Shown here: positions 1-64,000 of the stretch, in pieces | How positions within the stretch are numbered: the stretch's first letter is position 1 | How the letters are laid out: the number at the start of each line of letters is the position of its first letter | Source: Labilithrix sp. | GTDB taxonomy: Bacteria > Myxococcota_A > Polyangia > Polyangiales > Polyangiaceae | Assembly (NCBI GenBank): GCA_019637155.1 | Contig: JAHBWE010000017.1 | Coordinates: forward strand, 147,627 to 211,626 | DNA length: 64,000 nucleotides | Reading direction: 5' to 3' | Notes under the pieces: model-generated | Database searches by the model: none | Told to the model about the DNA's origin: nothing | What the model saw: only the letters and a program-made list of their open reading frames with translations | Made by a program: the position numbers and the translations under genes

Positions 1-266
1 TCGCGGCGGGGATCATCATCTTCATCGTCGGAGGGAACGCCTCGACGAGCGCGTAGCCGCCGAGCTCCGGCGTCTCGAGCGGGAAGTCGCGCTTCACGAC
101 CGGCGCCGGCGCGACGTCGTCACCGCCGTCGGCGCGGGCGGGATCCCCGTCCGGCCCGGACGCGCGAGCGCCGCTGTCGCCGTCACCGTCACCGTCGCCG
201 CACGCGACGATCGCAGCGAAGAAGAAGAGGAGAAGCGTAGCGACGAGACGTGAGCGAAGAGACAAG
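1..266 (-). CDS. Putative lipoprotein, 3' end outside the window (partial)
   Basis: Minus-strand frame with high GC3. A TTG start at 266 gives MSLRSRLVATLLLFFFAAIVAC, which reads as a signal peptide plus lipobox (IVAC), followed by a DGDGDGDS acidic linker. This frame is not in the ORF table because the gene runs off the window edge. Confidence 0.4.
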
Positions 267-423
267 GAGGACTTCTCGATCTCGTGGAACCACGCGGTCC
301 CACGTGTGGCAGCTTTGCGACGCGACCCCACCGAGAATCCCGGTCGAGGCCTGCAATCCGAGCCACCGTGCAACGCTCGAGCCGCCGCCCTCGACGGCAC
401 CCTCTTCGCATTCACTCCCCGTC

Positions 424-942
424 ATGGGAGAGAGCAGCAAGGCACACCTGAAGGAGCTCCTCGAGTCTTTCGACGACGCGATGTTGATCACGCGGCACGG
501 CGAGGAGATGCACGCGCGACCGATGGCGGTCGCCGACGTGGAGGGAGCGAACACGCTCTGGTTCGTGACCTCGACCGGCGCGCCGAAGTCGGACGAGATC
601 CGCCTCGACTCGCGCGTGTCCGTCACGTTCCAGTCGTCGACCCGCTTCGTGGCGCTCAGCGGCCGCGGCGTGCTCGTCCACGACAAAGCGAAGATCGATC
701 AGCTCTGGAAGCCGTCCTGGAAGGCATGGTTCCCGAACGGGAAGGACGACCCGTCCATCGCGCTCATCCAGGTGACCGTGACCGACGCCGAGCTCTGGGA
801 CAACGCCGGCTTGAAGGGGATCCGCTACGCCTTCGAGGTCGCGAAGGCCGCGCTCACCGGGACGACGCCGGACGTCGACGCCGCGCAGCACGCCCGCGTG
901 AAGCCCACCAACGGGGACGCGCCGGTCTCGTCGCGGCACTGA
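424..942 (+). CDS. General stress protein 26 / pyridoxamine 5'-phosphate oxidase-like FMN-binding protein
   Basis: MGESSKAHLKELLESFDDAMLITRHGEEMHARPMAV...NTLWFVTSTGAPKSDEIRLDSRVSVTF is a typical GSP26/PNPOx-like N-terminus. I trimmed the 250..942 ORF to the internal ATG at 424. Confidence 0.7.
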   Translation: MGESSKAHLKELLESFDDAMLITRHGEEMHARPMAVADVEGANTLWFVTSTGAPKSDEIRLDSRVSVTFQSSTRFVALSGRGVLVHDKAKIDQLWKPSWKAWFPNGKDDPSIALIQVTVTDAELWDNAGLKGIRYAFEVAKAALTGTTPDVDAAQHARVKPTNGDAPVSSRH

Positions 943-1066
943 AGGCGGCCGCGACCAGAGCACACGGGGCACCATTGCCCCACACGATCGTTCCACGTAC
1001 CTTCCCCTCTTCGCTCGGGAACCTTCCGCCCACGGAGGGTCCTGAGGAGACGGAGAACTTGGATCG

Positions 1067-4000
1067 ATGCGCCTTCATTCCGCCTGCGTCGTCGCCGCTC
1101 TCGTTCTGTTCTCCGTCTTCGCCCCCGCCTGCAAGCGAGGGCCCGCGCCGTCGCTCGTCGCGAAGGGAGACACCTTCGCCGAGATGCGCGCCGTCAAAGG
1201 CGAGATCAGCGTCACCCCGCCCGGCGAGAGCAAGCGCGCCCCCTACCCGCGCGAGCGCCTGGCCGACGGCGCCGAGCTCTCCCTCGCGAGCGGCGCGCTC
1301 GCGTGGATCCGCCGCGACGCGGGATCGGTGTGGCTCGTCGCCGGGCCGGCCCAGCTCACGCTGAAAGAAGACGTCTTCAAGATGACGTCCGGGCGCGCGT
1401 TCATCGACGGCGAGGACGCGCCGCCGGTGCGCATCGACTCGCCGCGCGGCATGGTCGAGCTCGAGAACGCGCGCGCGAGCTTCGAGGTCCTCCCCGACGG
1501 GAGCGAGGACGTCTACGTGCTGCGCGGCGCCGCGCGCGCGAAGAACACGGAGCGCGGCAGCGCCGGCGAGCGCCTCACGCTCAAGGCCGACGGCTCCATC
1601 ACGCGGAGCCCCGCCGTCGCGTGGGACGACTGGACCGGCGGCCTCGCCACCGCCGACCCCGCTGCGCAGCCCGCGCCGTTCGGGCTCGGCACGGTGGGGG
1701 CGCGCCCGCCCGGCGACAAGGGCAAGCCGCGCTTCTCGCTCGTCATCGAGCGGCTCGACGTGCGCGTCACCGTCGACCACGACTTCGCGACGACCGAGGT
1801 CGATCAGACCTTCGTGAACCCGAGCTCCGACACCGTCGAGGGCATCTTCTCGTTCCGCACCCCGCCCGGCGCGGTGCTGAGCAAGTTCGGCGTCGATCGC
1901 GACGGCGACGTCGTGTGGGGCAAGGTCAAGGAGAGCGCCGCCGCGCAGCAGCAATACGAGAGCAACGTCTACCAGGGGTCGACCGAGGACCCTGCGCTGC
2001 TCGCGTGGAGCGGGCCCGGCACGTACAACGCGCGCCTCTACCCGATCCAGCCCGGCGCCAAGCGCCGCGTCGTCACGCGCTACGCGGAGTGGCTCTCGCG
2101 CCAGGGACCGAAGTCGGATCGCCGCCTCTACGTGTACCCGATGGCGGCCGAGGGCGCGCGCGGCTCGCTCCCGCGGATCGAGGAGCTGCGCGTCACGTTC
2201 GACCTCGCGAAGTCGGGCGCCTCCCGCGTGAAGGCGGGCATGAACGGGCGGACCGAAGGCAAGAGCGTCGTCATCCAGGCCTTCGACTTCGTCCCGCGCG
2301 CCGACCTCGCGGTCGAGCTCTTCGACGGCGGCGAGAGCGATCCCGTCGCGTACCGCGCGCCGCACACGCTCACCGCCGAAGACATCCCGATGAACGCCGA
2401 CTCCAAGTTCGCGGCGAAGGTGTCGAGCGAGGAGCCCGACTACCTCCTCGTCCCGCTCCGCAGCAGCGCCGCCGACGCGGTCGGGCCTTCCGCCAAAGGT
2501 GTCGATCTCGCCATCGTCGTGGATACCTCCGCCGCGACCGAGCCCGGCGCCCTCGCGATCGCGCGCTCGCTCACGTCCGCGCTGCTCGCCCACCTCGGGC
2601 CCGACGATCGCGCCGCGCTCTGGGCCGGCGACGCGACGCTCCGGCCGATCGGCGAAGGCAGCGGCGAGCTCGCCGCGGTCGACGCGAACAAGCGCCGCGA
2701 CTGGCTCGCCGGGCTCGCCGGCGTCGAGCGCGGCGGCGCGACCGACATCGGCGCGCTCCTCACCGAGGCGGCCGGAAAGCTCGACACGAAGCGCCGCGGC
2801 GCCGTGCTCTACATCGGCGACGGCCTGCCCTCCGTCGGCGAGGTCACGCCGAAGGCGATCAAGGACCGGCTCGTCCGCCTCCCGCCGACGACGCGCATCT
2901 TCGCGGCGGGAATCGGCACGCGCGCGAACGTGGCGCTCCTCGACTCGATCGCGCGCGGCGCGCCGGTCGAGACGGTCGGCGACGCCTACGCCGCCGCTCG
3001 CTCCGCGCTCCGCTTGCTCGAGGCCGCGCAGCGCGGCGGCTGGGTCGGGGCGACGGTCGATCTCGGCCCCGGGATCGAGCGCGTGCTCCCGCGCGAGCTG
3101 CCGCCCGTCGCGGCGGACGAGAGCGTGCTCGTCGTCGGCCGCATCGCCGGCCGCGTGCCCGACAAGGTCACGCTGAAGAGCGGCGACGAGAGCGCGTCGA
3201 AGTCGCTCAGCGTCGTCACGATCGAGGACACCGGCGACCTCCGCCGCCGCTGGGGCCAGGGCCGCATGCAGGAGCTCCTCGGCGAAGGCGCCGGCCGCGC
3301 GCAGCTCGTCGACATCGGGCGCCGCTTCGGGCTCGTGTCGCCGTACACGTCGCTCTACGTCCCGACGAAACGTGAGGTCGAGCGCGGCGACTCCGCCGAG
3401 CGCGAGCACGTCGCGCAGTCGCGCGCGGAGGCGATCGAGCGGCGTCGCTTCTGGCGGCCTTGGTCCCGCTCCTGGCGCTACGACGAGGCGCCGGAAGCGG
3501 TGGCCGCCTCCGCCGCCGACAACAAGGAGGGCGGCACCGGCACGCGCGCGAAGGGCGAAGAGGGCTCGATGGGCAACCCCCAGAAGAGCCGCTACGCGTC
3601 GGCGACGCAGCCCGCCGAGGACATGGCGCCCGCCGCGTCGGCCGCGGCGCCCGCCGGGATGATCGGCCTCCTCAACGCAGGCGCCGGCGGCGATCCGAAC
3701 CAAGCCCCGGCCGCGCCGCCGCCCGTCGCGACGGCGGCGCCCGCCACCGTCGACCGCGACGAACGCGCGCGCCCCGCGGCCCCGAAGGCGGCGCGGGCGC
3801 CCGCCGGCGCCGGCGATCCTCTCGGCGCGCGCGGCAACCAGTGGGCCGATCAGATCGGCGACTCCTTCGGCGCGGGGGGGCTCGGCCTCTCCGGCAGCGG
3901 CGAAGGCGGCGCGGGACGCGGCGAAGGGATCGGCCTCGGCAACATCGGCACGATCGGACACGGCGCCGGGACCGGCACGGGCCAGGGCTTCGGCGCGGGG

Positions 4001-5857
4001 CACGGCAAGCTCGGCGGCGCGCACGCGACGAAGGCGCCGGCCATTCGGCAGGGTCAGATGACGATGAAGGGCAGCCTCCCCGCCGAGGTGATCCAGCGCA
4101 TCGTGCGCCAGAACTTCGGACGCTTCCGCCTCTGCTACGAGGCCGGCCTCCAGAAGAACCCGAACCTCTCCGGCACCGTCACGACGAAGTTCACGATCGA
4201 TCGCTCCGGCGCGGTGTCGAACACGGCCGACGCCGGCTCGGACATGCCGGACAAGACCGTGGTCCAGTGCGTCGTGAAGTCGTTCTCGACGCTCTCCTTC
4301 CCCCAGCCCGACGACGGCACCGTCATCGTCTCGTACCCGCTCCAGATGACGGCCGGCGACGACGCCGCGCCGAAGCCGCAGGCCGCGAACACGACGACGA
4401 CCGTGACCGTCACCACCACCACCGGTCCGATCGGCGTCATCGGTCACACCGCGCGCCCGTGCGGCCCCGGCGCGGAGCTGCCGCTCTCGGAGCGCCGCGT
4501 CCTCTGGGGCGAGCGCCTCGCGAACGCGAGCACGTCGGCGGAGGCCGCGCTCGCGGTCTACAAGAAGGCGCTCGACGACTGCGAGGCGCCGACGTGGCGC
4601 GAGCGCACGACGCTGCTCCTCCAGATGGTGGAGCAGCTCAAGACCGTGACCGCGCGCGTCGCGCTCTGGAAGTCGCTCGTCCTCACGCCCGCGGCCGACG
4701 TGGTGTACCGCGCGATCGTCGTGCGCGTGCAGTCCGTCGCCGAGCTCCACGAGCTCCACACCGCGCTCGGCCTCGCGACGGTGGACCCCGACATGCTGAA
4801 CGGCATGCTCGCGAAGGTGAAGACGCCGGCGGAGAAGGTCGGCGTCCTCCGCGCCGCGGCGCAGAAGTGGCCCGACGATCTCGAGCTCGGGCTCCGCGTG
4901 CTCGACGCCTACGAAGACGCGGGCGACGACGCCGGATCGCGCGCCTGGGCGCGCCGCCTCCGCCGCCGCGCCGACGCGACCGCGCACGTGTGGACCAGCG
5001 TCGGCGAGCACTACCTGCGCCTCGCCGCGCGCGAGCAGGGCGCCGACGCCGAGCGCGATCGGATCGAGGGCCGCCGCACGTTCGGCGAGATCGTCGAGTT
5101 CGCGCCCGAGGACCCGGCCGCGCGGCGCCGCCTCGGCGATCTCCTCCGCGCGCACGGCTGGTACGACGAGGCGCTCCGCCAGTACATGACGCTGCAGACG
5201 CTCACGCCGGACGATCCCGCGGTGCCGCTCCTCATCGCCTCGGCGGCGCAAGGCCTCGGCCGCGTCGAGGAGGCCGTCGGCTGGGCGGAGAAGGCCGCCC
5301 AGACCGGCTCGCCCGACGGCACGAGCCCGCTCTCCCGCGCCGCGCGCGCGACCGCGCTCGCGTTCATCGCTTGGGCGCGCGAGGACGCGCTGAAGAACGG
5401 GAAGAAGGAGGACGCGGAGAAGCTCCTCGCGCGCGGCAAGCGCCTCCTCGCCGCCGGCGGCAAGGCCGGCAACGACGGCGACACCGTGCGCGTCCTCGTC
5501 TCGTGGTCGCACCCCGAGCTGCACCCGACGTTGTGGACGAACGCGCTCGGCGCGCCGATGCCCTCGCCCGACAACTTCCTGCCGTTCGGGATCTCGGAGG
5601 CGAAGCTCTCCGGCTCGCCGGCGAAGGTCGAGGTGCGGCTCGAGCCCGAAGACGCGGCCCGCGCGGCGCGCCTCGGCGCGAAGGCGATCGTCACCGTCAT
5701 CAAGGGCGCCGGCACGCCGGGCGAGACGATCGTGAAGCAGGAGCTCTCGTTCGGCACCGTCGCCGCGCCGTCGACGACGCTCGCGCTCAGCTACGACGGA
5801 TCGCTCACCGTCACGGCGCAGGTCGCGAAGCCCGAGAAGCCGGAGGCGAAGAAGTGA
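1067..5857 (+). CDS. Giant multidomain lipoprotein: FecR-like, VIT, vWA, AgmX/PglI C-terminal (TonB-C-like) domain, then TPR repeats
   Basis: The 1596-aa ORF has high GC3 and an RBS (GGAGAA) 8 nt upstream. The signal peptide carries a lipobox (FAPAC). VIT-like block: RFSLVIERLDVRVTVDHDFATTEVDQTFVNP. vWA: VDLAIVVDTSAATE...LYIGDG. TonB-C-like/AgmX-PglI motif: LPAEVIQRIVRQNFGRFRLCYEAGL...VVQCVVKSF. A TPR-like helical tail follows. Confidence 0.85.
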   Translation: MRLHSACVVAALVLFSVFAPACKRGPAPSLVAKGDTFAEMRAVKGEISVTPPGESKRAPYPRERLADGAELSLASGALAWIRRDAGSVWLVAGPAQLTLKEDVFKMTSGRAFIDGEDAPPVRIDSPRGMVELENARASFEVLPDGSEDVYVLRGAARAKNTERGSAGERLTLKADGSITRSPAVAWDDWTGGLATADPAAQPAPFGLGTVGARPPGDKGKPRFSLVIERLDVRVTVDHDFATTEVDQTFVNPSSDTVEGIFSFRTPPGAVLSKFGVDRDGDVVWGKVKESAAAQQQYESNVYQGSTEDPALLAWSGPGTYNARLYPIQPGAKRRVVTRYAEWLSRQGPKSDRRLYVYPMAAEGARGSLPRIEELRVTFDLAKSGASRVKAGMNGRTEGKSVVIQAFDFVPRADLAVELFDGGESDPVAYRAPHTLTAEDIPMNADSKFAAKVSSEEPDYLLVPLRSSAADAVGPSAKGVDLAIVVDTSAATEPGALAIARSLTSALLAHLGPDDRAALWAGDATLRPIGEGSGELAAVDANKRRDWLAGLAGVERGGATDIGALLTEAAGKLDTKRRGAVLYIGDGLPSVGEVTPKAIKDRLVRLPPTTRIFAAGIGTRANVALLDSIARGAPVETVGDAYAAARSALRLLEAAQRGGWVGATVDLGPGIERVLPRELPPVAADESVLVVGRIAGRVPDKVTLKSGDESASKSLSVVTIEDTGDLRRRWGQGRMQELLGEGAGRAQLVDIGRRFGLVSPYTSLYVPTKREVERGDSAEREHVAQSRAEAIERRRFWRPWSRSWRYDEAPEAVAASAADNKEGGTGTRAKGEEGSMGNPQKSRYASATQPAEDMAPAASAAAPAGMIGLLNAGAGGDPNQAPAAPPPVATAAPATVDRDERARPAAPKAARAPAGAGDPLGARGNQWADQIGDSFGAGGLGLSGSGEGGAGRGEGIGLGNIGTIGHGAGTGTGQGFGAGHGKLGGAHATKAPAIRQGQMTMKGSLPAEVIQRIVRQNFGRFRLCYEAGLQKNPNLSGTVTTKFTIDRSGAVSNTADAGSDMPDKTVVQCVVKSFSTLSFPQPDDGTVIVSYPLQMTAGDDAAPKPQAANTTTTVTVTTTTGPIGVIGHTARPCGPGAELPLSERRVLWGERLANASTSAEAALAVYKKALDDCEAPTWRERTTLLLQMVEQLKTVTARVALWKSLVLTPAADVVYRAIVVRVQSVAELHELHTALGLATVDPDMLNGMLAKVKTPAEKVGVLRAAAQKWPDDLELGLRVLDAYEDAGDDAGSRAWARRLRRRADATAHVWTSVGEHYLRLAAREQGADAERDRIEGRRTFGEIVEFAPEDPAARRRLGDLLRAHGWYDEALRQYMTLQTLTPDDPAVPLLIASAAQGLGRVEEAVGWAEKAAQTGSPDGTSPLSRAARATALAFIAWAREDALKNGKKEDAEKLLARGKRLLAAGGKAGNDGDTVRVLVSWSHPELHPTLWTNALGAPMPSPDNFLPFGISEAKLSGSPAKVEVRLEPEDAARAARLGAKAIVTVIKGAGTPGETIVKQELSFGTVAAPSTTLALSYDGSLTVTAQVAKPEKPEAKK

Positions 5858-8800
5858 AGCTCCGCGACCTGAAAGCAAAGCTCCGCGCGCTCCCGCAGAC
5901 GCTGCGGAGCATGACGCGCGAAGACCTGAAGCGGCACGCGCTCTCCCTCGTCCGCCCCCGCACCGCGGTCCTGCTCCTCGCGCTCCTCGCGATCACCGCC
6001 GGCGCGATCGGGCTCCGCTCGCGCGGCGGCGCCACCGCCACGATCGGCGGGCTCGAGACCACGGTCGGCGATCTCCGCTCGCTCCACGCCGACGTGAGCG
6101 TGCAAGGCAAGGCCGCCCTCGGCGACACGCGCCTCCGCGACGGCGACGACGTGAAGACCGGACCCGAGGGCCGCGCGCGGATGCGGCTCGACGACGGCAC
6201 CGTCGTCATCGTCGCGGGCGACACCGAGCTCACGCTGAAGGGCCAGAAGCTCCTCCTCGCGAAGGGTCGCCTCTTCGTCCAGGCCGGCACCTCCTCGCGG
6301 ACCGAGGTCGCGATCAAGGACGCGAGCGCGACCGTGGTGTCGAGCGCGGCGGCGTTCGACGCCGGCGACGGCAAGGGCAAGGCGAGCGTGTATTGTGCAC
6401 GTGGCGAGGTCATCGTCGCGACCGGCGGGAAGTCCACCCACGCCGCGAGCGGCGAGACCGCGACGATCGAAGGCGCGAACGTGAAGGTCGCGCCCGAGAC
6501 CGCGTTCGACGACTGGACGGGTGGGCTCGCGGTGCCGTGGTCGGGCGAGAAGGCGCCCGCGAGCGCGATCGCCGAGCTCTGGGCCGGGAGCGGCGAGACC
6601 GATCCGGGCGCGCCGCTCGTCGTGCGCTCGCAGAAGGTCAACGTCACGGTCGAGGGAGAGCTCGCGGTGACGCGGATGCGGACGAGCTACTTCAACGGCT
6701 CCGACCGCGAGCTCCGCGCCGACGTGCGGCTCGCGCTCCCCGAGGGCGCGGTCGTCTCCCGCGTCGCGCGCTGCGACGAAGGGCGCATCGAGTTCCTGGC
6801 GTCGATGGAGATCGCGAAGGACGCGGGCACGATCGCGAACGGCTCGAGCCGCCTCGAGTGGGCGGGCGGCGGCTGGCTCCGCGGCGCCCTCATGGGGATC
6901 GAGGCGGGGAAGTCCGTCGACCTCCTGATCGACTACGTCGAGTGGCTGCCGCAGAAGAACGGGCGCGCGACGTACCGCTTCCCGATGGCGAGCGAGATCG
7001 AGGCGCCGATGGTCGGCGGGCTCGAGGTCAAGGTGTCGTCGCTCGCGCCCGCGAAGTGGCTCTCCGCGAGCACCGGCGCGGCGATCGTGAACGGCGCGAT
7101 CGAGCTCCGGCGCGCCGACATCCGTCCCACCGGCGACCTCGTCGTCGAGCTCTTGCCCGCCGTCGTGAAGGCGGACGCCGCGCGCGCGTACGTCGAGCGT
7201 CCGAACGACGGCAAGGAAGACCCGTACGTCGTCGTCCGCACCGAGGTGCCCGACGTCGGCGAGAGCGGCGTCGCGCTCGCGCTCGTGGTCGACACGTCGA
7301 GCAGCGTCGGCCCCGCCCTCCTCGAGACGGAGCGCGCCGCGGTCGACGCGATCCTCGAGTCGATGGGGCCGAAGGACTCCGTCGTCGTCGTCGCGGCCGA
7401 TCAGAACGCGGTCATGGTCGGGCCCGACAAGCTCTCGCCGGTGACGACCGAGCTCCGCGCGCAGATCCGCAAGGACATGACGCAGCTCCGCTCCGGCGGC
7501 GCGTCGAACCTCGGCGTCGCGCTCGAGCGCGCGGCCGATCTCCTCGACGCCGCGGACGCGAAGACTGCGCCAGCGTCCCCTGGGAAGAACCCGGGCATGG
7601 TCGTGTACCTCGGCGACGGCCGGCCGACCGTCGGCGAGAGCACGGGGCGCGACCTCCGCCGCCGCCTCGGCCTCCGCGCGAACGGCGCGCCGCGGCTCGG
7701 CGCGCTCGCGATCGGTCAGGGCGCCGATCGCTGGTTGCTCGCGGAGCTCGTGTCGGGCGCGGGCCCCGTCTTCGACGTGCTCGATCGCCCCGACGCCGCG
7801 CGCGCGGCCTCGGCCCTCGTCGCGGAGGCGCTCGCGCCGACGATCCGCGACGTGTCGCTCGTGCTCGGCGCTACGATCGATCGCGTGTACCCGCGCGACG
7901 CGCGCGCGGTGCCGGCCGGCACCACCCTCACCGTCGCCGGCCGCCTCCGCGGCGCGCTCCCCGACAAGATCTCGATCCGCTACCGCCAGGGCACCGAGGT
8001 CGTCGAGAAGATCATCCCGCTCGAGGAGGTGAAGCTCCCGCAGGACGCGGACGTCGCGAAGCGATGGACCGCGCTCCGGATCGAGGAGACGATCTCGCGC
8101 GACGACGGCATCGAGCCCGCGATCGCGCTCGCGGCGAAGTCTCGGCTCCTCACGCCGTGGACGGTCTGGTCCTGGTACGGCGCGAGCGCGTCGACGCCGT
8201 TCGCCGACCGCATCCTCGGCCTCTCGCCGAGGACCGACGCGGCGTACGCCGGCCGCGTGCAGCCCGCGCCGCAGCCGCCGTCGCTGCTCCTCGAGCCTCC
8301 GGCGGTGTTCGACGGCGAGGCGACGATCGAGCAGGCGGCCGAGATCGCGGCGCGCCACAACCTCGAGAACAACATGTCGGCGATGGTCGCGTGCCGCGAC
8401 GCGCGCGCCTCGATCAAGCCGAGCGTGACCGGCGACCTCAAGATCGACGTGAGCGTGAACGCCGACGGCAAGGCGACGAAGGTGACGGTGACGTCGTCGC
8501 GTCCGGGCGAGGACGATCCGATCCTCGATCGCTGCATCAAGGTCGTCGTCGGCTCGATGCCGTTCTTCGACGCCGGCGTCGCGTTCAACTTCAGCCACGT
8601 CATCTCGCTCCCGCCCGCGCCGTCGTCGCGGCGCACCGAGTGCAGCGTCGCGTCGACGTTGCCGCTCGCCGTCCGCCGCGGCATCTGGCGCGCGCGCAAG
8701 GCGCGCGGACAGCTCGACTACGGCACCGCCGCGCACAGCTGCGAGCTCCCGACCTGGAGCGATCGCCGCACGCTGCTCGGGATCATGGCCCTTGGGATGA

Positions 8801-9924
8801 ACGCGCAGACGGGGACCGCGCTCGCGAAGAGCCTCTCGGCGCAGGGCGAGACCGACGCGGCCGCGTTCGTGAAGCAGGAGCTCCTCCTTCACACGTCGCT
8901 CACCGCGCTCGGCTACGAGGAGCTGCGCCGCCTCCTCATCGACGACGAGCCGAAGGTCGATCGCGCGCTCGACAAGGCGTTCCGCGCGGCGAAGAACGAC
9001 GAGGCGCGCGAGAAGGTGCTGCGCCGCTTCCTCCGCCTCGCGCCGCACTCGCCGCTCGGCCGCCGCCTCCTCCTCGGGATGCTCGAGAACAAGAACGATC
9101 GCGGCGGCCTCCTCGACGCGATCGAGCAGATCCGGAGCGACGTCTTCGCCGACGCCGGCCTCCTCGCCGAGTGCGCGTCCGCGCTCCGCCGCATCGGCGA
9201 GGACGCCGAGGGCCGCCGCGCGTTCGGCGACCTCATCGAGCGCGCGCCGCGCGATCCCTGGACGCTGGGCTACGTCGGCGATCGCCTCCGCGCGGAGGGC
9301 CTCTACGAAGACGCGGCCCTCGCGTACCTCCGCCTCGACGCGGCGATGCCGGACGATCCCGCGGTGACGCTGCGCCTCGCGCTCGCGCACGCGGGCGCGG
9401 GCCGCCTCGACGTCGCGACGCGCCTCCTCGATCGCGTCGCGCAGACGGGCGGCCGCGGCGACGACGGGCGTCTCGGCGAGCTCGCCTCGGTCGTCGCGGC
9501 CTCGCTCCTCGCGAACGCGCGCGAGGACAAACCGTCGCCCGAGACCGACGCGCTCCTCGTGCGCCGCCTCGCGCAGACGCCGCTGCCCGACGTCGCGAGC
9601 ATCATCCTCGTGCGGACCCCGCTCACCGACGACAAGGTCGAGGTGTCGATCGCGCGCAACGTGAAGGACAAGGACGAGCTGCCGGCGGACCTCGACGCCT
9701 CGGCGATGGGGCTCTCCGCGCTCCGCATCGAGCGCGGCGGCGGCACCGCGCGCATCCGCATCAAGCGCACCGGCGCGGTGAGCGCGCGCACGACGAAGGG
9801 CCTCGTCACCGCGCTCGTGCTCGGGAGCGATCGCGCGAAGGCGAAGCTCGTGACACGCGAGGTCGACATCGGCGGGACCGACAAGGGGACGGAGCTCCGC
9901 TGGACCGGGGAGGCGTTCGAATGA
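5854..9924 (+). CDS. Paralogous giant membrane-anchored protein: TM anchor, FecR-like, VIT, vWA (MIDAS DTSSS), TonB-C-like domain, then TPR
   Basis: The in-frame GTG at 5854 overlaps the upstream TGA (GTGA), with GGAGG 7 nt upstream. N-terminal TM helix: AVLLLALLAITAGAIGL. vWA: LALVVDTSSSVGP...VVYLGDGRPTVGE. TonB-C-like: GDLKIDVSVNADGKATKVTVTS...LDRCIKVVVGSMPF. TPR-like C-terminus. The domain order matches gene 1067..5857. The track ORF 3460..9924 is an upstream read-through of the same frame. Confidence 0.8.
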   Translation: MKLRDLKAKLRALPQTLRSMTREDLKRHALSLVRPRTAVLLLALLAITAGAIGLRSRGGATATIGGLETTVGDLRSLHADVSVQGKAALGDTRLRDGDDVKTGPEGRARMRLDDGTVVIVAGDTELTLKGQKLLLAKGRLFVQAGTSSRTEVAIKDASATVVSSAAAFDAGDGKGKASVYCARGEVIVATGGKSTHAASGETATIEGANVKVAPETAFDDWTGGLAVPWSGEKAPASAIAELWAGSGETDPGAPLVVRSQKVNVTVEGELAVTRMRTSYFNGSDRELRADVRLALPEGAVVSRVARCDEGRIEFLASMEIAKDAGTIANGSSRLEWAGGGWLRGALMGIEAGKSVDLLIDYVEWLPQKNGRATYRFPMASEIEAPMVGGLEVKVSSLAPAKWLSASTGAAIVNGAIELRRADIRPTGDLVVELLPAVVKADAARAYVERPNDGKEDPYVVVRTEVPDVGESGVALALVVDTSSSVGPALLETERAAVDAILESMGPKDSVVVVAADQNAVMVGPDKLSPVTTELRAQIRKDMTQLRSGGASNLGVALERAADLLDAADAKTAPASPGKNPGMVVYLGDGRPTVGESTGRDLRRRLGLRANGAPRLGALAIGQGADRWLLAELVSGAGPVFDVLDRPDAARAASALVAEALAPTIRDVSLVLGATIDRVYPRDARAVPAGTTLTVAGRLRGALPDKISIRYRQGTEVVEKIIPLEEVKLPQDADVAKRWTALRIEETISRDDGIEPAIALAAKSRLLTPWTVWSWYGASASTPFADRILGLSPRTDAAYAGRVQPAPQPPSLLLEPPAVFDGEATIEQAAEIAARHNLENNMSAMVACRDARASIKPSVTGDLKIDVSVNADGKATKVTVTSSRPGEDDPILDRCIKVVVGSMPFFDAGVAFNFSHVISLPPAPSSRRTECSVASTLPLAVRRGIWRARKARGQLDYGTAAHSCELPTWSDRRTLLGIMALGMNAQTGTALAKSLSAQGETDAAAFVKQELLLHTSLTALGYEELRRLLIDDEPKVDRALDKAFRAAKNDEAREKVLRRFLRLAPHSPLGRRLLLGMLENKNDRGGLLDAIEQIRSDVFADAGLLAECASALRRIGEDAEGRRAFGDLIERAPRDPWTLGYVGDRLRAEGLYEDAALAYLRLDAAMPDDPAVTLRLALAHAGAGRLDVATRLLDRVAQTGGRGDDGRLGELASVVAASLLANAREDKPSPETDALLVRRLAQTPLPDVASIILVRTPLTDDKVEVSIARNVKDKDELPADLDASAMGLSALRIERGGGTARIRIKRTGAVSARTTKGLVTALVLGSDRAKAKLVTREVDIGGTDKGTELRWTGEAFE

Positions 9925-10916
9925 GGAAGTCGAGGAGGCCTGGGCGCATGTCACATACGCCGGCGCCGCCGGACGTGGCCTCGGAGCCGGTGGTGGCGCC
10001 GGAGCCGGAGCCGCAGCCGCCGCCGGATTACGAAGCCGCCGCGCCGCCGCCCGAGGAGCCCGAGGCGCCGCCGCCGGAGGAGCCGGAGCCGCAGCCGTCG
10101 TACGAAGAGGAGTACGAGCAGCAGGAGCCGCCGTACGAAGGCGAGGCGTACGCCGAGGATCAGGCGCCGTACGAGGAGCCGCCGCCGGAGTACGAGACGG
10201 CGCCGATGGCGGGCCCGCCCGACGTGCTCCCGCCGCATCCGTACGATGTCGGCCCCATGACCGGACCTCCGCACCTGCTCGAGCAGATGTACGCGACGGG
10301 CCCGATGGGGGGACCGCCGCATGCGCCGATGCAGGCGCCGCCGCCGATGCAGCCGGACGGCGGGCCGTACCGCGTACCGCCGTACGATCCGACGTTCCTG
10401 CCGGCGCGCGGCGTCCCGATCCCGCGGCCGATCCTCGGCTCGGCGATCGCGGTCTACGGCGTGCTCCTCTGGTCGTTCGTTCTCGCGGGGCAGTTCGCGA
10501 CGTCGTGGTTCGGCGCGGCGCCGATGGACGAGGGGCTCGCGGTGTTCATCGTCTTCGCGTCGACGCTCATCGCGTGGGTCGTCGCGGTGCGGAGGAGCAA
10601 GAGCGCGCTGCCGCCGCCGACGCGCGCGAAGCTCGTCGGCCGCTCGCTCGGCATCGTCGCCCTCGCCTTCACGGCCTTCTTCGTCACGCTCATCGGCGCC
10701 ACGATCGCGGGCCAGATCGGCGCCCGCGATCACGACTTCGTCATCGCCTTCGGCCTCGTCACGATCGCGGTGACGGCGTCCGCGCTCGGCCCCCGCCTCG
10801 CGCACCCGCTCCGCCCCGCCCTCTCCCACGGCGCCCGCTTCGGCGTCGTCGTGATGTGGCTCGTCGGCGCCATCGCGACCTTCGTAGCGGGCGCGCAGCT
10901 CGCGACGAACGGGTAG
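9921..10916 (+). CDS. Pro/Glu/Tyr-rich membrane protein (acidic low-complexity N-terminus plus four TM helices)
   Basis: The ATG at 9921 overlaps the upstream stop (ATGA), with GGGGAGG upstream. The N-terminal ~150 aa are PEPEPQPPPDYEAAAPPPEEPE...PPYEGEAYAEDQAPYEEPPPEYE, rich in PPxY/PY motifs. The C-terminal half has four hydrophobic helices. It is co-directional and coupled with the two giant genes. Confidence 0.65.
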   Translation: MRKSRRPGRMSHTPAPPDVASEPVVAPEPEPQPPPDYEAAAPPPEEPEAPPPEEPEPQPSYEEEYEQQEPPYEGEAYAEDQAPYEEPPPEYETAPMAGPPDVLPPHPYDVGPMTGPPHLLEQMYATGPMGGPPHAPMQAPPPMQPDGGPYRVPPYDPTFLPARGVPIPRPILGSAIAVYGVLLWSFVLAGQFATSWFGAAPMDEGLAVFIVFASTLIAWVVAVRRSKSALPPPTRAKLVGRSLGIVALAFTAFFVTLIGATIAGQIGARDHDFVIAFGLVTIAVTASALGPRLAHPLRPALSHGARFGVVVMWLVGAIATFVAGAQLATNG

Positions 10917-11171
10917 AGGCCCGGTCGCGAGTAAGAGGTGCCCATGGGTGGAGACGCGGTGATCGGCCTCGCGGAGCCGGGCGGAGGATGGCGAGGGGTG
11001 TACGTTCGGTCCCCGTACGAGCCCGATGGGCTCGGGAGGAGACTGCTCGATCTGGTCGCCGAGGTGGGCGGGGAGTCGAGCGCCGCGTGGGAGAGGATCG
11101 CGAGCGCGCCGGACGGCTGGCGTGATGCGTTTCGCGATGCGTACGAGGCTGGCCGCGCGTCCGCGGGCGCA

Positions 11172-11762
11172 TCAGGTGAGGCGCATGACGCCGTCTACAT
11201 GGGTCATCCCCTCGTAGATCGAGTCGACCTCCAGTCGAGCGTCGACCGAACGCAACACCAAGGTCTCGCCGCGGGCGGCGTAGGTGGTCGTCCACGTCCC
11301 ATCGGGATTGCGGACATGACTCTCGATGAGGGGGTCCTGGTGCGAGACGAGGACGTACTCCTTGAGGCTCGTCAGCGACCGATAGTGATCGAACTTCTTC
11401 CCACGATCGTAAGCCTCCGTGCTCTCCGACAAGACCTCGACGAGGAGGATCGGGTTGGTGACCGACTCGGGGTCTTCGGCGTCGGTCTCGAGCTTGCCGC
11501 ACACCACGAACCCGTCCGGATAGGTTCCTTTCCCCGACGGGGTGCGCACGCGGATGTCTGGCCCCTCGACCACGCAGTCGCGTCCACTGGAGAGAGAACC
11601 CTTGATGGCGTCGCGAACGCGGGTGCCGAGCCTTCCATGCGCGATCGACCCACCCGACATGGCGAAGATCTCGCCGTCGAAGAACTCGTGCTTCGTCTCG
11701 CTCGTCCCTTCGCGCCTCGCGTACTCGGCGTAACTCAACTCGAGTTTCGGAGCCGACTGCAT
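11172..11762 (-). CDS. Uma2 family endonuclease (DUF820)
   Basis: MQSAPKLELSYAEYARREGTSETKHEFFDGEIFAMSGGSIAHGRLG...NPILLVEVLSESTEAYDRGKKFDHYRSLTSLKEYVLV is a characteristic Uma2 signature. I trimmed the start to the ATG at 11762. Confidence 0.85.
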   Translation of the reverse strand: MQSAPKLELSYAEYARREGTSETKHEFFDGEIFAMSGGSIAHGRLGTRVRDAIKGSLSSGRDCVVEGPDIRVRTPSGKGTYPDGFVVCGKLETDAEDPESVTNPILLVEVLSESTEAYDRGKKFDHYRSLTSLKEYVLVSHQDPLIESHVRNPDGTWTTTYAARGETLVLRSVDARLEVDSIYEGMTHVDGVMRLT

Positions 11763-11866
11763 GGCGGGGAGCCTAGCACATGGCCCTGGTGCGGAAGCTC
11801 CCTGCCGCCGTCGCAGCGCGCGCGTACGCGAAGCTCCAGCACCCTCGCGGCGCCCTCTTCGCCGCA

Positions 11867-12745
11867 TCAGCCTCGGACGTTGACCTCGGCCTGGGTCGTC
11901 CAGGCGTTCGCGCCGTCGAGCCGCGCGTCGAGCGCGCGGACGTCGACGCCGTTCTTCGGATCGCGCGCGAACACGTACGCGTCGAACCCCTCACGGAAGG
12001 CGGCGTCGTCCGCGTAGGACGCGCGGATCTTGGGGTGCGCGGCGAGGAAGGCCTCCTTCGAGACACCCGCGTCGGCGAAGTCACGTCCGGCGATCATCCC
12101 GATGTCGGCGCGGTGCTGGAGCGCCGCGAGCCCCTTCGGATCGCTCATCAGCCGCTCGGTCATGCGAAACGCCTCGGTGTTCGGTCCGCGCGAGACGCCG
12201 GGGAGCTCCTTGAACCGCGCGTCCTTGAACCCGGGCGGCAGGTTCAGCGCGCCGAGGAGACCGACGTGGACGTTCTCCCGCGTCACGGCCTCCGCCTGCT
12301 CGGCCCCCTGCGCGTGCGCGGCGTGGAGCTCGTAGAAGCCGAGCCCGAGGGCCACGAAGGGCGACGCCACGTCGAGCGCGAGCGGGAGGTGAGCCCCCGC
12401 GATCCCGGCGCCGTCCGCGACGACCTCCACCAGGCCGCCGAAGCCGTCCACCCCGACGTGCGCGTGGTGCTCCGCGGAGAGCTCGCGCTGCGTCTTGTCG
12501 CGTCCGTGCACGTCGACGCGGACGCCGAGGTCGCGGCGAAGCACCTGGTTCGTCCCCTCGGTACGATCGAGGTCGGCCGCCTCCGCGTCGGTGAAGTGCC
12601 TTGGTCCGAGCGTCTCCTCGCTGCGGATCGTCGTCTTCTTGTCGATGCCTCGAGGGGCGGGCTTGTGGAGCTCGCCGGGCGGGAGCGTCTCTTCGCTGCT
12701 GATCTCGAGGTACTTGCGGCCACGAACCTGGGTGACGTCGGACAT
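11867..12745 (-). CDS. Hypothetical protein
   Basis: 292-aa ORF with high GC3 and non-repetitive composition (contains EHHAHVGVDGFGG). I recognise no confident family. Confidence 0.5.
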   Translation of the reverse strand: MSDVTQVRGRKYLEISSEETLPPGELHKPAPRGIDKKTTIRSEETLGPRHFTDAEAADLDRTEGTNQVLRRDLGVRVDVHGRDKTQRELSAEHHAHVGVDGFGGLVEVVADGAGIAGAHLPLALDVASPFVALGLGFYELHAAHAQGAEQAEAVTRENVHVGLLGALNLPPGFKDARFKELPGVSRGPNTEAFRMTERLMSDPKGLAALQHRADIGMIAGRDFADAGVSKEAFLAAHPKIRASYADDAAFREGFDAYVFARDPKNGVDVRALDARLDGANAWTTQAEVNVRG

Positions 12746-12948
12746 GCGGCGCGGGTCGGCGCTCCGCGCGCGCGGTTGCGAGAAAAACGCGGCTCGGTCG
12801 CGGGGGTTGGGTCCTGGGCTCGGGGACGGGGCCGGGTTGTAGGAGAAAGGCCCCGACGTCGAGTGAATCCTCCGCGCGGGGGTCCGTCCAACCCTTCACG
12901 TCGTTGGACTCTTGCGCTGGAGCGCCTGAGACGCGACCCTCTCTACCC

Positions 12949-14511
12949 ATGCGCCTTCTTCGCGTCGGTTGTCTTGGTCTTCTCGTCCTCTCGGGCTGCG
13001 TGATCCGCACCGGCACCGGCTCGCAGCAGCCGCAACAGCCGCCGCAGGTGCAGCAGCCGATCCCGCCGCCGACGGCGTACCAGCAGCCCTCGTACGCGTA
13101 CTACAACGGCCAGCCGGCGCCGCCGCCGACGGCGGTCCCGTACATGCCGCCGGCGCTGAGCATCCCGGACGTCGTGAACCTGAACGCGATGCGCTCGGCC
13201 GCGGCGCAGCCTCGGCGCTGCGACCTCCCGGTCGAGGTCTCGCCGAACAACTTCATCCACCTCGACTGCTTCCCCTACCGGCGCGTCGCGATCTCGAGCG
13301 TGCACATGACGCCGGCGAAGCTCCTCTCGATCCGGAGCGGCAGCTTCAAGTGGAACCCGCTCTCTGCGCTCGGCGTCCAGATCCCCGGCGTGCCGAACGC
13401 GCCGACCAACGCGCCGACGCCGATCCGCAACGAGGCGCTGCCGGACATGGTCGACCACCGGCTCAACGGCACCGAGGGCCCGATCAAGGACCAGGGCAGC
13501 GTCGGCGCGTGCACCGCGTTCGCGCTCTCGTCGACCTTCGACAACTCGCTCCGCCGCGGCGCGCAGAACATCACGACGTCGCCGCATCACATGTGGTCCA
13601 AGTACGCCGTCCCCACGATGGAGGACGCCGCCGCCGCCGCGTTCAACGTCCCGATCACCACGCACGAGATCCTGCCGTACAGCGGCAAGGAGGCGTGCCA
13701 GATGGTGAAGGACTCCACCGACGAGTGCCAGATCGCCTACAACGTGCGGCCCAACTCGGTCTCGTCGAACCCCGACCTCGTCGCGAAGCTCCAGCGCGCG
13801 GACCAGTCCGGCGGCCACCGCATCACGAACTTCGAAGAGCTTCAGGTCAAGCCGCCGAACATCGAGGAGATCGTCGCCGTCCTCGCGAGCGGCGCCGACC
13901 TCTGGATCGCGATGCACATCGACTCGGGCGCGTTCTCGAACCGCCGCATGCAAAACTTCGTGGTCCCCGACTGGGCGATCCCGGACGGCGGCCACGCGAT
14001 GACGATGTCCGGCTACCGCAAGGTGAACGGCCAGTACCAGTTCCTCCTCCACAACAGCTGGGGCGTGAGCTGGGGCGACAAGGGCTACGCCTGGGTCAGC
14101 CAGCCGATGGTGCAGCGATGGTTGCATCTTGCATACAAGATCAAGACCGACGCGGATCCGGGCGGCAACACGCCGGTCCTCCCGAAGACGGACGAAGACT
14201 GCAAGGCCGACCAGGTCATCGACACGGTGACGAAGACCTGCGCGACCGTCTGCAGCGACGGCTCGCACCCCGCGAACGGCCAGTGCCAGGGCGGCGCGCA
14301 GCCCGCGCCCGGCGGACTCATCCCCGGATTCCCCGGTATCCCCGGCCTCACGATCCCCGGCTGGCCGCAGCCGCAGCCGCAGCCGGCCCCGAACCAGCCG
14401 AATCAGCCCAACCAACCGAACCAGCCCAACCAGCCGAACCAGCAGCCGGCCTGGCCGTGGCCGATGCCGTCGAACTTCCCGCCGTTCTTCCAGCCCCAGC
14501 CGACGAAGTAG
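12949..14511 (+). CDS. Papain-like (C1 family) cysteine peptidase lipoprotein with a Q/P/N-rich repeat tail
   Basis: Lipobox: MRLLRVGCLGLLVLSGC. Catalytic Cys block: DQGSVGACTAFALSST. His/Asn block: HAMTMSGY...LLHNSWGVSWGDKGYAWV. The C-terminus has six PNQ repeats and PQPQPQ. I trimmed the start to the ATG at 12949. Confidence 0.8.
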   Translation: MRLLRVGCLGLLVLSGCVIRTGTGSQQPQQPPQVQQPIPPPTAYQQPSYAYYNGQPAPPPTAVPYMPPALSIPDVVNLNAMRSAAAQPRRCDLPVEVSPNNFIHLDCFPYRRVAISSVHMTPAKLLSIRSGSFKWNPLSALGVQIPGVPNAPTNAPTPIRNEALPDMVDHRLNGTEGPIKDQGSVGACTAFALSSTFDNSLRRGAQNITTSPHHMWSKYAVPTMEDAAAAAFNVPITTHEILPYSGKEACQMVKDSTDECQIAYNVRPNSVSSNPDLVAKLQRADQSGGHRITNFEELQVKPPNIEEIVAVLASGADLWIAMHIDSGAFSNRRMQNFVVPDWAIPDGGHAMTMSGYRKVNGQYQFLLHNSWGVSWGDKGYAWVSQPMVQRWLHLAYKIKTDADPGGNTPVLPKTDEDCKADQVIDTVTKTCATVCSDGSHPANGQCQGGAQPAPGGLIPGFPGIPGLTIPGWPQPQPQPAPNQPNQPNQPNQPNQPNQQPAWPWPMPSNFPPFFQPQPTK

Positions 14512-14556
14512 CGACGACGACGGCAACCGGAGCGCGCGCTGCATCATCGAAGCAGC

Positions 14557-15585
14557 GTGCGCTCCGCCATTTCCCTCTCCGCGCTCGACCTCGTACCGCT
14601 CTGCACCGGCGGCACGAGCGCGCAGGCGCTCGCGAGCTCGGTGGAGCTCGCGCGAAGCCTCGACCGGAGCGGGTACACGCGGCTCTGGTACGCCGAGCAC
14701 CACAACATGCCGGGCATCGCGACGACGACGCCCGAGATCCTCATCGCCCACGTCGCGCCGCAGACCGAGCGCATCCGCCTCGGCGCGGGCGGCGTGATGC
14801 TGCCGAACCACTCACCGCTGAAGGTCGCCGAGGCGTACAAGCTCCTCGCCGCGCTGCATCCGGGCCGCATCGACCTCGGGCTCGGGCGCGCGCCCGGCAC
14901 GGACGGTCTCACCGCGATCGCGCTCCGTCGCTCGCGCGCCGCGCTCGGCGCCGACGACTTCGTCGAGCAGCTGGACGAGCTCACCGCCTGGGACGCGGGC
15001 GACTTCCCCGCCGACCACCCGTTCCGCGCGGTGCGCGCGATGCCGGACGACGTCGCGCTACCGCCGATCTACCTCCTCGGATCGAGCGACTACAGCGCGA
15101 AGCTCGCGGCCGAGCTCGGGCTGCCGTTCGCGTTCGCGGCGCACTTCAGCCCGGACGCGCCCGACGCCGCGATGAGCCTCTATCGCGATCGCTTCCGGCC
15201 GAGCACGACGCTCGCGAAGCCGCACGCGATCCTCGCGCTCGCGGTGTTCTGCGGAGACACGGAGGACACCGCGAAGCGGATGGCGTCGTCGATGCAGCTC
15301 ACCTTCGCGCAGCTCCGCACCGGCAAGCCGGGGCGCATGCCGAGCCCGGACGAGGTCGAGGCCCACGCGTGGACGCCGGCCGAGCGGAGCGTCGTCGACT
15401 TCGTGAACCGCCTCCAGATCGTCGGCACACCCGAGCAGTGCCGCGCGCGCATCCTCGAGGTCGCGGAGCGAACGCGCGCGGACGAGGTCATGATCGCGAC
15501 CCACGCCTACGACCCCGCGGCGCGCATCCGCTCCTACGAGCTCCTCGCCGGCGCCTTCGGGCTCCGCGAAGGGACCCAGCCATAA
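14557..15585 (+). CDS. LLM-class flavin-dependent oxidoreductase (luciferase-like monooxygenase, MsnO8-type)
   Basis: GTG start. SALDLVPL...YTRLWYAEHHNMPGIA...LGLGRAPGTD is a typical LLM/YhbW signature. Confidence 0.85.
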   Translation: MRSAISLSALDLVPLCTGGTSAQALASSVELARSLDRSGYTRLWYAEHHNMPGIATTTPEILIAHVAPQTERIRLGAGGVMLPNHSPLKVAEAYKLLAALHPGRIDLGLGRAPGTDGLTAIALRRSRAALGADDFVEQLDELTAWDAGDFPADHPFRAVRAMPDDVALPPIYLLGSSDYSAKLAAELGLPFAFAAHFSPDAPDAAMSLYRDRFRPSTTLAKPHAILALAVFCGDTEDTAKRMASSMQLTFAQLRTGKPGRMPSPDEVEAHAWTPAERSVVDFVNRLQIVGTPEQCRARILEVAERTRADEVMIATHAYDPAARIRSYELLAGAFGLREGTQP

Positions 15586-15669
15586 TGCAATGCGTCGGCC
15601 AACGACGCGGCTATCACGGCTGAAATACCGCCTTGACATGATGCGTCACGACCATAGTCTTACTGCGTC

Positions 15670-16179
15670 ATGGAGAAGCTCCCTCCACTTCGGACGCGCC
15701 TGCGGCCGATTGTGCCAGCGGACGTCGCGGAGCTGAAGCGTGGGCTCATCCGGCTGTCACCGGAGACGCGGATCAAGCGGTTCCACGCGCCGGTGAGCCA
15801 GCTCACCGACGCGCAGTGGGACTACCTCACGAACGTCGACGGCGTCGATCACGTCGCGTACGCCGCGTGCCTGGAGGAGGCGTTCGAGGACGCGCCGCCC
15901 GGCGCGATCGTCGGCGTCGGCCGCTTCATCCGCGATCCGAAGGATCCGCGCATCGCGGAGGTCGCGTTCGTCGTGCACGACAACGTGCAGCGCCGCGGGA
16001 TCGGGCGCGCGCTCCGCGACGCGATCCGTGACGCCGCGATCGATCGCGGCGTCGAGTTCTTCCGCGCGCACGTGCTGCCCTCGAACCTCGGGATGCGGAG
16101 GCTGCTCGAGACCCCCTCGCTCATCCGCCTCGGCGAACGCGAAGGCGCGATCGACTTCCGAATCTCACGCGCCGCGTGA
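15670..16179 (+). CDS. GNAT family N-acetyltransferase
   Basis: VQRRGIGRALRDAIRDAA is the acetyl-CoA-binding Q/RxxGxG/A motif. A TTGACA-like -35 lies upstream. Confidence 0.8.
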   Translation: MEKLPPLRTRLRPIVPADVAELKRGLIRLSPETRIKRFHAPVSQLTDAQWDYLTNVDGVDHVAYAACLEEAFEDAPPGAIVGVGRFIRDPKDPRIAEVAFVVHDNVQRRGIGRALRDAIRDAAIDRGVEFFRAHVLPSNLGMRRLLETPSLIRLGEREGAIDFRISRAA

Positions 16180-16989
16180 AGGCACCGCCGCTGCTCCGAC
16201 GAGCCCGAGCTCCTCGTCCGTCGCGGCGGGGCCGTACTTGTCGCGCGGCGGCATCGGTCGCCGCGACCAGTGCGGCTCGAACGCGAACGACGAGACCTTG
16301 CGCCCCGGGGCGAGCCCGCCGTTTCCGACGTTGAGCGCGTAGTCGTAGTACAGCTTGATGATCTCCTCGCGCTCGACCTGCTGCGCGGCGGGGTGCTCGA
16401 GGCACGCGTCGACCCAGCGCCGAACGCGCGCGAACCTCGGCTCGTCCGGGAGCGCGAAGCCTTCGTAGTACTCGACGAACCAGAAGCGCATGAACATCGG
16501 CGTGAACACCGCCTCCGCCCAGCCGAAGTCGTCGCGGAGGAACGTGCGGTCCGGGGCGTGGCGGACGAGGAACGCGTCGAGGAGCGCGTACTGCGCGAGC
16601 AGCTTGTCGCGCAGCGCGTCGCGCTTCGAGCGGTCCTGGTTCATCACGAACCCGTAGCCCGCGCTCACGAACGGTCCCTCGAGCGCGGTCAGCATGTTCT
16701 CGACGCCGCGCTCGTACGGATCGCGCGCGGCGACGCGCGGCTCCGGGAAGCGGTCTTCGAGGTACTGCATGAGGACGAGGCTCTCGCGCAGGACGCCGCC
16801 CGTCTCCGTCTCGAGGATCGGGAGCGACGTGCTGCCCGGCGTCTTCGCGAGAAGCGCGGGGTCCCGCGGCTTCGTGATGTCGACGACCTCGAAGCGGACC
16901 TGATCGCGCAGCCCCTTCAGCGTGAGCAGCACCTCGAGCCGCTGGCAGAAGGGACACACCGGGATGTGGTAGACGCGGAGCTCGCTCAT
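16165..16989 (-). CDS. Glutathione S-transferase family protein
   Basis: N-terminal thioredoxin fold with CPFC (MSELRVYHIPVCPFCQRLEVLL), then a GST C-terminal helical domain. Confidence 0.8.
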   Translation of the reverse strand: MSELRVYHIPVCPFCQRLEVLLTLKGLRDQVRFEVVDITKPRDPALLAKTPGSTSLPILETETGGVLRESLVLMQYLEDRFPEPRVAARDPYERGVENMLTALEGPFVSAGYGFVMNQDRSKRDALRDKLLAQYALLDAFLVRHAPDRTFLRDDFGWAEAVFTPMFMRFWFVEYYEGFALPDEPRFARVRRWVDACLEHPAAQQVEREEIIKLYYDYALNVGNGGLAPGRKVSSFAFEPHWSRRPMPPRDKYGPAATDEELGLVGAAAVPSRGA

Positions 16990-16998
16990 CGCTCGAGC

Positions 16999-17790
16999 CT
17001 ACCCCGGCCAGCGCGCGAGGACGACGCGTCGATCGACGACGACGGCGCCGTGCGTCCGCTCGTACACCGTGAGCGACGCACCTTCGCGCACGACGACCGT
17101 CGACGTCCGCGTGCCGTAGCCCATCTCCGGCATGCGGATGAACGCGGGCGAGAGCGAGCGCTCCATCTCGACGCCGACGCCGGTCGACGGCAGCGACGGA
17201 TCGGGCGCCGCGACGTCGTCCGCGAGCGCGGCGAAGAGCGCGATCGCGAGCTCGTCCGCCGCCCCCGCGCCGCGCAGCGCGGGCGCGATCCGCTCCGTCA
17301 GCGCGGTCACCTTGGGCCACGGCGTGTCGATCGACGCGTTGGAGAGGCCGTGGAGGCCGGGCCCTACCGTCGTCCGCGCCACGCCGTGGTTCGAGAGGTG
17401 CACGACCTCGGCGCCGCCGCGATCGAACGCGAGCACGTTGACCCCCGCGAAGCCGGCGCCGGTGACGTGGCGCTCGAGCGCGTCGAAGGTCGTGTCTGCG
17501 CGCAGCCAGCGCTCCACGATCTCGCCGCGCGACGGCGCGGCGGGGGCGACGACCTCGCTCGGATCGCGCACGTTCGTCACGAGCGCGATCCGCCCCGCCG
17601 CCGAGACGCCGAGCCACGTGCCGCCGCCTTGGAGGTCGCGGCCGCCGAGGATCGGCGCGTTCCCCTCCCCGACCTCGGGCGTCCACCAGTCGAGCGGCGC
17701 GGTGGGGCGCGCGTAGAATTCGTCGCGGTTCGCGGCGATGACGAGCGGGAAGCGCTCCGAGACGCCGAGCGCGAGGCCGACGAGGCACAT
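16999..17790 (-). CDS. NRDE family protein (TANGO2/DUF833-like)
   Basis: [30 protein letters not shown] is the canonical MC...NRDE N-terminus. Confidence 0.85.
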
Positions 17791-17791
17791 G

Positions 17792-18427
17792 TCAGGCGCG
17801 GCCGGCGAGCGCCTGCTTGGCGCGCGTCGTGATCGGGTGGTGGACGCCGAGCCCGAGATCGTAGGCGGCGATCGCTTGCCCGATCGCCATCTTCCAGCTC
17901 TCCCAGTCCTCGGTGTCGGCGTAGACGTCCGCGATCTTCATCCAGACGTCGCCGCTCGCGCGCGGCGGCGCCTTCATCACGAGGACGGCCATGCCGGCGC
18001 GGTAGAACGACTCGGCGGCCTCGAGATCGCCCATCGCGTGCGAGAGCAAGCCGAGCGCGACCGCGAGGCGGCCGGCGTCCTCGCCCTTCTTGTCGGCCGC
18101 CTTCGCCTCTTCGAGCGACTGCGCGAGGAGCGCGTGGAGCTCGGGCGCGGGCTCGCCGAACATCACGGTCGTGCCGTCGCTCGCGGAGGCCCACGCCCAG
18201 ATCGCGTCCTCGAGATCGACCGCCGTGTCCTCGCCGGTCCCGGGCGCGGCGCCGTGCGCGGTGAGGACGAGGGCCGGGTCTTCGCCGGCGACGACGCGGC
18301 TCGGGAAACCGCTCGTCACCGCGGCGTCGCTCGCGAGCACGGACACGTCCAGCACGCGGACGGCGGCGCCTTCGAGCGTTCCCTTCGCGAGGTAGACGAG
18401 CAGCTGGTCGCGCGGCGCTTGATCCAT
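17792..18427 (-). CDS. Hypothetical protein (helical, TPR-like C-terminus)
   Basis: I trimmed the start to the ATG at 18427. The stop abuts the NRDE start (CATGTCA), suggesting a minus-strand operon of this gene, NRDE and the GST. Confidence 0.5.
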
Positions 18428-18472
18428 GGGATTTCCGGCGAAGGTTACTCCCTTTTCTGCTATCCGCGGGGC

Positions 18473-19171
18473 ATGGGCGCACAGTGGAAGCAGAAGGGCC
18501 GCGAGGCCAGCGCGGCCGCGAAGGGCCGCGTCATGGGGAAGCTCGCGAAGGAGATCATGATCGCCGCGCGCGGCGGCCCCGATCCGACGATGAACCCGCG
18601 CCTGCGCATGGCGGTCGAGGCGGCGAAGAAAGCCTCGATGACGAAGGACACGCTCGAGCGCGCGATCAAGAAGGGCGCCGGTCTCCTCGACGAGCCGGTC
18701 AACTACGAGACCGTCGTGTACGAGGGCTTCGCTCCGCACCAGGTGCCGGTCATCGTCGAGTGCCTCACCGACAACCGGAACCGCACCGGCGCGAACGTCC
18801 GCGTCCTCTTCCGCAAGGGCCAGCTCGGCGCGGCGGGCTCGGTGTCGTGGGACTTCGCGCGCATCGGCGCGATCGAGGCGACGCCGCCGCCCGGCGGCGC
18901 CGACGCGGACGAGGCCGCGATCGAGGCGGGCGCGCAGGACCTCGAGCCGGCCGACGACGGCGCGACGCGCTTCTTCACCGAGACGGCGGACCTCGACGCG
19001 GTGAGCAAGGCGCTCACCGACCGCAAGTGGAACGTCACCTCCGCGAACCTCATCTGGAAGCCGAAGAACCCGGTCACGCTCGACGACGCGAAGCGCGCCG
19101 AGGTCGAGTCGTTCCTCGAGTCGATCGACGAAGACGACGACGTCCAGAACATCTACGTCGGCCTCGCCTGA
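18473..19171 (+). CDS. YebC/PmpR family DNA-binding transcriptional regulator
   Basis: [45 protein letters not shown] is the hallmark YebC N-terminus. I trimmed the start from the 17738 ORF. Confidence 0.9.
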
Positions 19172-19180
19172 CGACGAGGC

Positions 19181-20470
19181 TCAACGGCCGGGGCCAAGGA
19201 GGAACGCGAGCGCCTTCGGGAGGCGGGTGCTCCACGAATCGCCGTGGTGCCTTCCGCTCGGATCGACCACCGTCATCAGCGTCGTGCCCTTCGCGTACCC
19301 CATCGTGAGGAGCGCCGCCTCGAGCCGCGCTTGCTTCTCGGCGGACGGCATGAGCTCCGCGAACTTGGCGTCGGGCGCGTCGGCGCGCTCGTCCTCGCCG
19401 GTGTCGGTGTAGATGCGGGCCGCCGTCTTCGGTCCGAGCTCGAGGCCGCGCGCGCGCGTGACGACGACCTCCTTGTCCCAGTAGGTGGCGATGGAGAGAC
19501 CGGCGACGGCCCCGAACGTGTCACCTTCGAAGAGCCCCGCCCAGACGCTGATGAGACCACCGAGCGACGAGCCGAGCATGAACGTGTGCTCGCGATCGGC
19601 CAGCGTGCGAAGCCTCTCGTTCACGACCGGCCTGAGCTCGTCGACGATCATGCGGAGGTACTGCGGCCCCTGCCCGGTCCCCGTCGTCTCGGCGAAGGCG
19701 TCGTCGGGCGTGGGAGAGTACTCCTTCACCCGATCGGGGATCGGATCGCGCGGGTCGAGCACGATGTTGAGATCGATGCCGATGACGATCGCCTCTGGAA
19801 TTCGACCGGCGGCGATCTCCGCGTTCATCGTCGTCTCGGTCTTGAAGCTGCCGAAGGACGCCTTCGCGAGCGAGTCCTCGAGCGGCGCCATGTTCCGCTC
19901 GAAGATGATCTGACCGTCGTGCATGTAGATGACCGGGTAGCGCTTCGCCGTGTTCTCTCGATAGCTGGGCGGCGTGTACATGCGAACGCCGTGGGTGTTC
20001 TTCAGGACGCGCGACGCGAAGGCATCGGCGAAGCCGGCGAGCGTCCCCGTCTCGTGGTCGAACCACGGGTAGACCTCGACCGACTGCCCCGGCTCCACGA
20101 CGTAGGGCGGCCCCTTGGCCGGGCTCCCGTCGCGCGTCGGCCGGAACGCGACCGGCTCGCGAACGTCTTCGAGCGTCAGCTCCCAGACGTCGTCCTCCAC
20201 CGCGGTCAGCGCTCCGAGATCGCCGCCACCGTCCGCCGCGAGCGCGATCGTCGCTCCGCCCGCGGGGTAATGGATGCGGATGCGCCCCGAGCTCGCGGGG
20301 AGCGGCTCCTCGGCGGGGGCTCGCGGCGCGTCGCCGGACGCGGCCCTCCCATCCTTCTCCGGTGACGAGCGATCGAGACGCGTGCGCTCACCGTCGGACA
20401 CGACCCCGCAGCCCGCGAGGACCGCACAGAGCGTCAAGGAGCCGAGAAACCTGCACGAAGAGCTCGTCAT
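19181..20470 (-). CDS. Alpha/beta-hydrolase, putative esterase family lipoprotein
   Basis: Lipobox: LTLCAVLAGCG. Esterase-D/enterochelin-esterase-like core: YPVIYMHDGQ...TFMLGSSLGGLISV (GxSxG). Confidence 0.8.
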   Translation of the reverse strand: MTSSSCRFLGSLTLCAVLAGCGVVSDGERTRLDRSSPEKDGRAASGDAPRAPAEEPLPASSGRIRIHYPAGGATIALAADGGGDLGALTAVEDDVWELTLEDVREPVAFRPTRDGSPAKGPPYVVEPGQSVEVYPWFDHETGTLAGFADAFASRVLKNTHGVRMYTPPSYRENTAKRYPVIYMHDGQIIFERNMAPLEDSLAKASFGSFKTETTMNAEIAAGRIPEAIVIGIDLNIVLDPRDPIPDRVKEYSPTPDDAFAETTGTGQGPQYLRMIVDELRPVVNERLRTLADREHTFMLGSSLGGLISVWAGLFEGDTFGAVAGLSIATYWDKEVVVTRARGLELGPKTAARIYTDTGEDERADAPDAKFAELMPSAEKQARLEAALLTMGYAKGTTLMTVVDPSGRHHGDSWSTRLPKALAFLLGPGR

Positions 20471-20575
20471 GCCTCTCGTATGGGCAACGCCCGTGCCGTG
20501 CACGCTGGAGCGGTCCGCTCGAAGCGCGAGCGGCTTCGACGCTCGCGTCTGACAACGAATCCGTACACCGATCCG

Positions 20576-21943
20576 TCAGAGGCATTCGGGCTTCACGACC
20601 CGGATGCCGGTGGCGTCTTCGATGTAGGGCGGGTCGCAGCTTCGCTTCGCGGGCTTGAGCCGTGTCGCCGGAGCCCGCGCCGACGCCGGCGCCGGCGCCG
20701 ACGGAGCCGGCGCGGAGGACGACGCGCGCTCCGGGAGGGACACGGCCGGCGACGCCGCCGGCGCGACGGCGGCGACCGACGAGCTCGGCGCCGCGATCGG
20801 CGTCGAGCGCGGCATGAGTCGCGCACCGGCGACGGCGAGCCCGACGAGGAGCGCGACGACGACCGCGAGACGAAGAGGCCACTTCGCACGAGGAGGCGAC
20901 GCGACCGGGCTCGGCGCCGCGAGCTCGACCGGCGGGTCTCGAAGCGGCTTCGGCGTCTCGCGCGTCACCGCGGTCGCGGTCGCGGTCGCGAGGCGCTCGG
21001 CGCGCTCGGCGAGCTGACCCGCCGCGACCTCCTCGACCCACTCCGCGACCTCGCTCGCGAGCGCGACCGGCCCGTGCGTCTCCAGCGCGTTGGCCATCTC
21101 GCGCGCGGTCTGGAAACGTGCGGCCGGATCGCGCGCGAGGCCGCGCAGCACGAGCGCGTCGAGCCCTTCGTCGATCTCCGGAACGCGGCTGCGCGGCCCG
21201 AGGACGGGCGCCTCCAACACCTTCGCCATCATCGCGCCGCTGTTGCTCGCCGCGAAGAGACGCTCGCCCGTGAGGCACTCCCAGAGGACCACCGACGCCG
21301 CGTAGACGTCGGTCTGCGGCCCCACCTCCCCGTCGAGCAACTGCTCGGGCGCCATGTACGCGAGCTTTCCCTTGATCTGATCGCCGGTGGTGGCGTGGAG
21401 CCGGTTCGCCGCCTTCGCGATCCCGAAGTCGAGGATGCGGGCGAGGCCGTCGCTGCCGACGAGGATGTTCTGAGGCGAGACGTCCCGATGGACGATCTGG
21501 AGCGGAGCGCCGTCCTCGTTCGTCGCCGTGTGCGCGGCGTGAAGACCGTAGAGGACGTCGCTGGCGAGCCGGAGCGCGATCTTCGGCGGAACACGCGCCC
21601 CGCGCGGCAGGTACGTGCGCAAGAGGCTCGCGAGCGAAGCGCCGGCGACGTACTCCATGACGAGGAGCAGCTCGCCGTCCTCCGCGACCGCGTCGAGCGT
21701 CGCGATCACGTTCGGGTGATGGATCTGCGCGGCGAGCCGGGCCTCGTCGACGAACATCTCGACGAAGCTCGCCTCGCGCGAATACTGCGGATGAAGACGC
21801 TTGATCGCGACGACGCGCGCGAAACCGGCGTCGCCGACGATTCGCCCGAAGTGGACGGCGCCCATCCCGCCGGAGGCGAGCTCACCGAAGATCTCGTAGC
21901 GCCCGATGCGTCGCTCCGGCGCGCCCTGTCGTTGCGCGCGCAT
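20576..21943 (-). CDS. Serine/threonine protein kinase with C-terminal TM and extracytoplasmic tail
   Basis: Hanks motifs: GELASGGMGAVHFG, VAIK, HRDVSPQNILV, DFGIAK, APE. A TM helix (LAVVVALLVGLAVAG) follows. I trimmed the start to the ATG at 21943. Confidence 0.85.
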   Translation of the reverse strand: MRAQRQGAPERRIGRYEIFGELASGGMGAVHFGRIVGDAGFARVVAIKRLHPQYSREASFVEMFVDEARLAAQIHHPNVIATLDAVAEDGELLLVMEYVAGASLASLLRTYLPRGARVPPKIALRLASDVLYGLHAAHTATNEDGAPLQIVHRDVSPQNILVGSDGLARILDFGIAKAANRLHATTGDQIKGKLAYMAPEQLLDGEVGPQTDVYAASVVLWECLTGERLFAASNSGAMMAKVLEAPVLGPRSRVPEIDEGLDALVLRGLARDPAARFQTAREMANALETHGPVALASEVAEWVEEVAAGQLAERAERLATATATAVTRETPKPLRDPPVELAAPSPVASPPRAKWPLRLAVVVALLVGLAVAGARLMPRSTPIAAPSSSVAAVAPAASPAVSLPERASSSAPAPSAPAPASARAPATRLKPAKRSCDPPYIEDATGIRVVKPECL

Positions 21944-21972
21944 CGCGGCGGCGGGGGTTCGAATCAGCTCGC

Positions 21973-22794
21973 TCAAGGCAACCTCGCCTGGACGGCGAGG
22001 CCACCGGGCAGCGGCACGAGGACCGCTTGCGCGCGCGCGGCGGAGAAGGACGGCCAGAGGAAGGCGGCGAGTGCCATGGAGACGACGCCGGCGCCGGCGA
22101 GGACGCCGGACGTCCACCAGAGCGTCTTGATCGTCGTGACGTCCGAAGCGGCGCACGACGGCGCGCAGGTGTCGCGCAGGTCCGCGCGCTGCAGATGCCC
22201 CATCGTCGTGAGCACGCCCGCGGTCGCGAGGAGCCCGATCCCCGCCGCGCCGAGCGCGAGCGAAGGCGTCCGACTGGGCCGCTCCACCGGCGGCCGCGCC
22301 GGCGGCGGCGCGGGCAGATCGATCAACGCGGCGACGAGACGATCATGCTCCGCCGGCTTCAGCGTCAGCCGCACCTCCTCCGAGGTGGAGTCGCCTCGCT
22401 CGAAACGAAAGACGTGATCGCCCGGCTCGAGCGTCATCGCCTCGGCGGGGACGACCGCCGCGATCTTCGTTCCATCCATCACGACGCTCGCGTCGATGAC
22501 GGGACGACCTCGTCGATCGCGCAAGCTGAAACGCACCGTCGGCATGAGCGCGTCGATCTCGTGGAGCCAGGCCTTGCAGTCCTTCGTCAGCGCGGCCGGG
22601 CACGTCTCGAGACAGGTCTCGAGGTCGGCGCGCGCGGCGACGATGTCGCCGTCGCGCTTCGTCCGCTGCGCACCTTCATACGAGGCCTTGCATCGCGCCT
22701 TGTTGCTCTCCGCGCTCGCGATCCCGGAGAACGACGCGATCCCGGAGAACGAGACCAGGACGAGCAACGCCGTGCACGATCGGTTGCGGCTCAC
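21973..22794 (-). CDS. Secreted/membrane protein with PEGA-like domain
   Basis: The GTG start overlaps the TGA of the upstream sigma54 activator (GAGTGAGC). Signal peptide: CTALLVLVSFSGIASFSGIASA, containing an 18-bp tandem duplication. PEGA-like block: VVMDGTKIAAVVPAEAMTLEPGDHVFRFERGDSTSEEVRL. Two C-terminal TM helices. Confidence 0.55.
   Translation of the reverse strand: MSRNRSCTALLVLVSFSGIASFSGIASAESNKARCKASYEGAQRTKRDGDIVAARADLETCLETCPAALTKDCKAWLHEIDALMPTVRFSLRDRRGRPVIDASVVMDGTKIAAVVPAEAMTLEPGDHVFRFERGDSTSEEVRLTLKPAEHDRLVAALIDLPAPPPARPPVERPSRTPSLALGAAGIGLLATAGVLTTMGHLQRADLRDTCAPSCAASDVTTIKTLWWTSGVLAGAGVVSMALAAFLWPSFSAARAQAVLVPLPGGLAVQARLP
22718..22753. repeat. 18-bp tandem duplication (17/18 identical) inside the signal-peptide coding region
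   Basis: gcgatcccggagaacgac / gcgatcccggagaacgag, encoding SFSGIA-SFSGIA on the minus strand. Confidence 0.8.
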
Positions 22795-24119
22795 TCCTCG
22801 TCGTCCCGGCGCATGCCGTAGCGATGGAGCAGGCGATAGAAGAACTGCCGCGTCACCCCCGATGCGTTCGCTGCCACCGCCACCCTCCCGCCGTTCTCTT
22901 GGAGCCTCTTTCGAAGGTACGCGCAGTCGAAGCTCTCGAGGACACGATCGCGAGCATCGAGATACGGGAGCTCGAAGAGCTCGGGGTGCGGACGCGAGGT
23001 CTCCGCGGCGCCGACCGTGTCGAACGCCTCCGCGCCGAGCTCTGGAAACGTCACGAGCCGTAGCAAGACGTTGTTCAGCTCCCTCACGTTGCCGGGGAAA
23101 TCGTACGAGCGAAGCATGCGCATCGCGTTCGGAGGCAAGTCCGCGATCGTCCGCGGCGGGGAGAGGCGCGCGAGGAACAACTCGATGAGGAGCTCGAGGT
23201 CTTCCCCGCGATCGCGCAGCGGCGGCACGGAGACCTCGACCACCGCGAGGCGGTAGAACAGGTCTTCGCGGAAGGTCCCGCTTCGCATCCCGGCGCGGAG
23301 ATCGCGGTGGGTCGCGGCGATGACGCGCGCGTCGAACGGCACGTAGGCGTTGGCGCCGACGCGCCGAAATTGCTTCGACTCGAGGACGCGCAAGAGCCGC
23401 GGTTGCAAGTCGAGCGGCAGCTCTCCGATCTCGTCGAGGAAGAGCGTGCCGCCCCGCGCCGACTCGAGGACGCCGGCGCGATCCGTCGCGCCGGTGAAGG
23501 CTCCACGAACGGATCCGAAGAGCTCCGACTCGACGAGGCTCGGAGCGACCGCGCCGCAATCGAAGATGACGAACGGACCGTCTTTGCGCGGGCTGTTCGC
23601 GTGGATCCCCGCGGCGAGGAGCTCCTTGCCCGTGCCCGACTCGCCCCGAAGGAAGATGGTCTCCTTCAGCGCCGCGGCCCGCGCGAGCTTGGCGAAGAGG
23701 GCGCGCATGACGGTCGATCCTCCGACGACGTCGCCGAATCGGGCGTTGACGGAGAGCTCGACGAGCGTGGGGCTCCCGGTCGCACGCACCACGAGCTGCA
23801 CGCCGCCCGCGCTGACGAACACGTCGGGAGCGAACAGCACCTCACGCACCCGGACGTCTCCGACGAACGTCCCGTTCTTGCTCCCCAGATCGCGCAACAC
23901 GAGCCCGTCCTCCGACACCTGCATCGAGCAGTGACGCCGCGAGACGCGACGGTCGTCGAGGATCAAGTCGCACTCGGGGCCGCTGCCGATCGTCACCGGC
24001 TCGAGACCGAGCGGAATGGACTGGTCGGAGGAAGCGCCCACCACCTCGAGCCGCAGCGACGGGAGGAGGGCCGCGTCGGGACGCATCACGGTGACGGTCG
24101 GAATGTCTCTCGTGGACAC
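22791..24119 (-). CDS. Sigma54-dependent transcriptional activator with N-terminal FHA domain (NtrC-family AAA+ plus Fis HTH)
   Basis: FHA: VTIGSGPECDLILDDRRVSRRHCSMQV...GSKNGTFV. AAA+ motifs: LRGESGTGKELLA, GAFTGA, GTLFLDEIGELPL, and ESELFG (the GAFTGA region). C-terminal HTH. The longest frame starts with GTG; an ATG at 24086 is an alternative. Confidence 0.9.
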   Translation of the reverse strand: MSTRDIPTVTVMRPDAALLPSLRLEVVGASSDQSIPLGLEPVTIGSGPECDLILDDRRVSRRHCSMQVSEDGLVLRDLGSKNGTFVGDVRVREVLFAPDVFVSAGGVQLVVRATGSPTLVELSVNARFGDVVGGSTVMRALFAKLARAAALKETIFLRGESGTGKELLAAGIHANSPRKDGPFVIFDCGAVAPSLVESELFGSVRGAFTGATDRAGVLESARGGTLFLDEIGELPLDLQPRLLRVLESKQFRRVGANAYVPFDARVIAATHRDLRAGMRSGTFREDLFYRLAVVEVSVPPLRDRGEDLELLIELFLARLSPPRTIADLPPNAMRMLRSYDFPGNVRELNNVLLRLVTFPELGAEAFDTVGAAETSRPHPELFELPYLDARDRVLESFDCAYLRKRLQENGGRVAVAANASGVTRQFFYRLLHRYGMRRDDEE

Positions 24120-24184
24120 GACGAAGCGCTGCCTCTACGCGGTGGGTGTCATGACGAGCCACGTGATGTGGCCGGCGCGGACCA

Positions 24185-24829
24185 TCACATTGTAGAAGGC
24201 AATCTGCCGCCCATCCTCGCGAACGTCTTCGTCTGCGTCGCGCTCGGCGTGCCCACCGCGTCCAGGTAGTAGGCCACGGTCTCGGGCGCCTTCGGCTCGG
24301 CCTGAACCGTCACTCCCGCCAGGGGCGCCTCATCGCAGTCCAACGTCGCAACGAACACGTGACCATGGTCCGGACTGACGATGTCTCCGACCAGCGCCGC
24401 GAGCTCCGATTTCGTCGGCAGCGAGAACGTTCGGATCTCGTTCTTGGGCGCGCTCTTGTCGGGAACGGGGAGGGCGTAAATGATGCCGGGGACGAGGTCC
24501 GGCTGGGTCGGGGGCGCTTCGATCTCGAGGAATCCGCGAAAGCCGCTCGTCAGCGAGATGTCGAGGCGCCCCGTCTCGTCCGTGCGCGCCGGGACGTCGA
24601 CGGGTGAGGTGCAGGCGGCGTCGAACACGTCGCACGCCTTGATCGGCACTCCGACGAGCGGCGGATTCGGCGGAACGAGCCGGCGAAGGTGCACCCTGTA
24701 CGGGACCACGACCGGCTCGATCGGCGTCTCTCGTCCGAGGCACGCCCAGGGCCCGCGCTCGCCGCCCGTGAGCCCGCTCAGATCGCACGAGCTCCCGAGG
24801 ATGGAGACGAGAGCGACGAGGATCTTCAT
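24185..24829 (-). CDS. Hypothetical lipoprotein
   Basis: MKILVALVSILGSSC lipobox, with a GGGGGC RBS-like stretch upstream. I trimmed the start to the ATG at 24829. Confidence 0.5.
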   Translation of the reverse strand: MKILVALVSILGSSCDLSGLTGGERGPWACLGRETPIEPVVVPYRVHLRRLVPPNPPLVGVPIKACDVFDAACTSPVDVPARTDETGRLDISLTSGFRGFLEIEAPPTQPDLVPGIIYALPVPDKSAPKNEIRTFSLPTKSELAALVGDIVSPDHGHVFVATLDCDEAPLAGVTVQAEPKAPETVAYYLDAVGTPSATQTKTFARMGGRLPSTM

Positions 24830-24898
24830 GCCCCCGGAGCCGTTGCGCCGAAACCACATCGGTGAGCACAACGTACCATCTCGCCGCGCGGCCCAGCG

Positions 24899-26095
24899 CT
24901 AGCGCGTGCGGCGAACGAGGGACCATCCGAACGGGAGCAAGAGCGCGTTGACGGCGGCGGCGACGAGGTAAGGGGTCGCGAGCGAGCCGGCGAAGAGCGC
25001 GCTGCCGGCGAGCGGTCCGAGCGCGCCGCCGATGTCCGACGCGACCTGCAGCGCGCCGATGCCGAGGCCGCGGCGCTCGGGGGGAACGATGCGCCCGAGG
25101 AGCGCGAGCAGCGACGGGCCCATCCCCGCGACCCCGACGCCGAGGATCCCCATCCCGAGCGCGACGGTCGGGACGCGCACCGCGAAGGCGAGCACGACGA
25201 GGCCCGGGATCGTGAAGAGGAGCCCCGCGAGCGCGACCTCGGCGTGGACGTCCTTCTTGTCGCCGAGGCGGCCGAGCCACGGCATCGCCGCCGCCTCGGT
25301 CACGACGAGCCAGCCCATGAGCACGCTCGACGTCGCGCGCTCGGGAAGACCGAACGCGGAGAGCCGCTCGACGTGGACGAGGAGCGCGACGGTGGTGAGC
25401 ACCACGCCCGACCCCGCGAACGCGCTCGCGAACCCGAGCGCGCCGAGCGCGGCGAGGCGGGCGTTCGCCATCTCCCGCAGCGCGCGGACGACCGGCGTGC
25501 GCGGCGCCGCCTGCACGCGGAGATCGGGGACGAGCGCGAACGTCGTGATCGCGGAGAGCGCCACGCCCGCGGCGCCGGCGGCGAAGGTCACGACCTCGTT
25601 CGAGAGATCGGCGAGGAAGCCCGCGCTCACGAGGCCGATCGGGACGCCGAGCTGGATCGCGGCGCGCACGGCGCCGGCGACGCGGCCCGCGTGCGTGGGG
25701 CCGCCGCCGTGGAGCGCGAGCGCCTGCGCGGCGATGAACACGCCGGCGCCGCCCATTCCGTGGAGGACCCGGCCCACGAGGAAGAACGTGCCGGGGTACG
25801 CCGTCGTCACGCCGAAGACGAAGGCGATCATCCCCGCGGCCTGGAGGAGGAGGCCCGCGATCATCGCGCGGCGGCCGCCGAAGCGATCGATGAGCGAGCC
25901 GACGCTCGGGCTCACGAGCACGCGGACGATGCGGTTCGCCGCGAGCACGAGGCCGATGAACGCGACCGGCAAGCCGACCCGCATCCCGACGCTCGGGAGG
26001 ATCGGGAACGCCATCCCCGCCGACACGCCCGCGAGCATCACCGGCGGCGCGAGGGCGACGATCATGCGGCCCGGGGTCGTCGCGTGCTCGTCCAT
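24899..26095 (-). CDS. MFS transporter
   Basis: Twelve predicted TM segments. Motif A-like: GSLIDRFGGRR. Confidence 0.8.
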   Translation of the reverse strand: MDEHATTPGRMIVALAPPVMLAGVSAGMAFPILPSVGMRVGLPVAFIGLVLAANRIVRVLVSPSVGSLIDRFGGRRAMIAGLLLQAAGMIAFVFGVTTAYPGTFFLVGRVLHGMGGAGVFIAAQALALHGGGPTHAGRVAGAVRAAIQLGVPIGLVSAGFLADLSNEVVTFAAGAAGVALSAITTFALVPDLRVQAAPRTPVVRALREMANARLAALGALGFASAFAGSGVVLTTVALLVHVERLSAFGLPERATSSVLMGWLVVTEAAAMPWLGRLGDKKDVHAEVALAGLLFTIPGLVVLAFAVRVPTVALGMGILGVGVAGMGPSLLALLGRIVPPERRGLGIGALQVASDIGGALGPLAGSALFAGSLATPYLVAAAVNALLLPFGWSLVRRTR

Positions 26096-26113
26096 CGGGA
26101 TCGGGAATCGGAG

Positions 26114-28336
26114 TCAGAAGAGCGAGGTCTGCGTGCCCGCGATGCGCGCGAACGACGTGTCGAGGAAGGGGAGGATCACGTCGCACACCGGCGCGAGCTG
26201 CTTCTCGAGGTAGTGACCGTAGTCGATCGGCGCGGCGCGGGCGGCGGCGGGCTCGAGGCCGCGCGTCGTCATCACGAGCACGAGCTCCTCCGCGACGTCG
26301 TTCTCCTTCTTTCGCTTGTGATAGACGAGCTCGGCGTCGAGCTTGCCCGCCTCGAGGTCACGCGCGGTCTCGAGGAGCCACGCGTCGAACGGCTCGTCCT
26401 CGAAGACGCGGCGCAGGAGCTCGAGCTGCACGCGGCGCGCGAGCGGGGTCCAGTCGCGCCGCACCGCCTCGAGCCCGCGCACGACGACGGAGCGCGCGCC
26501 GTCCGGCGCCTTCCGCACCGCGCCCGCGTAGCGCTTCTTCGATCCGCGATCGGAGTTGCGGAGGGTCGGCATCAAGAACCGCTCGTAGCGCGACTCGAAC
26601 CGGAGCTCGAGGAAGCTCTCGAGGCGATGCTCCGCGCGGACCTCGGTCGCGAGCCGCGCGGTGAGCTCCGCCGCGAGCGCGGGCCCCGCCGCGGGATCGC
26701 CGCCCGCGACGAAGAGCGAGTCGGTGTCACCGTAGATGACGGTGAGCCCGCGCTCCTCGAAGAAGCGCCCCGCGCGCGAGAGGATCGCGTGCCCGCGCCG
26801 CGTGATCGAGGTGGGGAGCCGCGGATCGAAGAAGCGGCAGCCCGGCGTGCCGAGGACGCCGTAGAACGAGTTCATCAGGATCTTGATCGCGCGCGAGAGG
26901 GCGGCGTTCTCCGAGGCGATCGCGGCGCTGCGCGCGTCGTGCAAGCTCGCGATGAGCGCGGGCAGGATCGCGCCCTCGCGCGCGAACGTCGCGCCCTCCT
27001 CGCCCGCGACCGGATCCGCGCCCGGTTGGGCGAGGCCGAGCGGATCGATCTGGAAGGTGCGGATGATGCTCGGATAGAGGCTGCGGAAGTCGAAGGAGAG
27101 GACGTCGTGGTAGAGCCCCGGCGCCGAGTCGAGGACGTGGCCGCCGGGGCTCGGCAGGATCTCGACGTCGGCGTCGACGTCGCGCGCGACGAAGCCGCGG
27201 CGATGGACGCGCGGGAGGTAGAGGTGATCGAACGCGGCGACGGAGCCGCCCTGCCGGTCCATCGGCAGCCCGGTCAGGCGCGCGCGCTCCACCGCGAACC
27301 CGACGAGGTCGGCGGCGCGGAAGACGTCGAGGACGAGACGGCAGTCCTCGAGGTTGTAGTCGACGAGCGCGTCCGGCTCCTCGGCGTGGAGGCGCCGGAT
27401 CTCGGCGACGGGGTCGACCGCGGCCGCGATCTTCTTGCCGCGGCCGAGGAGCTCCTGGCTCACGACCTCGAGCGTGTACCGATCGAACGAGTACGTCGCC
27501 GACTTCAACGTCGCGATCCCGTCGAGGACGACGCGCCCCGGGACGCGCCCGATCGACGCGCGGCCGGTCGTGCTCGCGATCACGCGCGCGCGCTCGCCGC
27601 CGCGTCCGATCGCGAAGGGGACGCCGAGCTCCTGCGCGCGTCGATCGAGGAGCGCGAGGTCGAACTCGAGCACGTTCCAGCCGCACACGACGTCGGGATC
27701 GATCCGCGCGATCTCGGCGAAGAGGCGGACGAGGAGCGCGCGCTCGTCGGGCACCACGATCGCGGCGGCGTGCGTGACCGGACGCGCGGGGCTCCGCACG
27801 AAGACGCGCTCTTCGGCGCCGGTCGCGATCGCGGCGGAGAGGAGCGGGCCGCCGAAGCCGTCGGTCTCGACGTCGAGCGCGAGGAGCGAGAGCGCGGGGC
27901 GGAGCTCCGCCGCGGTGACGCGCGCGCCGCGATCGAAGTAGAGGACGCCGCTCCGCTCGCGGCAGGGGCCTTCGATCGCGAGGCCGCCGGTCACGAAGCG
28001 CTCCATCACCCAGCGATCGGACGGCTTCACGTCGGACTCGAGCGTCTCGAACCCGGCCTCGCGGATCCGGTCGCGCTCGTCCCACATCGCGCGGCGCGAG
28101 CGGAAGTACAGCGCGTCGATCGGGCGCCCGTCGAAGGTCGTGAGGTCGCGCGCGACGCGGCGCCCCGCGCGCGTGACGGCGTCGCGCGGCACGAACATCA
28201 CCGCCTCCTGCCGCGGCACGCGGAGGCGGACGGGCCCGTCGGCGCTCTTCGCCCAGAGGACGAGGTCGATGCCGTCGTCCGCGTCGCGCCACTCCCGTGA
28301 GAGCAGGAACGCTTCGACTCGGCGCACCTCGGGCAT
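26114..28336 (-). CDS. polB: DNA polymerase II (family B, PolB)
   Basis: N-terminus matches E. coli Pol II (FLLSREWRD). Exo I: LDVETDGF. Pol motifs: SLYPSII, KILMNSFYG, YGDTDS. I trimmed the start to the ATG at 28336; the alternative ATG is at 28357. Confidence 0.9.
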   Translation of the reverse strand: MPEVRRVEAFLLSREWRDADDGIDLVLWAKSADGPVRLRVPRQEAVMFVPRDAVTRAGRRVARDLTTFDGRPIDALYFRSRRAMWDERDRIREAGFETLESDVKPSDRWVMERFVTGGLAIEGPCRERSGVLYFDRGARVTAAELRPALSLLALDVETDGFGGPLLSAAIATGAEERVFVRSPARPVTHAAAIVVPDERALLVRLFAEIARIDPDVVCGWNVLEFDLALLDRRAQELGVPFAIGRGGERARVIASTTGRASIGRVPGRVVLDGIATLKSATYSFDRYTLEVVSQELLGRGKKIAAAVDPVAEIRRLHAEEPDALVDYNLEDCRLVLDVFRAADLVGFAVERARLTGLPMDRQGGSVAAFDHLYLPRVHRRGFVARDVDADVEILPSPGGHVLDSAPGLYHDVLSFDFRSLYPSIIRTFQIDPLGLAQPGADPVAGEEGATFAREGAILPALIASLHDARSAAIASENAALSRAIKILMNSFYGVLGTPGCRFFDPRLPTSITRRGHAILSRAGRFFEERGLTVIYGDTDSLFVAGGDPAAGPALAAELTARLATEVRAEHRLESFLELRFESRYERFLMPTLRNSDRGSKKRYAGAVRKAPDGARSVVVRGLEAVRRDWTPLARRVQLELLRRVFEDEPFDAWLLETARDLEAGKLDAELVYHKRKKENDVAEELVLVMTTRGLEPAAARAAPIDYGHYLEKQLAPVCDVILPFLDTSFARIAGTQTSLF

Positions 28337-28342
28337 CGCGCG

Positions 28343-28687
28343 ATGAAGCTGTATCATGGCGCGGTCATGGAGCTCGACGCGCTGCGCGTCCTCGTCGTCG
28401 ATTGCCAGACGAGCGGCGCCACGCCGGCGCACGGCGACCTCCTCGAGCTCGGCTGGGCGGTGACGGACGCGCGCGCCTCGCTGCTCCCCGCCCGCGCCGC
28501 GAGCGCCGACCCCACCGCGAGAGGCGACCCCACCGCGCCGCGCCCGCCCTCGCGCCGCGCGCGCATCGCGGCGTTCGACGCGAGCCGGTACGATCGGCTC
28601 CGCGTCCTCGCGACCGAGCTCCGCCGCGTCGCGAAGGAAGGCGGCGCGGCCGAGGTCCGCGTCGGCCGTCACGTCGTGCCGTTGTAG
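28343..28687 (+). CDS. Small ORF with a degenerate DEDD-exonuclease-like N-terminus (uncertain, possible remnant)
   Basis: Very high GC3 that is not explained by any antisense gene. LRVLVVDCQTSGATPAHGDLLELGWAV resembles the DnaQ Exo I motif, with D-x-Q in place of D-x-E, followed by low-complexity sequence. It overlaps the polB start divergently. Confidence 0.3.
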   Translation: MKLYHGAVMELDALRVLVVDCQTSGATPAHGDLLELGWAVTDARASLLPARAASADPTARGDPTAPRPPSRRARIAAFDASRYDRLRVLATELRRVAKEGGAAEVRVGRHVVPL

Positions 28688-29175
28688 GCCTTCTCCAGCT
28701 CCGCGATGTCGAGCTTCTTCATCTTCAGCATCGCCTCCATCGCGCGCTCCGTCTTCTCGGAGACGCCCTCGCTCCACATGTCGTCCATCATGCGGGGGAC
28801 GATCTGCCACGAGAGCCCGAACTTGTCCTTGAGCCAGCCGCACTGCTGCGCCTTCGGGTCGCCGCCGGCGCCGAGCTTCTCCCAGAAGCGATCGATCTCC
28901 GCCTGCGAGTCGCACATCACCTGGAGCGACACCGCCTCGTTGAACTTGAAGTGCGGGCCGCCGTTGAGCGCGGTCAGCGGCTGGCCCTCGAGCTCGAAGA
29001 CGACCGTCATCACGCTGCCTTCCGCGCGGCCGTGGACGTCCTGCCCCGCCTTGCCGTAGCGGGTCACCTGGACGATGCGCGAGCCCTTCTCGAAGACGCC
29101 GACGTAGAACTTCGCCGCCTCCTCCGCCTGAGTGTCGAACCACAAGCACGGGACGATTTTTTGGAGCGTTGCCAT
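28669..29175 (-). CDS. VOC/glyoxalase-fold protein (PhnB / 3-demethylubiquinone-9 3-methyltransferase-like domain)
   Basis: MATLQKIVPCLWFDTQAEEAAKFYVGVF...GWLKDKFGLSWQIVP is a typical PhnB-like signature. Confidence 0.8.
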   Translation of the reverse strand: MATLQKIVPCLWFDTQAEEAAKFYVGVFEKGSRIVQVTRYGKAGQDVHGRAEGSVMTVVFELEGQPLTALNGGPHFKFNEAVSLQVMCDSQAEIDRFWEKLGAGGDPKAQQCGWLKDKFGLSWQIVPRMMDDMWSEGVSEKTERAMEAMLKMKKLDIAELEKAYNGTT

Positions 29176-29217
29176 GCGCGGGATGATGCATCACCCGCGC
29201 CCGTCGCGCGAACGAGC

Positions 29218-29928
29218 TCAGTCGAGCCCCTTCTTTCCGACCGACCAGTACGCCTTCGTCTTGCCCGCGCGGAGCGAGCCGCTCGCCTTCAAGCGCGCGC
29301 GGAGGAGCTGGATCGCCTGCGCCTTGCCCGTGAGCGCGAGCGACGCGCGCGTGTCCTTCGCGAGCTCCTCGGCGATGCGCGCCGCGACGTCGGGGAGGTG
29401 CGCGTCCGCCGCGCCGCGCGCGACGACGGTCGCGCCGCCGAGGCCGATCGCGTCGAGCGCGCTCTTCGCCGCCGCCTCGTCGTCGACCTCGAACACGCAC
29501 GTCGCGCGCCGCGCGTCGTGGAGCGCGCGGCCGGCCGCGAACGACGTCTCGTCACCGAAGAGGACGACCGGCTCGCTCAGCTCCGGGAAGCGGATCGAGC
29601 TCCGCGGCCCGAAGAAGCTCACTTCGTCGCCGGCGCGGAGCCCCGCCGCCCACGCCGCCCCCGGCGTCGTCGTCGAGTGGACGTAGAGGAGGAAGCTCGT
29701 CTCGCCGCGCTCCTTGTCCCAGCGGAGCGGGGTGTACGTGCGCATCCCGCGGCCCGGCAGGTACACCTGGACCTTGTCGCCCGGCGTCCACGCCACGCCG
29801 CGGAGCGCGTCGCCGGCGAGCTCGGCGATGCGCAGGCGCGGGCCCACGTCGCGCACGGACGCGACGCGGGCTTCGGTGAAGATGAAGCGGCCCACCACCG
29901 CCCCGAAGATCGACTTCGCGGATGCCAC
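29218..29928 (-). CDS. Siderophore-interacting protein (FAD-binding_9/SIP family)
   Basis: RIAELAG...WTPGDKVQVYLPGRGMRTYTPLRWD...FLLYVHSTTTPGAAWAAGLRAGDEVSFFGP. I chose the in-frame GTG at 29928, just after the stop of the Cys-rich ORF, as the start. Confidence 0.7.
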   Translation of the reverse strand: MASAKSIFGAVVGRFIFTEARVASVRDVGPRLRIAELAGDALRGVAWTPGDKVQVYLPGRGMRTYTPLRWDKERGETSFLLYVHSTTTPGAAWAAGLRAGDEVSFFGPRSSIRFPELSEPVVLFGDETSFAAGRALHDARRATCVFEVDDEAAAKSALDAIGLGGATVVARGAADAHLPDVAARIAEELAKDTRASLALTGKAQAIQLLRARLKASGSLRAGKTKAYWSVGKKGLD

Positions 29929-29948
29929 GAGGGCTTCGATGCCGGAGC

Positions 29949-30098
29949 TCAGCCCTCCGTCGCGCACCCACAATCCGCGCACGTGCACGGATCGCACTCG
30001 CAGGTCTCCCCGCAGCGGCACGCCTCGCCGCAGCCGCAGTCCGCCACGTCACAACAGCCCTTCTTCTCGTCCTGGTTCATCGCGTCTCTCTGGCTCAT
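29949..30098 (-). CDS. Metallothionein-like Cys-rich small protein (49 aa, 12 Cys)
   Basis: MSQRDAMNQDEKKGCCDVADCGCGEACRCGETCECDPCTCADCGCATEG. AAGGAG lies 10 nt upstream of the ATG at 30098. Local GC is lower than the surroundings. The gene sits between SanA and SIP on the same strand. Confidence 0.6.
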   Translation of the reverse strand: MSQRDAMNQDEKKGCCDVADCGCGEACRCGETCECDPCTCADCGCATEG

Positions 30099-30173
30099 CG
30101 AGCGCCAGCTCCTTCGAACCTGCAGACGCACGGACCGCAGCGCGATTACAGCGCGCGGTCGATTTCTTCCGGC

Positions 30174-30839
30174 TCAGCCCGCGGTGACGCGACCGTCCCC
30201 GCCGAGGTCGATCGGCGCGCCGCCGTGGCGCGGCACGCGGCGCCTCGTGACGTCGACGAACGCCTTCGTCCGCGAGACGACCTCACGCGCGTGGAGCCAC
30301 GCGATGCCGCGGTAGAGATGGCGATCGGAGGCCGCTCCTTCCGCCTCCATCCCGAGCGCGCGACTGCACCAGACCGCACGCGAGAGGTGGAACTGCTGCG
30401 TGACGACGATGAGCTTGCGCGCCCCGAACACGTGCTTCGCGCGCCAGACCGAGCTGTACGTGTCGAGGCCGGCGTGGTCCATGAAGATGTCGGCCGGCGG
30501 GACGCCCTTCGCCTCGAGGTAGCGCCGCATCGCGTTCGGCTCGTCGTACACCGCGGTCCGGTGATCGCCGCTGACCAGGATCTTCCGCACGCGACCCGCG
30601 CGATAGAGCGCGAGCGACTCGTCCAACCGATCGCGCAGCACGTCCGACGGTCTCCCGTCCCGCACCGCCGCGCCGAGCACGAGCGCGATCTCTACGTCAG
30701 GGGTTTCGCCCCAGACACGGCCCGCCCGCTTCTGGGGCCCCTCGGTCCTGCCGCCGGTGAGGACGATGAGGTTCGTGGCGAGGACGGCGGCCGCTACGAG
30801 GAGGATGGCGGTATAGAGACGGCGGGAGCGCACGACCAT
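30174..30839 (-). CDS. SanA/YdcF (DUF218) family protein
   Basis: N-terminal TM helix, then DVEIALVLGAAVRDGRPSDVLRDRLDESLALYRAGRVRKILVSGDHR, a typical DUF218 signature. Confidence 0.8.
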   Translation of the reverse strand: MVVRSRRLYTAILLVAAAVLATNLIVLTGGRTEGPQKRAGRVWGETPDVEIALVLGAAVRDGRPSDVLRDRLDESLALYRAGRVRKILVSGDHRTAVYDEPNAMRRYLEAKGVPPADIFMDHAGLDTYSSVWRAKHVFGARKLIVVTQQFHLSRAVWCSRALGMEAEGAASDRHLYRGIAWLHAREVVSRTKAFVDVTRRRVPRHGGAPIDLGGDGRVTAG

Positions 30840-30921
30840 AGTCTACGTCTACGACCGGCACGGCGGGGTGATTCCCGGCGAAGGACGCACACGGATTTCA
30901 CGAAATGATACATTCTCCAGA

Positions 30922-31803
30922 ATGAAGAGGCGCACGCGAGCGTCGGTCGTCTGCGAGGCGGAGGGGCACCTCCTCCTCGTGCGGCTCCGCGACCCGACCA
31001 CCGGCGTCGAGAGCTGGTTCCCGCCCGGCGGCGGCGTGGAGGAGGACGAGCGCCCGGCCGAGACCGCGCGCCGCGAGACGCTCGAGGAGACGGGCGTCGC
31101 GGTGCACGTGCAGTCGCACCTCGTGCTCGTCGATCGCTATCCGTTCCGCTGGGACGGCGTCGACTACGACTGCGTCACGCACTACTTCGCGGCCGAGCTC
31201 GAGGGCGCGTTCGATCCCGACCTCGCGCCGGTGAGGGACGCGCCGTATCACCGCGGCGCGAAGTGGCTCCCGAGCGCGGAGGGCCTCGCCGAGCTCGCGG
31301 TGAACCCGCGCATCGGCGCCGCGGTGAGCCGCGTCCTCGGCCGCGCGCGCCGCACGCGGTGGCGGGCGCAAGGCGCGCTCGAGGGCCCCGCGGGGATGCT
31401 CCTCACGCTCCACGATCACTTCCGCGTCGCGACCGAGCGCCTCCGCTTCATGTTCGAGCGCGAGCCCGACGTGCCGCTCGGCTGGGTCGGCCGCGCGTTC
31501 GCGCCGATCGCGGAGATGCTGCACCATCACCATCACGCGGAGGAGCAGATGCTCTTCCCCTTCGTCGAGCGCCGCACCGGGAGCGCGCCGGAGAAGCTCG
31601 TCCTCGATCACGGCGAGCTGACCGCCGCGATCGACGCGGTGAACGACGCGCTCCGCCCCGAGACCGCGCGCGAAGACGCCGCCGCCGCGCTCGCGCGCTT
31701 CGAGGACGTGCTCGTCGATCACCTCGATCGCGAGGAGGGCCTCGTCGTCCCGGTCCTGCTCGAGCTCGCGCCGGCGGAGGCGTGGGCGCTCATTCACGCG
31801 TAG
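30922..31803 (+). CDS. NUDIX hydrolase fused to a C-terminal hemerythrin-like HHE cation-binding domain
   Basis: Nudix box: GGGVEEDERPAETARRETLEETGV. C-terminal hemerythrin motifs: H..HF, EMLHHHHHAEEQMLFP, LDHGEL, HLDREE. A low-GC divergent promoter region lies upstream. I trimmed the start to the ATG at 30922. Confidence 0.8.
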   Translation: MKRRTRASVVCEAEGHLLLVRLRDPTTGVESWFPPGGGVEEDERPAETARRETLEETGVAVHVQSHLVLVDRYPFRWDGVDYDCVTHYFAAELEGAFDPDLAPVRDAPYHRGAKWLPSAEGLAELAVNPRIGAAVSRVLGRARRTRWRAQGALEGPAGMLLTLHDHFRVATERLRFMFEREPDVPLGWVGRAFAPIAEMLHHHHHAEEQMLFPFVERRTGSAPEKLVLDHGELTAAIDAVNDALRPETAREDAAAALARFEDVLVDHLDREEGLVVPVLLELAPAEAWALIHA

Positions 31804-31848
31804 CGCGACGTCCACGCCGGTGGCACTCCGCGTGCACCGCCCGCGATC

Positions 31849-32445
31849 ATGAACGACGTCCTTCGCCGAGCGTTGACCGGCGCCGCCGCGGGGATCCTCG
31901 CGACCGGCGTGATGACCCTCGAATTTGCGGTCGCGAAGGCGACCGGCCTCCTCGGCGAGCCGCCGCCGAAGAAGCTCACGCGTCGCATTCTGACCCTCGT
32001 GGGGCATCGTCCTCGCGGCGCCGAGCTGCAGCTCGCCACCGCGGCCGCGCACGTCGGGTACGGCGCTGCGGCCGGCGCGCTGTTCGGGTTGCTCCCGCGC
32101 CCCGCGCGGAGCGTGGGCGGCGGCGTGCTCTACGGTCTCGCGATCTGGGCGGTGAGCTACGCCGGTTGGATCCCGAAGCTCCACCTCATGCGCCCGCCGT
32201 CACGCGACCGCTTCGGACGGCCGACCTCGATGGCCCTCGCGCACGTCGTCTACGGCGCGTCGCTCGCCACGGCGCTCCAGAAGCTTCGTGCCTCGAAGCT
32301 TCAAGGGAACGCGACCGAGCCGTTCGCGCGGAACGTGTCCGTGCCTTCCTCCGCCGACAAGGCCGTCACCGTCGCGCCGACGCCGACGGTGCCCGCGGTG
32401 AACGGCAGCCCATCGCCGTCCATCAGCCGGTCGGGTGAGCGGTGA
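31849..32445 (+). CDS. Hypothetical membrane protein (Gly/Ala-rich TM helices)
   Basis: High GC3; hydrophobic helices such as AAAGILATGVMTLEF and YGLAIWAVSYAGW. Confidence 0.55.
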   Translation: MNDVLRRALTGAAAGILATGVMTLEFAVAKATGLLGEPPPKKLTRRILTLVGHRPRGAELQLATAAAHVGYGAAAGALFGLLPRPARSVGGGVLYGLAIWAVSYAGWIPKLHLMRPPSRDRFGRPTSMALAHVVYGASLATALQKLRASKLQGNATEPFARNVSVPSSADKAVTVAPTPTVPAVNGSPSPSISRSGER

Positions 32446-32482
32446 AACGTTTCGGATCAATGCGCCCTATGCTGCGCGACCT

Positions 32483-32986
32483 TCAGCGCTCTTCGGTCTC
32501 CACCGTGACGGTCACCGTCTCGCGGTTGCAGAATGCAGGTATTTCGATCGCGTCGCTCTCGGTGTGGATCTCCCAGCGCGCGTCGTCGGTGCGGTAGGCC
32601 TCGCCGACCGCGACGCGATCGCGGAAGAGGAGGCACGCGGTCGTCTGCGCGACCTCCGAGACCGTGACGCCGTTTCGCTGCGCGATCTCGGTGTAGAGCG
32701 CGCGGCGCTGGATGTTGATGTGCGAGACGCGGGCGGAGAGATCGCGCGGCGCCTTCTTCGCGCCCTTCGCGTCGCCGGTGACGATGCCGAGGTAGCCCGT
32801 CGCCTCCTCGCCCGCGAGGCGATCGCGGCGCGCTTGATCGACGACCGCGTCGCGGCGCGTGCTCGACGCCGGCGCCGTCTGCGCGCTCTCGGTCTCGCCC
32901 ATCTCCTCTTCTTCCATCGCCTCGGCGGCGCAGCCGACCGTGAGGACCATCGGGAGGACAAACAAGAGGAGGGAGCGAGCGGTCAT
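32483..32986 (-). CDS. YdbL (DUF1318) family lipoprotein
   Basis: Lipobox: PMVLTVGC. GYLG...VSHINIQRRALYTEIAQRNGVTVSEVAQ matches the DUF1318 core. Confidence 0.75.
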   Translation of the reverse strand: MTARSLLLFVLPMVLTVGCAAEAMEEEEMGETESAQTAPASSTRRDAVVDQARRDRLAGEEATGYLGIVTGDAKGAKKAPRDLSARVSHINIQRRALYTEIAQRNGVTVSEVAQTTACLLFRDRVAVGEAYRTDDARWEIHTESDAIEIPAFCNRETVTVTVETEER

Positions 32987-33086
32987 GACTTACACTGGAG
33001 CACATGGTGGGCCAGCGACGGCGAGGCTGTAATTTCCTGAAATCACTGTACTCAGTGGCCGCATCTACGCGAAATCCCTGGAGCGG

Positions 33087-34055
33087 ATGATCCATCCTTC
33101 GACTATGCCGGAGCCCATGGGAACGGTCCTCGTCACCGGCTCGGCCGGGCACCTCGGTGAGGCGCTCGTCCGCAGCCTACGCGCCGCGGGGCGGGAGGTG
33201 CGCGGGCTCGATCGGCTCGCGTCGGCGTTCACGGACGTCGTCGGATCGATCGACGACGAGGCCCTCGTCGCGTCGGCGATGGACGGCGTCGACGCCGTTC
33301 TACACGCGGCGACGTTGCACAAGCCGCACGTCGCGACGCGCTCGGCGCGCGACTTCATCGCCGTCAACGTGAGCGGGACGCAGACGCTGCTCGAGGCCGC
33401 CGTCCGCGCCGGCGTGCGCGCGTTCGTGTACACGAGCACGACGAGCACCTTCGGCGACGCGCTCGTTCCCGCCGCGGGCGAGCCGGCGGCGTGGATCACG
33501 GAGGAGACGCGGCTCGTCCCGAAGAACATCTACGGCGTCACGAAGGCGGCGGCGGAGGACCTCTGCGCGCTCGCGCATCGCAACCAGAAGCTCGCCTGCC
33601 TCGTCTTGCGGACGTCGCGCTTCTTCCCCGAGGACGACGACGACGCGGCCGCCGCCGCCGCGTACGCGGGTGAGAACTTGAAGACGAACGAGCTCCTCCA
33701 TCGCCGCGCCGACGTCGAGGACATCGTCGACGCGCACCTCCGCGCGCTCGAGCGGGCGCCGCGGATCGGCTTCGCGCGCTACATCGTCAGCGCGACGACG
33801 CCCTTCCGCCGCGAGGACTGCGCGCTGCTCCGCCGCGACGCTCCCGCCGCGCTCGACGCTCGCGTCCCCGAGTGGCGCGCGGTCTACGCCGCGCGGAAAT
33901 GGACGATGAACCCGACCTTGGACCGCATCTACGACAACGCGAAGGCGCGGGCAGAGCTCGGCTGGGAGCCACGCTGGGACTTCACGCGCGCCCTCCGCGA
34001 GACGTTCCCGAGCGACCTCGCCCGCGCGATCGGCAGCAAAGGCTACGACCGATGA
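33087..34055 (+). CDS. NAD-dependent epimerase/dehydratase family (extended SDR)
   Basis: VLVTGSAGHLG is the Rossmann motif and YGVTKAAAE the YxxxK motif. The alternative start is the ATG at 33117. Confidence 0.85.
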   Translation: MIHPSTMPEPMGTVLVTGSAGHLGEALVRSLRAAGREVRGLDRLASAFTDVVGSIDDEALVASAMDGVDAVLHAATLHKPHVATRSARDFIAVNVSGTQTLLEAAVRAGVRAFVYTSTTSTFGDALVPAAGEPAAWITEETRLVPKNIYGVTKAAAEDLCALAHRNQKLACLVLRTSRFFPEDDDDAAAAAAYAGENLKTNELLHRRADVEDIVDAHLRALERAPRIGFARYIVSATTPFRREDCALLRRDAPAALDARVPEWRAVYAARKWTMNPTLDRIYDNAKARAELGWEPRWDFTRALRETFPSDLARAIGSKGYDR

Positions 34056-34462
34056 CGGAGCAGAAGCTCGGACCCGACTTCACGCCCTTCCAGGCGATCG
34101 GCCCCGAGGCCGCCGCCGCGCTCGCGAAGCGCTTCTACGATCACATGGACGCGCACGAGCCCGCGCTCGTCGCGGTGCACCGTCGCGACGAGAGCGGCGC
34201 GCGCGTCGCCCCGATCGTCCGCGAGCGCTTCACGCTCTTCCTCCTCGAGTGGCTCGGCGGACCGCGCGACTACTCGACCGCGCACGGCCACCCGCGGCTC
34301 CGCATGCGGCACGGGCACGTCCCGATCGGCGTGGAGCTCCGCGACGCGTGGCTCCGCTGCATGAACGCGGCGCTCGACGATCCGAGCATCCCGCCCGACG
34401 TCCGCGGCTTCCTCGAGCGCCGCTTCGCCGAGGTCGCAGACTTCCTGCGAAACACGGGCTGA
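34052..34462 (+). CDS. Group 2 truncated haemoglobin (trHbO-like)
   Basis: The ATG overlaps the epimerase stop (ATGA). FYDHMDAHEP...LFLLEWLGGPRDY...HGHPRLRMRHGHVPIG...WLRCMNAAL is a 2/2 globin signature. Confidence 0.8.
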   Translation: MTEQKLGPDFTPFQAIGPEAAAALAKRFYDHMDAHEPALVAVHRRDESGARVAPIVRERFTLFLLEWLGGPRDYSTAHGHPRLRMRHGHVPIGVELRDAWLRCMNAALDDPSIPPDVRGFLERRFAEVADFLRNTG

Positions 34463-34481
34463 TTCGCGGCCATCTCCCGCT

Positions 34482-34522
34482 CGCCCTTGACAGGCGCGCC
34501 ATCACGTAACATTTAAAGTTAC
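34482..34522 (+). promoter_or_regulatory. Putative promoter plus palindromic operator upstream of the Rrf2 gene
   Basis: TTGACA -35-like hexamer, followed by the near-palindrome GTAACATTTAAAGTTAC (GTAAC-N7-GTTAC) ending 2 nt before the Rrf2 ATG. Local AT content is raised. Confidence 0.35.
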
Positions 34523-34960
34523 ATGAAGCGAGACAGCCGGCTCTCCGTCGCGCTGCACATCCTCATCCACCTCGGGGACGCGGAGAGCCCGATCACGTCG
34601 GAGGTGTTCGCGCGGCAGGCGGAGAGCAACGCCGTCGTGATGCGGCGCACGATGGCGGGGCTTCGCCGCGCCGGCATCGTGCGCTCGGAGAAGGGGCACG
34701 GCGGAGGCTGGACGCTCGCGCGACCGCTCGACGAGATCACGCTCGGCGACGTCTACGCCGCGCTCGGCACCCCGACCGTGTTCGCGCTCGGCGTCCGCGA
34801 CGAGAGCCCCGGCTGCCTCGTCGAGCGGGCGGTGAACGACGCCGTCGGCGCCGCGCTCGCCGACGCGGAGGCGCTCCTCATGAAACGACTCCACACCCTC
34901 ACCCTCGCGAAGCTCGCCCGCAGCGTCCGCGGGACCGGCACGAAGAGAAAGCACAGGTGA
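34523..34960 (+). CDS. Rrf2 family transcriptional regulator
   Basis: MKRDSRLSVALHILIHLG...SEVFARQAESNAVVMRRTMAGLRRAGIVRSEKGHGGGWTLARP is a classic Rrf2 wHTH N-terminus. Confidence 0.85.
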   Translation: MKRDSRLSVALHILIHLGDAESPITSEVFARQAESNAVVMRRTMAGLRRAGIVRSEKGHGGGWTLARPLDEITLGDVYAALGTPTVFALGVRDESPGCLVERAVNDAVGAALADAEALLMKRLHTLTLAKLARSVRGTGTKRKHR

Positions 34961-34964
34961 TTCG

Positions 34965-35846
34965 ATGTTCGACGTACTGATCGTGGGGGGAAGCTACGCA
35001 GGCATGTCGGCGGCGCTCCAGCTCGGGCGCGCGCGGCGGAAGGTGCTCGTCGTCGACGCGGGCGTGCGCCGCAACCGCTTCGCCGCCCACGCGCACGGGC
35101 TCCTCGGACGCGACGGCGTCGAGCCCGCCGTCCTCGCGGCGCAGGGTCGCCGCGACGTCGAGGCGTACCCGACCGTGACGTGGCTCGAGGGCGAGGCTGC
35201 GTCCGCGCGCAAGACGAGCGACGGCTTCGCGCTCCGCCTCGCCTCCGGCGAAGAGCATCATGGTCGTCTCGTCGTGCTCGCGCTCGGCGTCACCGACGAG
35301 CTGCCCGACCTCCCCGGCCTCCGCGAGCGCTGGGGCAAGAGCGTCTTTCACTGTCCGTATTGCCACGGCTACGAGCTCGGGATGGGGAAGCTCGGCTGCC
35401 TCGCGACGTCGCCGATGTCGATCCACCAGGCGGCGATGCTGCCCGACTGGGGCGAGACCACGTACTTCACGAACGGCGCGCACGAGCCAGCGCCGGAGGA
35501 GCTCGCGCTGCTCGAGCGACGCGGCGTGCACGTCGAGCGCGAGCCGGTCGCGAAGGTGGGCGGCGCGATCGACGTGACGCTCGCGAGCGGCCGCACGCTC
35601 TCGTTCGCCGGCCTCTTCGCCGCGTCGCAGACGCGCCCTTCGTCTCCGCTCGCGGAGGAGCTCGGCTGCGAGCTCGAGCAAGGTCCGATGGGTCCGTTCA
35701 TCAAGACGGACGCGATGAAGGAGACCACCGTGCCCGGCGTCTTCGCCTGCGGCGACGCCGCGATCGCGGCCGGCGCGGTGCCCTTCGCGATCGGCGACGG
35801 CTTCCGCGCCGGGACCGCGGCCCATCGCTCCTTGATGTTCGGCTGA
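34965..35846 (+). CDS. FAD/NAD(P)-dependent oxidoreductase (thioredoxin-reductase-like, CPYC redox motif)
   Basis: FDVLIVGGSYAGMSAALQL is the FAD-binding GxGxxG motif; HCPYCHGYE is the redox disulfide; GDAA lies at the C-terminus. Confidence 0.8.
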   Translation: MFDVLIVGGSYAGMSAALQLGRARRKVLVVDAGVRRNRFAAHAHGLLGRDGVEPAVLAAQGRRDVEAYPTVTWLEGEAASARKTSDGFALRLASGEEHHGRLVVLALGVTDELPDLPGLRERWGKSVFHCPYCHGYELGMGKLGCLATSPMSIHQAAMLPDWGETTYFTNGAHEPAPEELALLERRGVHVEREPVAKVGGAIDVTLASGRTLSFAGLFAASQTRPSSPLAEELGCELEQGPMGPFIKTDAMKETTVPGVFACGDAAIAAGAVPFAIGDGFRAGTAAHRSLMFG

Positions 35847-35893
35847 CGTTCGCGCGCACCGGCCCCGGCGTTCGTGGTTCCATGACGTGAGGC

Positions 35894-37321
35894 GTGACCG
35901 GCCTCCTCCTCCGCGATTTCACCTGCGCGGTCTGCGGTGCGCCGCGGCAGACGACGGAGCGCGCGGTCGTCGTGCTCTGCCGTCATTGCGGCGCGGTCCT
36001 CGCGTTCGCCGGCGACGGCTGGACGGAGACCGCGCTCGCCGAGCGTCACGCCGCCGGTCTCCGGCAGATCGTGAAGCCGACCGCCGCAGAGGCGCGCCTC
36101 ACTGCGCTGATGCTCGAGATGCCGGCGGCGACCGGCGATCGCGAACGCTGGCGCCTCGCGTGCGAGGAGCAGATCCTCCTCATGGCGATCGTGTACCCGG
36201 AGCACGGCGTACCGATCCCGACCGATCCAGAGGCCCGCGCGCGACACGTACGCGAGGCGGTCGCGATGAGCGAGATCGCGACCTTCGATCCGGAGGTCGG
36301 TCGCCGGCTCGGCGCCTACAGCGCCGCCGCGGTGACGCTCACGCAGGGGGATCCCGTCGCCGCGGCGCGCGCGATGCTCGCCGCCGCGCGCGGCTACTAC
36401 GACGCGCTCCTCGCGCATCCCGGCGCTCCGCCCGGCGCGCTCCGCGAGGGCGCGGCGCACCACGCGCGCGAGATGGTGCGCGCGGCGATCGGCGGCTACG
36501 CGTCCCTCCTCGGCGTCCGCGCGGTGGAGCGCATTCGCGTCGAGGTCCTCGCCGACGCCGCCGTCGACGTCGACGTCGACGTCGCGGCGTGTCCGAAGTG
36601 CGGGGGGCCGCTCGATCCGCCGAGCGAGGGCCTCGCGCGCTGTCGCCACTGCGGCGCGGTCACGAGCGTCTCGCGCGACGACGCGTGGACCACCGCGCAG
36701 CTGGCGCTCTGGGGCATCGCGCGCGCCGAGCTCGTTCGGCGCGACGACCTCGACGGGCCGGCGCCGGTCCTCGCCGCGATGGGCGGCTTCCTCTGGACGA
36801 GCGCGCGTACGGTGCCCCCCGCGAGCGCCGCAGAGCTCCTCCGCCGCGCGATCCCGTGGGTCACGCACGCACAGCTCATGAACGGCTTCGATCTCCTCTC
36901 TCACGCCGTGAACGACGAGCAGCGCGCGCTCCTCGACGCGCTCCGCATCGAGCTCGCGGACTGGACGCCCGATCCGGCGGCCCGACCTCTGCCGCACGTG
37001 CCTGTCACCGACTTCGCGCCTCCGACGCCGGCGGACGAGGCCGCCTGGATCGAGTCGGCGCTCGCGCTCTATCGCCGTCGCGGCGGTCCGCTCCTCGAGC
37101 TGCTCGGCCAGTGCCTCTCCGCGATGCAGGTCGCCGCCGTCCACGAGACCGCGGTCGGGCTCTCCCCGCGCGCGGCGATGGAGCTCTTCGAGCGCGCCCG
37201 CCCCGGCTACGACAAGGCCGCGATGCGCGCGGAGCTCGAGAAGCTCATCCCCGGCTACGACCTCCCGCGCGTCCGCGCGTTCACGACCGCGCTCGCGGAC
37301 TTGCTCTCGCGCGAGCGCTGA
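35894..37321 (+). CDS. Hypothetical protein with two zinc-ribbon-like CxxC-x(n)-CxxC motifs
   Basis: GTG start. CAVCGAP...CRHCGAV and CPKCGGPL...CRHCGAV, with an Ala/Leu-rich helical remainder. Confidence 0.55.
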   Translation: MTGLLLRDFTCAVCGAPRQTTERAVVVLCRHCGAVLAFAGDGWTETALAERHAAGLRQIVKPTAAEARLTALMLEMPAATGDRERWRLACEEQILLMAIVYPEHGVPIPTDPEARARHVREAVAMSEIATFDPEVGRRLGAYSAAAVTLTQGDPVAAARAMLAAARGYYDALLAHPGAPPGALREGAAHHAREMVRAAIGGYASLLGVRAVERIRVEVLADAAVDVDVDVAACPKCGGPLDPPSEGLARCRHCGAVTSVSRDDAWTTAQLALWGIARAELVRRDDLDGPAPVLAAMGGFLWTSARTVPPASAAELLRRAIPWVTHAQLMNGFDLLSHAVNDEQRALLDALRIELADWTPDPAARPLPHVPVTDFAPPTPADEAAWIESALALYRRRGGPLLELLGQCLSAMQVAAVHETAVGLSPRAAMELFERARPGYDKAAMRAELEKLIPGYDLPRVRAFTTALADLLSRER

Positions 37322-37327
37322 CGCCTA

Positions 37328-38056
37328 ATGCGACCGATGCTGCGCCGGACCTTCCTCTTCGCGTGTCTCGCCCTCGGCGTCTCCTGCAAGAGCACGCCGC
37401 CTTCGAACGAGCGCGATCCCGAAGACGTGAAGCTCGACGCGCAGCGGAAGCCGGACGAGCTCGTCGCGTTCGCCGGCATCAAGCCGGGGATGAAGGTCGC
37501 GGACCTCGCCGCGGGCGGCGGCTACACGACGGAGGTGCTCGCCCGCGCGGTGGGGCCGACCGGCGTGGTGTACGGCATGAACAGCCCGATGATCATCGAG
37601 AAGTACGTGTCGAAGGCGTGGCCGGCGCGGCTCGCGCGGCCGGTGAACAAGAACGTCGTGAAGGTCACGCGCGAGCTCGACGATCCGCTGCCGCCGGAGG
37701 CGAAGGACCTCGACGCGATCGTGATGGTGCTCTTCTACCACGACCTTTACTGGGTCGGGACCGACCGCGCGAAGATGAACGCGAAGCTCCTCGAGGCGCT
37801 CAAGCCCGGCGGCAAGCTCGTCATCGTCGATCACAGCGGCCGCCCGGGCACCGGCTCGAAGGAGGTGGACACGCTCCATCGCATCGAGGAGTCGGTGGTC
37901 CGCGACGACGTGACGAAGGCCGGCTTCAAGCTCGCCGGCGAAGCGGCTTTCCTCCGCAACCCGAACGACGCACGCGACTGGAACGCGGCGCCCGGCGCGG
38001 CGGGCGACAAACGCGGCACGAGCGATCGCTTCGTCCTCGCGTTCACGAAGCCTTGA
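37328..38056 (+). CDS. Class I SAM-dependent methyltransferase lipoprotein
   Basis: Lipobox: LFACLALGVSC. VADLAAGGGYTTEVLA is SAM motif I. Confidence 0.8.
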   Translation: MRPMLRRTFLFACLALGVSCKSTPPSNERDPEDVKLDAQRKPDELVAFAGIKPGMKVADLAAGGGYTTEVLARAVGPTGVVYGMNSPMIIEKYVSKAWPARLARPVNKNVVKVTRELDDPLPPEAKDLDAIVMVLFYHDLYWVGTDRAKMNAKLLEALKPGGKLVIVDHSGRPGTGSKEVDTLHRIEESVVRDDVTKAGFKLAGEAAFLRNPNDARDWNAAPGAAGDKRGTSDRFVLAFTKP

Positions 38057-38125
38057 GCCGCTCCGGCGACGCGATCGACAAGCCGGATCACTTTTCTTCG
38101 GCGCGCGTGGTAGCGTGCCGCCTGC

Positions 38126-39016
38126 ATGCCCGGAGAAGAGGCTCGCGCCCGCGAAATCGTCACGCGTTTGAGCGCTGGAACAGCGACCTCGGACGAGGTC
38201 TTCGCCGCGTTCGAGGAGCTCGACCGACTCCCGGCGGAGGTCGTCCGTCAGGCCCTCGAGCCGTGGACCGGCCCCGCGCCGGACGTCGAGCGCCTCGACG
38301 ACACGATGCGGCGCCTCCATCGTCTCCCGCCGCGCACGCCCGCGCTCGAGACGCTCGCCTCCGTCCGCGACGCCGACGTCCTCGATCTCGGGCCCGTCGC
38401 GGAGGCGCAGCTCCGCATCGCGGGGAAGACGTGGGACGGGCAAGACCTCGAGCCGGAGGAGCGCCTCGACGGCGAGCGCGACGACTCGTTCGCCGGCACG
38501 CTGGAGCGCCGCGTCCTCGGCGAGGGCGGCCGTCCGCTCTTCGACGTCATGCTCTTCGGCGAAGGCTCCGGCGTCATCTTCGCCGCCGATCGCACCGACG
38601 TCGCCGGCGTCCTGGTCGACCACCGCGTCGAGATGCGCGACCGCGCCGCGCGCACCGCGCTGGAGCAAGCGCTCACACGCGCCCCGTCGATCCCGGCGCC
38701 CGTCTCGGTCTCCGAGGCGATCACGCTCCGCCGCCCGACCACCCAGCTCGAGCTCGAGCTAACGCCAACCCCCGAGCCCGAGCCCGAGCCTGAGCCTGAG
38801 CCTACGGCGAAGCCTAAGAAGAAGGCCGCAGCCGCACCGAAGAAGAAGGCGACGACCGCCAAGAAGAAGACCGCCGCAGCCGCCGCACCGAAGAAGAAGA
38901 CGAAGGCCGCCGCGGAGGCGGAAGCGGAGGCTGCGCCCCCCGCGAAGAAGAAGGCGGCGGCGAAGAAGACGACCGCCAAGAAGAAGACGAGCGCGAAGAA
39001 GAAGGCCGCGGACTGA
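38126..39016 (+). CDS. Hypothetical protein with C-terminal histone-H1-like Lys/Ala-rich tail
   Basis: The N-terminal ~200 aa are of unknown function, then PEPEPEPEPEP, then AKPKKKAAAAPKKKATTAKKKTAAAAAPKKKTKAAA...AKKKTSAKKKAAD. Confidence 0.65.
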   Translation: MPGEEARAREIVTRLSAGTATSDEVFAAFEELDRLPAEVVRQALEPWTGPAPDVERLDDTMRRLHRLPPRTPALETLASVRDADVLDLGPVAEAQLRIAGKTWDGQDLEPEERLDGERDDSFAGTLERRVLGEGGRPLFDVMLFGEGSGVIFAADRTDVAGVLVDHRVEMRDRAARTALEQALTRAPSIPAPVSVSEAITLRRPTTQLELELTPTPEPEPEPEPEPTAKPKKKAAAAPKKKATTAKKKTAAAAAPKKKTKAAAEAEAEAAPPAKKKAAAKKTTAKKKTSAKKKAAD

Positions 39017-39090
39017 TCCTCGCGGCGCCGGAGGGCCGCGGGCTTTGCGCCCTCGTGGCGTCGCGGAGCTGCGGCCCTGTGCACCTTCAA

Positions 39091-39203
39091 CTGCGAGCCC
39101 GAACCCAAACCTGCGCGCGGCCCTCGTACCTCCCACCGCGAGCCCAACCCCAAACCTGCGCGCGTCCCTCGTGCCTTCCACCGCGGGCCGAAACCTTGCG
39201 CGG
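39091..39203. repeat. Roughly 46-bp imperfect tandem direct repeat (about 2.5 copies) in an intergenic region
   Basis: ctgcgagcccgaacccaaacctgcgcgcggccctcgtacctcccac / cgcgagcccaaccccaaacctgcgcgcgtccctcgtgccttccac / cgcgggccgaaaccttgcgcgg. Confidence 0.6.
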
Positions 39204-39258
39204 TCGGCGTGCGTCCGCGCCGCGCCGCGTCGCCGGGCGCTATGCTGCATGGGTGGAC

Positions 39259-39576
39259 ATGCTCGTGTGGGTCGCGGTTGTCGCTGGGGTGCTCGGCGCG
39301 CTCTACGTTGCCGCGACGCGGGCGATCACGGTGTGTGAGCTCGCGATCGAGGACGGGGCGGTGCGCGTCGTTCGCGGCGGGGTCGCTCCGCCGATCCTCG
39401 CCGATCTCCGCGACGTCGCGCGCACGCCGAAGATCGCGCGGCTCCGCGTGCGCATCGTCCGCTCGTCTGGGCGCGCCGAGGTGCAGCTGCGCGGTGACGT
39501 GCCGGCGCCGCAGGCGCAGCGCATCCGCAACGTCGTCGGGAGCGTCCCGCTCGCGCGCCTCGCCAACTCGCGCTAG
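39259..39576 (+). CDS. DUF3634 family small membrane protein
   Basis: MLVWVAVVAGVLGALYVAATRAITVCELAIEDGAVRVVRGGV...RIRNVVGSVPLARL matches the DUF3634 pattern. Confidence 0.6.
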   Translation: MLVWVAVVAGVLGALYVAATRAITVCELAIEDGAVRVVRGGVAPPILADLRDVARTPKIARLRVRIVRSSGRAEVQLRGDVPAPQAQRIRNVVGSVPLARLANSR

Positions 39577-40826
39577 CGGAGCGCGAGGCCGGTTGCGACG
39601 GAGATGAGCTCGCCGCCGGCGCGGATGCGAGAGACGCCGAAGCGGTCCTCGAAGATGCGGCGCACCGCGGGGACGAAGGAGCTGCCGCCGGTGAGGAACA
39701 CCTGGTCGACGTCCTTGCGGTCCACCCCCGCGCGATCGAGGAGGCGATCGACGCACGACGCCATCGTCGCCATGTCCTCCGCGATCCACTCCTCGAACTG
39801 CGCCCGCGTGACGGCGACGTCGATCGCCACCGGATCGTCCGCGAACGTGAAGCGTGCCTCCGTCGCGCTCGACAGCGCGACCTTCGTCCGCTCGACCGCG
39901 CGATAGAGGTGATACCCGAGGTCGTTCTCGATCACGTGGAGGAGCGCGCGGATCGGCGCGCGGTCGCGCGTCTGGCTCGCGATACCCTCCAGCAAATCGA
40001 TGTTCTTCTTGCTCTTCAAAAAAGAGAAATGGTGCCAGCGGAGCAATCGCGAATAGATCCACACCGGCACCGGTAGGTCCTTTTCGCCCATCAATGCCCG
40101 ATACGTAATGCCCATTCCGAGCTCGGGCGCCACGAGCTTCTTCATCAAATGAGCGTCGAGCGCGTCACCGGCGATCCCGACGCCGTCGTTCCCGAGGATG
40201 CGCCCCGCGCCGAGGTGGCGCTGCCCCGGACCGACGCGCACGAGCGAGAAGTCGCTCGTGCCGCCGCCGAAGTCGGCGATGAGCACGAGCTCGTCGTGGT
40301 CGAGCTGCGTCTCGTAGTAATGCGCCGCCGCGACCGGCTCGTATTCGAGCTCGACGTCGTCCCACCCCGCCGCCGCGAGCGCCGCGCGCAGCCGCTCGAC
40401 CGCGAGCGCTTCGTCCTCGCTCCCCTTCTCGCTCGCGAAGTGGACCGGCCGCCCCACCACCGCGCGCGTGCCGAGCGGCCCGAGGTCCGACTCCGCCGCC
40501 GCCCGCAGCTCGCGGAGGAGCGTCGCGAGCAGATCGACCAGCGACGTCGTGCGCCCGAAGATGCTCGTCGCCTGGAAGGTGCGGTCCGCGAGGTACGACT
40601 TCATCGACTGGATGAGCCGGCCGTCGCCCTCCGCCGCGAGGTAGCCGTCGATCGCGCGCGGCCCACCGACCGGCCGCTGGCCCGACCGGAAATAGAGGAT
40701 CGAGCGGAACGTCTCCGTCGCGCCGGCCGAGGACGTGTAGCGCGCGAGCCGGACGGGCGCCTTCGCCTCGTCGTCGATGACCGCGACGGCGCTGTTGGTG
40801 GTTCCGATGTCGAGCCCGACGCGCAT
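39573..40826 (-). CDS. Hsp70 family protein (YegD-like actin-fold ATPase)
   Basis: MRVGLDIGTTNSAVAV is the phosphate-1 motif; ADFGGGTSDFSLV is phosphate-2. The stop overlaps the DUF3634 stop in a convergent CTAG. Confidence 0.85.
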   Translation of the reverse strand: MRVGLDIGTTNSAVAVIDDEAKAPVRLARYTSSAGATETFRSILYFRSGQRPVGGPRAIDGYLAAEGDGRLIQSMKSYLADRTFQATSIFGRTTSLVDLLATLLRELRAAAESDLGPLGTRAVVGRPVHFASEKGSEDEALAVERLRAALAAAGWDDVELEYEPVAAAHYYETQLDHDELVLIADFGGGTSDFSLVRVGPGQRHLGAGRILGNDGVGIAGDALDAHLMKKLVAPELGMGITYRALMGEKDLPVPVWIYSRLLRWHHFSFLKSKKNIDLLEGIASQTRDRAPIRALLHVIENDLGYHLYRAVERTKVALSSATEARFTFADDPVAIDVAVTRAQFEEWIAEDMATMASCVDRLLDRAGVDRKDVDQVFLTGGSSFVPAVRRIFEDRFGVSRIRAGGELISVATGLALR

Positions 40827-40838
40827 CGCCGCGCGAGC

Positions 40839-41741
40839 TTATCGCATCAAGCGGAGGAGGAGCAGGATCGGCGCCGCGCACGCCGCCGCGGCGAGGGCGG
40901 GCGCCATGCCGAAGCGCAGCGCCGACACGACGTCGAGCACGATCAGCGCGAGCGCGGCGTGGCCGAAGAGCGCACGGCCGCCGATCGAGCCCCGCCGCAG
41001 CGACGGCGCGCTCGCCGCCATGACGAGGCCGGCCGCGAGGACGCCGTACGCGACGGCGCGCGCGCCGCCGGCGAGCGGGACGCCCTCGAGCGTGCGGCCG
41101 CGCCACAGCTCGAACATGACCGTGCCCGCGGTCGCGAGGCCGTTCACGAGGCCCAGCGCGACGACCCACCGCCGCTGCGGCGGCGCGCTCGGGAGCGCGT
41201 CGGCGCGGCGCGCCTCGCCCTCGTCGTGGAGCCGGCGCCGCTCGGAGCTCAGGCCGCCGCGCGGGATCCCCAGCCGCGCGCGGAGATCGCCGAGCGGGAT
41301 GTCGAGCACCGGATCGACGCTCGGGACCGATCGATAGAGGGCGCGCGCGCCGGCGCGGCGGGCGTGCAGGAACGCGCGCAGCGTGCGCACCGGCGCGAGG
41401 GCGAAGCCGACGAGCACGGCGACGACGTTGAGCGCGTAGACGACCGGCGTCCGGCACCCGCCGACGAGCTCGAAGGCGCCGATCTCCGCCTCGCCGACGA
41501 GGTCGGTGCCGTAGCCGGTCGCGACGTGATGCAGGTCGTGGAGCGGGATCGCCCACTTGCGATCGGACGAATTCGTGAAGGTGTACTTGCGGCCGAACGC
41601 TTCGACGTCGAAGGTGTCCGCGGTGTAGCCGCCGACGTCGAAGCCGTTCTCCTCGAGGTAGGCGTCACGCGCGGCGCGGACGGAGAGCGAGGACGGGAGC
41701 GGGCGGCGGTTCTCGGAATGGGAGTAGACGGCGGGGATCAT
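40839..41741 (-). CDS. Coq4 family protein (HDxxH-x11-E zinc motif) with C-terminal TM extension
   Basis: IPLHDLHHVATGYGTDLVGEAEI is the Coq4 HDxxH...E signature. Four hydrophobic helices at the C-terminus. Confidence 0.6.
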   Translation of the reverse strand: MIPAVYSHSENRRPLPSSLSVRAARDAYLEENGFDVGGYTADTFDVEAFGRKYTFTNSSDRKWAIPLHDLHHVATGYGTDLVGEAEIGAFELVGGCRTPVVYALNVVAVLVGFALAPVRTLRAFLHARRAGARALYRSVPSVDPVLDIPLGDLRARLGIPRGGLSSERRRLHDEGEARRADALPSAPPQRRWVVALGLVNGLATAGTVMFELWRGRTLEGVPLAGGARAVAYGVLAAGLVMAASAPSLRRGSIGGRALFGHAALALIVLDVVSALRFGMAPALAAAACAAPILLLLRLMR

Positions 41742-41780
41742 CGACCGTACGTCCGCAGACGCGGGGCGGGACCCGACACG

Positions 41781-43223
41781 TCATTCGCTCATTTTCTTCG
41801 CGACGATCGGCGTCTGCCAGAAGACGACCGGTATCGCCGCGGAAAGACAGAGCAATGCACCGAAGCCTGGCGCCGCCCAAGCCGGGTAGATCGTCGCCGC
41901 GCCGATGTAGACGACGCAGAAGAGCGGGACGAGCCCCATCCACCGCTCGGTCGTGATCGCTGCGTACGTGAGGAGGATCGCCATCGAGATCGCGTCGCCG
42001 AGGAGGATCTCCTGCCCCGAAGACCCGAGGCGGAGCGCGAAGAGGCGGTGCACGATGAAGCCGATGACCGGGAGGACGAAGAGGAGCGCGATGCGACGGT
42101 TGTAGGCGCTCTCGATCAGCATCCGGCGGAACACGACGCCGACGACGACCATCGCGCCGAACGCGAAGAGCGCGAGGCCGAGGAGCCCCTCCGTCGTCGC
42201 GGAGACCGGCGAGCCCGCCGTCGCGATCCCGGCGATCGTGAGGATCGCGGCCGCGAGGCGTCGCTTGTTCCGCGAGACCGCCGCGTCGGGATCGGCGCCG
42301 ACGACGGCGAGGAGCTCCTCCATCGACGCGAACCTCGCGCTCGGCTCCCGCGCCAGCGCGCGCGCGATCGCGGCGCCGATCTCGGAGGGGACCTCCGACG
42401 CCGGGATCGGCTCGCGCCTCCCCGCGACGACGGCGTCGCGCAGCGCGAGCACGTCTTCGCCCGCGAACGGAGCGCGGTGATAGAGCGCGCGGTGGAGCGC
42501 GACCGCGAACGCGAACTGATCGCTGCGCGCGTCCACCGGCTCGCCGAGGAACTGCTCCGGCGCCATGTAGGCGGGCGTGCCGATCACACCGGCGCCGAAG
42601 TCGACGACGCGCGGCCGAGCGTCCGCGCCGAGGAGCACGTTCTCCGGCTTGAAATCGCGATGGACCACGCCCGCGGCGTGCGCGGCGGCGAGCCCGCGCC
42701 CCGCCGCGGCGAAGACGGAGAGCACCTCCCGCCACGATCGCGGCGGCTCGCGCGCGAGCCACGTCGCGAGCGTCCCGCCCTCGACGAGCTCCATCACGAT
42801 GAAGTCCTCGCCGCCCGCGTGACCGACCTCGTGGATCGCGACCACGTTCGGGTGCACGACCTTCGCGAGCGCGCGCGCCTCCTCGAGCAGCGCCGCGCCG
42901 GCGCCGACGACCTTCACCGCGACGCGGCGATCGAGGCGCGCGTCCTTCGCCTCGTAGACGATCCCCATCCCGCCCGCGCCGATCCGGCGCACGACCTCGA
43001 ACGCGCCGATGCTCCGCGGCTCGAGCTCCGACGCGAGCGTGTCCTCCACGATGCGCTCGGGCGCGACCTGCCCCGCGCGGCGATCGGCCTCGAGCAGCTC
43101 GACGACCTCGCGCCGGAGCGACGCGTCGCCCGCGCACTCGCGATCGAGGAACGGCTCGACCTCGGCGGCGGGGAGGACGACCGCGTCGTCGAACAGCTCC
43201 TCGATCCGCGCCGTGCGCGTCAT
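41781..43223 (-). CDS. Serine/threonine protein kinase with C-terminal polytopic membrane domain
   Basis: Hanks motifs: RRIGAGGMGIVYEA, VAVK, HRDFKPENVLL, DFG, APE. Five to six C-terminal TM helices. The ATG overlaps the ECF sigma stop (ATGA). Confidence 0.85.
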   Translation of the reverse strand: MTRTARIEELFDDAVVLPAAEVEPFLDRECAGDASLRREVVELLEADRRAGQVAPERIVEDTLASELEPRSIGAFEVVRRIGAGGMGIVYEAKDARLDRRVAVKVVGAGAALLEEARALAKVVHPNVVAIHEVGHAGGEDFIVMELVEGGTLATWLAREPPRSWREVLSVFAAAGRGLAAAHAAGVVHRDFKPENVLLGADARPRVVDFGAGVIGTPAYMAPEQFLGEPVDARSDQFAFAVALHRALYHRAPFAGEDVLALRDAVVAGRREPIPASEVPSEIGAAIARALAREPSARFASMEELLAVVGADPDAAVSRNKRRLAAAILTIAGIATAGSPVSATTEGLLGLALFAFGAMVVVGVVFRRMLIESAYNRRIALLFVLPVIGFIVHRLFALRLGSSGQEILLGDAISMAILLTYAAITTERWMGLVPLFCVVYIGAATIYPAWAAPGFGALLCLSAAIPVVFWQTPIVAKKMSE

Positions 43224-43777
43224 GATCCGAGCTCTCGCGCGAGCCAGGCGCGCGCGAAGCGCCACTCTCGCTCGATCGTTCGCGTGCTCACGCCGTGGAG
43301 CTCCGCGATCTCCTCCTCCGTGAGGCCCGCGAACGTGCGGAGCATCGCGACCTCGTGCCGGCGCGGGTGCTCCACCGCGAGCCGCGCCATCACGGCCGAG
43401 AGCGCGAGCACGTCGTCGACCCTGTCCGATCCCGGCGCCGCGATCGAGATCGCCGCGACGTCCTCGTGCTTCGCGCCGCCGCCGCGCTTCTGCGCCGCGC
43501 GGCGGCGCGCGCGGTCGACGACGATGTCATGCATCGCGCGCGCGGCGGCGCCGAAGAAGTGCGCGCGCCCGTTCCAGCCCGGATCGCCGTTCGCGACGAG
43601 CCCGAGGTAGGCCTCGTGGACGAGCGCGGTGGGCTGGAGCGTGGCCCCCGGCGCCGCACGCGCGAGGCGCACGGCCGCGAGGCGCCGGAGCTCGGAGTAC
43701 ACGAGCGGCAGGAGCTGCTCGGCCGCGATGCCCGTCATCGGATCGCCGGCCAGGATACTCCGTATGCTGTCCGGCAT
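43220..43777 (-). CDS. ECF-type sigma-70 family RNA polymerase sigma factor
   Basis: Region 2: ALVHEAYLGLV. Region 4 HTH: LTEEEIAELHGVSTRTIEREWRFARAWL. Directly coupled to the downstream STK, an ECF-STK pairing. The alternative start is the ATG at 43738. Confidence 0.8.
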   Translation of the reverse strand: MPDSIRSILAGDPMTGIAAEQLLPLVYSELRRLAAVRLARAAPGATLQPTALVHEAYLGLVANGDPGWNGRAHFFGAAARAMHDIVVDRARRRAAQKRGGGAKHEDVAAISIAAPGSDRVDDVLALSAVMARLAVEHPRRHEVAMLRTFAGLTEEEIAELHGVSTRTIEREWRFARAWLARELGS

Positions 43778-44459
43778 GAATCAAGGTCCGACGTGGCTCT
43801 ACCTCCACGGCTTCGCGTCGAGCCCGGCGTCGAACAAAGCGCGCGCGTTCGTGAAGTGGGGCGAGGAGCACGGCCTCGCGGTGCGCGCGCTCGATCTCCG
43901 GGTCCCGTCGCTCGAGCACCTCCGCTTCTCGAGCATCCTCCTCCGCGTGCGCGCGGAGATCGGAGCGGAGGACCGCGTCGTGCTCATCGGCTCGAGCCTC
44001 GGCGGGCTCACCGCGTGCCGCGTCGCCGAGGTCGAACCGCGCGTCTGCGCGCTCTTCCTGATGGCCCCCGCGTTCCGGCTCGCGGAGCGATGGCGCGCGC
44101 GGCTCGGCGAAGACGCGTGGCGGCGGTGGAAGGAGCAGGACGCGCTCGAGGTGCCCGACCACGCTACCGGCAAGACGACCTTCGTCGACCACGGCTTCGT
44201 CGCCGAGCTCGAGGCGCTCGACGTGGGCTTCCCCGACGTCCGCGTGCCTACGTGCATCGTGCATGGAACGAAGGACGATGTCGTCGACGTGGAGCTCTCC
44301 CGCGCGTGGGCGCGCGACCGGCGACACGTGCGCCTCGTCGAGGTCGACGACGGCCACGAGCTCGCGCGCTCGGTGCCGCGCATCCTCGCGGAGGCAACGG
44401 CGTTCTTCGCGCCGTTCGGCGTTCAGGCGGCGTCGGAGAACCGCTCGATCACGCGGTGA
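43776..44459 (+). CDS. YqiA/YcfP-like alpha/beta hydrolase (esterase)
   Basis: MNQGPTWLYLHGFASSPASNKA...LIGSSLGG (GxSxG)...CIVHGTKDDVV. I trimmed the start to the ATG at 43776. Confidence 0.75.
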   Translation: MNQGPTWLYLHGFASSPASNKARAFVKWGEEHGLAVRALDLRVPSLEHLRFSSILLRVRAEIGAEDRVVLIGSSLGGLTACRVAEVEPRVCALFLMAPAFRLAERWRARLGEDAWRRWKEQDALEVPDHATGKTTFVDHGFVAELEALDVGFPDVRVPTCIVHGTKDDVVDVELSRAWARDRRHVRLVEVDDGHELARSVPRILAEATAFFAPFGVQAASENRSITR

Positions 44460-45016
44460 ACGAGGCCGTACGCGCGGGCCTCGCTCGCGTTCATCCAGAA
44501 GTTGCGATCGGTGTCGCGTACGATCTTGTCGTACGGCTGCCCCGTCGCGGCGGAGAAGATGCGGTTCAGCCGCTCCCGCATCTGGACGATCTGCGCCGCC
44601 TCGATCTCGATGTCGGACGCGTTCCCGCCCATCCCGCCGAGCGGCTGATGGAGCATGAAGCGCGTGTTCGGGAGCGCGAACCGGTTCTCCTTCTTCGCCG
44701 CGCAGTAGATCAGCGCGCCCGCGCTCGCGACCCAGCCGGTCCCGATCATGACGACGTCGGGCGCCACCGCGCGCACGAGGTCGAAGATCGTGTCCCCCGC
44801 CTCGACGTGCCCGCCCTGCGAGTGGACGAGCATCCGGATCGGCTCGTCGCTCGCGGCCGCGAGGGCGACGAGCTGAGCCGAGACCGAACGGGCGAGCTTG
44901 GTGTCGACCTCGCCGTAGACGAGCACGGTGCGCGACGAGAAGAGCGCCTCCGCTGCTCGTCCGAGGAACGCGTCCGCCTCCTTGACGACTTCCTGCTGGG
45001 GCATGGCGGAGAGCAT
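44423..45016 (-). CDS. ClpP-family serine protease (Clp protease proteolytic subunit-like)
   Basis: VHSQGGHVEAGDTIFD...GWVASAGALIY...FMLHQPLGGMGGNASDIEIEA...RDTDRNFWMNASEARAYGLV. The start coordinate is approximate (±1 codon); the alternative ATG is about 12 nt downstream. Confidence 0.7.
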   Translation of the reverse strand: MLSAMPQQEVVKEADAFLGRAAEALFSSRTVLVYGEVDTKLARSVSAQLVALAAASDEPIRMLVHSQGGHVEAGDTIFDLVRAVAPDVVMIGTGWVASAGALIYCAAKKENRFALPNTRFMLHQPLGGMGGNASDIEIEAAQIVQMRERLNRIFSAATGQPYDKIVRDTDRNFWMNASEARAYGLVHRVIERFSDAA

Positions 45017-45106
45017 CGTCCGCTTCCCGGCGCGGGCCCATGTCCGATCGTCTCGATCTTCGGGCCAGGCGTGGACCGCGGCCGTGGTTCGAGCCATCCT
45101 GGACCC

Positions 45107-45484
45107 ATGGACCTCCCGCTCGTACCGCCGGCCTCGCTCCCGCACGTCGCGCGCGCGCTCGACGCGATGCGCGCCGATCCCGCCCGCCGCTGGACCGTCG
45201 CGGAGCTCGCGCGCCGCGCGGGCCTCTCGCGCGCGGCGTTCGCCCGGCGCTTCAAGGAGGCGACCGGCATCTCGCCGCTGCGCTGGCTCGCCGAGCATCG
45301 CCTCACGCTCGCGGCGGAGCGGCTCCGCACGTCGGGCCTCACGCTCGCGCGCGTCGCGGCCCTCGTCGGCTACGCCTGCGAGTTCGCGTTCGCGAAGGCG
45401 TTCAAGCGCGCGTACGGCCTGCCGCCCGGCGTCTACCGCCGCCGCGCCCGCACCGCGGCCCCGGCCTTCCGCGCCGCCGCCTGA
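45107..45484 (+). CDS. AraC-type HTH domain protein (DNA-binding domain only)
   Basis: WTVAELARRAGLSRAAFARRFKEATGISPLRWLAEHRLTLAAERLRTSGLTLARVAALVGYACEFAFAKAFKRAYGLPP covers the two AraC HTH repeats. There is no N-terminal ligand domain. Confidence 0.6.
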   Translation: MDLPLVPPASLPHVARALDAMRADPARRWTVAELARRAGLSRAAFARRFKEATGISPLRWLAEHRLTLAAERLRTSGLTLARVAALVGYACEFAFAKAFKRAYGLPPGVYRRRARTAAPAFRAAA

Positions 45485-45490
45485 CGAGGC

Positions 45491-46051
45491 TCACGGAAGC
45501 CACGTTTTTCCTGTCTCGCAGCTGACGTGCTTCATCGCGAGCCGGCCGGCGGCGAGCTCCATCACGCCGAAGACGATCGGGAGGTGGAACCGGCGCGGGC
45601 CGATCGAGCCCGGGTTGAAGACGCCGAGGTCCTTGTCCCGCCCGATGAACGGGACGTGCGAGTGGCCGCAGACGACGAGCTGCGCGTGCTCGCTCTTCGC
45701 GAGGCGCGCGGCGTCGGCGCGGAGCTTCGGGCCGTTCACCGCGATGTGGAGGAGGAGCAGCGTGAAGAGCTTCGCGTCGCCGTCGACGAAGTCGAGCGTG
45801 ACCGCGTCCGGCAGCGCGTGGGCGTCGATGTTGCCACGCACCGCGACGGTGGGCGCGATCTTCGCGAAGTCGTCGACGACGGAGAGCGCGCCGATGTCGC
45901 CGGCGTGGAGGATGAGGTCCGGCTCCTCCGCCGCGACGAGCTCGGCCGCGCGCGGGTGCGGCTCGCTGTGCGTGTCGGCGATCACGGCGACCTTCACCGC
46001 GCCGTTCGACACGGGCACCGTCTGCCGCCGGCGGTCCTTCAACGCGTACAC
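45491..46051 (-). CDS. Metallophosphoesterase (YfcE/MJ0936-like phosphodiesterase)
   Basis: VKVAVIADTHS...LILHAGDIG...VRGNID...VVCGHSH. GTG start at 46051; the alternative GTG is at 45994. Confidence 0.8.
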   Translation of the reverse strand: MYALKDRRRQTVPVSNGAVKVAVIADTHSEPHPRAAELVAAEEPDLILHAGDIGALSVVDDFAKIAPTVAVRGNIDAHALPDAVTLDFVDGDAKLFTLLLLHIAVNGPKLRADAARLAKSEHAQLVVCGHSHVPFIGRDKDLGVFNPGSIGPRRFHLPIVFGVMELAAGRLAMKHVSCETGKTWLP

Positions 46052-46069
46052 GACGCCGAGGATACGCCG

Positions 46070-46576
46070 TCACCGCGCGATCGGCTTCGTCATGGTGATC
46101 GCGGGCTGGTTCGACACGTACGCCGCCTCGACCGGCAGGATCGGGCGGTACCCGGCGCGCGCGAAGAGCGCCCGCGCCTCGTGGTTCGTCTCCGCGGTCA
46201 GGAGCGACATCGACACGGCGCGCCGCTCCCGCGCGTGCTCCTCCGCCGCGTCGAGCAACGCCCGCCCGACGCCGCGCCGCCGGAGATCGTCGCGCACCGC
46301 GATCGCGTCGACGTACCCGACGCTCGGATCCTCCCACGGCCCAAACGCGCGCCCCAGCGCCGTGACCCGCACGACGACGAACCCGAGCCGCCGCATCGTC
46401 CGCTCGTCCTCCGCCATCAGCACGCCGGCGTCGGCGCGAAGCATCCGCAGCGCGTGCGCCGCGGGGTTGCGCGCGTACGGCGCGAAGGCCTCCTCGCTCA
46501 GCGCCACGATGAAGCCGCGATCTGCGGCGCGAGCCTCCCGGACGATCGTGCGCAGCGGCGACAGGCGCGTCGACAT
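46070..46576 (-). CDS. GNAT family N-acetyltransferase
   Basis: VRDDLRRRGVGRALLDAAEEHA is the acetyl-CoA motif. I trimmed the start to the ATG at 46576. Confidence 0.75.
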   Translation of the reverse strand: MSTRLSPLRTIVREARAADRGFIVALSEEAFAPYARNPAAHALRMLRADAGVLMAEDERTMRRLGFVVVRVTALGRAFGPWEDPSVGYVDAIAVRDDLRRRGVGRALLDAAEEHARERRAVSMSLLTAETNHEARALFARAGYRPILPVEAAYVSNQPAITMTKPIAR

Positions 46577-46626
46577 GACCCAAGCAAAGCGCAGCTCGAG
46601 CGCGGGCGCGAGGTCTGCCGTGCGTG

Positions 46627-46980
46627 CTACGCGATGCCGAGGCCGCCGTCGACGCCGAGGACCTGGCCCGTCATCCACGTCGAGCGCGGATCGCCGAGCG
46701 CGACGAGCCAATGCGCGACCTCGTCGCTCGAGGCCATTCGGGGGATCGGGAGGCGCGCGATGCCGGGCGTCTCCGTCGGACCGGGCGCGACCGCGTTCAC
46801 GCGGATCCCGTGCGGCGCGAGCTCGAGCGCCCACGACCGCGTCAGCGCGAGGACCGCCGCCTTCGTCGCGGCGTAGACGGACTGGTCGCGCATCGCCTTG
46901 TACGCCGACGTGCTGGACACGTTGAGGATCGAGCCCCTGCTCTCCTGCCGGCGTGGGAGACCGAGCCGGTCGTGGTCCAC
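46627..46980 (-). pseudogene. 5'-truncated SDR-family oxidoreductase fragment (C-terminal half only)
   Basis: SILNVSSTSAYKAMRDQSVYAATKAAVLALTRSWALELAPHGIRVNAVAPGPTET carries the catalytic S...YxxxK and PG motifs, but no Rossmann TGxxxGxG half. The open frame upstream has no SDR features. Confidence 0.5.
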
Positions 46981-47041
46981 GCGCTCTACCGCGCCGCGCC
47001 GCGTACCTCGAGATGGAGCGGGGCTCCCGCGCCTGAACGAC

Positions 47042-47074
47042 GAAGCCCCCGCTGCGCGGGGCAGCGAGGGCTTC
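47042..47074 (-). terminator. GC-rich hairpin downstream of fusA (putative intrinsic terminator)
   Basis: On the minus strand: GAAGCCCTCGCTGC-CCCGC-GCAGCGGGGGCTTC, a stem of about 13 bp, followed by GTCGTTC (a weak U-tract), 25 nt after the fusA stop. Confidence 0.4.
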
Positions 47075-47098
47075 GGGGCGCGCGCGCCGTGGGCGCGG

Positions 47099-49228
47099 TT
47101 ACTTCTTCGCTTCGGCGGCGAGCTTGGCCTTGTAGGCCTTGATCATCTCGTCCTGCTCCTGGCGCGGGACGACGGAGTACTTCGCGAACTCCATCGTGAA
47201 CGTGCCCTTGCCCTGCGTGGCAGAGCGGAGGTCGGTCGAGTAGCCGAACATCGTCGTGAGCGGGACCTCGGCGACGACGTTGACGGTGTCGCCCGCGATC
47301 GTCTCGAGGATGACGCCGCGGCGCTGGTTGACCTGACCGACGACGGCGCCCTGGAACTCGGTCGGCGCGTCGATCTCGACCTTCATGATCGGCTCGAGGA
47401 TGGTCGCGCCGGCCTTGTCGTAGGCCTCGCGGAAGCCCATCATCGCGGCGGTCTTGAAGGCCATTTCGGAGGAGTCGACGGCGTGGCTCGCGCCGTCGTT
47501 CACGCAGCAGCGGATGCCGACGACGGGGAAGCCGATGAGGCCGCCCTTCTTGATCGCCTCCTTGAAGCCCTTGTCGCACGAGGGGATGTACTCGCGCGGG
47601 ATCGCGCCGCCGACGACGTCGTCGACGAACTCGTAGGTCTCGACCGCGTCCTGCGGGAGCGGCTCGATGTAGCCCATGACCTTCGCGTACTGACCCGAGC
47701 CGCCGGTCTGCTTCTTGTGCGTGTAGTTCATGTCCGCCTTGCGCGAGATCGACTCGCGGTAGGCGACCTGCGGCTTGCCGGCGATGACCTCGCAGTTGTA
47801 CTCGCGCTTCATGCGCTCGATGTAGATGTCGAGGTGGAGCTCGCCCATGCCCGAGATGATGGTCTGCTGGGACTCTTCATCTTGATGCACGCGGAAGGTG
47901 GGGTCCTCCTTCGTGAAGCGGTTCAGCGCCTTCGAGAAGTTCGTCTCCGCGCCGCGGTCCTTCGGCGCCACCGCGAGCGAGATGACGGCGGCCGGGACGT
48001 GCATCGAGGTCAGGGTGTAGTTGACCTTGCCGTCGGTGAACGTCTCGCCCGAGCTCGCCTCGACGCCGTAGAAGGCGACGATGTCGCCGGCCTCGGCGAC
48101 CTGGATCTCCTCGCGATCGTCCGAGTGCATGCGGAACATGCGCGGGACGCGGACCTTGCGGTTCTCGTTCGAGGTGTTGAAGATCGTGTCGCCGCTCGCG
48201 ACCTTGCCCGAGTAGACGCGGAAGTACGTGAGCTGGCCGTACTTGTCCTGCTGGAGCTTGAACGCGAGGCCGACGAACGGGCCGTTCGGATCGTTCTCGA
48301 GCGCGACCTTCTCCTCGTTCTTGTCCTGGTCGTGCGCCTCGTTTTTGACCTCGGTCGGGCTCGGGAGGTAGTGGAAGACGCCGTCGAGGAGGAGCTGCAC
48401 GCCCTTGTTCTTGAAGGCGGAGCCGCACATGACCGGCGTCATCTTGAGCGCGAGGGTCGCGCGGCGGATCGCGGCGCGGATGTCCTCCACCGAGATCGGC
48501 TCCTCGGCGAGGAACTTCTCGGCGAGCGTGTCGTCGACGTCGGCGACCTTCTCGATGACGTGCTGGCGGCGCGCGTCGGCGGCGTCCTTGTACTCGGCCG
48601 GGATGTCGACCTCCTTGATGATCTCGCCGTCGTTGCCCTCGAAGAAGAAGGCCTTCATCAGGATCGGGTCGATGATGCCCTTGAACTCGTGCTCGGCGCC
48701 CATCGGGAGCTGGATCATCACCGCGTGATGACCGAGCTTCTCGCGCAGCATGTCGGCGACCTTCTCGTAGTTGGCGCCGGGGTTGTCCATCTTGTTGACG
48801 AAGGCGATGCGCGGCACGTGGTACCGCTTCATCTGCTTGTCGACGGTGATCGACTGGCTCTGGACGCCCTTGCCCGAGTCGAGGACGAGGATCGCGCCGT
48901 CGAGGACGCGGAGCGCGCGCTCGACCTCGATCGTGAAGTCGACGTGGCCTGGCGTGTCGATGATGTTGATGTTGATCGGCTCGAGCTGCTTCTGCGAGCC
49001 GGTCCAGACGCAGTACGTGGCGGCGGACTGGATCGTGATGCCCTTCTCACGCTCGAGGTCCATCGAGTCCATCTTGGCGCCGACGCCGTCCTTGCCGCGG
49101 ACCTCGTGAATCTTGTGGATGCGGCCCGTGTAGAAGAGCACGCGCTCGGTCAGCGTCGTCTTGCCGGAGTCGATATGCGCCGAGATGCCGATGTTGCGGA
49201 TTCGTTCGAGGGGGATCTTAGCGGCCAC
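47099..49228 (-). CDS. fusA: Elongation factor G (standalone paralogue)
   Basis: GTG start. G1-G5 GTPase motifs: [18 protein letters not shown]. Domains II-V with the full EF-G signature. There are no rpsL/rpsG/tuf neighbours. Confidence 0.95.
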
Positions 49229-49294
49229 GGAAATTCTCTCTGGTTTCGGTAGGAAGGCGTCCGGGGACCCGGAAGCGGGCGTCCTGTACCACCG

Positions 49295-49972
49295 CTAGGG
49301 CGCGGGCGGAGCGAAAATCACCGGGTAGACCACCACCACGACGCCGCCCTCCGGCTGCGGAAAGCTGAGGTTGGCGAAGCCGCGCAGCACGCACGACTGG
49401 ACCGCCTTGTCGGGGAGGTCGGTCACCGGATCGATCGTCGGGTTCGTCACCGCTCCGCTCCCGTCGATCGTGAGCTTCACCGCGATGCGCCCGGCGAGGT
49501 TGGGGTTCGAGCGGAGCCCGTTCTCGTAGCAGAGACGGAAGCGCCCGAAGTTCTGGCGCACGATGCGCTGGATGACCTCCGGCGGAAGCCGGCCCGTGAC
49601 CGTGACCGCGCCGTGGCGAAGCGTGGGCGCCTTCGTGTTCGATGGAACGGGGCCGCCCGAGCCGGTGCCGGGGATGCCGGGGTCGAGCGACGACGACGAC
49701 GATGAAGGCGCGGCTCCGCTCGACGAGTCGACGAAACCTCCCGGCGACGGCGGCGTGCAGAGCGGATCGCCGTGCGGGCACGGCAGCGCGCGCGGCTCGG
49801 CCGTCGGCTCGGGTGCGGGTGCGGGCGGCGGCGTTGACGGTGATGGTGCGGGCGATGGTGCGGGCGCGGGGGCGGGGGCGTTCGACGGCGGGACCACGAC
49901 GGCGGGCGGCGGCGGATCGCTCGCGCACGCGGCGAGGGCGGAGAGGAAGAAGGAGAGGCGCGGCGACGGCAT
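49295..49972 (-). CDS. Lipoprotein with AgmX/PglI C-terminal (TonB-C-like) domain
   Basis: Lipobox: LSFFLSALAAC. Pro/Ala/Ser-rich linker. LPPEVIQRIVRQNFGRFRLCYENGLRSNPNLAGRIAVKLTIDGSGAVTNP...VQSCVLRGF is about 70% identical to the domain in gene 1067..5857. I trimmed the start to the ATG at 49972. Confidence 0.75.
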   Translation of the reverse strand: MPSPRLSFFLSALAACASDPPPPAVVVPPSNAPAPAPAPSPAPSPSTPPPAPAPEPTAEPRALPCPHGDPLCTPPSPGGFVDSSSGAAPSSSSSSLDPGIPGTGSGGPVPSNTKAPTLRHGAVTVTGRLPPEVIQRIVRQNFGRFRLCYENGLRSNPNLAGRIAVKLTIDGSGAVTNPTIDPVTDLPDKAVQSCVLRGFANLSFPQPEGGVVVVVYPVIFAPPAP

Positions 49973-50138
49973 CGAGCGAGGGTAGAAACATCGAGATTTC
50001 CGGGCGATACCAAATCGTGTGGACAATGTCGCAGGGTGTGCGAAACCCCATGACGCCATGCGTCTTCTCCGCGTCCTTCCTCTACTTCTTCCGACCGCGC
50101 TCGCGGGCGCGAACCATCGCTTCTCCTTCTGAGGCCGC

Positions 50139-52205
50139 ATGCGCGTCGCGCTCGTCTACCCGCCGACCTGCGATCCGACCGCGCCGTACCTCGCGGTGCC
50201 GATGCTCACGGGGTTCCTCCGCGCCCACGGCGTGGAGGTGCTGCCGATCGACGCGAACATCGAGGCGTTCGATCGGCTCCTCGGCCCGGAGTCGCTCGGC
50301 GCGCTCCGCGATCGCCTCGAAGCGCGGCTCCGCGAGCTCGACGCCCGCCGCTCGCTCACGCACGTCGAGCAGCTCGAGTACGCCGCGCTCGTGCGCGCTC
50401 GCGGCGAAGCCCACGCCGTGCCCGACGGCATCGCGCGCGCGAAGGACACGCTCCGCGACGAAGCCCGCTTCCACGATCCCGACGCGTACGCCGCCGCGGT
50501 CGCGACGATCGACGCCGCGCTCCGCGTCGTCTCCGCCGTTCACCATCCGCTCCACCTCGACTTCACCGCGTACCGGACGCCGTTCGGGCTCACGACGATG
50601 GACGAGATCGCCCGCGCCGCGACGCCGGACGCCGATCCGTTCGACGACTACGTCACGAACGTCCTCGTTCCGCGCCTCGCGGCCGCGGAGGTGGGGCTCG
50701 TCGGGCTCTCGGTGTGCTTCCCGGGGCAGCTCCAGCCCGCCTACGCGTTCGCGCTCAAGATCAAGCGCGCGCTCCCCCACGTCCACGTCACGTGCGGCGG
50801 CCCCGGCGTCACGCAGATGCTCATCCGCCTCGAAGGCCGCCGCCTCGCGGGCGCGCTCGGCCCGTTCGACACGGCGTGCGTGTACGAAGGCGAGCACACG
50901 CTCCTCGCCCTCGTCCGCGCGCTGGAGCAGGACAAGCCGCTCCGCGAGTGCACGAACGTCGTCGTCCGCGATCGCCTGATGGGCGCGCGCTGGCTCGCCG
51001 GGCACGGCATGGAAGACCTGAAGGCGCTGCCGCCGCCGGACTTCGACGGCCTCCCGCTCGATCGCTACCTCTCGCCGCGCCTCGTCCTCCCCTACGACCC
51101 CACGCGCGGCTGCTATTGGGGCAAATGCACCTTTTGCCATTACGGCCTCGCCGAGATCGGGACTGCCGCTTATCGCGAGCGCGACGTCGCCGCGATTACC
51201 GATCATCTCCGCGCCCTCGCGACGAAACACGGCACGCGCCATTTCTATTTTTCGCAGGACTCCGTCGCGCCGAAGACGCTGATCAAGCTCGCGCAGGCGA
51301 TCGTCGACGCCGGCCTCGACGTCCGCTGGGCGACGGACCTGAAGCCGGAGAAGTACCTCACGCAGGAGCGCGCCGACGTCCTCCGCCGCGCCGGCGCGGT
51401 CGCGTGTGCGCTCGGCGTCGAGTCGGGCTCGCCGCGCGTGCTGAAGCTGATCGACAAGGGCGCCCCGATCGAGGTCGTCTCCGACGTGGTCGATCGCCTC
51501 GGCGCCGCCGGCATCGCGCCGGAGGCGATGTGCTTCACCGAGTTCCCGACCGAGACACACGAGGAGGCGCTCGACACGCTCGACTTCATCGACGAGCGGC
51601 GCGACCGCCTCGCGGTGTACATCGTCGGCGAGTTCGGCCTCACCCACGGCTCGCTCGTCGCGCAGGACCCGCGCCGCTTCGGCATCCGCGAGACGTGGGA
51701 GCTCGAGGGAGACCAGCTCGGCCTCGGCCTCTTCTTCGCGCCGGAGCATCCGTGGAAGACGGACGACGAGCGCGCCGACGTCGACGATCGGCTCGCCGAG
51801 CTCTCGTCCGGCTGGCTCCTCCGCGCGTATCCGTGGGCGGGAGCGGTGTCGACCGCGCACACGATCCTCTACTACGACCGCTTCGGCCCCACCGTCTTCC
51901 GCGACCTCGCCGCGCGCGGCGTGCGCGAGGAGGTCCTCGGCTCGAAGCGCCCGTTCGAGGCGAGCCTCCGCTTCGATCCGCGCGCCTGCGAGCGCGCGGA
52001 GCAACGCGACGGCGCGATCTGGGCGGAGCTCGTGAACGATCGCCGCGTCGTCGGTCGCGCGCCCTACGAGGAGCTCGCCGCGCGCGCGCCGGCGCTGCGT
52101 CCGAAGCCGCTGCGCCTCTTCTTCTCGTTCTCCGCCGACGGCGGCGCCCCGACCGTGGTCAAGGGGCGCCGCCCGTCCCACGCGGCGAACGCGACGGGGA
52201 CGTGA
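50139..52205 (+). CDS. B12-binding domain-containing radical SAM protein
   Basis: N-terminal cobalamin-binding fold: MRVALVYPPT...LTGFLRAHGVEVLPIDAN. Radical SAM cluster motif: RGCYWGKCTFCHY (Cx4Cx2C). C-terminal extension of about 150 aa. RBS GAGG 5 nt upstream. Confidence 0.85.
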   Translation: MRVALVYPPTCDPTAPYLAVPMLTGFLRAHGVEVLPIDANIEAFDRLLGPESLGALRDRLEARLRELDARRSLTHVEQLEYAALVRARGEAHAVPDGIARAKDTLRDEARFHDPDAYAAAVATIDAALRVVSAVHHPLHLDFTAYRTPFGLTTMDEIARAATPDADPFDDYVTNVLVPRLAAAEVGLVGLSVCFPGQLQPAYAFALKIKRALPHVHVTCGGPGVTQMLIRLEGRRLAGALGPFDTACVYEGEHTLLALVRALEQDKPLRECTNVVVRDRLMGARWLAGHGMEDLKALPPPDFDGLPLDRYLSPRLVLPYDPTRGCYWGKCTFCHYGLAEIGTAAYRERDVAAITDHLRALATKHGTRHFYFSQDSVAPKTLIKLAQAIVDAGLDVRWATDLKPEKYLTQERADVLRRAGAVACALGVESGSPRVLKLIDKGAPIEVVSDVVDRLGAAGIAPEAMCFTEFPTETHEEALDTLDFIDERRDRLAVYIVGEFGLTHGSLVAQDPRRFGIRETWELEGDQLGLGLFFAPEHPWKTDDERADVDDRLAELSSGWLLRAYPWAGAVSTAHTILYYDRFGPTVFRDLAARGVREEVLGSKRPFEASLRFDPRACERAEQRDGAIWAELVNDRRVVGRAPYEELAARAPALRPKPLRLFFSFSADGGAPTVVKGRRPSHAANATGT

Positions 52206-52217
52206 GCCTCAGCTCGC

Positions 52218-53123
52218 TCAGCTCGCGAGGACGAGCACGAGCACGAGGAGGAACGTGATCGCGGTGGAGCCGACGACCGCGATCAGCGTCGAGCGCCCGA
52301 TCGGCTGCGGCGGCGGCGGCTGGCGGACGGGGCGAGCGAGCGCCCAGACGAGCGCGCCGAGCGCGATGACGAGGAGGACCTTGTCGATCGGGAACGGCGG
52401 CGCGACGTGCCTCTCCGCCGCGATCCGCTCCGCCTCGACCGCCACGCCGCGCATCCAGAGATCGGTGCGAATCGCCCACTCGATCCGAAACGCGATGAAG
52501 TAGAGAACACCGGCGATCCCCAGCGTCCCCGCCAGCTGCCCCACCGTGCGCAGCCGGCTCCGCGATCCGAAATGCGCGCGGAACGCGTCGATCGCCGCCC
52601 GCGCCGACAGCACCGCCGCGACCGCATAAGCGATCAGCGCCGGGACCCACGCGAGCCAATGCACGCCGCGCGCCCCGAGCCACCGCGCGGTGCGGCCGGG
52701 ATCGTAGAGGTCGTGAAAGCCACCGTTGACGGCATATCCGAGTTGCCCGATGAGGAAGAAGAAGGCGACGAGCGCGAGGAGCAGCTTCGGCATCGGCGCG
52801 AGCCCGGGCCGGCGCCGGAGGTAGAGCCCCGCCGCGAGCCCCACCGCGCTCGTCACCGCGAGCCCGGCCCAATCGCAGAGGATGACCCGCTCGAACGTCC
52901 ATCGGTCGCAGATCACGCGGTGCACCTGCCCGTGCCCGAAGAACGTCAGCGCATACGCGTCAATCCCGCACCCGAGGACCACCGCGACGAGCGCGTGCCC
53001 GGCGAACTCGTGCAGCAGGAGCCCGACCGCGTGCATGGTAAATCCCCACGCGAAGAACAAAGCGATCGGCGCCACCCAACGCATCGACCACCCTCGCTCG
53101 CCGTTCGTCTTCTCCAACGCCAC
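52218..53123 (-). CDS. Polytopic membrane protein with HEFAGH (HExxxH) putative metal-binding motif
   Basis: Seven to eight TM helices. LLLHEFAGHALVAVVLG lies inside the first helices, reminiscent of intramembrane metalloproteases such as M50/S2P (HEFGH), but with one extra residue. Confidence 0.6.
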   Translation of the reverse strand: MALEKTNGERGWSMRWVAPIALFFAWGFTMHAVGLLLHEFAGHALVAVVLGCGIDAYALTFFGHGQVHRVICDRWTFERVILCDWAGLAVTSAVGLAAGLYLRRRPGLAPMPKLLLALVAFFFLIGQLGYAVNGGFHDLYDPGRTARWLGARGVHWLAWVPALIAYAVAAVLSARAAIDAFRAHFGSRSRLRTVGQLAGTLGIAGVLYFIAFRIEWAIRTDLWMRGVAVEAERIAAERHVAPPFPIDKVLLVIALGALVWALARPVRQPPPPQPIGRSTLIAVVGSTAITFLLVLVLVLAS

Positions 53124-53133
53124 GAGCGTACCG

Positions 53134-53736
53134 CTACATGTCGACGTACGAGGTGCGGTTCAGATCGTGAAACTGCATCCCGAAGTGATCGAGGAGCTCC
53201 TCGAACACCTTGAAGCCGTTCTTCGTGATGAACTGAAGCTCGTTCTCGTGAATCGGGACGAGCTGGAGGAACCACAGCCGCTTGTCCGCGACGTCGGCTT
53301 TGTAAAAGTCGCGCTGCCACAGATACGGATATACGACGAGCGCGTGGGGCATGCGGCTCGCGGGGGCGCCGAGCCCTGCGTGCGCGACCGCGTGCTGGTA
53401 CACGGTCCCGGGCTTCGGCAATTGGTTGCTCGTGACGACGCTGTCGGCGACGAACACCTGAATGCGCTCGAAGCTCCAGTCGTCCGTGCGGTACCCCTGA
53501 ATCAGCTCGATGCGGTCCGGGAAGTTGCTCGTCTCGAACGACTCGTGGGCGAGCCCATAAGACAGCGCGGTCCTGAACCCGGGCGACGGATACCCGTCGA
53601 CCCGCTGGATGCCGAGCTTTCGCGCCGGATCCCCCGGGAGGGGATGGTTGGCATACGTGATCGGAAAACGCCCTTTGACGGGCAGCTCGAGCTGGTCCGC
53701 CACTGCATCCATCTCTTGAGCCGTCAGTCGAGCCAT
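53134..53736 (-). CDS. Hypothetical cytoplasmic protein (possibly SUFU-like fold)
   Basis: 200-aa ORF with high GC3, 10 nt downstream of the membrane protein gene on the same strand. I have no confident family assignment. Confidence 0.5.
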   Translation of the reverse strand: MARLTAQEMDAVADQLELPVKGRFPITYANHPLPGDPARKLGIQRVDGYPSPGFRTALSYGLAHESFETSNFPDRIELIQGYRTDDWSFERIQVFVADSVVTSNQLPKPGTVYQHAVAHAGLGAPASRMPHALVVYPYLWQRDFYKADVADKRLWFLQLVPIHENELQFITKNGFKVFEELLDHFGMQFHDLNRTSYVDM

Positions 53737-53809
53737 CGATAGGTAAACCTCTGGTGCCGCATCCTAGCATTCGCCGGGCTGGCTTCCCTGGAAGACCGCC
53801 GTAGTCTCG

Positions 53810-54934
53810 GTGGCTGTGCGTGCGGTCGTGGTGGTGCTGATGATGACGGTTGGCTGTCGTGGGACGGCGCCGCCTCCACCTGCGCCTGCGAGCGAGGACG
53901 CTACGCCGGTCGCGACGGCGTCGTCGTCGCCCGAGGCTGTCGTGGTCGCTGATGCAGCGGCGGAGGAGACGCCGCTGCCTTCGCGGGCGCGGCTGCTCGC
54001 GCCGGCGCGTGGCACGGCGGTGCGGGGGTTCGTGGCGATGAGCGGCGGGGCCGGGGCGCACGTGGTGTACGCGGTGCCGGGGCCAGAAGAGGCGGCGGCG
54101 GAGCAGCCCGTCTTGGTGGCGTCGTTGACGAAGATGTGGGTCGCGGTCGCGGTGTTGCGGCTCGCCGCGCGGAAGGAGCTGTCGCTCGACGACGAGGTGC
54201 GCGCGCTGCTGCCCGCGCTCGCGAAGAAGGCCTGGGCCGACAGCACGGTGCGTGAGCTCTTGCACCACGTCTCGCGCGTTCCGGAATTCGACGATCGCGA
54301 CGGATTCTATTCCAAGTCCGACATCGACTTTACCGATCCCGCGCCCGTACTCGCCAAACACATCGGCGCCGGAACGGAGAAACGCGGGGTCTGGAAATAC
54401 CGCAATTCGGAGTTCGCGTTATTGGGCGCGATCTTGCAGGAGCGGCGGGCCAAGCCGGTCGCGAGCGTGCTGGAGGAGGAGGTATTTGCTCCCGCGACGA
54501 TGCGCCATGCCGGCGTCCTCGTGCGCGGCAAGCCGGCCGGTCTCGATCTCGGGCCGATGGGGAGGGTGCGGCCGCACAACTTCTTCACCGCCGGGAACGG
54601 GTACGCGAGCGCGAGCGACCTCCTCGCGTTCTTCGATGCGCTCGACGCCGGGACCTTGCTCGACGAGCCGTCGCGTGCGCTCTTGTTCGAGGCGGACGCG
54701 AAGAACAACCACGCCGCGGCGGGATGTTGGGCATTTCCGTTCGCCGGGGCGGAGGCAGGGCCGACGCTGCTCGTCGAACGTCCCGGCAGCTTCGGGAACG
54801 TCCGCCTCGAGACGCTCTACTTCCCTGCCCTTCATCGCGCGATCGTGCTCTGGTCGCAGGCGCCGGTCGACCTCGGGCGGCCCCGGACGAACGGGAGCAT
54901 CGCGGCGGCGCTGGCGCGGGCGGCGCTGGAGTGA
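53810..54934 (+). CDS. Serine hydrolase / beta-lactamase-family lipoprotein
   Basis: GTG start. Lipobox: VVVLMMTVGC. LVASLTKMW is the SxxK motif; YRNSEF resembles YxN. Confidence 0.8.
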   Translation: MAVRAVVVVLMMTVGCRGTAPPPPAPASEDATPVATASSSPEAVVVADAAAEETPLPSRARLLAPARGTAVRGFVAMSGGAGAHVVYAVPGPEEAAAEQPVLVASLTKMWVAVAVLRLAARKELSLDDEVRALLPALAKKAWADSTVRELLHHVSRVPEFDDRDGFYSKSDIDFTDPAPVLAKHIGAGTEKRGVWKYRNSEFALLGAILQERRAKPVASVLEEEVFAPATMRHAGVLVRGKPAGLDLGPMGRVRPHNFFTAGNGYASASDLLAFFDALDAGTLLDEPSRALLFEADAKNNHAAAGCWAFPFAGAEAGPTLLVERPGSFGNVRLETLYFPALHRAIVLWSQAPVDLGRPRTNGSIAAALARAALE

Positions 54935-54935
54935 G

Positions 54936-56567
54936 TCACTCCTGGAACGCGGTCACGATGCGCCCCACCGCGTCGCGCGAGACCGGGCGCTCGAGGATGC
55001 GCGGCCGGCGGCTCGGCGGAGCGGACGGCGGCATCGCGTCGGGTCCGACGATGAGCACGGTGCGGCTCTTCAGCGCCGGCTGGAGCCGCCAGAGGACGCG
55101 GTAGAACGGCTCGCCTTCGCCGCGCATCGAGGCGCTCACGACCAGGACGTCGACCGCGCGCGTCACCACGTGCTCGAACGCCTCCATCGTCGTCGACGCG
55201 AGCGCGATGTCGGCGTGCGGATGCGCCGCCGACGCGGAGAAGAGGATCTTCGTCGACGTGTCGTCGTCCACCACGAGCACGGCGAGGCGGCGGTACGCGA
55301 CCTTCCGCGCCTTCGACGGCGGGCCCTCCGTCGCGGCGGCAGAGACGTCGGCGACGGCCACCTGCGCCGCGGCCGGTGGATACGCGCGCACGACGACGCG
55401 TCGGACCGCGGCCTGCTCGAGCGGCAGCGCGAGGACGGGGCTCTCGCGGCCGATCTTCGCGAGCTCCTCCGCGACGAAGGCGGCGTCGAGCGCGGGGACG
55501 AGCACGACGACGCGATCGGCCGCGAGCATGTCGATACGCGCGAGCGACGCGAGGAACCCGGTCGGATGGAGCGCCGACGACGCGCTGCACACGACGAGAT
55601 GGAATCGCTCCGCGAGCACACGCTCCGCCGCGTCGTCCGCCGCCGCGACGAGGAGCTCGCCCGCGGCGCCGCCGAGCGGCTCGCGAAAGGCGCGCACCTG
55701 CTCGGCGTCGAGATCGACGAAGAGAACGCGAAGCGACTCGTCCACCGTGGCAATCGCAGCGACACGCCGCAACGGCGCCGCCGCTACTGCGGCCGCGGGC
55801 GGCGCGGGCGGGGCCGACGCCGCGGGGGGCGCGGGCGGCGCGGGCGAGGCCGATGAGGTCGTCGCGACGAGCGCGAGGACGCGCTGACGGAGGCGCCAGC
55901 GCAAGAGCGGTCGCTCGAGGATGCGCTCGGTGCCCTGGAGTCGCCATCGCGCGTCGACCAGCTGCGCGCGCGCCGCGACGACGAGCACGCGCTGCGCCGT
56001 CTCGATCGGCAGCGCGGCGAGGAGCCCGTGCTCGCCGAAGGCACGCCCCGCGTCGCAGAGGATCGCGTCGAACGGCCTCGCGCGCGCGAGCCCCACCGCG
56101 GTGAGCACGTCGGAGCAGGTCGCCGGCTCGACGTCGAACACCTCGCGCACGGCCCACAGATCGCGCTCGGTGCCGTCGACGATCAGAAGCTCGAGGGCGC
56201 GCCTGCTCGGCGTGGCCACGCGTTCGGACGACGGCGCCGCGAAGACGAACGGCGGCGCGAGGTCGAACGGCGGGGCTGGCGGAACGCGGGCGCGCGCGCT
56301 CTGGCGATCGGCGTGCGACAGGACCAGCGGCCGGAGACGACCGATCAGCCCCGGCGGCGCGTCGTCATGGAAGAGGAGAATGCGCTCGCACTCGGCGTGC
56401 GTGACGACACGCAGGAGCGCGTAGTGCGCCGACGCGAGGACGCGCGTGCTCTGTTCGACGTGAACGACGAAGTCGAGCGGGACCCGGCCCGGCTCGACCG
56501 CATAGACCCCGCGTACCCCCGCGACCGACTCGAGGACGAACGCGACGTCCATCTGGCGCGGGGTCAT
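54936..56567 (-). CDS. Multi-receiver-like domain protein (several degenerate REC folds)
   Basis: Repeated blocks of the form (I/L/V)4-D...L...A...PFD/V(V/I)L(C/V)D, for example LELLIVDGTERD...PFDAILCDAG and LAVLVVDDDTST...VDVLVVSASM. I trimmed the start to the ATG at 56567. Confidence 0.6.
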   Translation of the reverse strand: MTPRQMDVAFVLESVAGVRGVYAVEPGRVPLDFVVHVEQSTRVLASAHYALLRVVTHAECERILLFHDDAPPGLIGRLRPLVLSHADRQSARARVPPAPPFDLAPPFVFAAPSSERVATPSRRALELLIVDGTERDLWAVREVFDVEPATCSDVLTAVGLARARPFDAILCDAGRAFGEHGLLAALPIETAQRVLVVAARAQLVDARWRLQGTERILERPLLRWRLRQRVLALVATTSSASPAPPAPPAASAPPAPPAAAVAAAPLRRVAAIATVDESLRVLFVDLDAEQVRAFREPLGGAAGELLVAAADDAAERVLAERFHLVVCSASSALHPTGFLASLARIDMLAADRVVVLVPALDAAFVAEELAKIGRESPVLALPLEQAAVRRVVVRAYPPAAAQVAVADVSAAATEGPPSKARKVAYRRLAVLVVDDDTSTKILFSASAAHPHADIALASTTMEAFEHVVTRAVDVLVVSASMRGEGEPFYRVLWRLQPALKSRTVLIVGPDAMPPSAPPSRRPRILERPVSRDAVGRIVTAFQE

Positions 56568-56578
56568 CACGCGATCGT

Positions 56579-56657
56579 AGCCAATTCGTGAAGCCGCGCA
56601 CCGCGGGCGGAAGGGCCCGCCGCGCGCGCATCTCGCGATCGGAGCCAATTCGTGAAG
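56579..56657. promoter_or_regulatory. Pair of direct repeats in the divergent intergenic region (candidate operator for the SARP-like regulator)
   Basis: AGCCAATTCGTGAAG occurs twice with 64-bp periodicity (56579-56593 and 56643-56657), each followed by a similar CGCGG(N)GGAAGGG motif. Confidence 0.35.
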
Positions 56658-56686
56658 ACGTGCGCGGAAGGGAGTAGACAGGAGTC

Positions 56687-58564
56687 ATGCTCGAGGCGGT
56701 CGACGAAGCCGAGGCGGTCCGCATCCTCGCGGCCGAGTCGGGCGACGAGGGGGACCTCGCCGACGTCGCCGCGCTCCTCGGCCGCGAGCGCGCGGTGCTC
56801 ACGTGGGCCGGCGGCCTCGCGCGCACGATCGGCTGGGGCCCGCTCCGCCCCCGCCTCGTCGGATGGACGCTGCCCGACGCGCGCTTGCCGTGGCGCGACG
56901 AGGTCGACGACGCGATCGCCGCGCTCTCGCCCGAAGACGCCGCCCTCCTCTCCACCCTCGCCGCGTGCGACGCGCCCTTCGCGTGGGACGTGCTCGAGTC
57001 CGTCGCGCCCGACACGTCGATCGAGAGCATCTGCCGGCTCGAAGGCGCGCGCCTCGTCACCCGCACGACACGCGCTGGCGTCGTCACGCTCGCCGTCCCC
57101 TACTCGGTCCGCGCGTTCCATCACGTCGACGCGAGCCGTACGCCTGCCCCGGACGCAGCAGACCGATGGCTCGACGCGTGGATCCGGCGCGCGATCGAGC
57201 TCCGGCCCGCGAGCTACGGCCCTCGTTCACGCGCGACGCTGGCCGAGCTCGCCGCCGCCATCCCGCTCGCGACGCGCGCGCTCTTCGCCGACGCGCCCGA
57301 GACACGCGCCCGCGGCCTCACGCTCTGGAACGCCGCCTCCGACGCCCTCTTCTTCGCCGACGCCCTCCCCTTCGACGCCCCCGCCTTCACCCGCGCCATC
57401 GAAGTCGCCGACGCCCTCACCGCCAACACCATGACCGCCGACGACGACACGATCGCGCCACCGGGGCCCCAGAAGCGGCCGCACCAGCGGTCGCGCAGCG
57501 ACCCGCCGTCTCCGGCGGGCCGTGTCTGGGGTGGGGGTGGCGGGGGCAACGCCCCCGACGTTGACCGTGTCTGGGGTGGGGGTGGCGGGGGCAACGCCCC
57601 CGACGTTGAGAGCCTGCGCGCGCGGCTCGTCGCGGGGCGCGCGATGCTCGAGCGCGGAGAGCCCGCCGCCGCGAAGGCGCTCGTCGCGGAGGCGATGGCG
57701 CTCGCGACGTCGGACGTGCTCGGCGCCGAGGCGCTGCGCGGGGCGGGCTGGGCGGCGCTCGCGCTCACCGACTTCGACGCCGCCCGCGCGGCGTTCGAAG
57801 AGGCCCGCCGCCTCACGGCCGACGATCCGCGCGGTCAGGCCGACGCCGCGGCGGGGCTCGGGATCCACGCGCTCCTCGGCGGCGAGCCCGACGCCGCGCG
57901 CGCGCTCCTGGAAGAGGCGGTCGCGATCCACGTCGTCATGCGCGACGCGCCGCGCGAAGGAGCGGTCCGCGGGATGATGGAGCTCTTGCCCGACGCGCGC
58001 GACGACGCCGCCGACAGCGTCCGGCTCGGGGCGCAGGTCGCCGAGTTCCGCGCGAGCGGGCAGCGCTGGCGTGAGGCGCTCGCCCTCGCCCGGCTCGCGA
58101 TCGCGGCGCGCGCGCGCGGCGACGCCGAGGCCGAACGGAAGCGGCTCCTCGAAGCACGCGCCGCCGCGATGGTGTCGCGGATGCCGGCCTCCACCGTCGT
58201 GCGCGCGATCGTCGAGGCGAGCGAGGCGAGCACCGCCGCGCGGCCGATCGTGGTCGGGCACGACGGACGGAACCTCACCCTGCCGTCGGGCGAGGTGCAC
58301 GACCTCGCGCGTCACGGCCCCGTGCGCCGCGTCTTGTGGGCGCTCGCCGTCGCGCGGACGGAGCGCCCCGGCGCCGCCATCTCCACCCTCGACATGATCG
58401 AGGCGGGCTGGCCCGGCGAGAAGATGCAGCACGAGGCGGCCACGCTGCGCGTCTACACGACGATCCGCCGTCTCCGCGCGCTCGGCCTCTCCGACGCGCT
58501 CGTCACGCGCGACGAAGGCTACCTCATCGATCCCGACGTACCGCTCGCGCTCGCCACCTCCTAG
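56687..58564 (+). CDS. Regulator with TPR-like helical (BTAD-like) region and C-terminal OmpR/PhoB-type winged-helix DNA-binding domain (SARP-like, inverted order)
   Basis: C-terminus: VRRVLWALAVAR...LRVYTTIRRLRALGLSDALVTRDEGYLID, the winged-helix signature. The central region is Ala/Leu-rich and TPR-like. It contains a perfect 45-bp tandem duplication. Confidence 0.6.
   Translation: MLEAVDEAEAVRILAAESGDEGDLADVAALLGRERAVLTWAGGLARTIGWGPLRPRLVGWTLPDARLPWRDEVDDAIAALSPEDAALLSTLAACDAPFAWDVLESVAPDTSIESICRLEGARLVTRTTRAGVVTLAVPYSVRAFHHVDASRTPAPDAADRWLDAWIRRAIELRPASYGPRSRATLAELAAAIPLATRALFADAPETRARGLTLWNAASDALFFADALPFDAPAFTRAIEVADALTANTMTADDDTIAPPGPQKRPHQRSRSDPPSPAGRVWGGGGGGNAPDVDRVWGGGGGGNAPDVESLRARLVAGRAMLERGEPAAAKALVAEAMALATSDVLGAEALRGAGWAALALTDFDAARAAFEEARRLTADDPRGQADAAAGLGIHALLGGEPDAARALLEEAVAIHVVMRDAPREGAVRGMMELLPDARDDAADSVRLGAQVAEFRASGQRWREALALARLAIAARARGDAEAERKRLLEARAAAMVSRMPASTVVRAIVEASEASTAARPIVVGHDGRNLTLPSGEVHDLARHGPVRRVLWALAVARTERPGAAISTLDMIEAGWPGEKMQHEAATLRVYTTIRRLRALGLSDALVTRDEGYLIDPDVPLALATS
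57520..57609 (+). repeat. Perfect 45-bp tandem duplication with G-tracts (GGGGTGGGGGTGGCGGGGG, two copies)
   Basis: ccgtgtctggggtgggggtggcgggggcaacgcccccgacgttga repeated exactly, encoding RVWGGGGGGNAPDV(D/E) twice. Confidence 0.9.
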
Positions 58565-58575
58565 AACGTCAGCCC

Positions 58576-58608
58576 GTGTCAGTGCCGCCCGCGCTCGCGG
58601 CGTGACAC
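58576..58608 (+). terminator. GC-rich inverted repeat after the regulator gene
   Basis: GTGTCAGTGCCGC-ccgcgctc-GCGGCGTGACAC (12/13 complementary). It has no U-tract, so it could be a terminator or attenuator hairpin. Confidence 0.3.
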
Positions 58609-58617
58609 ACGATCGTC

Positions 58618-59580
58618 ATGCAGAGCGCGCTCATCGCCGGCGCCGGCGCCTCCGGGTTCCTCCACGCCCTCGCGCTCCGCTCGGCCGGCGTCCGCATCGC
58701 GGCCGTCTTCGATCCCGACCGCGCGAGCGCACGGAACCTCGTCGAGCTCGTCGGCGGTGAGCCGTGCACCTCGCTCGATCGAGCGCTCCGTCACGACGCC
58801 GCGATCGCCGCGGTGTGCAGCCCCCCGATCCACCACGTCGCGCAAGCCGCCGCGCTCGCCGACGGGCGCCGCCTCGTCTTCGTCGAGAAGCCGGTCGCGC
58901 TCTCGAACGAGGAGCTCGAGCGTCTGCGGACGCTGCCGCGCGTCGTGCCGATCGTGCAGTGGCGATCGGGGCGGAGCGCGTCGGAGCTGCGCGCCGCGAT
59001 CGAGGCCGGCGTGTTCGGCGCGCGACCGCGCATCCACTGCGAGCTCCGGCTCTGGCGCGACGCCGCCTACTTCGCGCGCCGCGACGCCGCGCGCTGGGGC
59101 TGCGGCGCGATGCTGTCGATCGGCATTCACGCGCTCGACCTCGTGCTCTGGATCGCGAACCGCCGCGTCGTCGCGTCGCGCGGGCGCGAAGGGTTCGGCC
59201 GCCCTACGATCGACGTCGCGACCGCGGGCGAGATCGCGCTCGAGCTCGAGGGCGGCGCGTCGGCGCGGGTCGCGATCACGCTCGACGAGCCGCGCGCGTG
59301 CGACGTGCGCCTCGCGGTCGAAGGCGACGGCACGACCGCCTACCTCCACGCGGCGGAGGCGGACCCGACCGGCACGCCGCTCTCGTGGCGCGGCCCGCGC
59401 GCGGTCCGCTACCCCGCCCCCGCCGGCGCGCTCGGGAGCCCGCTCCTCGTGCCGTTCATCCACGAGGCGCTCGCCGCGCCGAGGCCGCTCGCGATCGACG
59501 ACGTCGCCGCCGCGCACCGGCTCGTGTTCGCGCTCACTTCCCGGTCAGCGCCGACAGACCTTTGCCGCCGACCGGCGTGA
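58618..59580 (+). CDS. Gfo/Idh/MocA family oxidoreductase
   Basis: MQSALIAGAGASGFLHALALRSAGVRIAAVFD is the Rossmann N-terminus; EKP is the Gfo/Idh/MocA motif. Confidence 0.8.
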   Translation: MQSALIAGAGASGFLHALALRSAGVRIAAVFDPDRASARNLVELVGGEPCTSLDRALRHDAAIAAVCSPPIHHVAQAAALADGRRLVFVEKPVALSNEELERLRTLPRVVPIVQWRSGRSASELRAAIEAGVFGARPRIHCELRLWRDAAYFARRDAARWGCGAMLSIGIHALDLVLWIANRRVVASRGREGFGRPTIDVATAGEIALELEGGASARVAITLDEPRACDVRLAVEGDGTTAYLHAAEADPTGTPLSWRGPRAVRYPAPAGALGSPLLVPFIHEALAAPRPLAIDDVAAAHRLVFALTSRSAPTDLCRRPA

Positions 59581-59860
59581 AGCGTGTGCCCTCCGGCGCC
59601 GACGCGACGAGCGGCATCGTCGTCTGAATGAGCTCGCGCACGCCCGGCATCGACAGCGACGCGCCGTGCGCGCGCTCGTCGCTCCAGATCTCGGTGACGA
59701 GCACGGCGTCCGGCTCGGACGACGACGTGTTGACGACGTAGAGCAGGCACGACGGGACGGACTGCATCAGCTCGGCGGCGCGGAGCAGCTTCTGCACGAG
59801 CGCATCGCGCTGGCCTTCGACGGCGACGAACTTCCCGAACAAACCGAAGAGCATGCCCAC
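59534..59860 (-). CDS. Antibiotic biosynthesis monooxygenase (ABM) family protein
   Basis: LFGLFGKFVAVEGQRDALVQKLL...LLYVVNTSSSEPDAVLVTEIWSDERAHGAS is a ferredoxin-like ABM fold signature. Confidence 0.7.
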   Translation of the reverse strand: MGMLFGLFGKFVAVEGQRDALVQKLLRAAELMQSVPSCLLYVVNTSSSEPDAVLVTEIWSDERAHGASLSMPGVRELIQTTMPLVASAPEGTRFTPVGGKGLSALTGK

Positions 59861-59864
59861 TGCT

Positions 59865-60527
59865 TTAACACCTCGATACGGGCGGAGCGACCGTCTTCGT
59901 CAGGGCGCGGCCGAGCACCTCGGCGGACTCCGCGCCGGACACCGCGACCTTCCCGTCGAAGAGGAAGAACGGAACGCCCGAGATCCCGATCGTGCGCGCC
60001 TCCGCCTCGTCCGCGCGCACCGCCTCCGCCCAGCGGTCCTCGGCGAGGCCGGCCTCCACCGCCGACGTGTCGAGGCCGACCTCGCCGGCCAGCTTCACGA
60101 GCGCGGCGCGATCGCCGATCCGGACCCCCTCCTTGAAGTTCGCGGCGAAGAGGCGATCGACCATCGCGAGCTGCTTGCCGCTCTCCTTCGCGAAGACGAC
60201 GAGCTGGTGCGCGGCGAAGGTGTTCGAGGTCCGCGTCTTGTCGAAGCGGTACTCGATCCCGTCGGCGGCGCCGAGCTTCCTGAGCCGGTCGTGCATCGCC
60301 TCGAGCTGCGCCGGACCGATCCCGAATTTCTTCTGCAGCATCTCGTTCGTCGAGACGTCGAGGTCGGGATCGCTCTTCGGATCGAGCTCGAAGCTGCGGA
60401 AGACCACCTCCACCCGCTCGCTCCCGAAGGCCGCGACCGCCTTCTCGAGCCGCGCACGGCCGAGCCAGCACCACGGACAGATCACGTCCGACCAGACATC
60501 GATGCGCACGTCACGTTTCTCGCCCAT
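59865..60527 (-). CDS. DsbA-family thiol:disulfide oxidoreductase (FrnE/HCCA-isomerase-like)
   Basis: IDVWSDVICPWCWLG is the CPWC active site. GISGVPFFLF lies at the C-terminus. Confidence 0.85.
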   Translation of the reverse strand: MGEKRDVRIDVWSDVICPWCWLGRARLEKAVAAFGSERVEVVFRSFELDPKSDPDLDVSTNEMLQKKFGIGPAQLEAMHDRLRKLGAADGIEYRFDKTRTSNTFAAHQLVVFAKESGKQLAMVDRLFAANFKEGVRIGDRAALVKLAGEVGLDTSAVEAGLAEDRWAEAVRADEAEARTIGISGVPFFLFDGKVAVSGAESAEVLGRALTKTVAPPVSRC

Positions 60528-61350
60528 GGCTCGGTTCGATGCCGGCCGATGGGCTGCCGTTGCGCGCGGCTCGCAGGACGTCGCCCGCCCGCGACTTCGT
60601 CGATCGAGCGCGCTCGCGGAGGACCTCGCGCGGCGGGATCGACGGCGCGGCGAGGACGAGCGTGTTCTGGTCGTCGACGACGAAGTCGGCGATCTCCCAC
60701 CCGCGAAACGCCTCCGCGATACGCGCGCGCACGTCGTCCGAGCCCGCGACCAGATTGGCGATCAGCGCGCCGCTGTCCTTGAGCGCGCTCCGCAACGCGC
60801 CGAAGAGCTCGGGGCCGCGGAGCGAAGGCGGAATACCGTGCGCGTCGTAGACGTCGAGCACGACGAGGTCATAAGGGCCAAAGGTCGACTCCTTGACGAA
60901 CTTGCGCGCGTCCGTCGCGTGGACGGAAATGCGCTTCGTAATGCGGAATCCGAAATACCGATTGGCCGCCGCGATCACCCAAGGATCGTTCTCCACGACG
61001 TCGATGCTCACGTCGGGATATGCCGCCTCGAACTGCCGCGGCGCGATGCAGGCGCCGCCGCCGAGGAAGAGGACCTGCTCCGGGCGCGGCTCGAGCAGCA
61101 TCGCGACGTGGAAGCCGTCGACGTAGCCGGGTCCGGAGTCGAGCGGGTCCCCCACCGCCTGCCGCGACTGCACGAGCTCGCGCCCGTCCTTCCGCAGCAC
61201 GAGCTCGCGGTAGCGCCCGCGGCGCCGGACGATCACCGCGGTCCCGTTCCGCTCGCCGACGACGACGCTCCGCGACCGCCACGCGAGCCACAGCCGCAGG
61301 CCGCCGAGGAGGAGGAACGCGGCGCCGAGCGCGGCGGTCGTGTCGGTCAT
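60511..61350 (-). CDS. Spermidine synthase-like (polyamine aminopropyltransferase family) protein
   Basis: The ATG overlaps the MFS stop (ATGA). N-terminal TM helix, then VLFLGGGACIAPRQF...VVENDPWV...DLVVLDVYDAHGIP. In many bacteria this occurs as a fused MFS/spermidine-synthase protein. Confidence 0.75.
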   Translation of the reverse strand: MTDTTAALGAAFLLLGGLRLWLAWRSRSVVVGERNGTAVIVRRRGRYRELVLRKDGRELVQSRQAVGDPLDSGPGYVDGFHVAMLLEPRPEQVLFLGGGACIAPRQFEAAYPDVSIDVVENDPWVIAAANRYFGFRITKRISVHATDARKFVKESTFGPYDLVVLDVYDAHGIPPSLRGPELFGALRSALKDSGALIANLVAGSDDVRARIAEAFRGWEIADFVVDDQNTLVLAAPSIPPREVLRERARSTKSRAGDVLRAARNGSPSAGIEPSHGRET

Positions 61351-62543
61351 GGCTCGACCGTACGCGGCGCCTTGCGCGCGATCGACGCGACGACGGCGAC
61401 GACGACGGCGGCGGAGGTCCCGCCCAGGAACGCCGCCGACGGGCCGAGGTGGTGATAGAGCGAGCCCCAGAGGATGGGCCCGATCGTGCGCGAGAGCGCG
61501 CCGGAGGACTGCGCGAACCCGAGCACGGTCCCTTGCTGGCCGGGGCCGGCGTACTGCGAGGCGAGCGACGCGAGCTGCGGATGCGAGAGGCCGACCGCCA
61601 TCGCGAGGACGACGAGACCGCCGACGAGGACGGTGGAGGACGACGCGAGCGCGATCGCCGCGAGGCCGATCGCGGCGAGGACCCCCGCGCCGGAGAGGAC
61701 GCTCGGCGACGTCATGCGGCGCGAGATCGGGCCGACGACGCCGAACTGCATCACGAGCGTCACGAGCCCGAAGAGCCCGAACAGATCGCCGACGCGCTCC
61801 TTCGTCCATCCGAAGCGCTCGGCGACGAGGAGCGCGAGCGCCGTCTGCAGGGTCGTCATGTAGAGGAACATGAAGAAATAGAGCGTCATCACGATCGCGA
61901 TCTTCGGGTTCGATCCGAGCGCCTTGAGCGACAGGTGCGGGCGCGCGGTGACGAGGGCGCGCGTGTTCGTCTCCGGGAGGAAGACGAGGACGCCGACGAG
62001 CGCGACGAAGGCCATCGCCGCCGCGAAGAGCGGAGGCGCCGCGTCGCCGAGCGTGCTCGCGCGCCCGCCGATCCAGGGGCCGAGCATCACGCCGAGCCCG
62101 ATGCCGGCGCCGACCTTGCCCATCGCGCGCACGCGCTCCGCGCCCTCCGAGATGTCCGCGATCGCCGCCTGGCACGCGCCGATGTTCCCCGAGGTCACGC
62201 CCGCGAGGATGCGCGACGCGAAGAGGAGCCAGAGCGCGTGATGACGGATCGCGAGGGAGAAGAGGATCATCGCGACGGCGTTGGCCGCGAGCGAGATCGC
62301 GATCACGCGCCGCCGCCCGTGGCGATCGGACGTGCGGCCGAGGACGGGCATCGCCACGAGCTGCGCCGCCGCGAACGACGCGAAGAGGATCCCCACGACC
62401 TGCGGCGAGCCGCCGAGCTCGCCGATGTACGAGGGCAAGAGCGGCAGGATGATCCCGTAGCCCACAAGATCGAGGAAGACGGTGAGCGTCAAAAACGGCA
62501 GGATGCGGGCGAGCCGCGGGCGCTCCTCCGCTTCGATCGTCAT
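61347..62543 (-). CDS. MFS transporter
   Basis: Twelve predicted TM segments. GRTSDRHGRRRV is the motif A loop. I trimmed the start to the ATG at 62543. Confidence 0.8.
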   Translation of the reverse strand: MTIEAEERPRLARILPFLTLTVFLDLVGYGIILPLLPSYIGELGGSPQVVGILFASFAAAQLVAMPVLGRTSDRHGRRRVIAISLAANAVAMILFSLAIRHHALWLLFASRILAGVTSGNIGACQAAIADISEGAERVRAMGKVGAGIGLGVMLGPWIGGRASTLGDAAPPLFAAAMAFVALVGVLVFLPETNTRALVTARPHLSLKALGSNPKIAIVMTLYFFMFLYMTTLQTALALLVAERFGWTKERVGDLFGLFGLVTLVMQFGVVGPISRRMTSPSVLSGAGVLAAIGLAAIALASSSTVLVGGLVVLAMAVGLSHPQLASLASQYAGPGQQGTVLGFAQSSGALSRTIGPILWGSLYHHLGPSAAFLGGTSAAVVVAVVASIARKAPRTVEP

Positions 62544-62767
62544 GCCGCGTCGATTCTCTACTCTTTGCGTCGTCTTCGCCACCGCCTGGAGGAGCTGCCC
62601 ATGACCGTTCACGGCGTTCGTTTCGTGCTCGACGGAGGCACCACGCTCGTCGGCGCCCTCGACGCGTCTCGGTTCCTCCTCCAGCGTGGGAGCGATGGCG
62701 TCTCGCCGGCGCCGCGGCTTCGCGCGAGACGGAGCGCTACACGCTCGGCCCCGCTGCGCCGCGCCGC

Positions 62768-63175
62768 GTGGAGCGCCTGGTCGCGAGGCCGATCGCGCCC
62801 GCGCTGGCGGAGCGCGCGCGAGAGGCGAACCTCCCGATTCCGCCCGACGTGCGAGCCTTCGTCGGCGCGGTCGACGAGGACCCGACGCTGCGGCGCGCGC
62901 TCGCGCAGCTCGGGCTCCACTTCGAGGAGGACGACCTCGAGATCGAGATCGAGATCGAGATCGACGGCTTCGTCCCGCTCTGGAGCAACGGCTATGGCGA
63001 CGGCTACGGCGGCCTCACGAAGGACGGCCTCGCGTACCTGCGCGTCGACGAGCGCGGGGTCGAGCCGCTGCCTCCCATCGTCGAGCACGTCCGCGCGACG
63101 GCGACCGCGGCGGACGAGCAGGCGACCGCCGAGGTCGTCCTCGCCGCGCTCGTCACTCTGCGACCCAGAGCTTGA
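62768..63175 (+). CDS. Hypothetical protein (possibly the 3' part of a frameshifted gene that starts at the ATG at 62601)
   Basis: GTG start. It contains EIEIEIEI encoded by (GAGATC)4. Upstream, the ATG at 62601 has an excellent GGAGGAG RBS and reads MTVHGVRFVLDGGTTLVGALDASRFLLQRGSDG in another frame. The convergent tail overlaps the downstream minus-strand gene. Confidence 0.35.
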   Translation: MERLVARPIAPALAERAREANLPIPPDVRAFVGAVDEDPTLRRALAQLGLHFEEDDLEIEIEIEIDGFVPLWSNGYGDGYGGLTKDGLAYLRVDERGVEPLPPIVEHVRATATAADEQATAEVVLAALVTLRPRA

Positions 63176-64000
63176 TCGTCGTGCCGAGCGTCGTGAAGAG
63201 GACGATCGCGTCGTCGTCGACCGGGCTGACGGCGAGGGTGAGGTTCCAGACCGGGTTCGCGGGATCGAGGTCGGCGACGTCGTGGCGCGCGAGGTCCGGG
63301 CCGAAGTAGGCAAGCGTCTGCTTCTCGAGCGCGCCTTCCTTGCTCTGCTTGTTGATGAGGGCGACGCGGACGGGCTGCCCGGCGCGGTCGAAGGCCTGCG
63401 CCGCTTGGTTGGCCATCGGGTACACCGCGTGCTCCCAAGCCCCGAGGGGCGGTTGATCGACGGACTCGTCGAAGTACGCGCGATGGATCCACTCTCCATC
63501 AGACCGGCGATGAACGGCGTCGAGGCTGCCGTGACCGCCATGCGCCAGCAGCGTGACGTGCGGAGTCCCGTCCACGGCGACGCCCATCATCGACGGGTTG
63601 GGGTAGCCGGGATCGGGCACGAGCTCGCCGGGTCCGAACTGCCCGGAGCCGGGCTCGAGCTCGGTGGCGTGGCTCAGGGTCACGCCGCCGGCGCAGAAGA
63701 CGTGCGCTCGTCCGGACGCGTCGTGATCGATCTTGAGCTGCTTCCGCGTCGTCCAATCGCCGGCAGCGTCGCCCGTGCACGCGACGGCGACCTCGGATCC
63801 GAACACGCTCGCGCCGGGAGCGGTGGCGCGGTAGCGGATCTCGTCGAGCTTCGTCGCGTTCGGATCGGCGGACCAGTACGCGACCTGCAGCCGGCCGCGG
63901 CTCGCCCCGAGCGCGAGGTCGTAGGTGTGCTTCCCCTGCGCGACGATCGTCGGGCCCGCGGGCTGGGACGTTCCGTTGATCGCCTGGAGCGCCATCAAGG
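63153..64000 (-). CDS. Hypothetical protein, 5' end probably beyond the window (partial)
   Basis: High GC3 and diverse composition (AYWSADPNATKLDEIRYRATAPGASVFGSEVAVACTGD...). The frame is open to the window edge. Confidence 0.55.
   Translation of the reverse strand, partial: LMALQAINGTSQPAGPTIVAQGKHTYDLALGASRGRLQVAYWSADPNATKLDEIRYRATAPGASVFGSEVAVACTGDAAGDWTTRKQLKIDHDASGRAHVFCAGGVTLSHATELEPGSGQFGPGELVPDPGYPNPSMMGVAVDGTPHVTLLAHGGHGSLDAVHRRSDGEWIHRAYFDESVDQPPLGAWEHAVYPMANQAAQAFDRAGQPVRVALINKQSKEGALEKQTLAYFGPDLARHDVADLDPANPVWNLTLAVSPVDDDAIVLFTTLGTTIKLWVAE

Follow-up and report, generated by a model that had tools for sequence, protein, structure and literature searches.

Two consecutive genes (g1 and g2) in the 64,000-nucleotide stretch of Labilithrix sp. 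DNA analysed here (the window) encode giant paralogous proteins whose domains come in one shared order: FecR-like, VIT, vWA, AgmX/PglI (TonB-C-like), TPR and C-terminal beta-sandwich. The g1-g2 pair is the conserved unit; it goes back to an ancient duplication and has been retained, with the two genes co-translated, in Polyangia-type Myxococcota. The following gene, g3, appears from its distribution to be a recent add-on rather than part of this unit. The reading that we favour, though tentatively and at somewhat less than even odds, is that g1 and g2 constitute a membrane-tethered periplasmic heteromer serving as a passive binding or tethering scaffold. No description of this architecture was found in the literature; it is undescribed as a whole, its component domains being already known.

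Operon and domain organization

The coding status of all three genes is supported by a third-position GC of 0.9-0.99 in the expected phase of the frame plot and by hundreds of homologues. They form a three-gene operon, with a PNPOx-like gene upstream across a 124 bp gap and convergent genes downstream. The g1 and g2 products were 100% matches to P0001 and P0128, named by NCBI 'AgmX/PglI C-terminal domain-containing protein [Labilithrix sp.]' and 'VWA domain-containing protein [Labilithrix sp.]' (likewise 1356 aa), respectively. A GTGA overlap links the stop of g1 to the GTG start of g2, with GGAGG located 8 nt upstream of the GTG, and g2 and g3 are joined by an ATGA overlap. The 4-nt g1/g2 overlap was present in 13/13 close loci and the ATGA start of g3 in 8/8 loci (the window plus each of the 7 related loci reaching the junction); the NCBI annotation differs in starting g3 at Met10 (9948). 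The translational coupling that an earlier note had read from the two overlaps holds.

BLASTP alignment of g1 with g2 yielded two segments, with 28% identity over g1 residues 36-761 (E 1e-41) and 27% identity over residues 991-1440 (E 7e-24), in agreement with the domain matches and with the earlier description of a giant paralogous tandem pair with a common domain order. The HMM searches proposed in the same note recovered FecR and vWA (as VWA_2) in g2 and VIT and NF033768 in g1; these four were matched directly, and the other domains were assigned via pairwise alignment, orthologues and the g2 model (Table 1).

Table 1. Coordinates of the three genes and their features in the window
Feature	Position	Strand	Details
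g1	1067-5857	+	1596-aa lipoprotein paralogue; frame plot, translation, homologues
g1 lipobox region FAPAC-KR	1118-1138	+	Cys22, +2 Lys
g1 FecR-like beta-sandwich	1172-1666	+	aa ~36-200; by homology with g2
g1 DWTGGL, family signature motif	1628-1645	+	aa 188-193
g1 VIT domain	1748-2083	+	aa 228-339; Pfam PF08487, E 1e-21, 77.6 bits
g1 vWA	2498-3046	+	aa ~478-660; alignment to g2 vWA
g1 MIDAS, degenerate DTSAA	2522-2536	+	within vWA
g1 linker, Ala/Gly/Pro-rich low-complexity	3374-4036	+	aa ~770-990; absent from g2
g1 AgmX/PglI C-terminal (TonB-C-like) domain	4082-4348	+	aa 1006-1094, Cys1023 and Cys1068; NF033768
g1 TPR-like solenoid and C-terminal beta domain	4454-5836	+	aa ~1130-1450 (Cys1132, Cys1172); aa ~1460-1590
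g2	5854-9924	+	1356-aa paralogue, predicted N-terminal signal-anchor, intact MIDAS; frame plot, homologues
g2 N-terminal hydrophobic helix RTAVLLLALLAITAGAIGL	5962-6018	+	aa ~37-55
g2 FecR	6145-6411	+	aa 98-186; Pfam PF04773, E 7e-8, 33.2 bits (cut-off 24)
g2 DWTGGL	6511-6528	+	aa 220-225
g2 ITIH-like module	6574-8150	+	VIT, vWA, post-vWA strands/helices; AF2 model, Foldseek, VWA_2
g2 MIDAS, intact DTSSS	7291-7305	+	within vWA
g2 divergent AgmX/PglI (TonB-C-like) domain	8326-8607	+	aa 825-918, Cys847 and Cys894
g2 TPR-like helical solenoid and 8-strand C-terminal beta-sandwich	8647-9903	+	aa ~932-1241 (Cys930, Cys963); aa ~1247-1350
g3	9921-10916	+	331-aa inner-membrane protein (predicted); frame plot, homologues
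g3 invariant P-Y-R motif	10365-10373

The lipobox of g1 is atypical in the window (FAPAC) and reads LAGC, IAGC or VAGC in orthologues; its Cys is near-universal among them, which upholds the earlier lipoprotein assignment, and the +2 residue is mostly K or R. The FecR region of g1 had no direct Pfam match, but residues 36-200 align in BLASTP with g2 70-228, enclosing the Pfam FecR match of g2. LipL45 and Lsa33 models gave weak matches to the FecR region. VWA_2 matched g2 with E 4e-10 (Pfam), and VWA_2 or VWA_3 matched some g1 orthologues.

The g1 linker (A47 G42 P16 of 221 residues) corresponds to the gap between the two BLASTP segments. The domain that follows it matched NF033768 with 88.3 bits (cut-off 40), and its profile matched more than 12 PDB entries of TonB C-terminal domains (E 3e-4 to 1e-2). 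The equivalent region of g2 reached only 22 bits, and 55 bits in the distant g2-like protein of locus L018; Pfam TonB_C gave E 0.03 in g2, where the model contains an alpha-alpha-beta-beta-alpha-beta unit. The linker was found in distant g1-like proteins and is missing in g2-like ones; together with the strong NF033768 match, it is specific to the g1 line, distant pairs included. The combination of a disordered linker and an AgmX/PglI C-terminal domain is also present in an unrelated small lipoprotein within the window.

The AlphaFold (AF2) model of g2, which is confident and compact (pLDDT 87.6, pTM 0.85), had human ITIH1 (6fpy) as its best PDB match in Foldseek (E 3e-22, 586 aligned columns). 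Within the ITIH-like module, the model places a VIT beta-sandwich at residues ~241-464, the vWA at ~474-660 and post-vWA beta strands and helices at ~663-765. The solenoid and the terminal sandwich were assigned from AF2 secondary structure (pLDDT about 90). The TPR repeats noted earlier appear in the g2 model as an all-helical solenoid of about 310 aa, whereas the Pfam TPR matches were weak and below threshold. The C-terminal half of g1, with BLASTP similarity to g2 and a weak TPR_19 match, was assigned its fold by homology to the g2 model. The hydrophobic helix reported as the membrane anchor of g2 was found; it is probably a signal-anchor, although it could be a cleaved signal peptide.

An asymmetric pair with a conserved unit of two genes

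All loci examined, spanning 77% to 23% identity, had the two genes side by side, and their start and stop codons overlap in 20/23 of these loci. The earlier observation that the MIDAS is intact only in the second protein proved to be fixed in each line, with D[TA]SAA in 117/117 g1 orthologues and DxSxS in 117/117 g2 orthologues. This asymmetry is old, being seen in distant pairs too, save at L018, the one distant locus where the MIDAS of the g2-like protein is degenerate (DLSAG). Complementary losses are a pattern typical of obligate heteromers; here the g1 line lost the MIDAS, and the g2 line lost the linker and the canonical form of the C-terminal domain. These losses, and an adjacency that persists to 23% identity, mostly with overlapping codons, make it quite unlikely that g1 and g2 are independent paralogues, namely redundant or diverged periplasmic binding proteins whose overlap reflects compact operon structure only. 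The high pTM of g2 alone fits that alternative and argues against a heteromer, since g2 can fold as a self-contained compact monomer.

Four Cys residues (two pairs) are present without exception in 136 sequences from the two lines and, together with the lipobox or signal N-termini, point to an oxidising, extracytoplasmic location of g1 and g2. In M. xanthus, Lys at position +2 marks inner-membrane lipoproteins (PMC3222651), and this +2 K/R rule, taken from Myxococcus, underlies the proposed inner-membrane location of the pair. The deepest relatives have lipoproteins without a membrane helix for both paralogues, and where their +2 residue is a different one, an outer-membrane or surface location is conceivable. 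Such varied +2 residues, the intact MIDAS of g2, the surface sorting of VIT-vWA proteins of other bacteria (TIGR03788 and XrtN-target models match partially) and the precedent of the vWA lipoprotein CglB (PMC9946355) are in line with outer-membrane or surface adhesins binding substratum or prey instead of a partner inside the envelope. We consider this unlikely: in this clade, g2 has a helix in place of a lipobox, and its gene is coupled to that of a polytopic inner-membrane protein, the +2 residue of g1 is mostly K or R (PMC3222651), and Pfam and NCBIfam scans detected no LPXTG, PEP-CTERM or MYXO-CTERM sorting tag.

The neighbours of the pair differ in almost every locus and gave no functional clue. 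The earlier note had suggested a periplasm-spanning adhesion or energy-transduction module related to, but distinct from, the Agl-Glt gliding machinery. In a motor-coupled or gliding-related version, g1 and g2 would resemble GltG/GltJ, TonB or TolA in transmitting movement, driven by the proton-motive force, between a motor in the inner membrane and the outer envelope. Consistent with this, g1 has a Pro/Gly/Ala linker and an AgmX/PglI domain matching the last 170 positions of the GltG model (E 3e-37), the domain is TonB-C-like in profile comparison with the PDB, TM-anchored g2 lines have cytoplasmic tails, and for other phyla vWA 'force transducers' tethered to the inner membrane have been put forward (PMC12204202). 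However, no MotA-like or ExbBD/TolQR/AglRQS-like gene was found among 38 ORFs scanned across the window, nor any MotA/ExbB/TolQ- or ExbD-like gene beside the pair in any other locus examined. Furthermore, the g2 helix carries no SHLS-type or His motif, g1 is a lipoprotein and the deepest relatives, both lipoproteins, offer no helix to a motor; Pfam found no FHA, ZnR or GYF domain in g1 or g2, and the GltG and GltJ equivalog cut-offs were missed by a wide margin (128 bits with the GltG model, cut-off 650). Thus, motor coupling is very unlikely, and the kinship to Agl-Glt comes down to one mobile module, the disordered linker with the AgmX/PglI C-terminal domain.

The passive heteromer is supported by paralogy, adjacency down to 23% identity, the fixed MIDAS asymmetry and the g1-specific linker and NF033768 match. 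We infer complex formation between g1 and g2, the MIDAS and TonB-C-like ligands and a g2-g3 contact as follows. Each subunit would place a FecR-like sandwich beside its membrane anchor, then an ITIH/integrin-beta-like VIT-vWA head and, beyond it, a TonB-C-like domain held by a disulfide bond, followed by the TPR solenoid and the terminal beta-sandwich. The g2 MIDAS would bind an acidic side chain of a ligand via a divalent cation; this ligand could be g1, compare the Mg2+- and MIDAS-dependent dimers of ITIH1 (PMC7170535), or a third envelope protein. Having lost its MIDAS, g1 would use its canonical TonB-C-like domain, on a flexible linker of ~220 aa, to take up a beta-strand from a more outward-lying envelope partner; in an AlphaFold-based Glt model, a similar C-terminal domain sits against a TPR protein and receives a beta-strand of GltF (PMC11761067). 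The scaffold would be formed by the TPR and beta-sandwich bodies, and the complex would not be a motor-driven transducer.

The third gene as a subclade-specific addition

The product of g3 comprises a Pro/Glu/Tyr-rich tail (aa 1-146) and five hydrophobic TM helices (aa ~172-328) instead of the four counted earlier; its structural model is poor (pLDDT 58.5). By the positive-inside rule, the predicted topology is N-in, C-out, with a cytoplasmic tail. The acidic PPxY/PY tract described in the earlier note is a feature of the window g3, but occurs in only 6/14 orthologues. GltJ has a GYF domain, and GYF domains bind proline-rich ligands, hence the earlier suggestion of a GYF-proline interaction; this link has no basis here because of the patchy tract, the different compartments (the predicted cytoplasmic tail versus periplasmic g1 and g2) and the lack of a GYF domain in g1 and g2.

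Homologues of g3 follow g2 only in relatives at least 53% identical to g2 (a Labilithrix-like subclade), where they are always ATGA-coupled to it. Seven loci at 23-46% identity retain the pair but have no g3, and in two further loci (37% and 42%) another membrane protein without significant similarity to g3 follows g2. Thus, of the proposed comparison of gene neighbourhoods, the pair emerged as conserved, whereas the three-gene triad is confined to the subclade. Moreover, g3 occurs only where g2 bears a helix instead of a lipobox, although TM-anchored g2-like proteins without g3 also exist (L020 and L023). Under the heteromer reading, g2 would have swapped its lipid anchor for a membrane helix in this subclade, and g3 would have joined the operon; its five-helix inner-membrane product, which has a disordered, proline-rich tail in the cytoplasm, probably docks on the g2 helix.

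Alternatively, the proteins might be a FecR-type trans-envelope sensor relaying a periplasmic signal to a regulator in the cytoplasm by way of the g2 helix and g3. The FecR domain indeed follows the membrane anchor immediately, an arrangement shared with FecR-type anti-sigma factors, TM-anchored g2-like proteins of other lineages have a conserved cytoplasmic motif (VVTRGxxxDVAEWV) and Pro-rich tails, g3 supplies a cytoplasmic tail, and L022 has an ECF sigma gene two genes further downstream. Such a role is nonetheless rather improbable: an anti-sigma domain was not detected, the cytoplasmic tail of g2 is just a few residues in most orthologues, no sigma factor adjoins the operon in the window or other loci, the g3 tail is hypervariable, and the ancestral state was two lipoproteins with no cytoplasmic part.

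Comparison with known systems

FecR-family anti-sigma factors and FecR lipoproteins (LipL45) likewise have the FecR beta-sandwich straight after the anchor; g1 and g2, however, lack a neighbouring ECF sigma or TonB-dependent transducer as well as the anti-sigma domain, and continue for about 1100 more residues. The proposed vWA 'force transducers' with a YfbK-like C-terminal domain (PMC12204202) also combine a membrane anchor with a periplasmic vWA, but g1/g2 lack their TonB-like helix with SHLS, their motor box and the ExbBD-like genes that lie beside them. GltG (PglI) and GltJ (AgmX) share the disulfide-containing AgmX/PglI domain after a disordered periplasmic linker. In these proteins the domain is terminal, whereas in g1/g2 it is internal and fused to their own TPR; unlike GltG/GltJ, g1/g2 have no cytoplasmic FHA, ZnR or GYF and lie outside any glt/agl cluster, and GltG/GltJ have no counterpart of their N-terminal 800 aa (FecR-VIT-vWA). 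Sorted VIT-vWA surface proteins (TIGR03788; XrtN, PEP-CTERM VIT) have the same VIT and vWA order (partial matches, E 1e-10 to 1e-26), but the scores are far under the cut-offs, and g1/g2 have N-terminal anchors and no C-terminal sorting signal.

ITIH1 (6FPY) and integrin beta-like VIT-vWA proteins share with g1/g2 the VIT beta-sandwich, the vWA with MIDAS and the post-vWA strands and helices (target TM-score 0.60 of ITIH1 versus the g2 model, at about 14% sequence identity). Unlike ITIH1, g1/g2 are bacterial, would be membrane-tethered in the periplasm, lack the C-terminal transesterification chemistry of ITIH, carry a flanking FecR-like domain and a TonB-C-like, TPR and beta-sandwich extension, and come as two unequal paralogues, in one of which the MIDAS is dead. 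ITIH1 displays MIDAS-dependent binding and self-association (PMC7170535), and by analogy we propose MIDAS binding for g2.

Gene structure and operon

Because the GC content of the window (~72%) makes long spurious ORFs common, a third-position GC frame plot was taken as the coding test, and it resolved exactly three plus-strand genes in the flagged interval: g1 and g2, which encode two giant proteins, and g3, which encodes a smaller membrane protein. All three had matches at 100% identity in NCBI records from the same Labilithrix sp. MAG (Myxococcota). The stop codon of g1 and the GTG start codon of g2 overlap as GTGA, with GGAGG 8 nt upstream, and the stop codon of g2 and the ATG of g3 overlap as ATGA, with GGGGAGG 7 nt upstream. 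Thus, the gene sizes and coupled junctions described in the earlier note are borne out by the frame plot, the junction sequences and the NCBI annotation of g2. The 4-nt overlap between g1 and g2 recurs in 13 of 13 close loci, and their start and stop codons overlap in 20 of the 23 loci examined. NCBI places the start of g3 at Met10 (9948), 27 nt after the ATGA start at 9921. The latter is supported by its conservation in every locus that extends to the junction (8/8: the window and 7 related loci), and most of the 7 lack another start close by.

Coordinates of the operon genes and of other window features mentioned in the text
Feature	Position	Strand	Product	Basis or description
g1	1067-5857	+	1596 aa	frame plot
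g2	5854-9924	+	1356 aa	frame plot; same 1356-aa product in NCBI annotation
g3	9921-10916	+	331 aa	frame plot
D-W-T-G-G-[LM] motif, g1	1628-1645			g1 aa 188-193
D-W-T-G-G-[LM] motif, g2	6511-6528			g2 aa 220-225
YebC/TACO1-domain ORF	17738-19168	+		domain at aa 251-474
EF-G-like gene	47099-49228	-		
Small putative lipoprotein gene	49295-49972	-		terminal AgmX/PglI C-terminal domain

The upstream neighbour of g1, a gene for a PNPOx-like protein, is 124 bp distant, and the two downstream neighbours of g3, one of the Uma2 family and one without a family name, lie on the minus strand; the operon is therefore taken to comprise g1, g2 and g3. Scans for promoters and terminators yielded nothing informative at this GC content. 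In the rest of the window, the 38 ORFs scanned were unrelated housekeeping genes, and none was Tol-, Exb-, Mot-, Agl- or Glt-like. One of the window ORFs carries ~250 residues upstream of its YebC/TACO1 domain, probably because the ORF was called too long and not because the protein has a genuine extension.

Domain architecture and MIDAS asymmetry of the paralogues

The two giant proteins align in two segments, with 28% identity over g1 residues 36-761 (E = 1e-41) and 27% over residues 991-1440 (E = 7e-24), which confirms their paralogy. The segments are separated by an Ala/Gly/Pro-rich linker of ~220 aa found only in g1. FecR, VIT, vWA and the AgmX/PglI C-terminal domain, all named in the earlier note, were each matched directly in one of the paralogues, whereas TonB_C and TPR remained below threshold. 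In g1, the direct matches were VIT (PF08487; E = 1e-21, 77.6 bits) and NF033768 (myxo_SS_tail, the AgmX/PglI C-terminal domain), which scored 88.3 bits over aa 1006-1094 against a curated cut-off of 40 bits and 48-97 bits in distant g1-like proteins. In g2, they were FecR (PF04773; E = 7e-8, 33.2 bits, cut-off 24) and VWA_2 (E = 4e-10, 40.6 bits). NF033768 reached 22.2 bits in g2 of the window, and 55.3 and 35.6 bits in the g2-like proteins of loci L018 and L014, with no match in that of L017; since both of its Cys residues are invariant, we regard the g2 domain as a homologous but divergent copy. TPR matches in g1 and g2 fell below the Pfam cut-offs (17-18 bits), and TPR_19 or TPR_14 was matched in some orthologues. 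Domains without a direct match in g1 or g2 were assigned via the pairwise alignment and orthologues, several g1 orthologues matching VWA_2 or VWA_3 and many g2 orthologues and distant g2-like proteins matching VIT. Pfam searches at E <= 10 returned nothing for the membrane core of g3, either C-terminal beta domain or the N-terminus of g1.

An AlphaFold2 model of g2 residues 157-1356, built from 136 sequences, had a mean pLDDT of 87.6 and a pTM of 0.85. From its N-terminus it runs through the last part of the FecR sandwich, the VIT beta-sandwich, a vWA domain of Rossmann type, the strands and helices that follow vWA, an alpha-alpha-beta-beta-alpha-beta unit, ~16 stacked helices (aa 932-1241) and an eight-strand beta-sandwich that no library named. 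In a Foldseek search against the PDB, ITIH1 (6fpy) ranked first, aligning over 586 columns at E = 3e-22, and the next matches were further vWA proteins and integrin beta chains; together with the VIT matches of g2 orthologues, the model thus points to a VIT domain in g2. Matches to aminopeptidase N had rmsd values above 25 A and were set aside as an artefact of the long helical region.

A profile built from the TonB-C-like domains of the two lines matched more than 12 TonB C-terminal domains of known structure, with E-values from 3e-4 to 1e-2, intermixed with nanobody matches that we dismissed as spurious. Pfam TonB_C (E = 0.09 and 0.03) and, for distant relatives, TIGR01352 (E = 2e-4 to 8e-3) stayed sub-threshold. 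The AgmX/PglI domain thus likely has the TonB C-terminal fold, the evidence for membership being marginal. The same domain ends a small putative lipoprotein encoded elsewhere in the window, in which it follows a signal sequence (...LSALAAC) and a Pro/Ala/Ser-rich linker. This copy is 61% identical to g1 aa 991-1092 over 103 aa (E = 3e-32), far closer than the g2 copy, so that the linker plus TonB-C-like module looks mobile within the genome; the gene lies directly upstream of the EF-G-like gene. A separate feature of the family is the D-W-T-G-G-[LM] motif at the FecR-to-VIT junction, found in ~300 of 338 full-length sequences from the two paralogue lines, relatives as distant as 23-25% identity among them, and located in the sole low-confidence stretch of the g2 model. 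It may be the counterpart of a conserved strand with a Trp residue that comes after FecR in anti-sigma factors.

The paralogues differ at the MIDAS, which, as stated earlier, is intact only in the second. In g2 it is complete (DTSSS, GGAS and GDG), and DxSxS was present in 117 of 117 orthologues. In g1 it is incomplete: the window sequence is DTSAA, and all of the 117 orthologues compared have D[TA]SAA. The division extends to distant pairs, the g1 line showing DxSA[ADG] together with the linker and a strong match to NF033768, and the g2 line mostly keeping DxSxS and having a weaker C-terminal domain. Among cluster representatives, the median length was 1350 aa for the intact-MIDAS line and 1411 aa for the degenerate one.

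Conservation of the pair, localisation signals and the variable third gene

An exhaustive HMMER search with g2 aa 40-1239 as query (50% clustering) returned 1584 cluster representatives at E < 1e-3, 196 of them at E < 1e-30. Every named member came from a MAG, labelled Labilithrix, Polyangiaceae, Polyangiales, 'Myxococcota bacterium' or 'Deltaproteobacteria bacterium'; the named members are thus from uncultured Polyangia-type Myxococcota genomes. A single-protein contig scan, which reached close relatives only, yielded 13 MAG loci, with no cultured organism among them. A g1-like and a g2-like gene were adjacent in all contexts retrieved, namely these 13 loci and ten further ones with 53, 46, 45, 44, 42, 37, 33, 31, 25 and 23% identity to g2. 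True g3 homologues followed g2 only at identities of at least 53%. Below this value, the next gene was rplU (twice), an RGI lyase, a DUF6662 protein, a methyltransferase, a coiled-coil protein or either of two membrane proteins, or there was none (convergent). Thus, of the triad proposed in the earlier note, the g1-g2 pair is conserved down to 23% identity and g3 is not.

Several of these loci deserve description. The DUF6662 protein (L019) looks, from its sequence, like an outer-membrane beta-barrel. The third gene of L021 was rejected as a g3 counterpart, its product being a soluble coiled-coil protein. Those of L017 (13989-15257) and L024 (5012-6274) encode ~420-aa membrane proteins directly after TM-anchored g2-like proteins; they are unrelated to each other and were rejected as g3 homologues for want of significant similarity. 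The L017 protein has an acidic, Pro-rich N-terminal tail, and the L024 protein resembles g3 helices 2-4 only weakly and non-significantly (hhalign probability 12%). In the two most distant loci (L014 10001-15876 and L015 1619-7490; 23-25% identity), the pair lies immediately upstream of, and on the same strand as, rplU-rpmA-obgE, and in L020 it is convergent with rodA-pbp2-mreD-mreC. Two g1 orthologues are damaged, one (L008 707-5449) by an in-frame stop at codon 714 and the other (L010 9641-12377) by frame changes and a large internal deletion, which reflects either MAG assembly errors or decay of g1 in some lineages.

The signal peptide of g1 carries a lipobox Cys, FAPAC in the window and a canonical L/V/I-A/S-G-C in orthologues, where the Cys is near-universal, which marks g1 as a putative lipoprotein. 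Its +2 residue is mostly Lys or Arg in orthologues; +2 Lys is typical of inner-membrane lipoproteins in M. xanthus (PMC3222651), and applying this rule to Polyangia would be an extrapolation. In the Labilithrix-like clade, g2 has a short variable tail, putatively cytoplasmic (~35 aa), and a single hydrophobic helix that could be either a membrane anchor or a cleaved signal peptide. Since the deepest g2-like proteins carry lipoboxes, the ancestral pair appears to have been two lipoproteins, the membrane helix of g2 being derived. Four Cys residues are invariant over 136 sequences of both lines (g1 1023/1068 and 1132/1172; g2 847/894 and 930/963), which fits two disulfides and an oxidising compartment.

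Hydropathy, conservation and the model indicate five hydrophobic helices in g3 rather than the four assigned earlier, the AlphaFold model itself being poor (pLDDT 58.5). Because Lys and Arg are abundant in loops 2-3 and 4-5 and in the stretch preceding helix 1, g3 is predicted to be N-in and C-out, with its proline-rich tail in the cytoplasm. The acidic PPxY/PY tract is present in the window protein but is not a general trait: tail length ranges between 10 and 160 aa among orthologues, and only 6 of 14 have the Tyr-rich acidic PY tract, whereas all share a P-Y-R motif immediately ahead of helix 1. A word-indexed search with g3 was swamped by the tail and returned 7 proteins. The suggested GYF-proline contact between g3 and the giant proteins is rejected, because neither g1 nor g2 has a Pfam match to a GYF domain; the tail is moreover predicted to be cytoplasmic and the giants periplasmic.

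TM-anchored g2-like proteins from lineages without g3 (P0255, P0263, P0272 and P0274, at 37-45% identity, and that of L020) share a cytoplasmic motif at the N-terminus, VVTRGxxxDVAEWV, with Pro- or acid-rich disorder after it, and the tails of P0262, P0267 and P0271 are very proline-rich, which suggests that the role of the tail has switched between g2 and a gene of its own. A cytoplasmic tail therefore recurs in the family but is not ancestral.

A putative heteromer and its relation to known systems

Conserved co-translation combined with complementary decay is the usual pattern of obligate heteromers. Each subunit has a head of the ITIH/integrin-beta kind, and ITIH1 self-associates via its MIDAS and Mg2+ (PMC7170535). 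The Glt machinery has been modelled with AlphaFold, and in that model a C-terminal domain of the AgmX/PglI type is docked to a TPR protein and takes up a beta-strand (PMC11761067). Taken together, these points lead us to propose a g1-g2 heteromer, and we infer complex formation, ligands and role as follows. The two proteins would form a membrane-tethered periplasmic heteromer that binds via the MIDAS of g2 and the tethered TonB-C-like domain of g1, with the TPR and beta-sandwich bodies as a scaffold; in the Labilithrix-like clade, g3 may dock on the g2 helix. A bolder version, which we consider improbable, is that the pair is an analogue of integrin heterodimers, an asymmetric two-subunit receptor in the periplasm in which one MIDAS is live and the other dead, wired to the cytoplasm in the Labilithrix clade through the g2 helix and the proline-rich tail of g3. 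If true, it would be a previously unknown trans-envelope adhesion/signalling machine in Polyangia, independent of Agl-Glt and of Ton/Tol motors. A surface-adhesin role is possible at low probability.

Literature searches found no description of the g1-g2 architecture, of which databases auto-name parts only, in agreement with the earlier note. It is built from known kinds of domain and is an annotated but uncharacterised architecture, which does not amount to evidence of a new mechanism. The family is large and conserved as a co-translated pair, could bring to light a new part of the cell envelope of myxobacteria, and its complementary decay offers a clean case for the evolution of obligate heteromers. 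An ITIH/integrin-like MIDAS head is joined here to a TonB-C-like and TPR pairing that belongs to separate proteins in the Glt gliding model, and could thus show how AgmX/PglI-type domains function without a motor.

A motor-driven mechanism, and with it the energy-transduction role first suggested, is unlikely. No ExbBD/TolQR/AglRQS motor genes were found among the window ORFs scanned or flanking the pair in 10 other loci, although a motor could conceivably be encoded elsewhere in the genome. TonB/TolA-type and proposed vWA force transducers (PMC12204202) have an SHLS-type helix, whereas that of g2 has no Ser-His-Leu-Ser sequence and no His at all. Motor-coupled transducers have an N-terminal membrane helix, whereas g1 is a putative lipoprotein and both subunits are lipoproteins in deep relatives, so that the ancestors were apparently lipid-anchored. 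FecR-type anti-sigma factors share with g2 the FecR periplasmic domain only: the ~35-aa tail had no Pfam match, such as to the cytoplasmic anti-sigma domain found at the N-terminus of these factors, and the operon is not flanked by a sigma gene. A FecR-like signalling role has a low probability.

The relation to Agl-Glt gliding comes down to one module shared by g1 with GltG/GltJ. The GltG equivalog NF033760 scored 128.5 bits on g1 against a cut-off of 650, over model positions 470-643 only, and no window protein matched the GltJ equivalog NF033761 (cut-off 450 bits) at E <= 0.01. Furthermore, GltG has an FHA domain and GltJ has ZnR and GYF domains (cytoplasmic), whereas g1, g2 and g3 have no such Pfam matches, and the window ORFs scanned include no glt or agl genes. 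We rank GltG/GltJ, followed by the proposed vWA force transducers and then the FecR anti-sigma factors, after the VIT-vWA (ITIH-like) proteins, which have the same fold as the g1 and g2 heads in a different context and are the closest known relatives.

Follow-up and report, generated by a model that had tools for sequence, protein, structure and literature searches.

We identified a 225-bp insertion at the 3′ end of a sanA-like gene in Labilithrix sp. that contains a small ORF predicted to encode a Cys-rich, metallothionein-like peptide. We regard the ORF as a clean candidate for a young gene, an orphan in an uncultured organism. The product may be a cytoplasmic peptide, probably translated, that binds metals in a thiolate cluster, works like a metallothionein, and is transcribed with sanA and the gene for a siderophore-interacting protein (SIP). 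This is the reading that we prefer, and we hold it tentatively, with a little less than even confidence. The ORF with its signals and coding statistics, the boundaries of the insertion, and the lack of homologues were observed directly, whereas we infer the translation, co-transcription, metal binding, and metal stoichiometry of the ORF product from the DNA and the predicted peptide.

The window, which is the whole 64,000-nucleotide stretch analyzed (71.8% GC), contains the ORF, its upstream signals, and its two neighbors as follows.

29218 to 29928, minus strand: gene for a SIP-like FAD reductase (FAD_binding_9, PF08021, 45 bits), 236 aa with a GTG start, the downstream neighbor
29949 to 30098, minus strand: Cys-rich metallothionein-like ORF with its TGA stop, based on frame, GC3, codon score, and NCBI entries
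30109 to 30114, minus strand: Shine-Dalgarno (SD)-like AAGGAG, exactly 10 nt ahead of the ATG
30133 to 30160, minus strand: imperfect palindrome or hairpin, GACCGCGCGC-TGTAAT-CGCGCTGCGGTC, within the insert and starting 13 nt past the sanA stop
30174 to 30839, minus strand: DUF218/SanA-like gene (PF02698, 94 bits), the upstream neighbor

The ORF has 49 codons and runs on the minus strand from an ATG at 30098 to a TGA stop at 29951-29949. The predicted product is MSQRDAMNQDEKKGCCDVADCGCGEACRCGETCECDPCTCADCGCATEG, identical to the translation in the initial annotation, which had described a 49-aa, 24%-Cys ORF between the SanA-like and SIP genes and had left the strand unstated. The range given there, 29949-30173, covers the ORF and the 75-nt gap to the sanA stop at 30174-30176. 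The peptide contains 12 Cys (12/49 = 24.5%) at positions 15, 16, 21, 23, 27, 29, 33, 35, 38, 40, 43, and 45. They form the pattern CC-x4-CxC-x3-CxC-x3-CxC-x2-CxC-x2-CxC, that is, one CC and five CxC motifs, with CxxC between pairs. There are no Phe, Trp, or Tyr residues, so the reported 12 Cys in CC, CxC, and CxxC arrangements and the lack of aromatics match the translation; His is also absent. The peptide has a mass of 5.08 kDa and a pI of about 4.05, with 11 acidic and 4 basic residues and a net charge of about -7 before metal binding. Such acidity is unusual for a metallothionein.

No signal peptide or hydrophobic stretch could be read from the peptide sequence, and the product is therefore predicted to be cytoplasmic. 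Metallothioneins are Cys-rich peptides that fold only around soft metal ions. An AlphaFold single-sequence model of the ORF peptide has no secondary structure (pLDDT 60), which fits a metal-dependent fold and is equally compatible with other interpretations.

A 60-aa version of the protein with a GTG start at 30131 was rejected, as the SD would then fall within the coding sequence and the NCBI annotation likewise gives 49 aa. Small ORFs of this type had been thought likely to be missed by annotation, which is wrong in this case. The NCBI pipeline already lists the product as "hypothetical protein KIT84_19360 [Labilithrix sp.]" in two Labilithrix sp. records (MBX3232169.1 and MCW5813194.1). Two independent NCBI entries for the identical protein make it unlikely that the ORF is an assembly artefact.

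The two flanking genes are also as originally described. The SanA-like product scores 95 bits with the SanA equivalog model, below the 363-bit cut-off. The SIP gene product is identical to NCBI MBX3232168.1 (236 aa). The automatic ORF list places the SIP start at 30021, overlapping the ORF; we discarded this start in favor of the GTG at 29928, where the orthologues and the NCBI model begin (MASAK); the SIP orthologue of Labilithrix MAG STL-MYX21 starts at the same position. The sanA-like gene, the ORF, and SIP are all on the same strand, with gaps of 75 and 20 nt, and the ORF and SIP are probably co-transcribed.

Several signals make it likely that the ORF is a translated gene, namely the SD, the ATG, and the coding statistics. 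The AAGGAG reported 10 nt upstream of the ATG is indeed there, at 30114-30109. This hexamer occurs 43 times in the 128 kb of both strands, which gives a chance of about 0.3% that it falls within the 8-nt SD window of a given ATG. The coding DNA is also less GC-rich than its flanks, as had been noted (0.64-0.68 over the ORF vs 0.72-0.78). GC3 of the ORF is still 0.88 (0.90-0.97 in neighboring genes), and we therefore attribute the dip to amino acid composition (TGC, GAx, and AAG codons) and not to foreign base composition. Codons ending in A or T (6/49) are no different in frequency from the 7.9% of the genome. GC3 alone cannot fix the strand, given that the antisense mirror frame also has a high value (0.875).

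We calculated codon log-likelihood scores with a model trained on 37 GC3-supported genes of the window. The ORF frame is the best of the six (+9.6 bits), followed by the antisense mirror (+3.0), and the other four range from -27 to -63. Cys codons are penalized in this score because Cys is rare, making up 0.8% of residues in the genes of the window. The 37 non-Cys codons average 0.68 bits per codon, compared to a mean of 0.58 for real genes. Among true-gene windows the whole ORF ranks only at the 10th percentile, and a score this high is reached by 6.5% of windows in a wrong frame. The eight-Cys CxC skeleton pattern has one match in the window and 0 in 100 shuffles. Screening all frames of the window and 23 related loci revealed no second ORF with 12 Cys within 35 aa. 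The Cys density is thus well above what chance would give.

The 75-nt gap upstream of the ORF contains the hairpin-capable palindrome centered on TGTAAT that the initial annotation had pointed out (30160-30133). It is predicted to form a 10-bp stem, interrupted by a single bulge, with a loop of 7 nt (dG -16.9 kcal/mol); among 28-nt windows, only 0.74% have folds that are equally or more stable. Over its full 91 nt, the region shows no folding advantage over shuffled sequences (z = -0.32). It had been proposed that this element is a promoter overlaid by a metalloregulator site, for which we found no support. A consensus scan for a sigma-70-like promoter found none, as the TGTAAT has no usable -35 element; the palindrome has no second copy within the window; and there is no metal-sensor gene nearby. 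No terminator consensus was found in the region. With 13 nt between the sanA stop and the hairpin, an RNA hairpin that closes or stabilizes the sanA message is at least as likely as an operator. The sole Rfam match, a sub-threshold one to the THF riboswitch at 29914-30003 on the minus strand (22.5 bits vs a gathering score of 36) was judged to be due to chance.

The wider neighborhood (22.8-35.8 kb, Pfam scan) encodes a sigma-54 activator, an MFS transporter, PolB, a PF06983 protein, SIP, DUF218, NUDIX-hemerythrin, DUF1440, and DUF1318 proteins, an epimerase, Rrf2, and a flavoprotein. No metal-sensor gene (ArsR/SmtB, MerR, CsoR, or Fur) and no metal-resistance gene is among them. The nearest regulator gene is Rrf2, 4.4 kb away, and there is no metal-sensor gene within about 8 kb. 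These scans thus revealed neither the sensor gene nor the operator-promoter of an smtA/smtB-type metal-regulated operon.

The origin of the ORF can be read from comparison with related loci, which we reached via the SIP neighbor. The comparison covers five sequenced syntenic loci and one contig known from its gene table only. The five are from Labilithrix MAG STL-MYX21 (L012; SanA 76% identical), L151 (SanA 78%), L152 (gene order NUDIX, DUF218, SIP, GIY-YIG, PolB), and L153 and L154, which also have the gene order of the window. SIP starts 19-44 nt after the sanA stop in all five loci and in the gene-table contig, and the Cys-rich ORF is absent from all of them. The spacer motif GGCATCGAAG is conserved between the sanA stop and SIP in the syntenic relatives. 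The closest relative (L144; SanA 87%, SIP 72%) also lacks the ORF. Its SIP gene is inverted, and the SIP and sanA stops overlap in CTAG. The sanA stop is an inversion breakpoint in L144, which suggests that this site is prone to recombination.

Alignment of the window with the syntenic relatives, together with a repeat search, defines the following features.

29949 to 30173, no strand assigned: lineage-specific insertion of exactly 225 bp (75 codons), from alignments with syntenic relatives; holds the hairpin, the SD, and the ORF
30172 to 30190, minus strand: direct-repeat copy 1, the true 3′ end of sanA (..R-V-T-A-G-stop + GC); 19 nt, 79%, spacing 225
29947 to 29965, minus strand: direct-repeat copy 2, the duplicated sanA tail that forms the C-terminus of the ORF (G-C-A-T-E-G-stop), from repeat search and alignment
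29929 to 29948, minus strand: 20-nt spacer GCTCCGGCATCGAAGCCCTC from the ORF stop to the SIP GTG; relatives have a homologous spacer with the conserved motif after the sanA stop

The repeat consists of the last codons and stop of sanA, and sanA is therefore intact, with the displaced copy on the far side of the insert. Copy 2 (GGG TGC GCG ACG GAG GGC TGA) is identical at 18/21 positions to the sanA tail of L151 (GGG CGC GCG ACG GCC GGC TGA, encoding G-R-A-T-A-G-stop). The ORF thus owes its last six codons, its stop, and the spacer ahead of SIP to a displaced copy of the end of sanA. The last Cys of the peptide (Cys45) corresponds to a CGC to TGC change in the duplicated tail. The rest of the insert comprises the hairpin, the SD, and codons 1-43. 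In an uninterrupted form of the site, the sanA stop would be followed directly by GCTCCGGCATCGAAG.

Because the ORF is absent from all sampled relatives, an insertion in the lineage of the window is the parsimonious explanation. Less probably, repeat-mediated recombination removed the ORF in several lineages. Diverged tandem duplication of the final 225 nt of sanA was rejected as the source of the insert. Apart from the terminal repeat the two share no similarity, the global alignment score does not rise above the null, and an in-register identity of 0.36 is owed to the last 19-25 nt. No source of the insert was found by blastn or tblastn in the window and all related loci, or in plasmids and viral contigs. 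The insert contains no integrase, transposase, or terminal inverted repeats.

The ORF may also have been extended from within. Its first two units, TGCGGCTGCGGCGAGGCG and TGCCGCTGCGGGGAGACC (CGCGEA and CRCGET, both CxCGEx), are identical at 14/18 nt, and positions 30010-30044 form, according to TRF, a degenerate array of the hexamer CCGCAG/CTGCGG. Both features indicate that the ORF grew by internal duplication, as occurs in metallothionein evolution. The legible origin of a gene at a rearrangement-prone gene end is in our opinion the most interesting aspect of the locus, above the metallothionein idea.

The preferred reading can be stated as a series of steps. A 225-bp segment would have entered the sanA-like gene exactly at its 3′ end, duplicating some 19-23 nt of the gene's tail. 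The inserted frame would then run into the duplicated tail and so gain the residues G-C-A-T-E-G with a stop (TGA) after them, followed by the 20-nt spacer that is conserved ahead of SIP. In this way the ORF would take the former place of the sanA stop relative to SIP, within a sanA-ORF-SIP unit, and a stop 20 nt before the SIP start would keep the stop-to-start arrangement of the relatives. The ORF would be translated from its own SD, and the peptide would be disordered without metal. Its 12 thiolates may wrap soft metal ions as a metal-thiolate cluster, with about 4 Zn/Cd or 6-8 Cu(I) expected by analogy, and the peptide would thereby buffer or sequester metal as a metallothionein does.

A stronger version of this reading is that a functional metal-binding peptide was born by insertion, duplication of the CxCGEx unit, and capture of the tail, stop, and spacer, with an Arg of the tail becoming the final Cys. 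It would be a third independent type of bacterial metallothionein, unrelated to BmtA and MymT. We consider this version unlikely.

Homology searches placed the ORF product in no family. The peptide has no match in Pfam even at E<=10, none among NCBIfam models at E<=1, and none in PHROGs. A phmmer search of all PDB chains (E<=10) returned wheat Ec-1 (2kak) as the sole match, at E = 9.7, and did not recover the SmtA structure sequence. A search of 5.8e9 protein clusters found the ORF itself only, and exhaustive phmmer against 1.84e9 representatives likewise gave only the self-match; with databases this large, a 49-aa query is too short to reveal relatives that are less than about 50% identical. 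A synthetic profile of the Cys skeleton (140 variants with the 12 Cys fixed and other positions randomized) also found only the ORF itself. The skeleton was also searched as a DNA pattern (TGY-N3-TGY...) over metagenome contigs, where no relative was present among at least 120 loci and the matches were dominated by (TGC)n and (TG)n simple repeats. No homologue was found in plasmids, viral contigs, or 35 related loci, and a lookup of the exact product in the contig collection gave no match. With no homologue in any of these searches, there is no evidence of purifying selection on the ORF. It is currently best described, from its sequence, as a lineage-specific orphan outside every known metallothionein family, a family of one so far.

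By the operational definition of Kagi and Binz, metallothioneins are smaller than 10 kDa, have about 15-35% Cys in CC, CxC, and CxxC motifs and few or no aromatics, and form metal-thiolate clusters. The ORF peptide has the mass (5.08 kDa), Cys content and motifs (24.5%), and aromatic content (zero) of such a protein. It does not match the BmtA/SmtA profile PF02069 (Metallothio_Pro) or the eukaryotic metallothionein profiles (PF00131, PF01439, PF02068, PF11403, PF12749, etc.). The His ligands and aromatics of the BmtA/SmtA proteins (Cys9His2-type cluster) are missing, and we found neither similarity to MymT nor a Cys/His motif in common with it.

We also compared the register of the Cys with that of six metallothioneins (SmtA, MymT, human MT2A, Neurospora Cu-MT, Cup1, and Ec-1), using shuffled cores as controls. 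None is significant. The MT2 beta-domain does best, with 8 Cys in register, a count that 26% of shuffled cores also reach; P is 0.26 for MT2, 0.056 for Neurospora, and 0.95 for MymT (4 matches). The description of the peptide as typical of metallothioneins thus stands for composition and finds no support for membership of a described family, as judged from Pfam, NCBIfam, the PDB, and Cys register. Full-text searching of the literature turned up no publication about a metallothionein native to myxobacteria.

The initial annotation had itself held that lack of conservation of the Cys pattern in related genomes would refute its proposal, and this is what we found, because the relatives lack the gene altogether. 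From these comparisons, the missing conservation weakens the case for a conserved functional metallothionein and leaves unweakened the prediction that the peptide would bind metals.

The same observations can be read in another way. The ORF may be a neutral proto-gene or insertion by-product, a scar of illegitimate or site-specific recombination at the 3′ end of sanA, in which a GC-rich (CTGCGG)n-like repeat happens to read as Cys-Gly and is perhaps transcribed, and even translated, without a selected function. It is a strict orphan that is absent from every relative; the hexamer array is located within it; its stop and C-terminus are no more than the duplicated sanA tail; its antisense mirror frame also has a high GC3; and the sanA stop is also the breakpoint of the inversion in L144. 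Against this, an AAGGAG at the right distance is expected only about 0.3% of the time by chance, the non-Cys codon usage is as good as that of real genes, and the frame is the best of six. The regular spacing of the 12 Cys reaches well past the hexamer array, and the CGC to TGC change in the tail creates the final CxC. In addition, the repeat copies are 79% identical and yet the ORF is open, which suggests that the insertion is not very recent, although the copies may never have matched fully. We take a neutral proto-gene to be the main rival of the preferred reading, though on balance doubtful.

The ORF could also act in cis on the gene downstream. As a uORF it would deliver ribosomes to the weakly signaled SIP start by translational coupling, and stalling at its 12 Cys codons could sense cysteine or Cys-tRNA. 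Polycysteine leader ORFs in mycobacteria give expression that is sensitive to Cys supply. Only 20 nt separate the ORF stop from the SIP GTG, the window sequence as read shows no strong SD ahead of the SIP start, and the same spacer follows the sanA stop in the relatives, where SIP appears always to start soon after an upstream stop. However, known Cys attenuators are much shorter, have consecutive Cys codons, and precede Cys or sulfur genes, whereas the ORF has 49 codons and lies upstream of an FAD reductase gene. The 20-nt spacer is too small for a terminator or antiterminator, so the locus does not have the features of a Cys-responsive attenuator. The relatives achieve coupling via sanA itself, and the insert would be unneeded. 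We find a regulatory role of this kind improbable.

A role for the peptide as a partner of SIP seems quite improbable. It might accept Fe(II) from ferric siderophores or act as a redox or Fe-S carrier, and it adjoins SIP and is probably co-transcribed with it. SIP-family paralogues in other Labilithrix MAGs adjoin heme oxygenase, and the family is therefore linked to iron. The initial annotation had suggested metal buffering coupled to iron handling from this placement. That link is not borne out, as the adjacency of sanA and SIP is ancestral and free of the ORF in every syntenic relative. The ORF arrived after the pairing and is no conserved partner of SIP; the SIPs of the relatives work without it, and the two do not co-occur elsewhere. 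CxC-rich thiolate peptides, following general metallothionein chemistry, prefer Cu(I), Zn, and Cd to Fe, which also argues against this role.

It is very improbable that the ORF encodes a RiPP, bacteriocin-like, or other secreted Cys-rich precursor with MSQRDAMNQDEKKG as its leader, for although the 14 N-terminal residues read as hydrophilic and are followed by a Cys-dense core, genes for radical-SAM, LanB/C/M, YcaO, and peptidase-transporter proteins are absent in the ~13 kb scanned (22.8-35.8 kb), there is no signal peptide, and the peptide belongs to no known family.

What the metallothionein-like reading would imply depends on function. Metal binding by the peptide in vivo would show that metallothionein-like proteins have arisen in bacteria more than once, and in recent times. 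A functional ORF would be a tidy case of de novo or young-gene evolution with exact insertion boundaries, internal repeats, and a borrowed C-terminus and stop. If the ORF is non-functional, it is a caution that, at 70+% GC, a GC-rich repeat read in one frame can mimic a Cys-rich "metallothionein", and composition alone would be unfit for annotating these proteins. Either way, this is a feature of a single lineage of an uncultured organism, and its present weight is modest.

Among known systems, the insert resembles the att-type direct repeats of integrative elements, and also target-site duplications, in having an imperfect direct repeat of the last codons and stop of the target gene. It differs from such events in its length of only 225 bp and in having no integrase, transposase, or terminal inverted repeats. 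Target duplications made by IS elements are typically shorter than the 19-23 nt repeated here.

Among bacterial metallothioneins, function has been studied for just the SmtA/BmtA family and MymT (PMC7387436). The former (PF02069; Synechococcus SmtA and Pseudomonas PmtA/PflQ2 MT) is like the ORF product in that both are small cytoplasmic Cys-rich peptides, of about 50-80 aa, for which sequestration of Zn/Cd in a thiolate cluster would be expected. In contrast, the ORF has no sequence match to this family and has 12 Cys, no His, and no aromatics. In SmtA-type proteins the ligands are 9 Cys together with His, aromatic residues are present, and the fold is zinc-finger-like. The smtA gene has a divergent gene for the repressor SmtB (PMC7387436). 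No such sensor gene is near the ORF.

MymT of M. tuberculosis is a lineage-restricted, Cu(I)-binding protein of 53 aa with CxC-type motifs that functions in soft-metal (Cu) detoxification and is easily overlooked in annotation (PMC7387436). The ORF product resembles it in being very small, lineage-restricted, and Cys-rich with CxC-type motifs, but there is no detectable similarity between the two. MymT also contains His and hydrophobic residues and has fewer Cys than the ORF product.

The eukaryotic metallothioneins of the beta-domain type (vertebrate MT, Neurospora Cu-MT, and wheat Ec-1) have, like the ORF product, a run of CxC motifs spaced by 2-3 residues and no aromatics or His. Seven to eight Cys of the ORF align with the CxC-x3-CxC-x2-CxC-x2-C of the human MT2 beta-domain, a likeness that is compositional and not significant. 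Vertebrate metallothioneins are Lys-rich, in contrast to the strongly acidic ORF peptide. The codon usage of the ORF is native to a 72% GC genome, and recent transfer from a eukaryote is therefore unlikely. Judged by analogy, the eukaryotic beta-domain and fungal Cu-type chemistry is most plausibly the closest functional likeness for the ORF product.

The stop codon of sanA, a DUF218/SanA-like gene, coincides with two rearrangements. In the closest relative (L144), the gene for the siderophore-interacting-protein-like FAD reductase (SIP) sits in inverted orientation with respect to sanA, and the stop codons of both genes overlap (CTAG; L144 1960-1972). The inversion breakpoint falls at this sanA stop codon, and in the window the 225-bp insertion that carries the metallothionein-like ORF sits at the same codon (30174). 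Because the inversion and the insertion share this stop codon, the comparison hints that it is a recombination-prone or att-like site.

On the other side of sanA, and divergent from it, is a gene for a fusion protein:
30868-31803, + strand, NUDIX hydrolase fused to a hemerythrin HHE cation-binding domain
This fusion gene also adjoins sanA in L012 (Labilithrix MAG STL-MYX21) and on the P0006 contig, and in part also in L144.

About 10 nt 5′ of the SIP start codon there is a motif, GGCATCGAAG, that is kept in the window and in all of the syntenic relatives. The spacer regions containing it are:
window 29929-29948
L012 3993-4012
L151 352-370
L152 2468-2500
L153 about 547-583
The motif may act in the translation initiation or the regulation of SIP. 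An Rfam match to the THF riboswitch (29914-30003, - strand) overlaps the 3′ half of the ORF and the SIP start; it is sub-threshold, scoring 22.5 bits where the gathering score is 36 (E = 0.038), and we judged it a chance match in GC-rich sequence.

AAGGAG occurs 43 times in the whole window, compared with 14 ± 4 expected from shuffled sequences, and thus SD-like hexamers are not rare in this genome. Several sites fall within GC3-supported genes, where they may be read as AAG-GAG (Lys-Glu) codon pairs. A simple ORF filter (GC3 >0.85, GC2 <0.62) found no ORFs in 5857-11867 and 20575-22791 and detects genes in the rest of the window; these two stretches may contain genes whose composition is atypical, or may be non-coding.

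Other Labilithrix MAGs (GCA_019637195.1) encode a SIP paralogue directly 3′ of a heme oxygenase gene (PF01126; L147 / L148 1781-3214), an iron-acquisition context unlike that of SIP in the window. In L144, the AT-rich 115-nt region 5′ of the SIP orthologue includes a perfect 7-1-7 palindrome, TGAAAGT-G-ACTTTCA (1199-1213), which was not found in the window with up to three mismatches allowed, nor at any other locus. The palindrome is similar to Fur-family (Zur-box-like) operators, and it suggests that the L144 orthologue has its own metal-regulated promoter.

Follow-up and report, generated by a model that had tools for sequence, protein, structure and literature searches.

Three adjacent Labilithrix genes for a B12-type radical SAM enzyme, an HExxGH membrane protein and a SUFU-domain protein are likely to be functionally independent

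Introduction

Site-2 proteases of the M50 type, such as SpoIVFB, MJ0392 and RseP, carry an HExxH metal motif in the first transmembrane helix, followed by a beta-hairpin, and an invariant aspartate further along the chain. The hexapeptide HEXXGH is found in DPP III (M49), an active zinc peptidase that is soluble, has two lobes and carries a second motif, EEXR(K)AE(D). Among the cobalamin-dependent radical SAM enzymes, OxsB acts in oxetanocin A biosynthesis together with a partner, the HD-domain enzyme OxsA, within a biosynthetic cluster, and its CX4CX2C motif has been described (PMC9204698). For SuFu, finally, an immunity role within polymorphic toxin systems has been put forward (Zhang, Iyer and Aravind 2011, PMC3113570).

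Genes reminiscent of these systems lie side by side in a 64-kb stretch of Labilithrix sp. DNA, hereafter the window. A first-pass annotation read three of them as a cassette in which a B12-binding radical SAM enzyme, an intramembrane protease-like protein and a partner of unknown kind might form a lipid or RiPP-like maturation system. From the comparison with related genomes presented here, it is likely that the three genes are functionally independent, were brought together by local rearrangement in this Labilithrix genome, and do not constitute a three-gene maturation system.

Arrangement of the genes

All three open reading frames were confirmed, and NCBI proteins identical to all three are found in a Labilithrix sp. 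MAG. In a genome of 72% GC, GC3 amounts to 0.935 for the radical SAM gene, 0.911 for the membrane protein gene and 0.851 for the SUFU gene, and the overlapping alternative reading frames lack the codon-position GC pattern. The radical SAM gene occupies 50139–52205 on the plus strand and encodes 688 aa. The membrane protein gene, at 52218–53123 on the minus strand, is a 301-aa reading frame opening with GTG; to judge by the NCBI protein and homologues, translation probably begins at M14 (53084), for a product of 288 aa. As had been read from the sequence, this gene lies on the opposite strand, 12 nt past the radical SAM stop: the stop-to-stop junction is TGA GCCTCAGCTCGC TCA, with the spacer at 52206–52217. 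Because the radical SAM gene converges on the membrane and SUFU genes, it cannot share their operon.

The gene for the 200-aa SUFU-domain protein (53134–53736, minus strand) was first thought to follow the membrane gene. It actually lies upstream of it on the minus strand, with a gap of 10 nt, or of 49 nt if M14 is the start, and these two genes may be co-transcribed in the window. A scan of 49800–54000 for promoters and terminators returned no sites. A TPR protein (625 aa) and a GFO/IDH/MocA oxidoreductase (320 aa), both recognised with Pfam, are encoded at 56687–59580 on the plus strand; between them and the radical SAM gene lie the membrane and SUFU genes, a beta-lactamase-fold gene and a 570-aa gene.

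The radical SAM enzyme

The 688-aa protein has a recognisable class B (B12-type) radical SAM fold and belongs to an uncharacterised clade whose members come from Myxococcota MAGs and metagenomes. PF04055 matches it with 56.3 bits (cutoff 29.5), and the core holds three cysteines in the CX3-4CX2C arrangement. These cysteines, C325-YWGK-C330-TF-C333 (codons at 51111–51137, plus strand), form the sole Cys triad of the protein; no Cx3Cx2C is present anywhere in its 688 residues. The loop reads CYWGKC[TS]FC in 120 of the 120 homologues listed, with Cx3Cx2C in none of them. The Cx4Cx2C spacing that had been singled out as unusual is thus real and invariant in this set, but it is not novel, having been described for OxsB (PMC9204698).

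OxsB (PDB 5UL2) is also the only PDB sequence match of the protein (E 0.0011), with an alignment that crosses the cluster loop and places C-YWGK-C-TF-C over C-DYSR-C-TF-C. Both enzymes have CX4CX2C with -C-TF-C, a radical SAM barrel and a C-terminal region made of helices, and the N-terminal domain of the window protein appears to be a Rossmann domain of the Cbl type, as in OxsB. They differ in that identity is only about 20% and that the window gene has no conserved partner; the OxsB reaction type is not transferable.

The N-terminal cobalamin domain is less canonical than was first proposed. PF02310 scores 28.6 bits, below its cutoff of 32.1, with a match confined to residues 176–258, and the protein contains no DxHxxG. 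In the predicted model, helices spanning residues 39–183 separate strands 2–6 and 33–37 from the next strand at 187–191. Past the end of the Pfam radical SAM match, the C-terminal extension runs on for about 200 aa, and not about 150 as estimated earlier. Pfam searches with E up to 10 gave no meaningful match to the N-terminal 174 aa or the C-terminal 200 aa.

On the strength of its fold, the enzyme appears to be cobalamin-dependent. To judge by the motif, C325, C330 and C333 would bind a [4Fe-4S] cluster that would cleave SAM, and the radical SAM enzyme fold implies a cobalamin placed next to the cluster. Most probably, the enzyme would use cobalamin to transfer a methyl group onto an unactivated carbon in a conserved cellular substrate.

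The HMM classification that the first-pass annotation had proposed as a check left the enzyme outside every curated RiPP, lipid or cofactor radical SAM family, as defined by NCBIfam cutoffs. The best matches, all sub-threshold, are TIGR03975 (rSAM_ocin_1, RiPP C-methyltransferases; 94.1 bits, cutoff 281.85), the PhpK family (90.7 bits, cutoff 600) and, far below its cutoff of 750, ApyD (75 bits). These matches span the B12 domain and the radical SAM core; unlike the systems they represent, the window gene has neither precursor peptide nor phosphinate pathway genes nearby. Lower scores were obtained with the ladderane B12 radical SAM family (69.7 bits, cutoff 360), HpnJ (42.5, cutoff 578) and BzaD (35.2, cutoff 450). 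An assignment to the housekeeping enzymes BchE or HpnR was dropped because the scores, 37.5 bits (cutoff 481) and 18.6 bits (cutoff 650) respectively, fall far under the cutoffs.

Within the 120 clusters listed, homologues are 73–81% identical over about 690 residues. Such exceptional conservation in a clade that is found in no curated family, and whose gene stands alone in more distant loci, points to a so far uncharacterised and probably cobalamin-dependent modification in Myxococcota. A literature search on B12-binding radical SAM enzymes in myxobacteria returned nothing relevant.

The membrane protein

The HEFAGH motif of the membrane protein comprises residues 38–43 (codons at 52995–53012, minus strand) and lies, as first noticed, within a transmembrane helix, which is the first of about seven hydrophobic segments. 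The protein has the site-2-protease (M50B-like) membrane core fold, and an M50/S2P sequence profile aligns with it over about 100 residues. Its likeness to the M50 enzymes extends to the position of the metal motif in the first transmembrane helix, the beta-hairpin that follows and an invariant aspartate. It differs from them by a motif that is one residue longer than the classical HExxH (HExxxH, here HExxGH), by the lack of PDZ or CBS domains and by three or four additional C-terminal helices, and no conserved anti-sigma or sigma gene stands beside its gene in the loci compared.

The first reading suggested a resemblance to M50/S2P proteases through a one-residue insertion, and counted a lack of conservation of the HEFAGH residues in homologues among the findings that would speak against its proposal. 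The motif is in fact conserved: HExxGH is present in 72 of 72 relatives and HExxH in none, and H38, E39, G42, H43 and D141 are all invariant in this set, which reaches down to about 20% identity. The motif is however not the only conserved feature, contrary to the initial impression, since the close family also keeps H31, H64, Y130 and D141-P142 with few or no exceptions. With Pfam, the protein itself has no meaningful match at E up to 10 and stays under the 26-bit threshold of PF13398. Some of its distant HExxGH relatives do exceed the thresholds of PF13398 or PF02163, three of them (P0225, P0231, P0251) passing the former with 31.6–33.9 bits. S2P/M50B-like membrane proteins with HExxGH form at least 147 clusters at 50% identity. 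The genomic context of one distant relative (L018) was uninformative.

Judged by its sequence, HExxGH is a real one-residue-insertion variant of the S2P motif. Invariance and fold together suggest a divergent M50/S2P-type zinc metalloprotease, in which the zinc ligands would be H38, H43 and D141 and the water-activating residue E39. By analogy with the LDG-motif Asp of M50 proteases, D141 (codon at 52701–52703, minus strand, just past the third long helix) would be the third zinc ligand. The residue added between the glutamate and Gly-His presumably makes the helix bulge. We found no description of an HExxGH or HEXXXH intramembrane metalloprotease variant in the searchable literature, and the family would offer a natural test of the helix distortion that an intramembrane zinc site tolerates.

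The same extra residue could also break the zinc site, which would make the protein an inactive pseudoprotease, a sensor or a metal-binding membrane protein. We regard this as rather unlikely: such strict retention of H, E, G, H and D, across 72 sequences with identities of about 20%, marks a catalytic site that has been kept, and DPP III is an active peptidase despite its HEXXGH. As for a kinship with DPP III, which had also been evoked, the hexapeptide alone is in common; the membrane protein is polytopic with an S2P fold and its 72 relatives show no invariant second Glu motif, and the kinship was rejected on both counts.

The SUFU-domain protein

The 200-aa protein, left as an unknown in the first-pass annotation, contains a SUFU domain (PF05076, 50.9 bits, E 2.1e-13, cutoff 25). 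The domain and the stand-alone size of about 200 aa are those of Imm-SuFu proteins. Two of the closest homologues (P0348, P0354) are encoded directly after RHS toxins that end in a GH-E nuclease domain, a PAAR domain being detected in one of these toxins, and this position makes the 200-aa gene most likely an immunity gene. In contrast to these two homologues, no toxin gene adjoins it or occurs anywhere in the 64-kb window, and it is therefore an orphan here. Its probable role is that of an orphan immunity protein, of a type that binds GH-E HNH-nuclease toxin domains and thereby neutralises them. PADLOC gave no defence-system matches for six local proteins.

Gene neighbourhoods in related genomes

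The three families behave differently. Identity to the nearest non-self relative is 81% in the case of the radical SAM enzyme, 73% in that of the membrane protein and about 45% in that of the SUFU protein; the corresponding numbers of matches are over 1000, 79 and 8. In three sister loci (L001, L011, L020), the radical SAM gene, with an ORF of about 190 aa after it, is followed by a divergent NMO gene, the membrane gene and EF-G. These loci have no SUFU gene, and the window has neither the NMO gene nor the ~190-aa ORF. Four more distant radical SAM loci (L008, L009/L010, L014, L015) have no neighbour in common with the window cassette. Seven membrane-gene loci (L002, L003, L004, L005, L012, L013, L019) lack both a radical SAM gene and a SUFU gene in the flanks covered; these reach up to 10 kb to either side in five of the loci, lie on one side only in L004, and are those of a 5-kb contig in L005. 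Neighbours that are not conserved from genome to genome, which the first-pass annotation had itself named among the observations against its proposal, speak for three independent genes, of which the radical SAM gene would be inherited vertically and, in loci farther away, stands alone.

Alternatively, the radical SAM enzyme could have its real partners in the TPR protein and the oxidoreductase, whose present distance of 4.5 kb downstream would be due to the insertion of other genes in between. In L015 the radical SAM stop indeed overlaps the start of the TPR gene, with the oxidoreductase next, and in L001 and L011 TPR homologues follow the radical SAM gene at a distance of 1.8–2 kb, the oxidoreductase being present in L011 as well. 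The pair is nevertheless missing from L008 and L009, L014 has only a weak match to the 625-aa gene, and the intervening genes differ in every genome, a pattern that fits synteny by descent. We consider such a partnership improbable.

A two-gene module of the SUFU protein and the membrane metalloprotease, for instance with the protease cleaving an incoming toxin or the immunity partner, would agree with their common strand and short gap in the window and with the location of SUFU homologues in conflict loci. It is made very unlikely by the absence of a SUFU gene from the covered flanks of all eleven other membrane-gene loci. Moreover, two SUFU-homologue loci contain no M50-like gene, a TPR gene of about 200 aa following the SUFU gene instead, and it is the NMO-family gene that precedes the membrane gene as its operon partner in the sister genomes.

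The proposal that the radical SAM enzyme modifies a lipid or RiPP-like substrate which the S2P-like protein then processes, with or without the 200-aa protein, fares slightly worse still. It could draw on the adjacency of the two genes in the window, on their spacing of 1–4.5 kb in L001, L011 and L020, and on the RiPP C-methyltransferase family and ApyD being among the best matches of the enzyme. Those matches remain sub-threshold, TIGR03975 reaching 94 bits against 282, and the two genes converge in the window, with another order and orientation in the sister loci. Linkage is missing on the membrane side in L002, L003, L012, L013 and L019 and on the radical SAM side in L008, L009, L014 and L015; in assembly GCA_018266155.1 the two genes sit on different contigs, and the membrane family is less than a tenth the size of the radical SAM clade. 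The gaps adjoining the radical SAM orthologues measure 19–162 bp, and no conserved small precursor-like ORF was found beside them. As a crude test, tblastx of the 800-bp flanks of seven radical SAM loci gave strong matches only between the near-identical sisters L001 and L011; the other, low-scoring matches are at the level expected for GC-rich sequence in all frames and were rejected as evidence for a precursor peptide. With the cassette idea failing, the region yields no new RiPP or lipid maturation system; the radical SAM clade and the HExxGH family merit annotation and follow-up but are no surprises.

In the Labilithrix sub-clade itself, the radical SAM and membrane genes stay within 0–4.5 kb of each other in four related genomes (the window, L001, L011 and L020), and a shared intergenic region of 38–57 bp in L011 and L020 is the point from which the radical SAM gene and the NMO–membrane gene pair diverge. 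On these grounds there may be a clade-specific link between the two genes. That the B12-type enzyme would there modify a membrane-associated lipid or peptide, subsequently processed by the HExxxH intramembrane metalloprotease, seems to us a long shot; such cooperation, if true, would be a new kind of maturation pathway.

Gene calls and local gene order

The radical SAM gene (50139-52205, + strand), the membrane gene (52218-53123, - strand) and the gene of a 200-aa protein (53134-53736, - strand) reported in the first-pass annotation were confirmed together with their motifs, with minor corrections. The three calls are supported by codon-position GC (GC3 of 0.935, 0.911 and 0.851, respectively, in a window of ~72% GC), a pattern missing from the long overlapping ORFs in other frames, and one Labilithrix sp. 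MAG, which includes a 2.5-Mb contig, encodes proteins identical to all three. The radical SAM gene converges with the membrane gene, and 12 nt separate their stop codons. The third gene, a SUFU gene, had been said to follow the membrane gene and actually lies upstream of it, at a distance of 10 nt, or 49 nt with the membrane protein starting at M14, as indicated by the NCBI record and the homologues.

On the left, an EF-G paralogue (47099-49228, -) stands directly downstream of a gene for a lipoprotein with an AgmX/PglI (GltG-like) C-terminal domain (ORF 49295-50140, -; real start probably 49972). This pair (47099-50140) lies outside any str operon and is also kept in L001, L011 and L020, the sister loci of the nearest Labilithrix relatives. 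On the right are a beta-lactamase-fold hydrolase (53810-54934, +), a 570-aa ORF (54936-56648, -), a 625-aa TPR protein (56687-58564, +) and a GFO/IDH/MocA oxidoreductase (58618-59580, +). The 570-aa ORF has a strong coding GC3 (0.909), matched nothing in Pfam or PADLOC and has a homologue in none of the related loci. Within the TPR gene, a perfect 45-nt tandem duplication (57520-57609; 2.0 copies, 100% identity), apparently a very recent in-frame event, gives two copies of RVWGGGGGGNAPDV.

Linkage across related genomes

The proposal that these genes form a three-gene cassette did not survive comparison with homologous loci from other genomes, where the neighbours vary. Neither the radical SAM nor the SUFU gene was found in the flanks of the membrane gene at L002, L003, L004, L005, L012, L013 and L019, covered on each side for up to 10 kb in five of the seven, on a single side in L004 and over a 5-kb contig in L005. 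Conversely, at the radical SAM loci L008, L009/L010, L014 and L015 (73-78% identity) the neighbours are unrelated, and a membrane-gene homologue was not found; the TPR-oxidoreductase pair comes immediately after the radical SAM gene in L015 and 4.5 kb downstream of it in the window. In GCA_018266155.1, the two genes are split between contig 11 (radical SAM) and contig 22 (membrane). The SUFU gene is present at this locus in the window only.

The radical SAM and membrane genes are near each other in just three other loci, the sister loci, whose membrane proteins are 63% identical to that of the window. Their layout, consistent in L011 and L020 and the same in L001 with an extra 3.4 kb, comprises a leftward part (LactB-rhodanese gene, ~190-aa ORF, radical SAM gene) and a divergent part (NMO-family gene, membrane gene, AgmX-like gene, EF-G). 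The ~190-aa ORF (L011 4118-4702; L020 6126-6695; L001 2801-3373), without a Pfam match, comes immediately downstream of, and is co-oriented with, the radical SAM gene, and only 38-57 bp separate the radical SAM start from the divergent NMO-family gene in L011 and L020. The window differs: relative to the radical SAM gene, its membrane gene lies on the opposite side and is preceded by the SUFU gene, and its block has lost the LactB-rhodanese gene as well as the ~190-aa ORF and the NMO-family gene, the latter two being missing from the whole 64 kb. In L020, the interval from the membrane gene to EF-G also contains an IS200/Y1-type transposase gene (11345-12100), which may account for rearrangements in this block. 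Rather than selected linkage, the pattern shows a chromosomal neighbourhood that rearrangement is breaking up.

The precursor-peptide gene that the first-pass annotation suggested looking for was not encountered either: the gaps beside the radical SAM orthologues, of 19-162 bp, are too short to accommodate a conserved precursor gene, and tblastx of the flanks, a crude test, detected none. The identities of the parts were partly right, but their reading as a lipid or RiPP-like maturation system is not supported. There is only a very slim chance that the radical SAM enzyme and the membrane protease are functionally linked in a clade-specific manner.

The SUFU gene and toxin loci

The 200-aa "unknown partner" has a SUFU domain (PF05076, 50.9 bits; cutoff 25), as its NCBI name already states. 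Only eight relatives were found, the nearest non-self one ~45% identical. Two of them (L016 and L017) each directly follow an RHS-repeat toxin that has a GH-E HNH-nuclease domain at its C terminus; a PAAR motif was detected in the L017 toxin. This layout is the same as that of the Imm-SuFu systems, in which SuFu-superfamily proteins encoded after a toxin were proposed as immunity proteins (PMC3113570). At both loci (L016 1309-5970; L017 2-5266), a ~200-aa TPR gene overlaps the SUFU stop and could belong to the toxin system as a third, conserved component. As the 64-kb window contained neither an RHS/GH-E toxin nor a SUFU paralogue, the best interpretation of its SUFU gene is as an orphan immunity gene. 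Together with the divergent hydrolase gene (53134-54934), it has a GC3 of 0.85-0.86 vs 0.91-0.97 in the surrounding genes, which is weakly consistent with later acquisition as an inserted pair.

The membrane protein

A word-based search retrieved 79 relatives, each at least 49% identical and none annotated, in which HE[FVLM][GA]GH, H31, H64, Y130 and D141-P142 show no or almost no variation. Searching 1.84 billion representatives with a profile yielded 147 clusters, 72 of which were aligned, down to ~20% identity; the sole invariant residues were H38, E39, G42, H43, G87, Y130 and D141. Among these, H38, H43 and D141 are putative zinc ligands and E39 the putative general base. The description as "M50/S2P with a one-residue insertion" proved correct at the level of homology, because HExxGH is constant (72/72, with HExxH in 0/72) and relatives match Peptidase_M50B (25/72) or Peptidase_M50 (6/72), several above gathering thresholds (homologues P0225, P0231 and P0251 for M50B; P0228 and P0238 for M50). 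The suggested likeness to DPP III, by contrast, is confined to the shared hexapeptide. This HExxGH branch of the S2P/M50B fold, hitherto undescribed, is of modest remaining interest.

The radical SAM enzyme

Pfam places Radical_SAM at residues 321-484 (E 5.8e-15), and residues 176-258 match its B12-binding family below threshold. All 15 NCBIfam models tried fell short of their cutoffs, the best scores being 94 bits for TIGR03975 (cutoff 282), 91 for PhpK (600) and 75 for ApyD (750); BchE, HpnJ and HpnR scored far lower, and a BchE or HpnR assignment was rejected. The six best PDB neighbours of the AF2 model (pLDDT 75, pTM 0.82) are all class B enzymes (TsrM 21.1, TokK 17.8, AprD4 17.4, MgmA 17.4, CysS 16.7 and OxsB 16.5), so that on the predicted structure the class is secure, though the reaction is not.

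The Cx4Cx2C motif (C-YWGK-C-TF-C) highlighted as unusual is indeed present and constant, with CYWGKC[TS]FC in 120/120 listed homologues and Cx3Cx2C in 0/120, but it is not new, CX4CX2C having been described for OxsB (PMC9204698). The best 120 clusters of 1092 matches share 73-81% full-length identity. The ~200-aa C-terminal region shares in this conservation, its invariant stretches including YPWAGAVSTAH and GRRPSH, and neither it nor the N-terminal region matched a Pfam family. This orphan, highly conserved class B clade is likewise of modest remaining interest. The invariant G-R-R-P-S-H lies in the extreme C-terminal tail (residues 676-681, window 52164-52181; 30 homologues), which AF2 predicts to be disordered (pLDDT <50).
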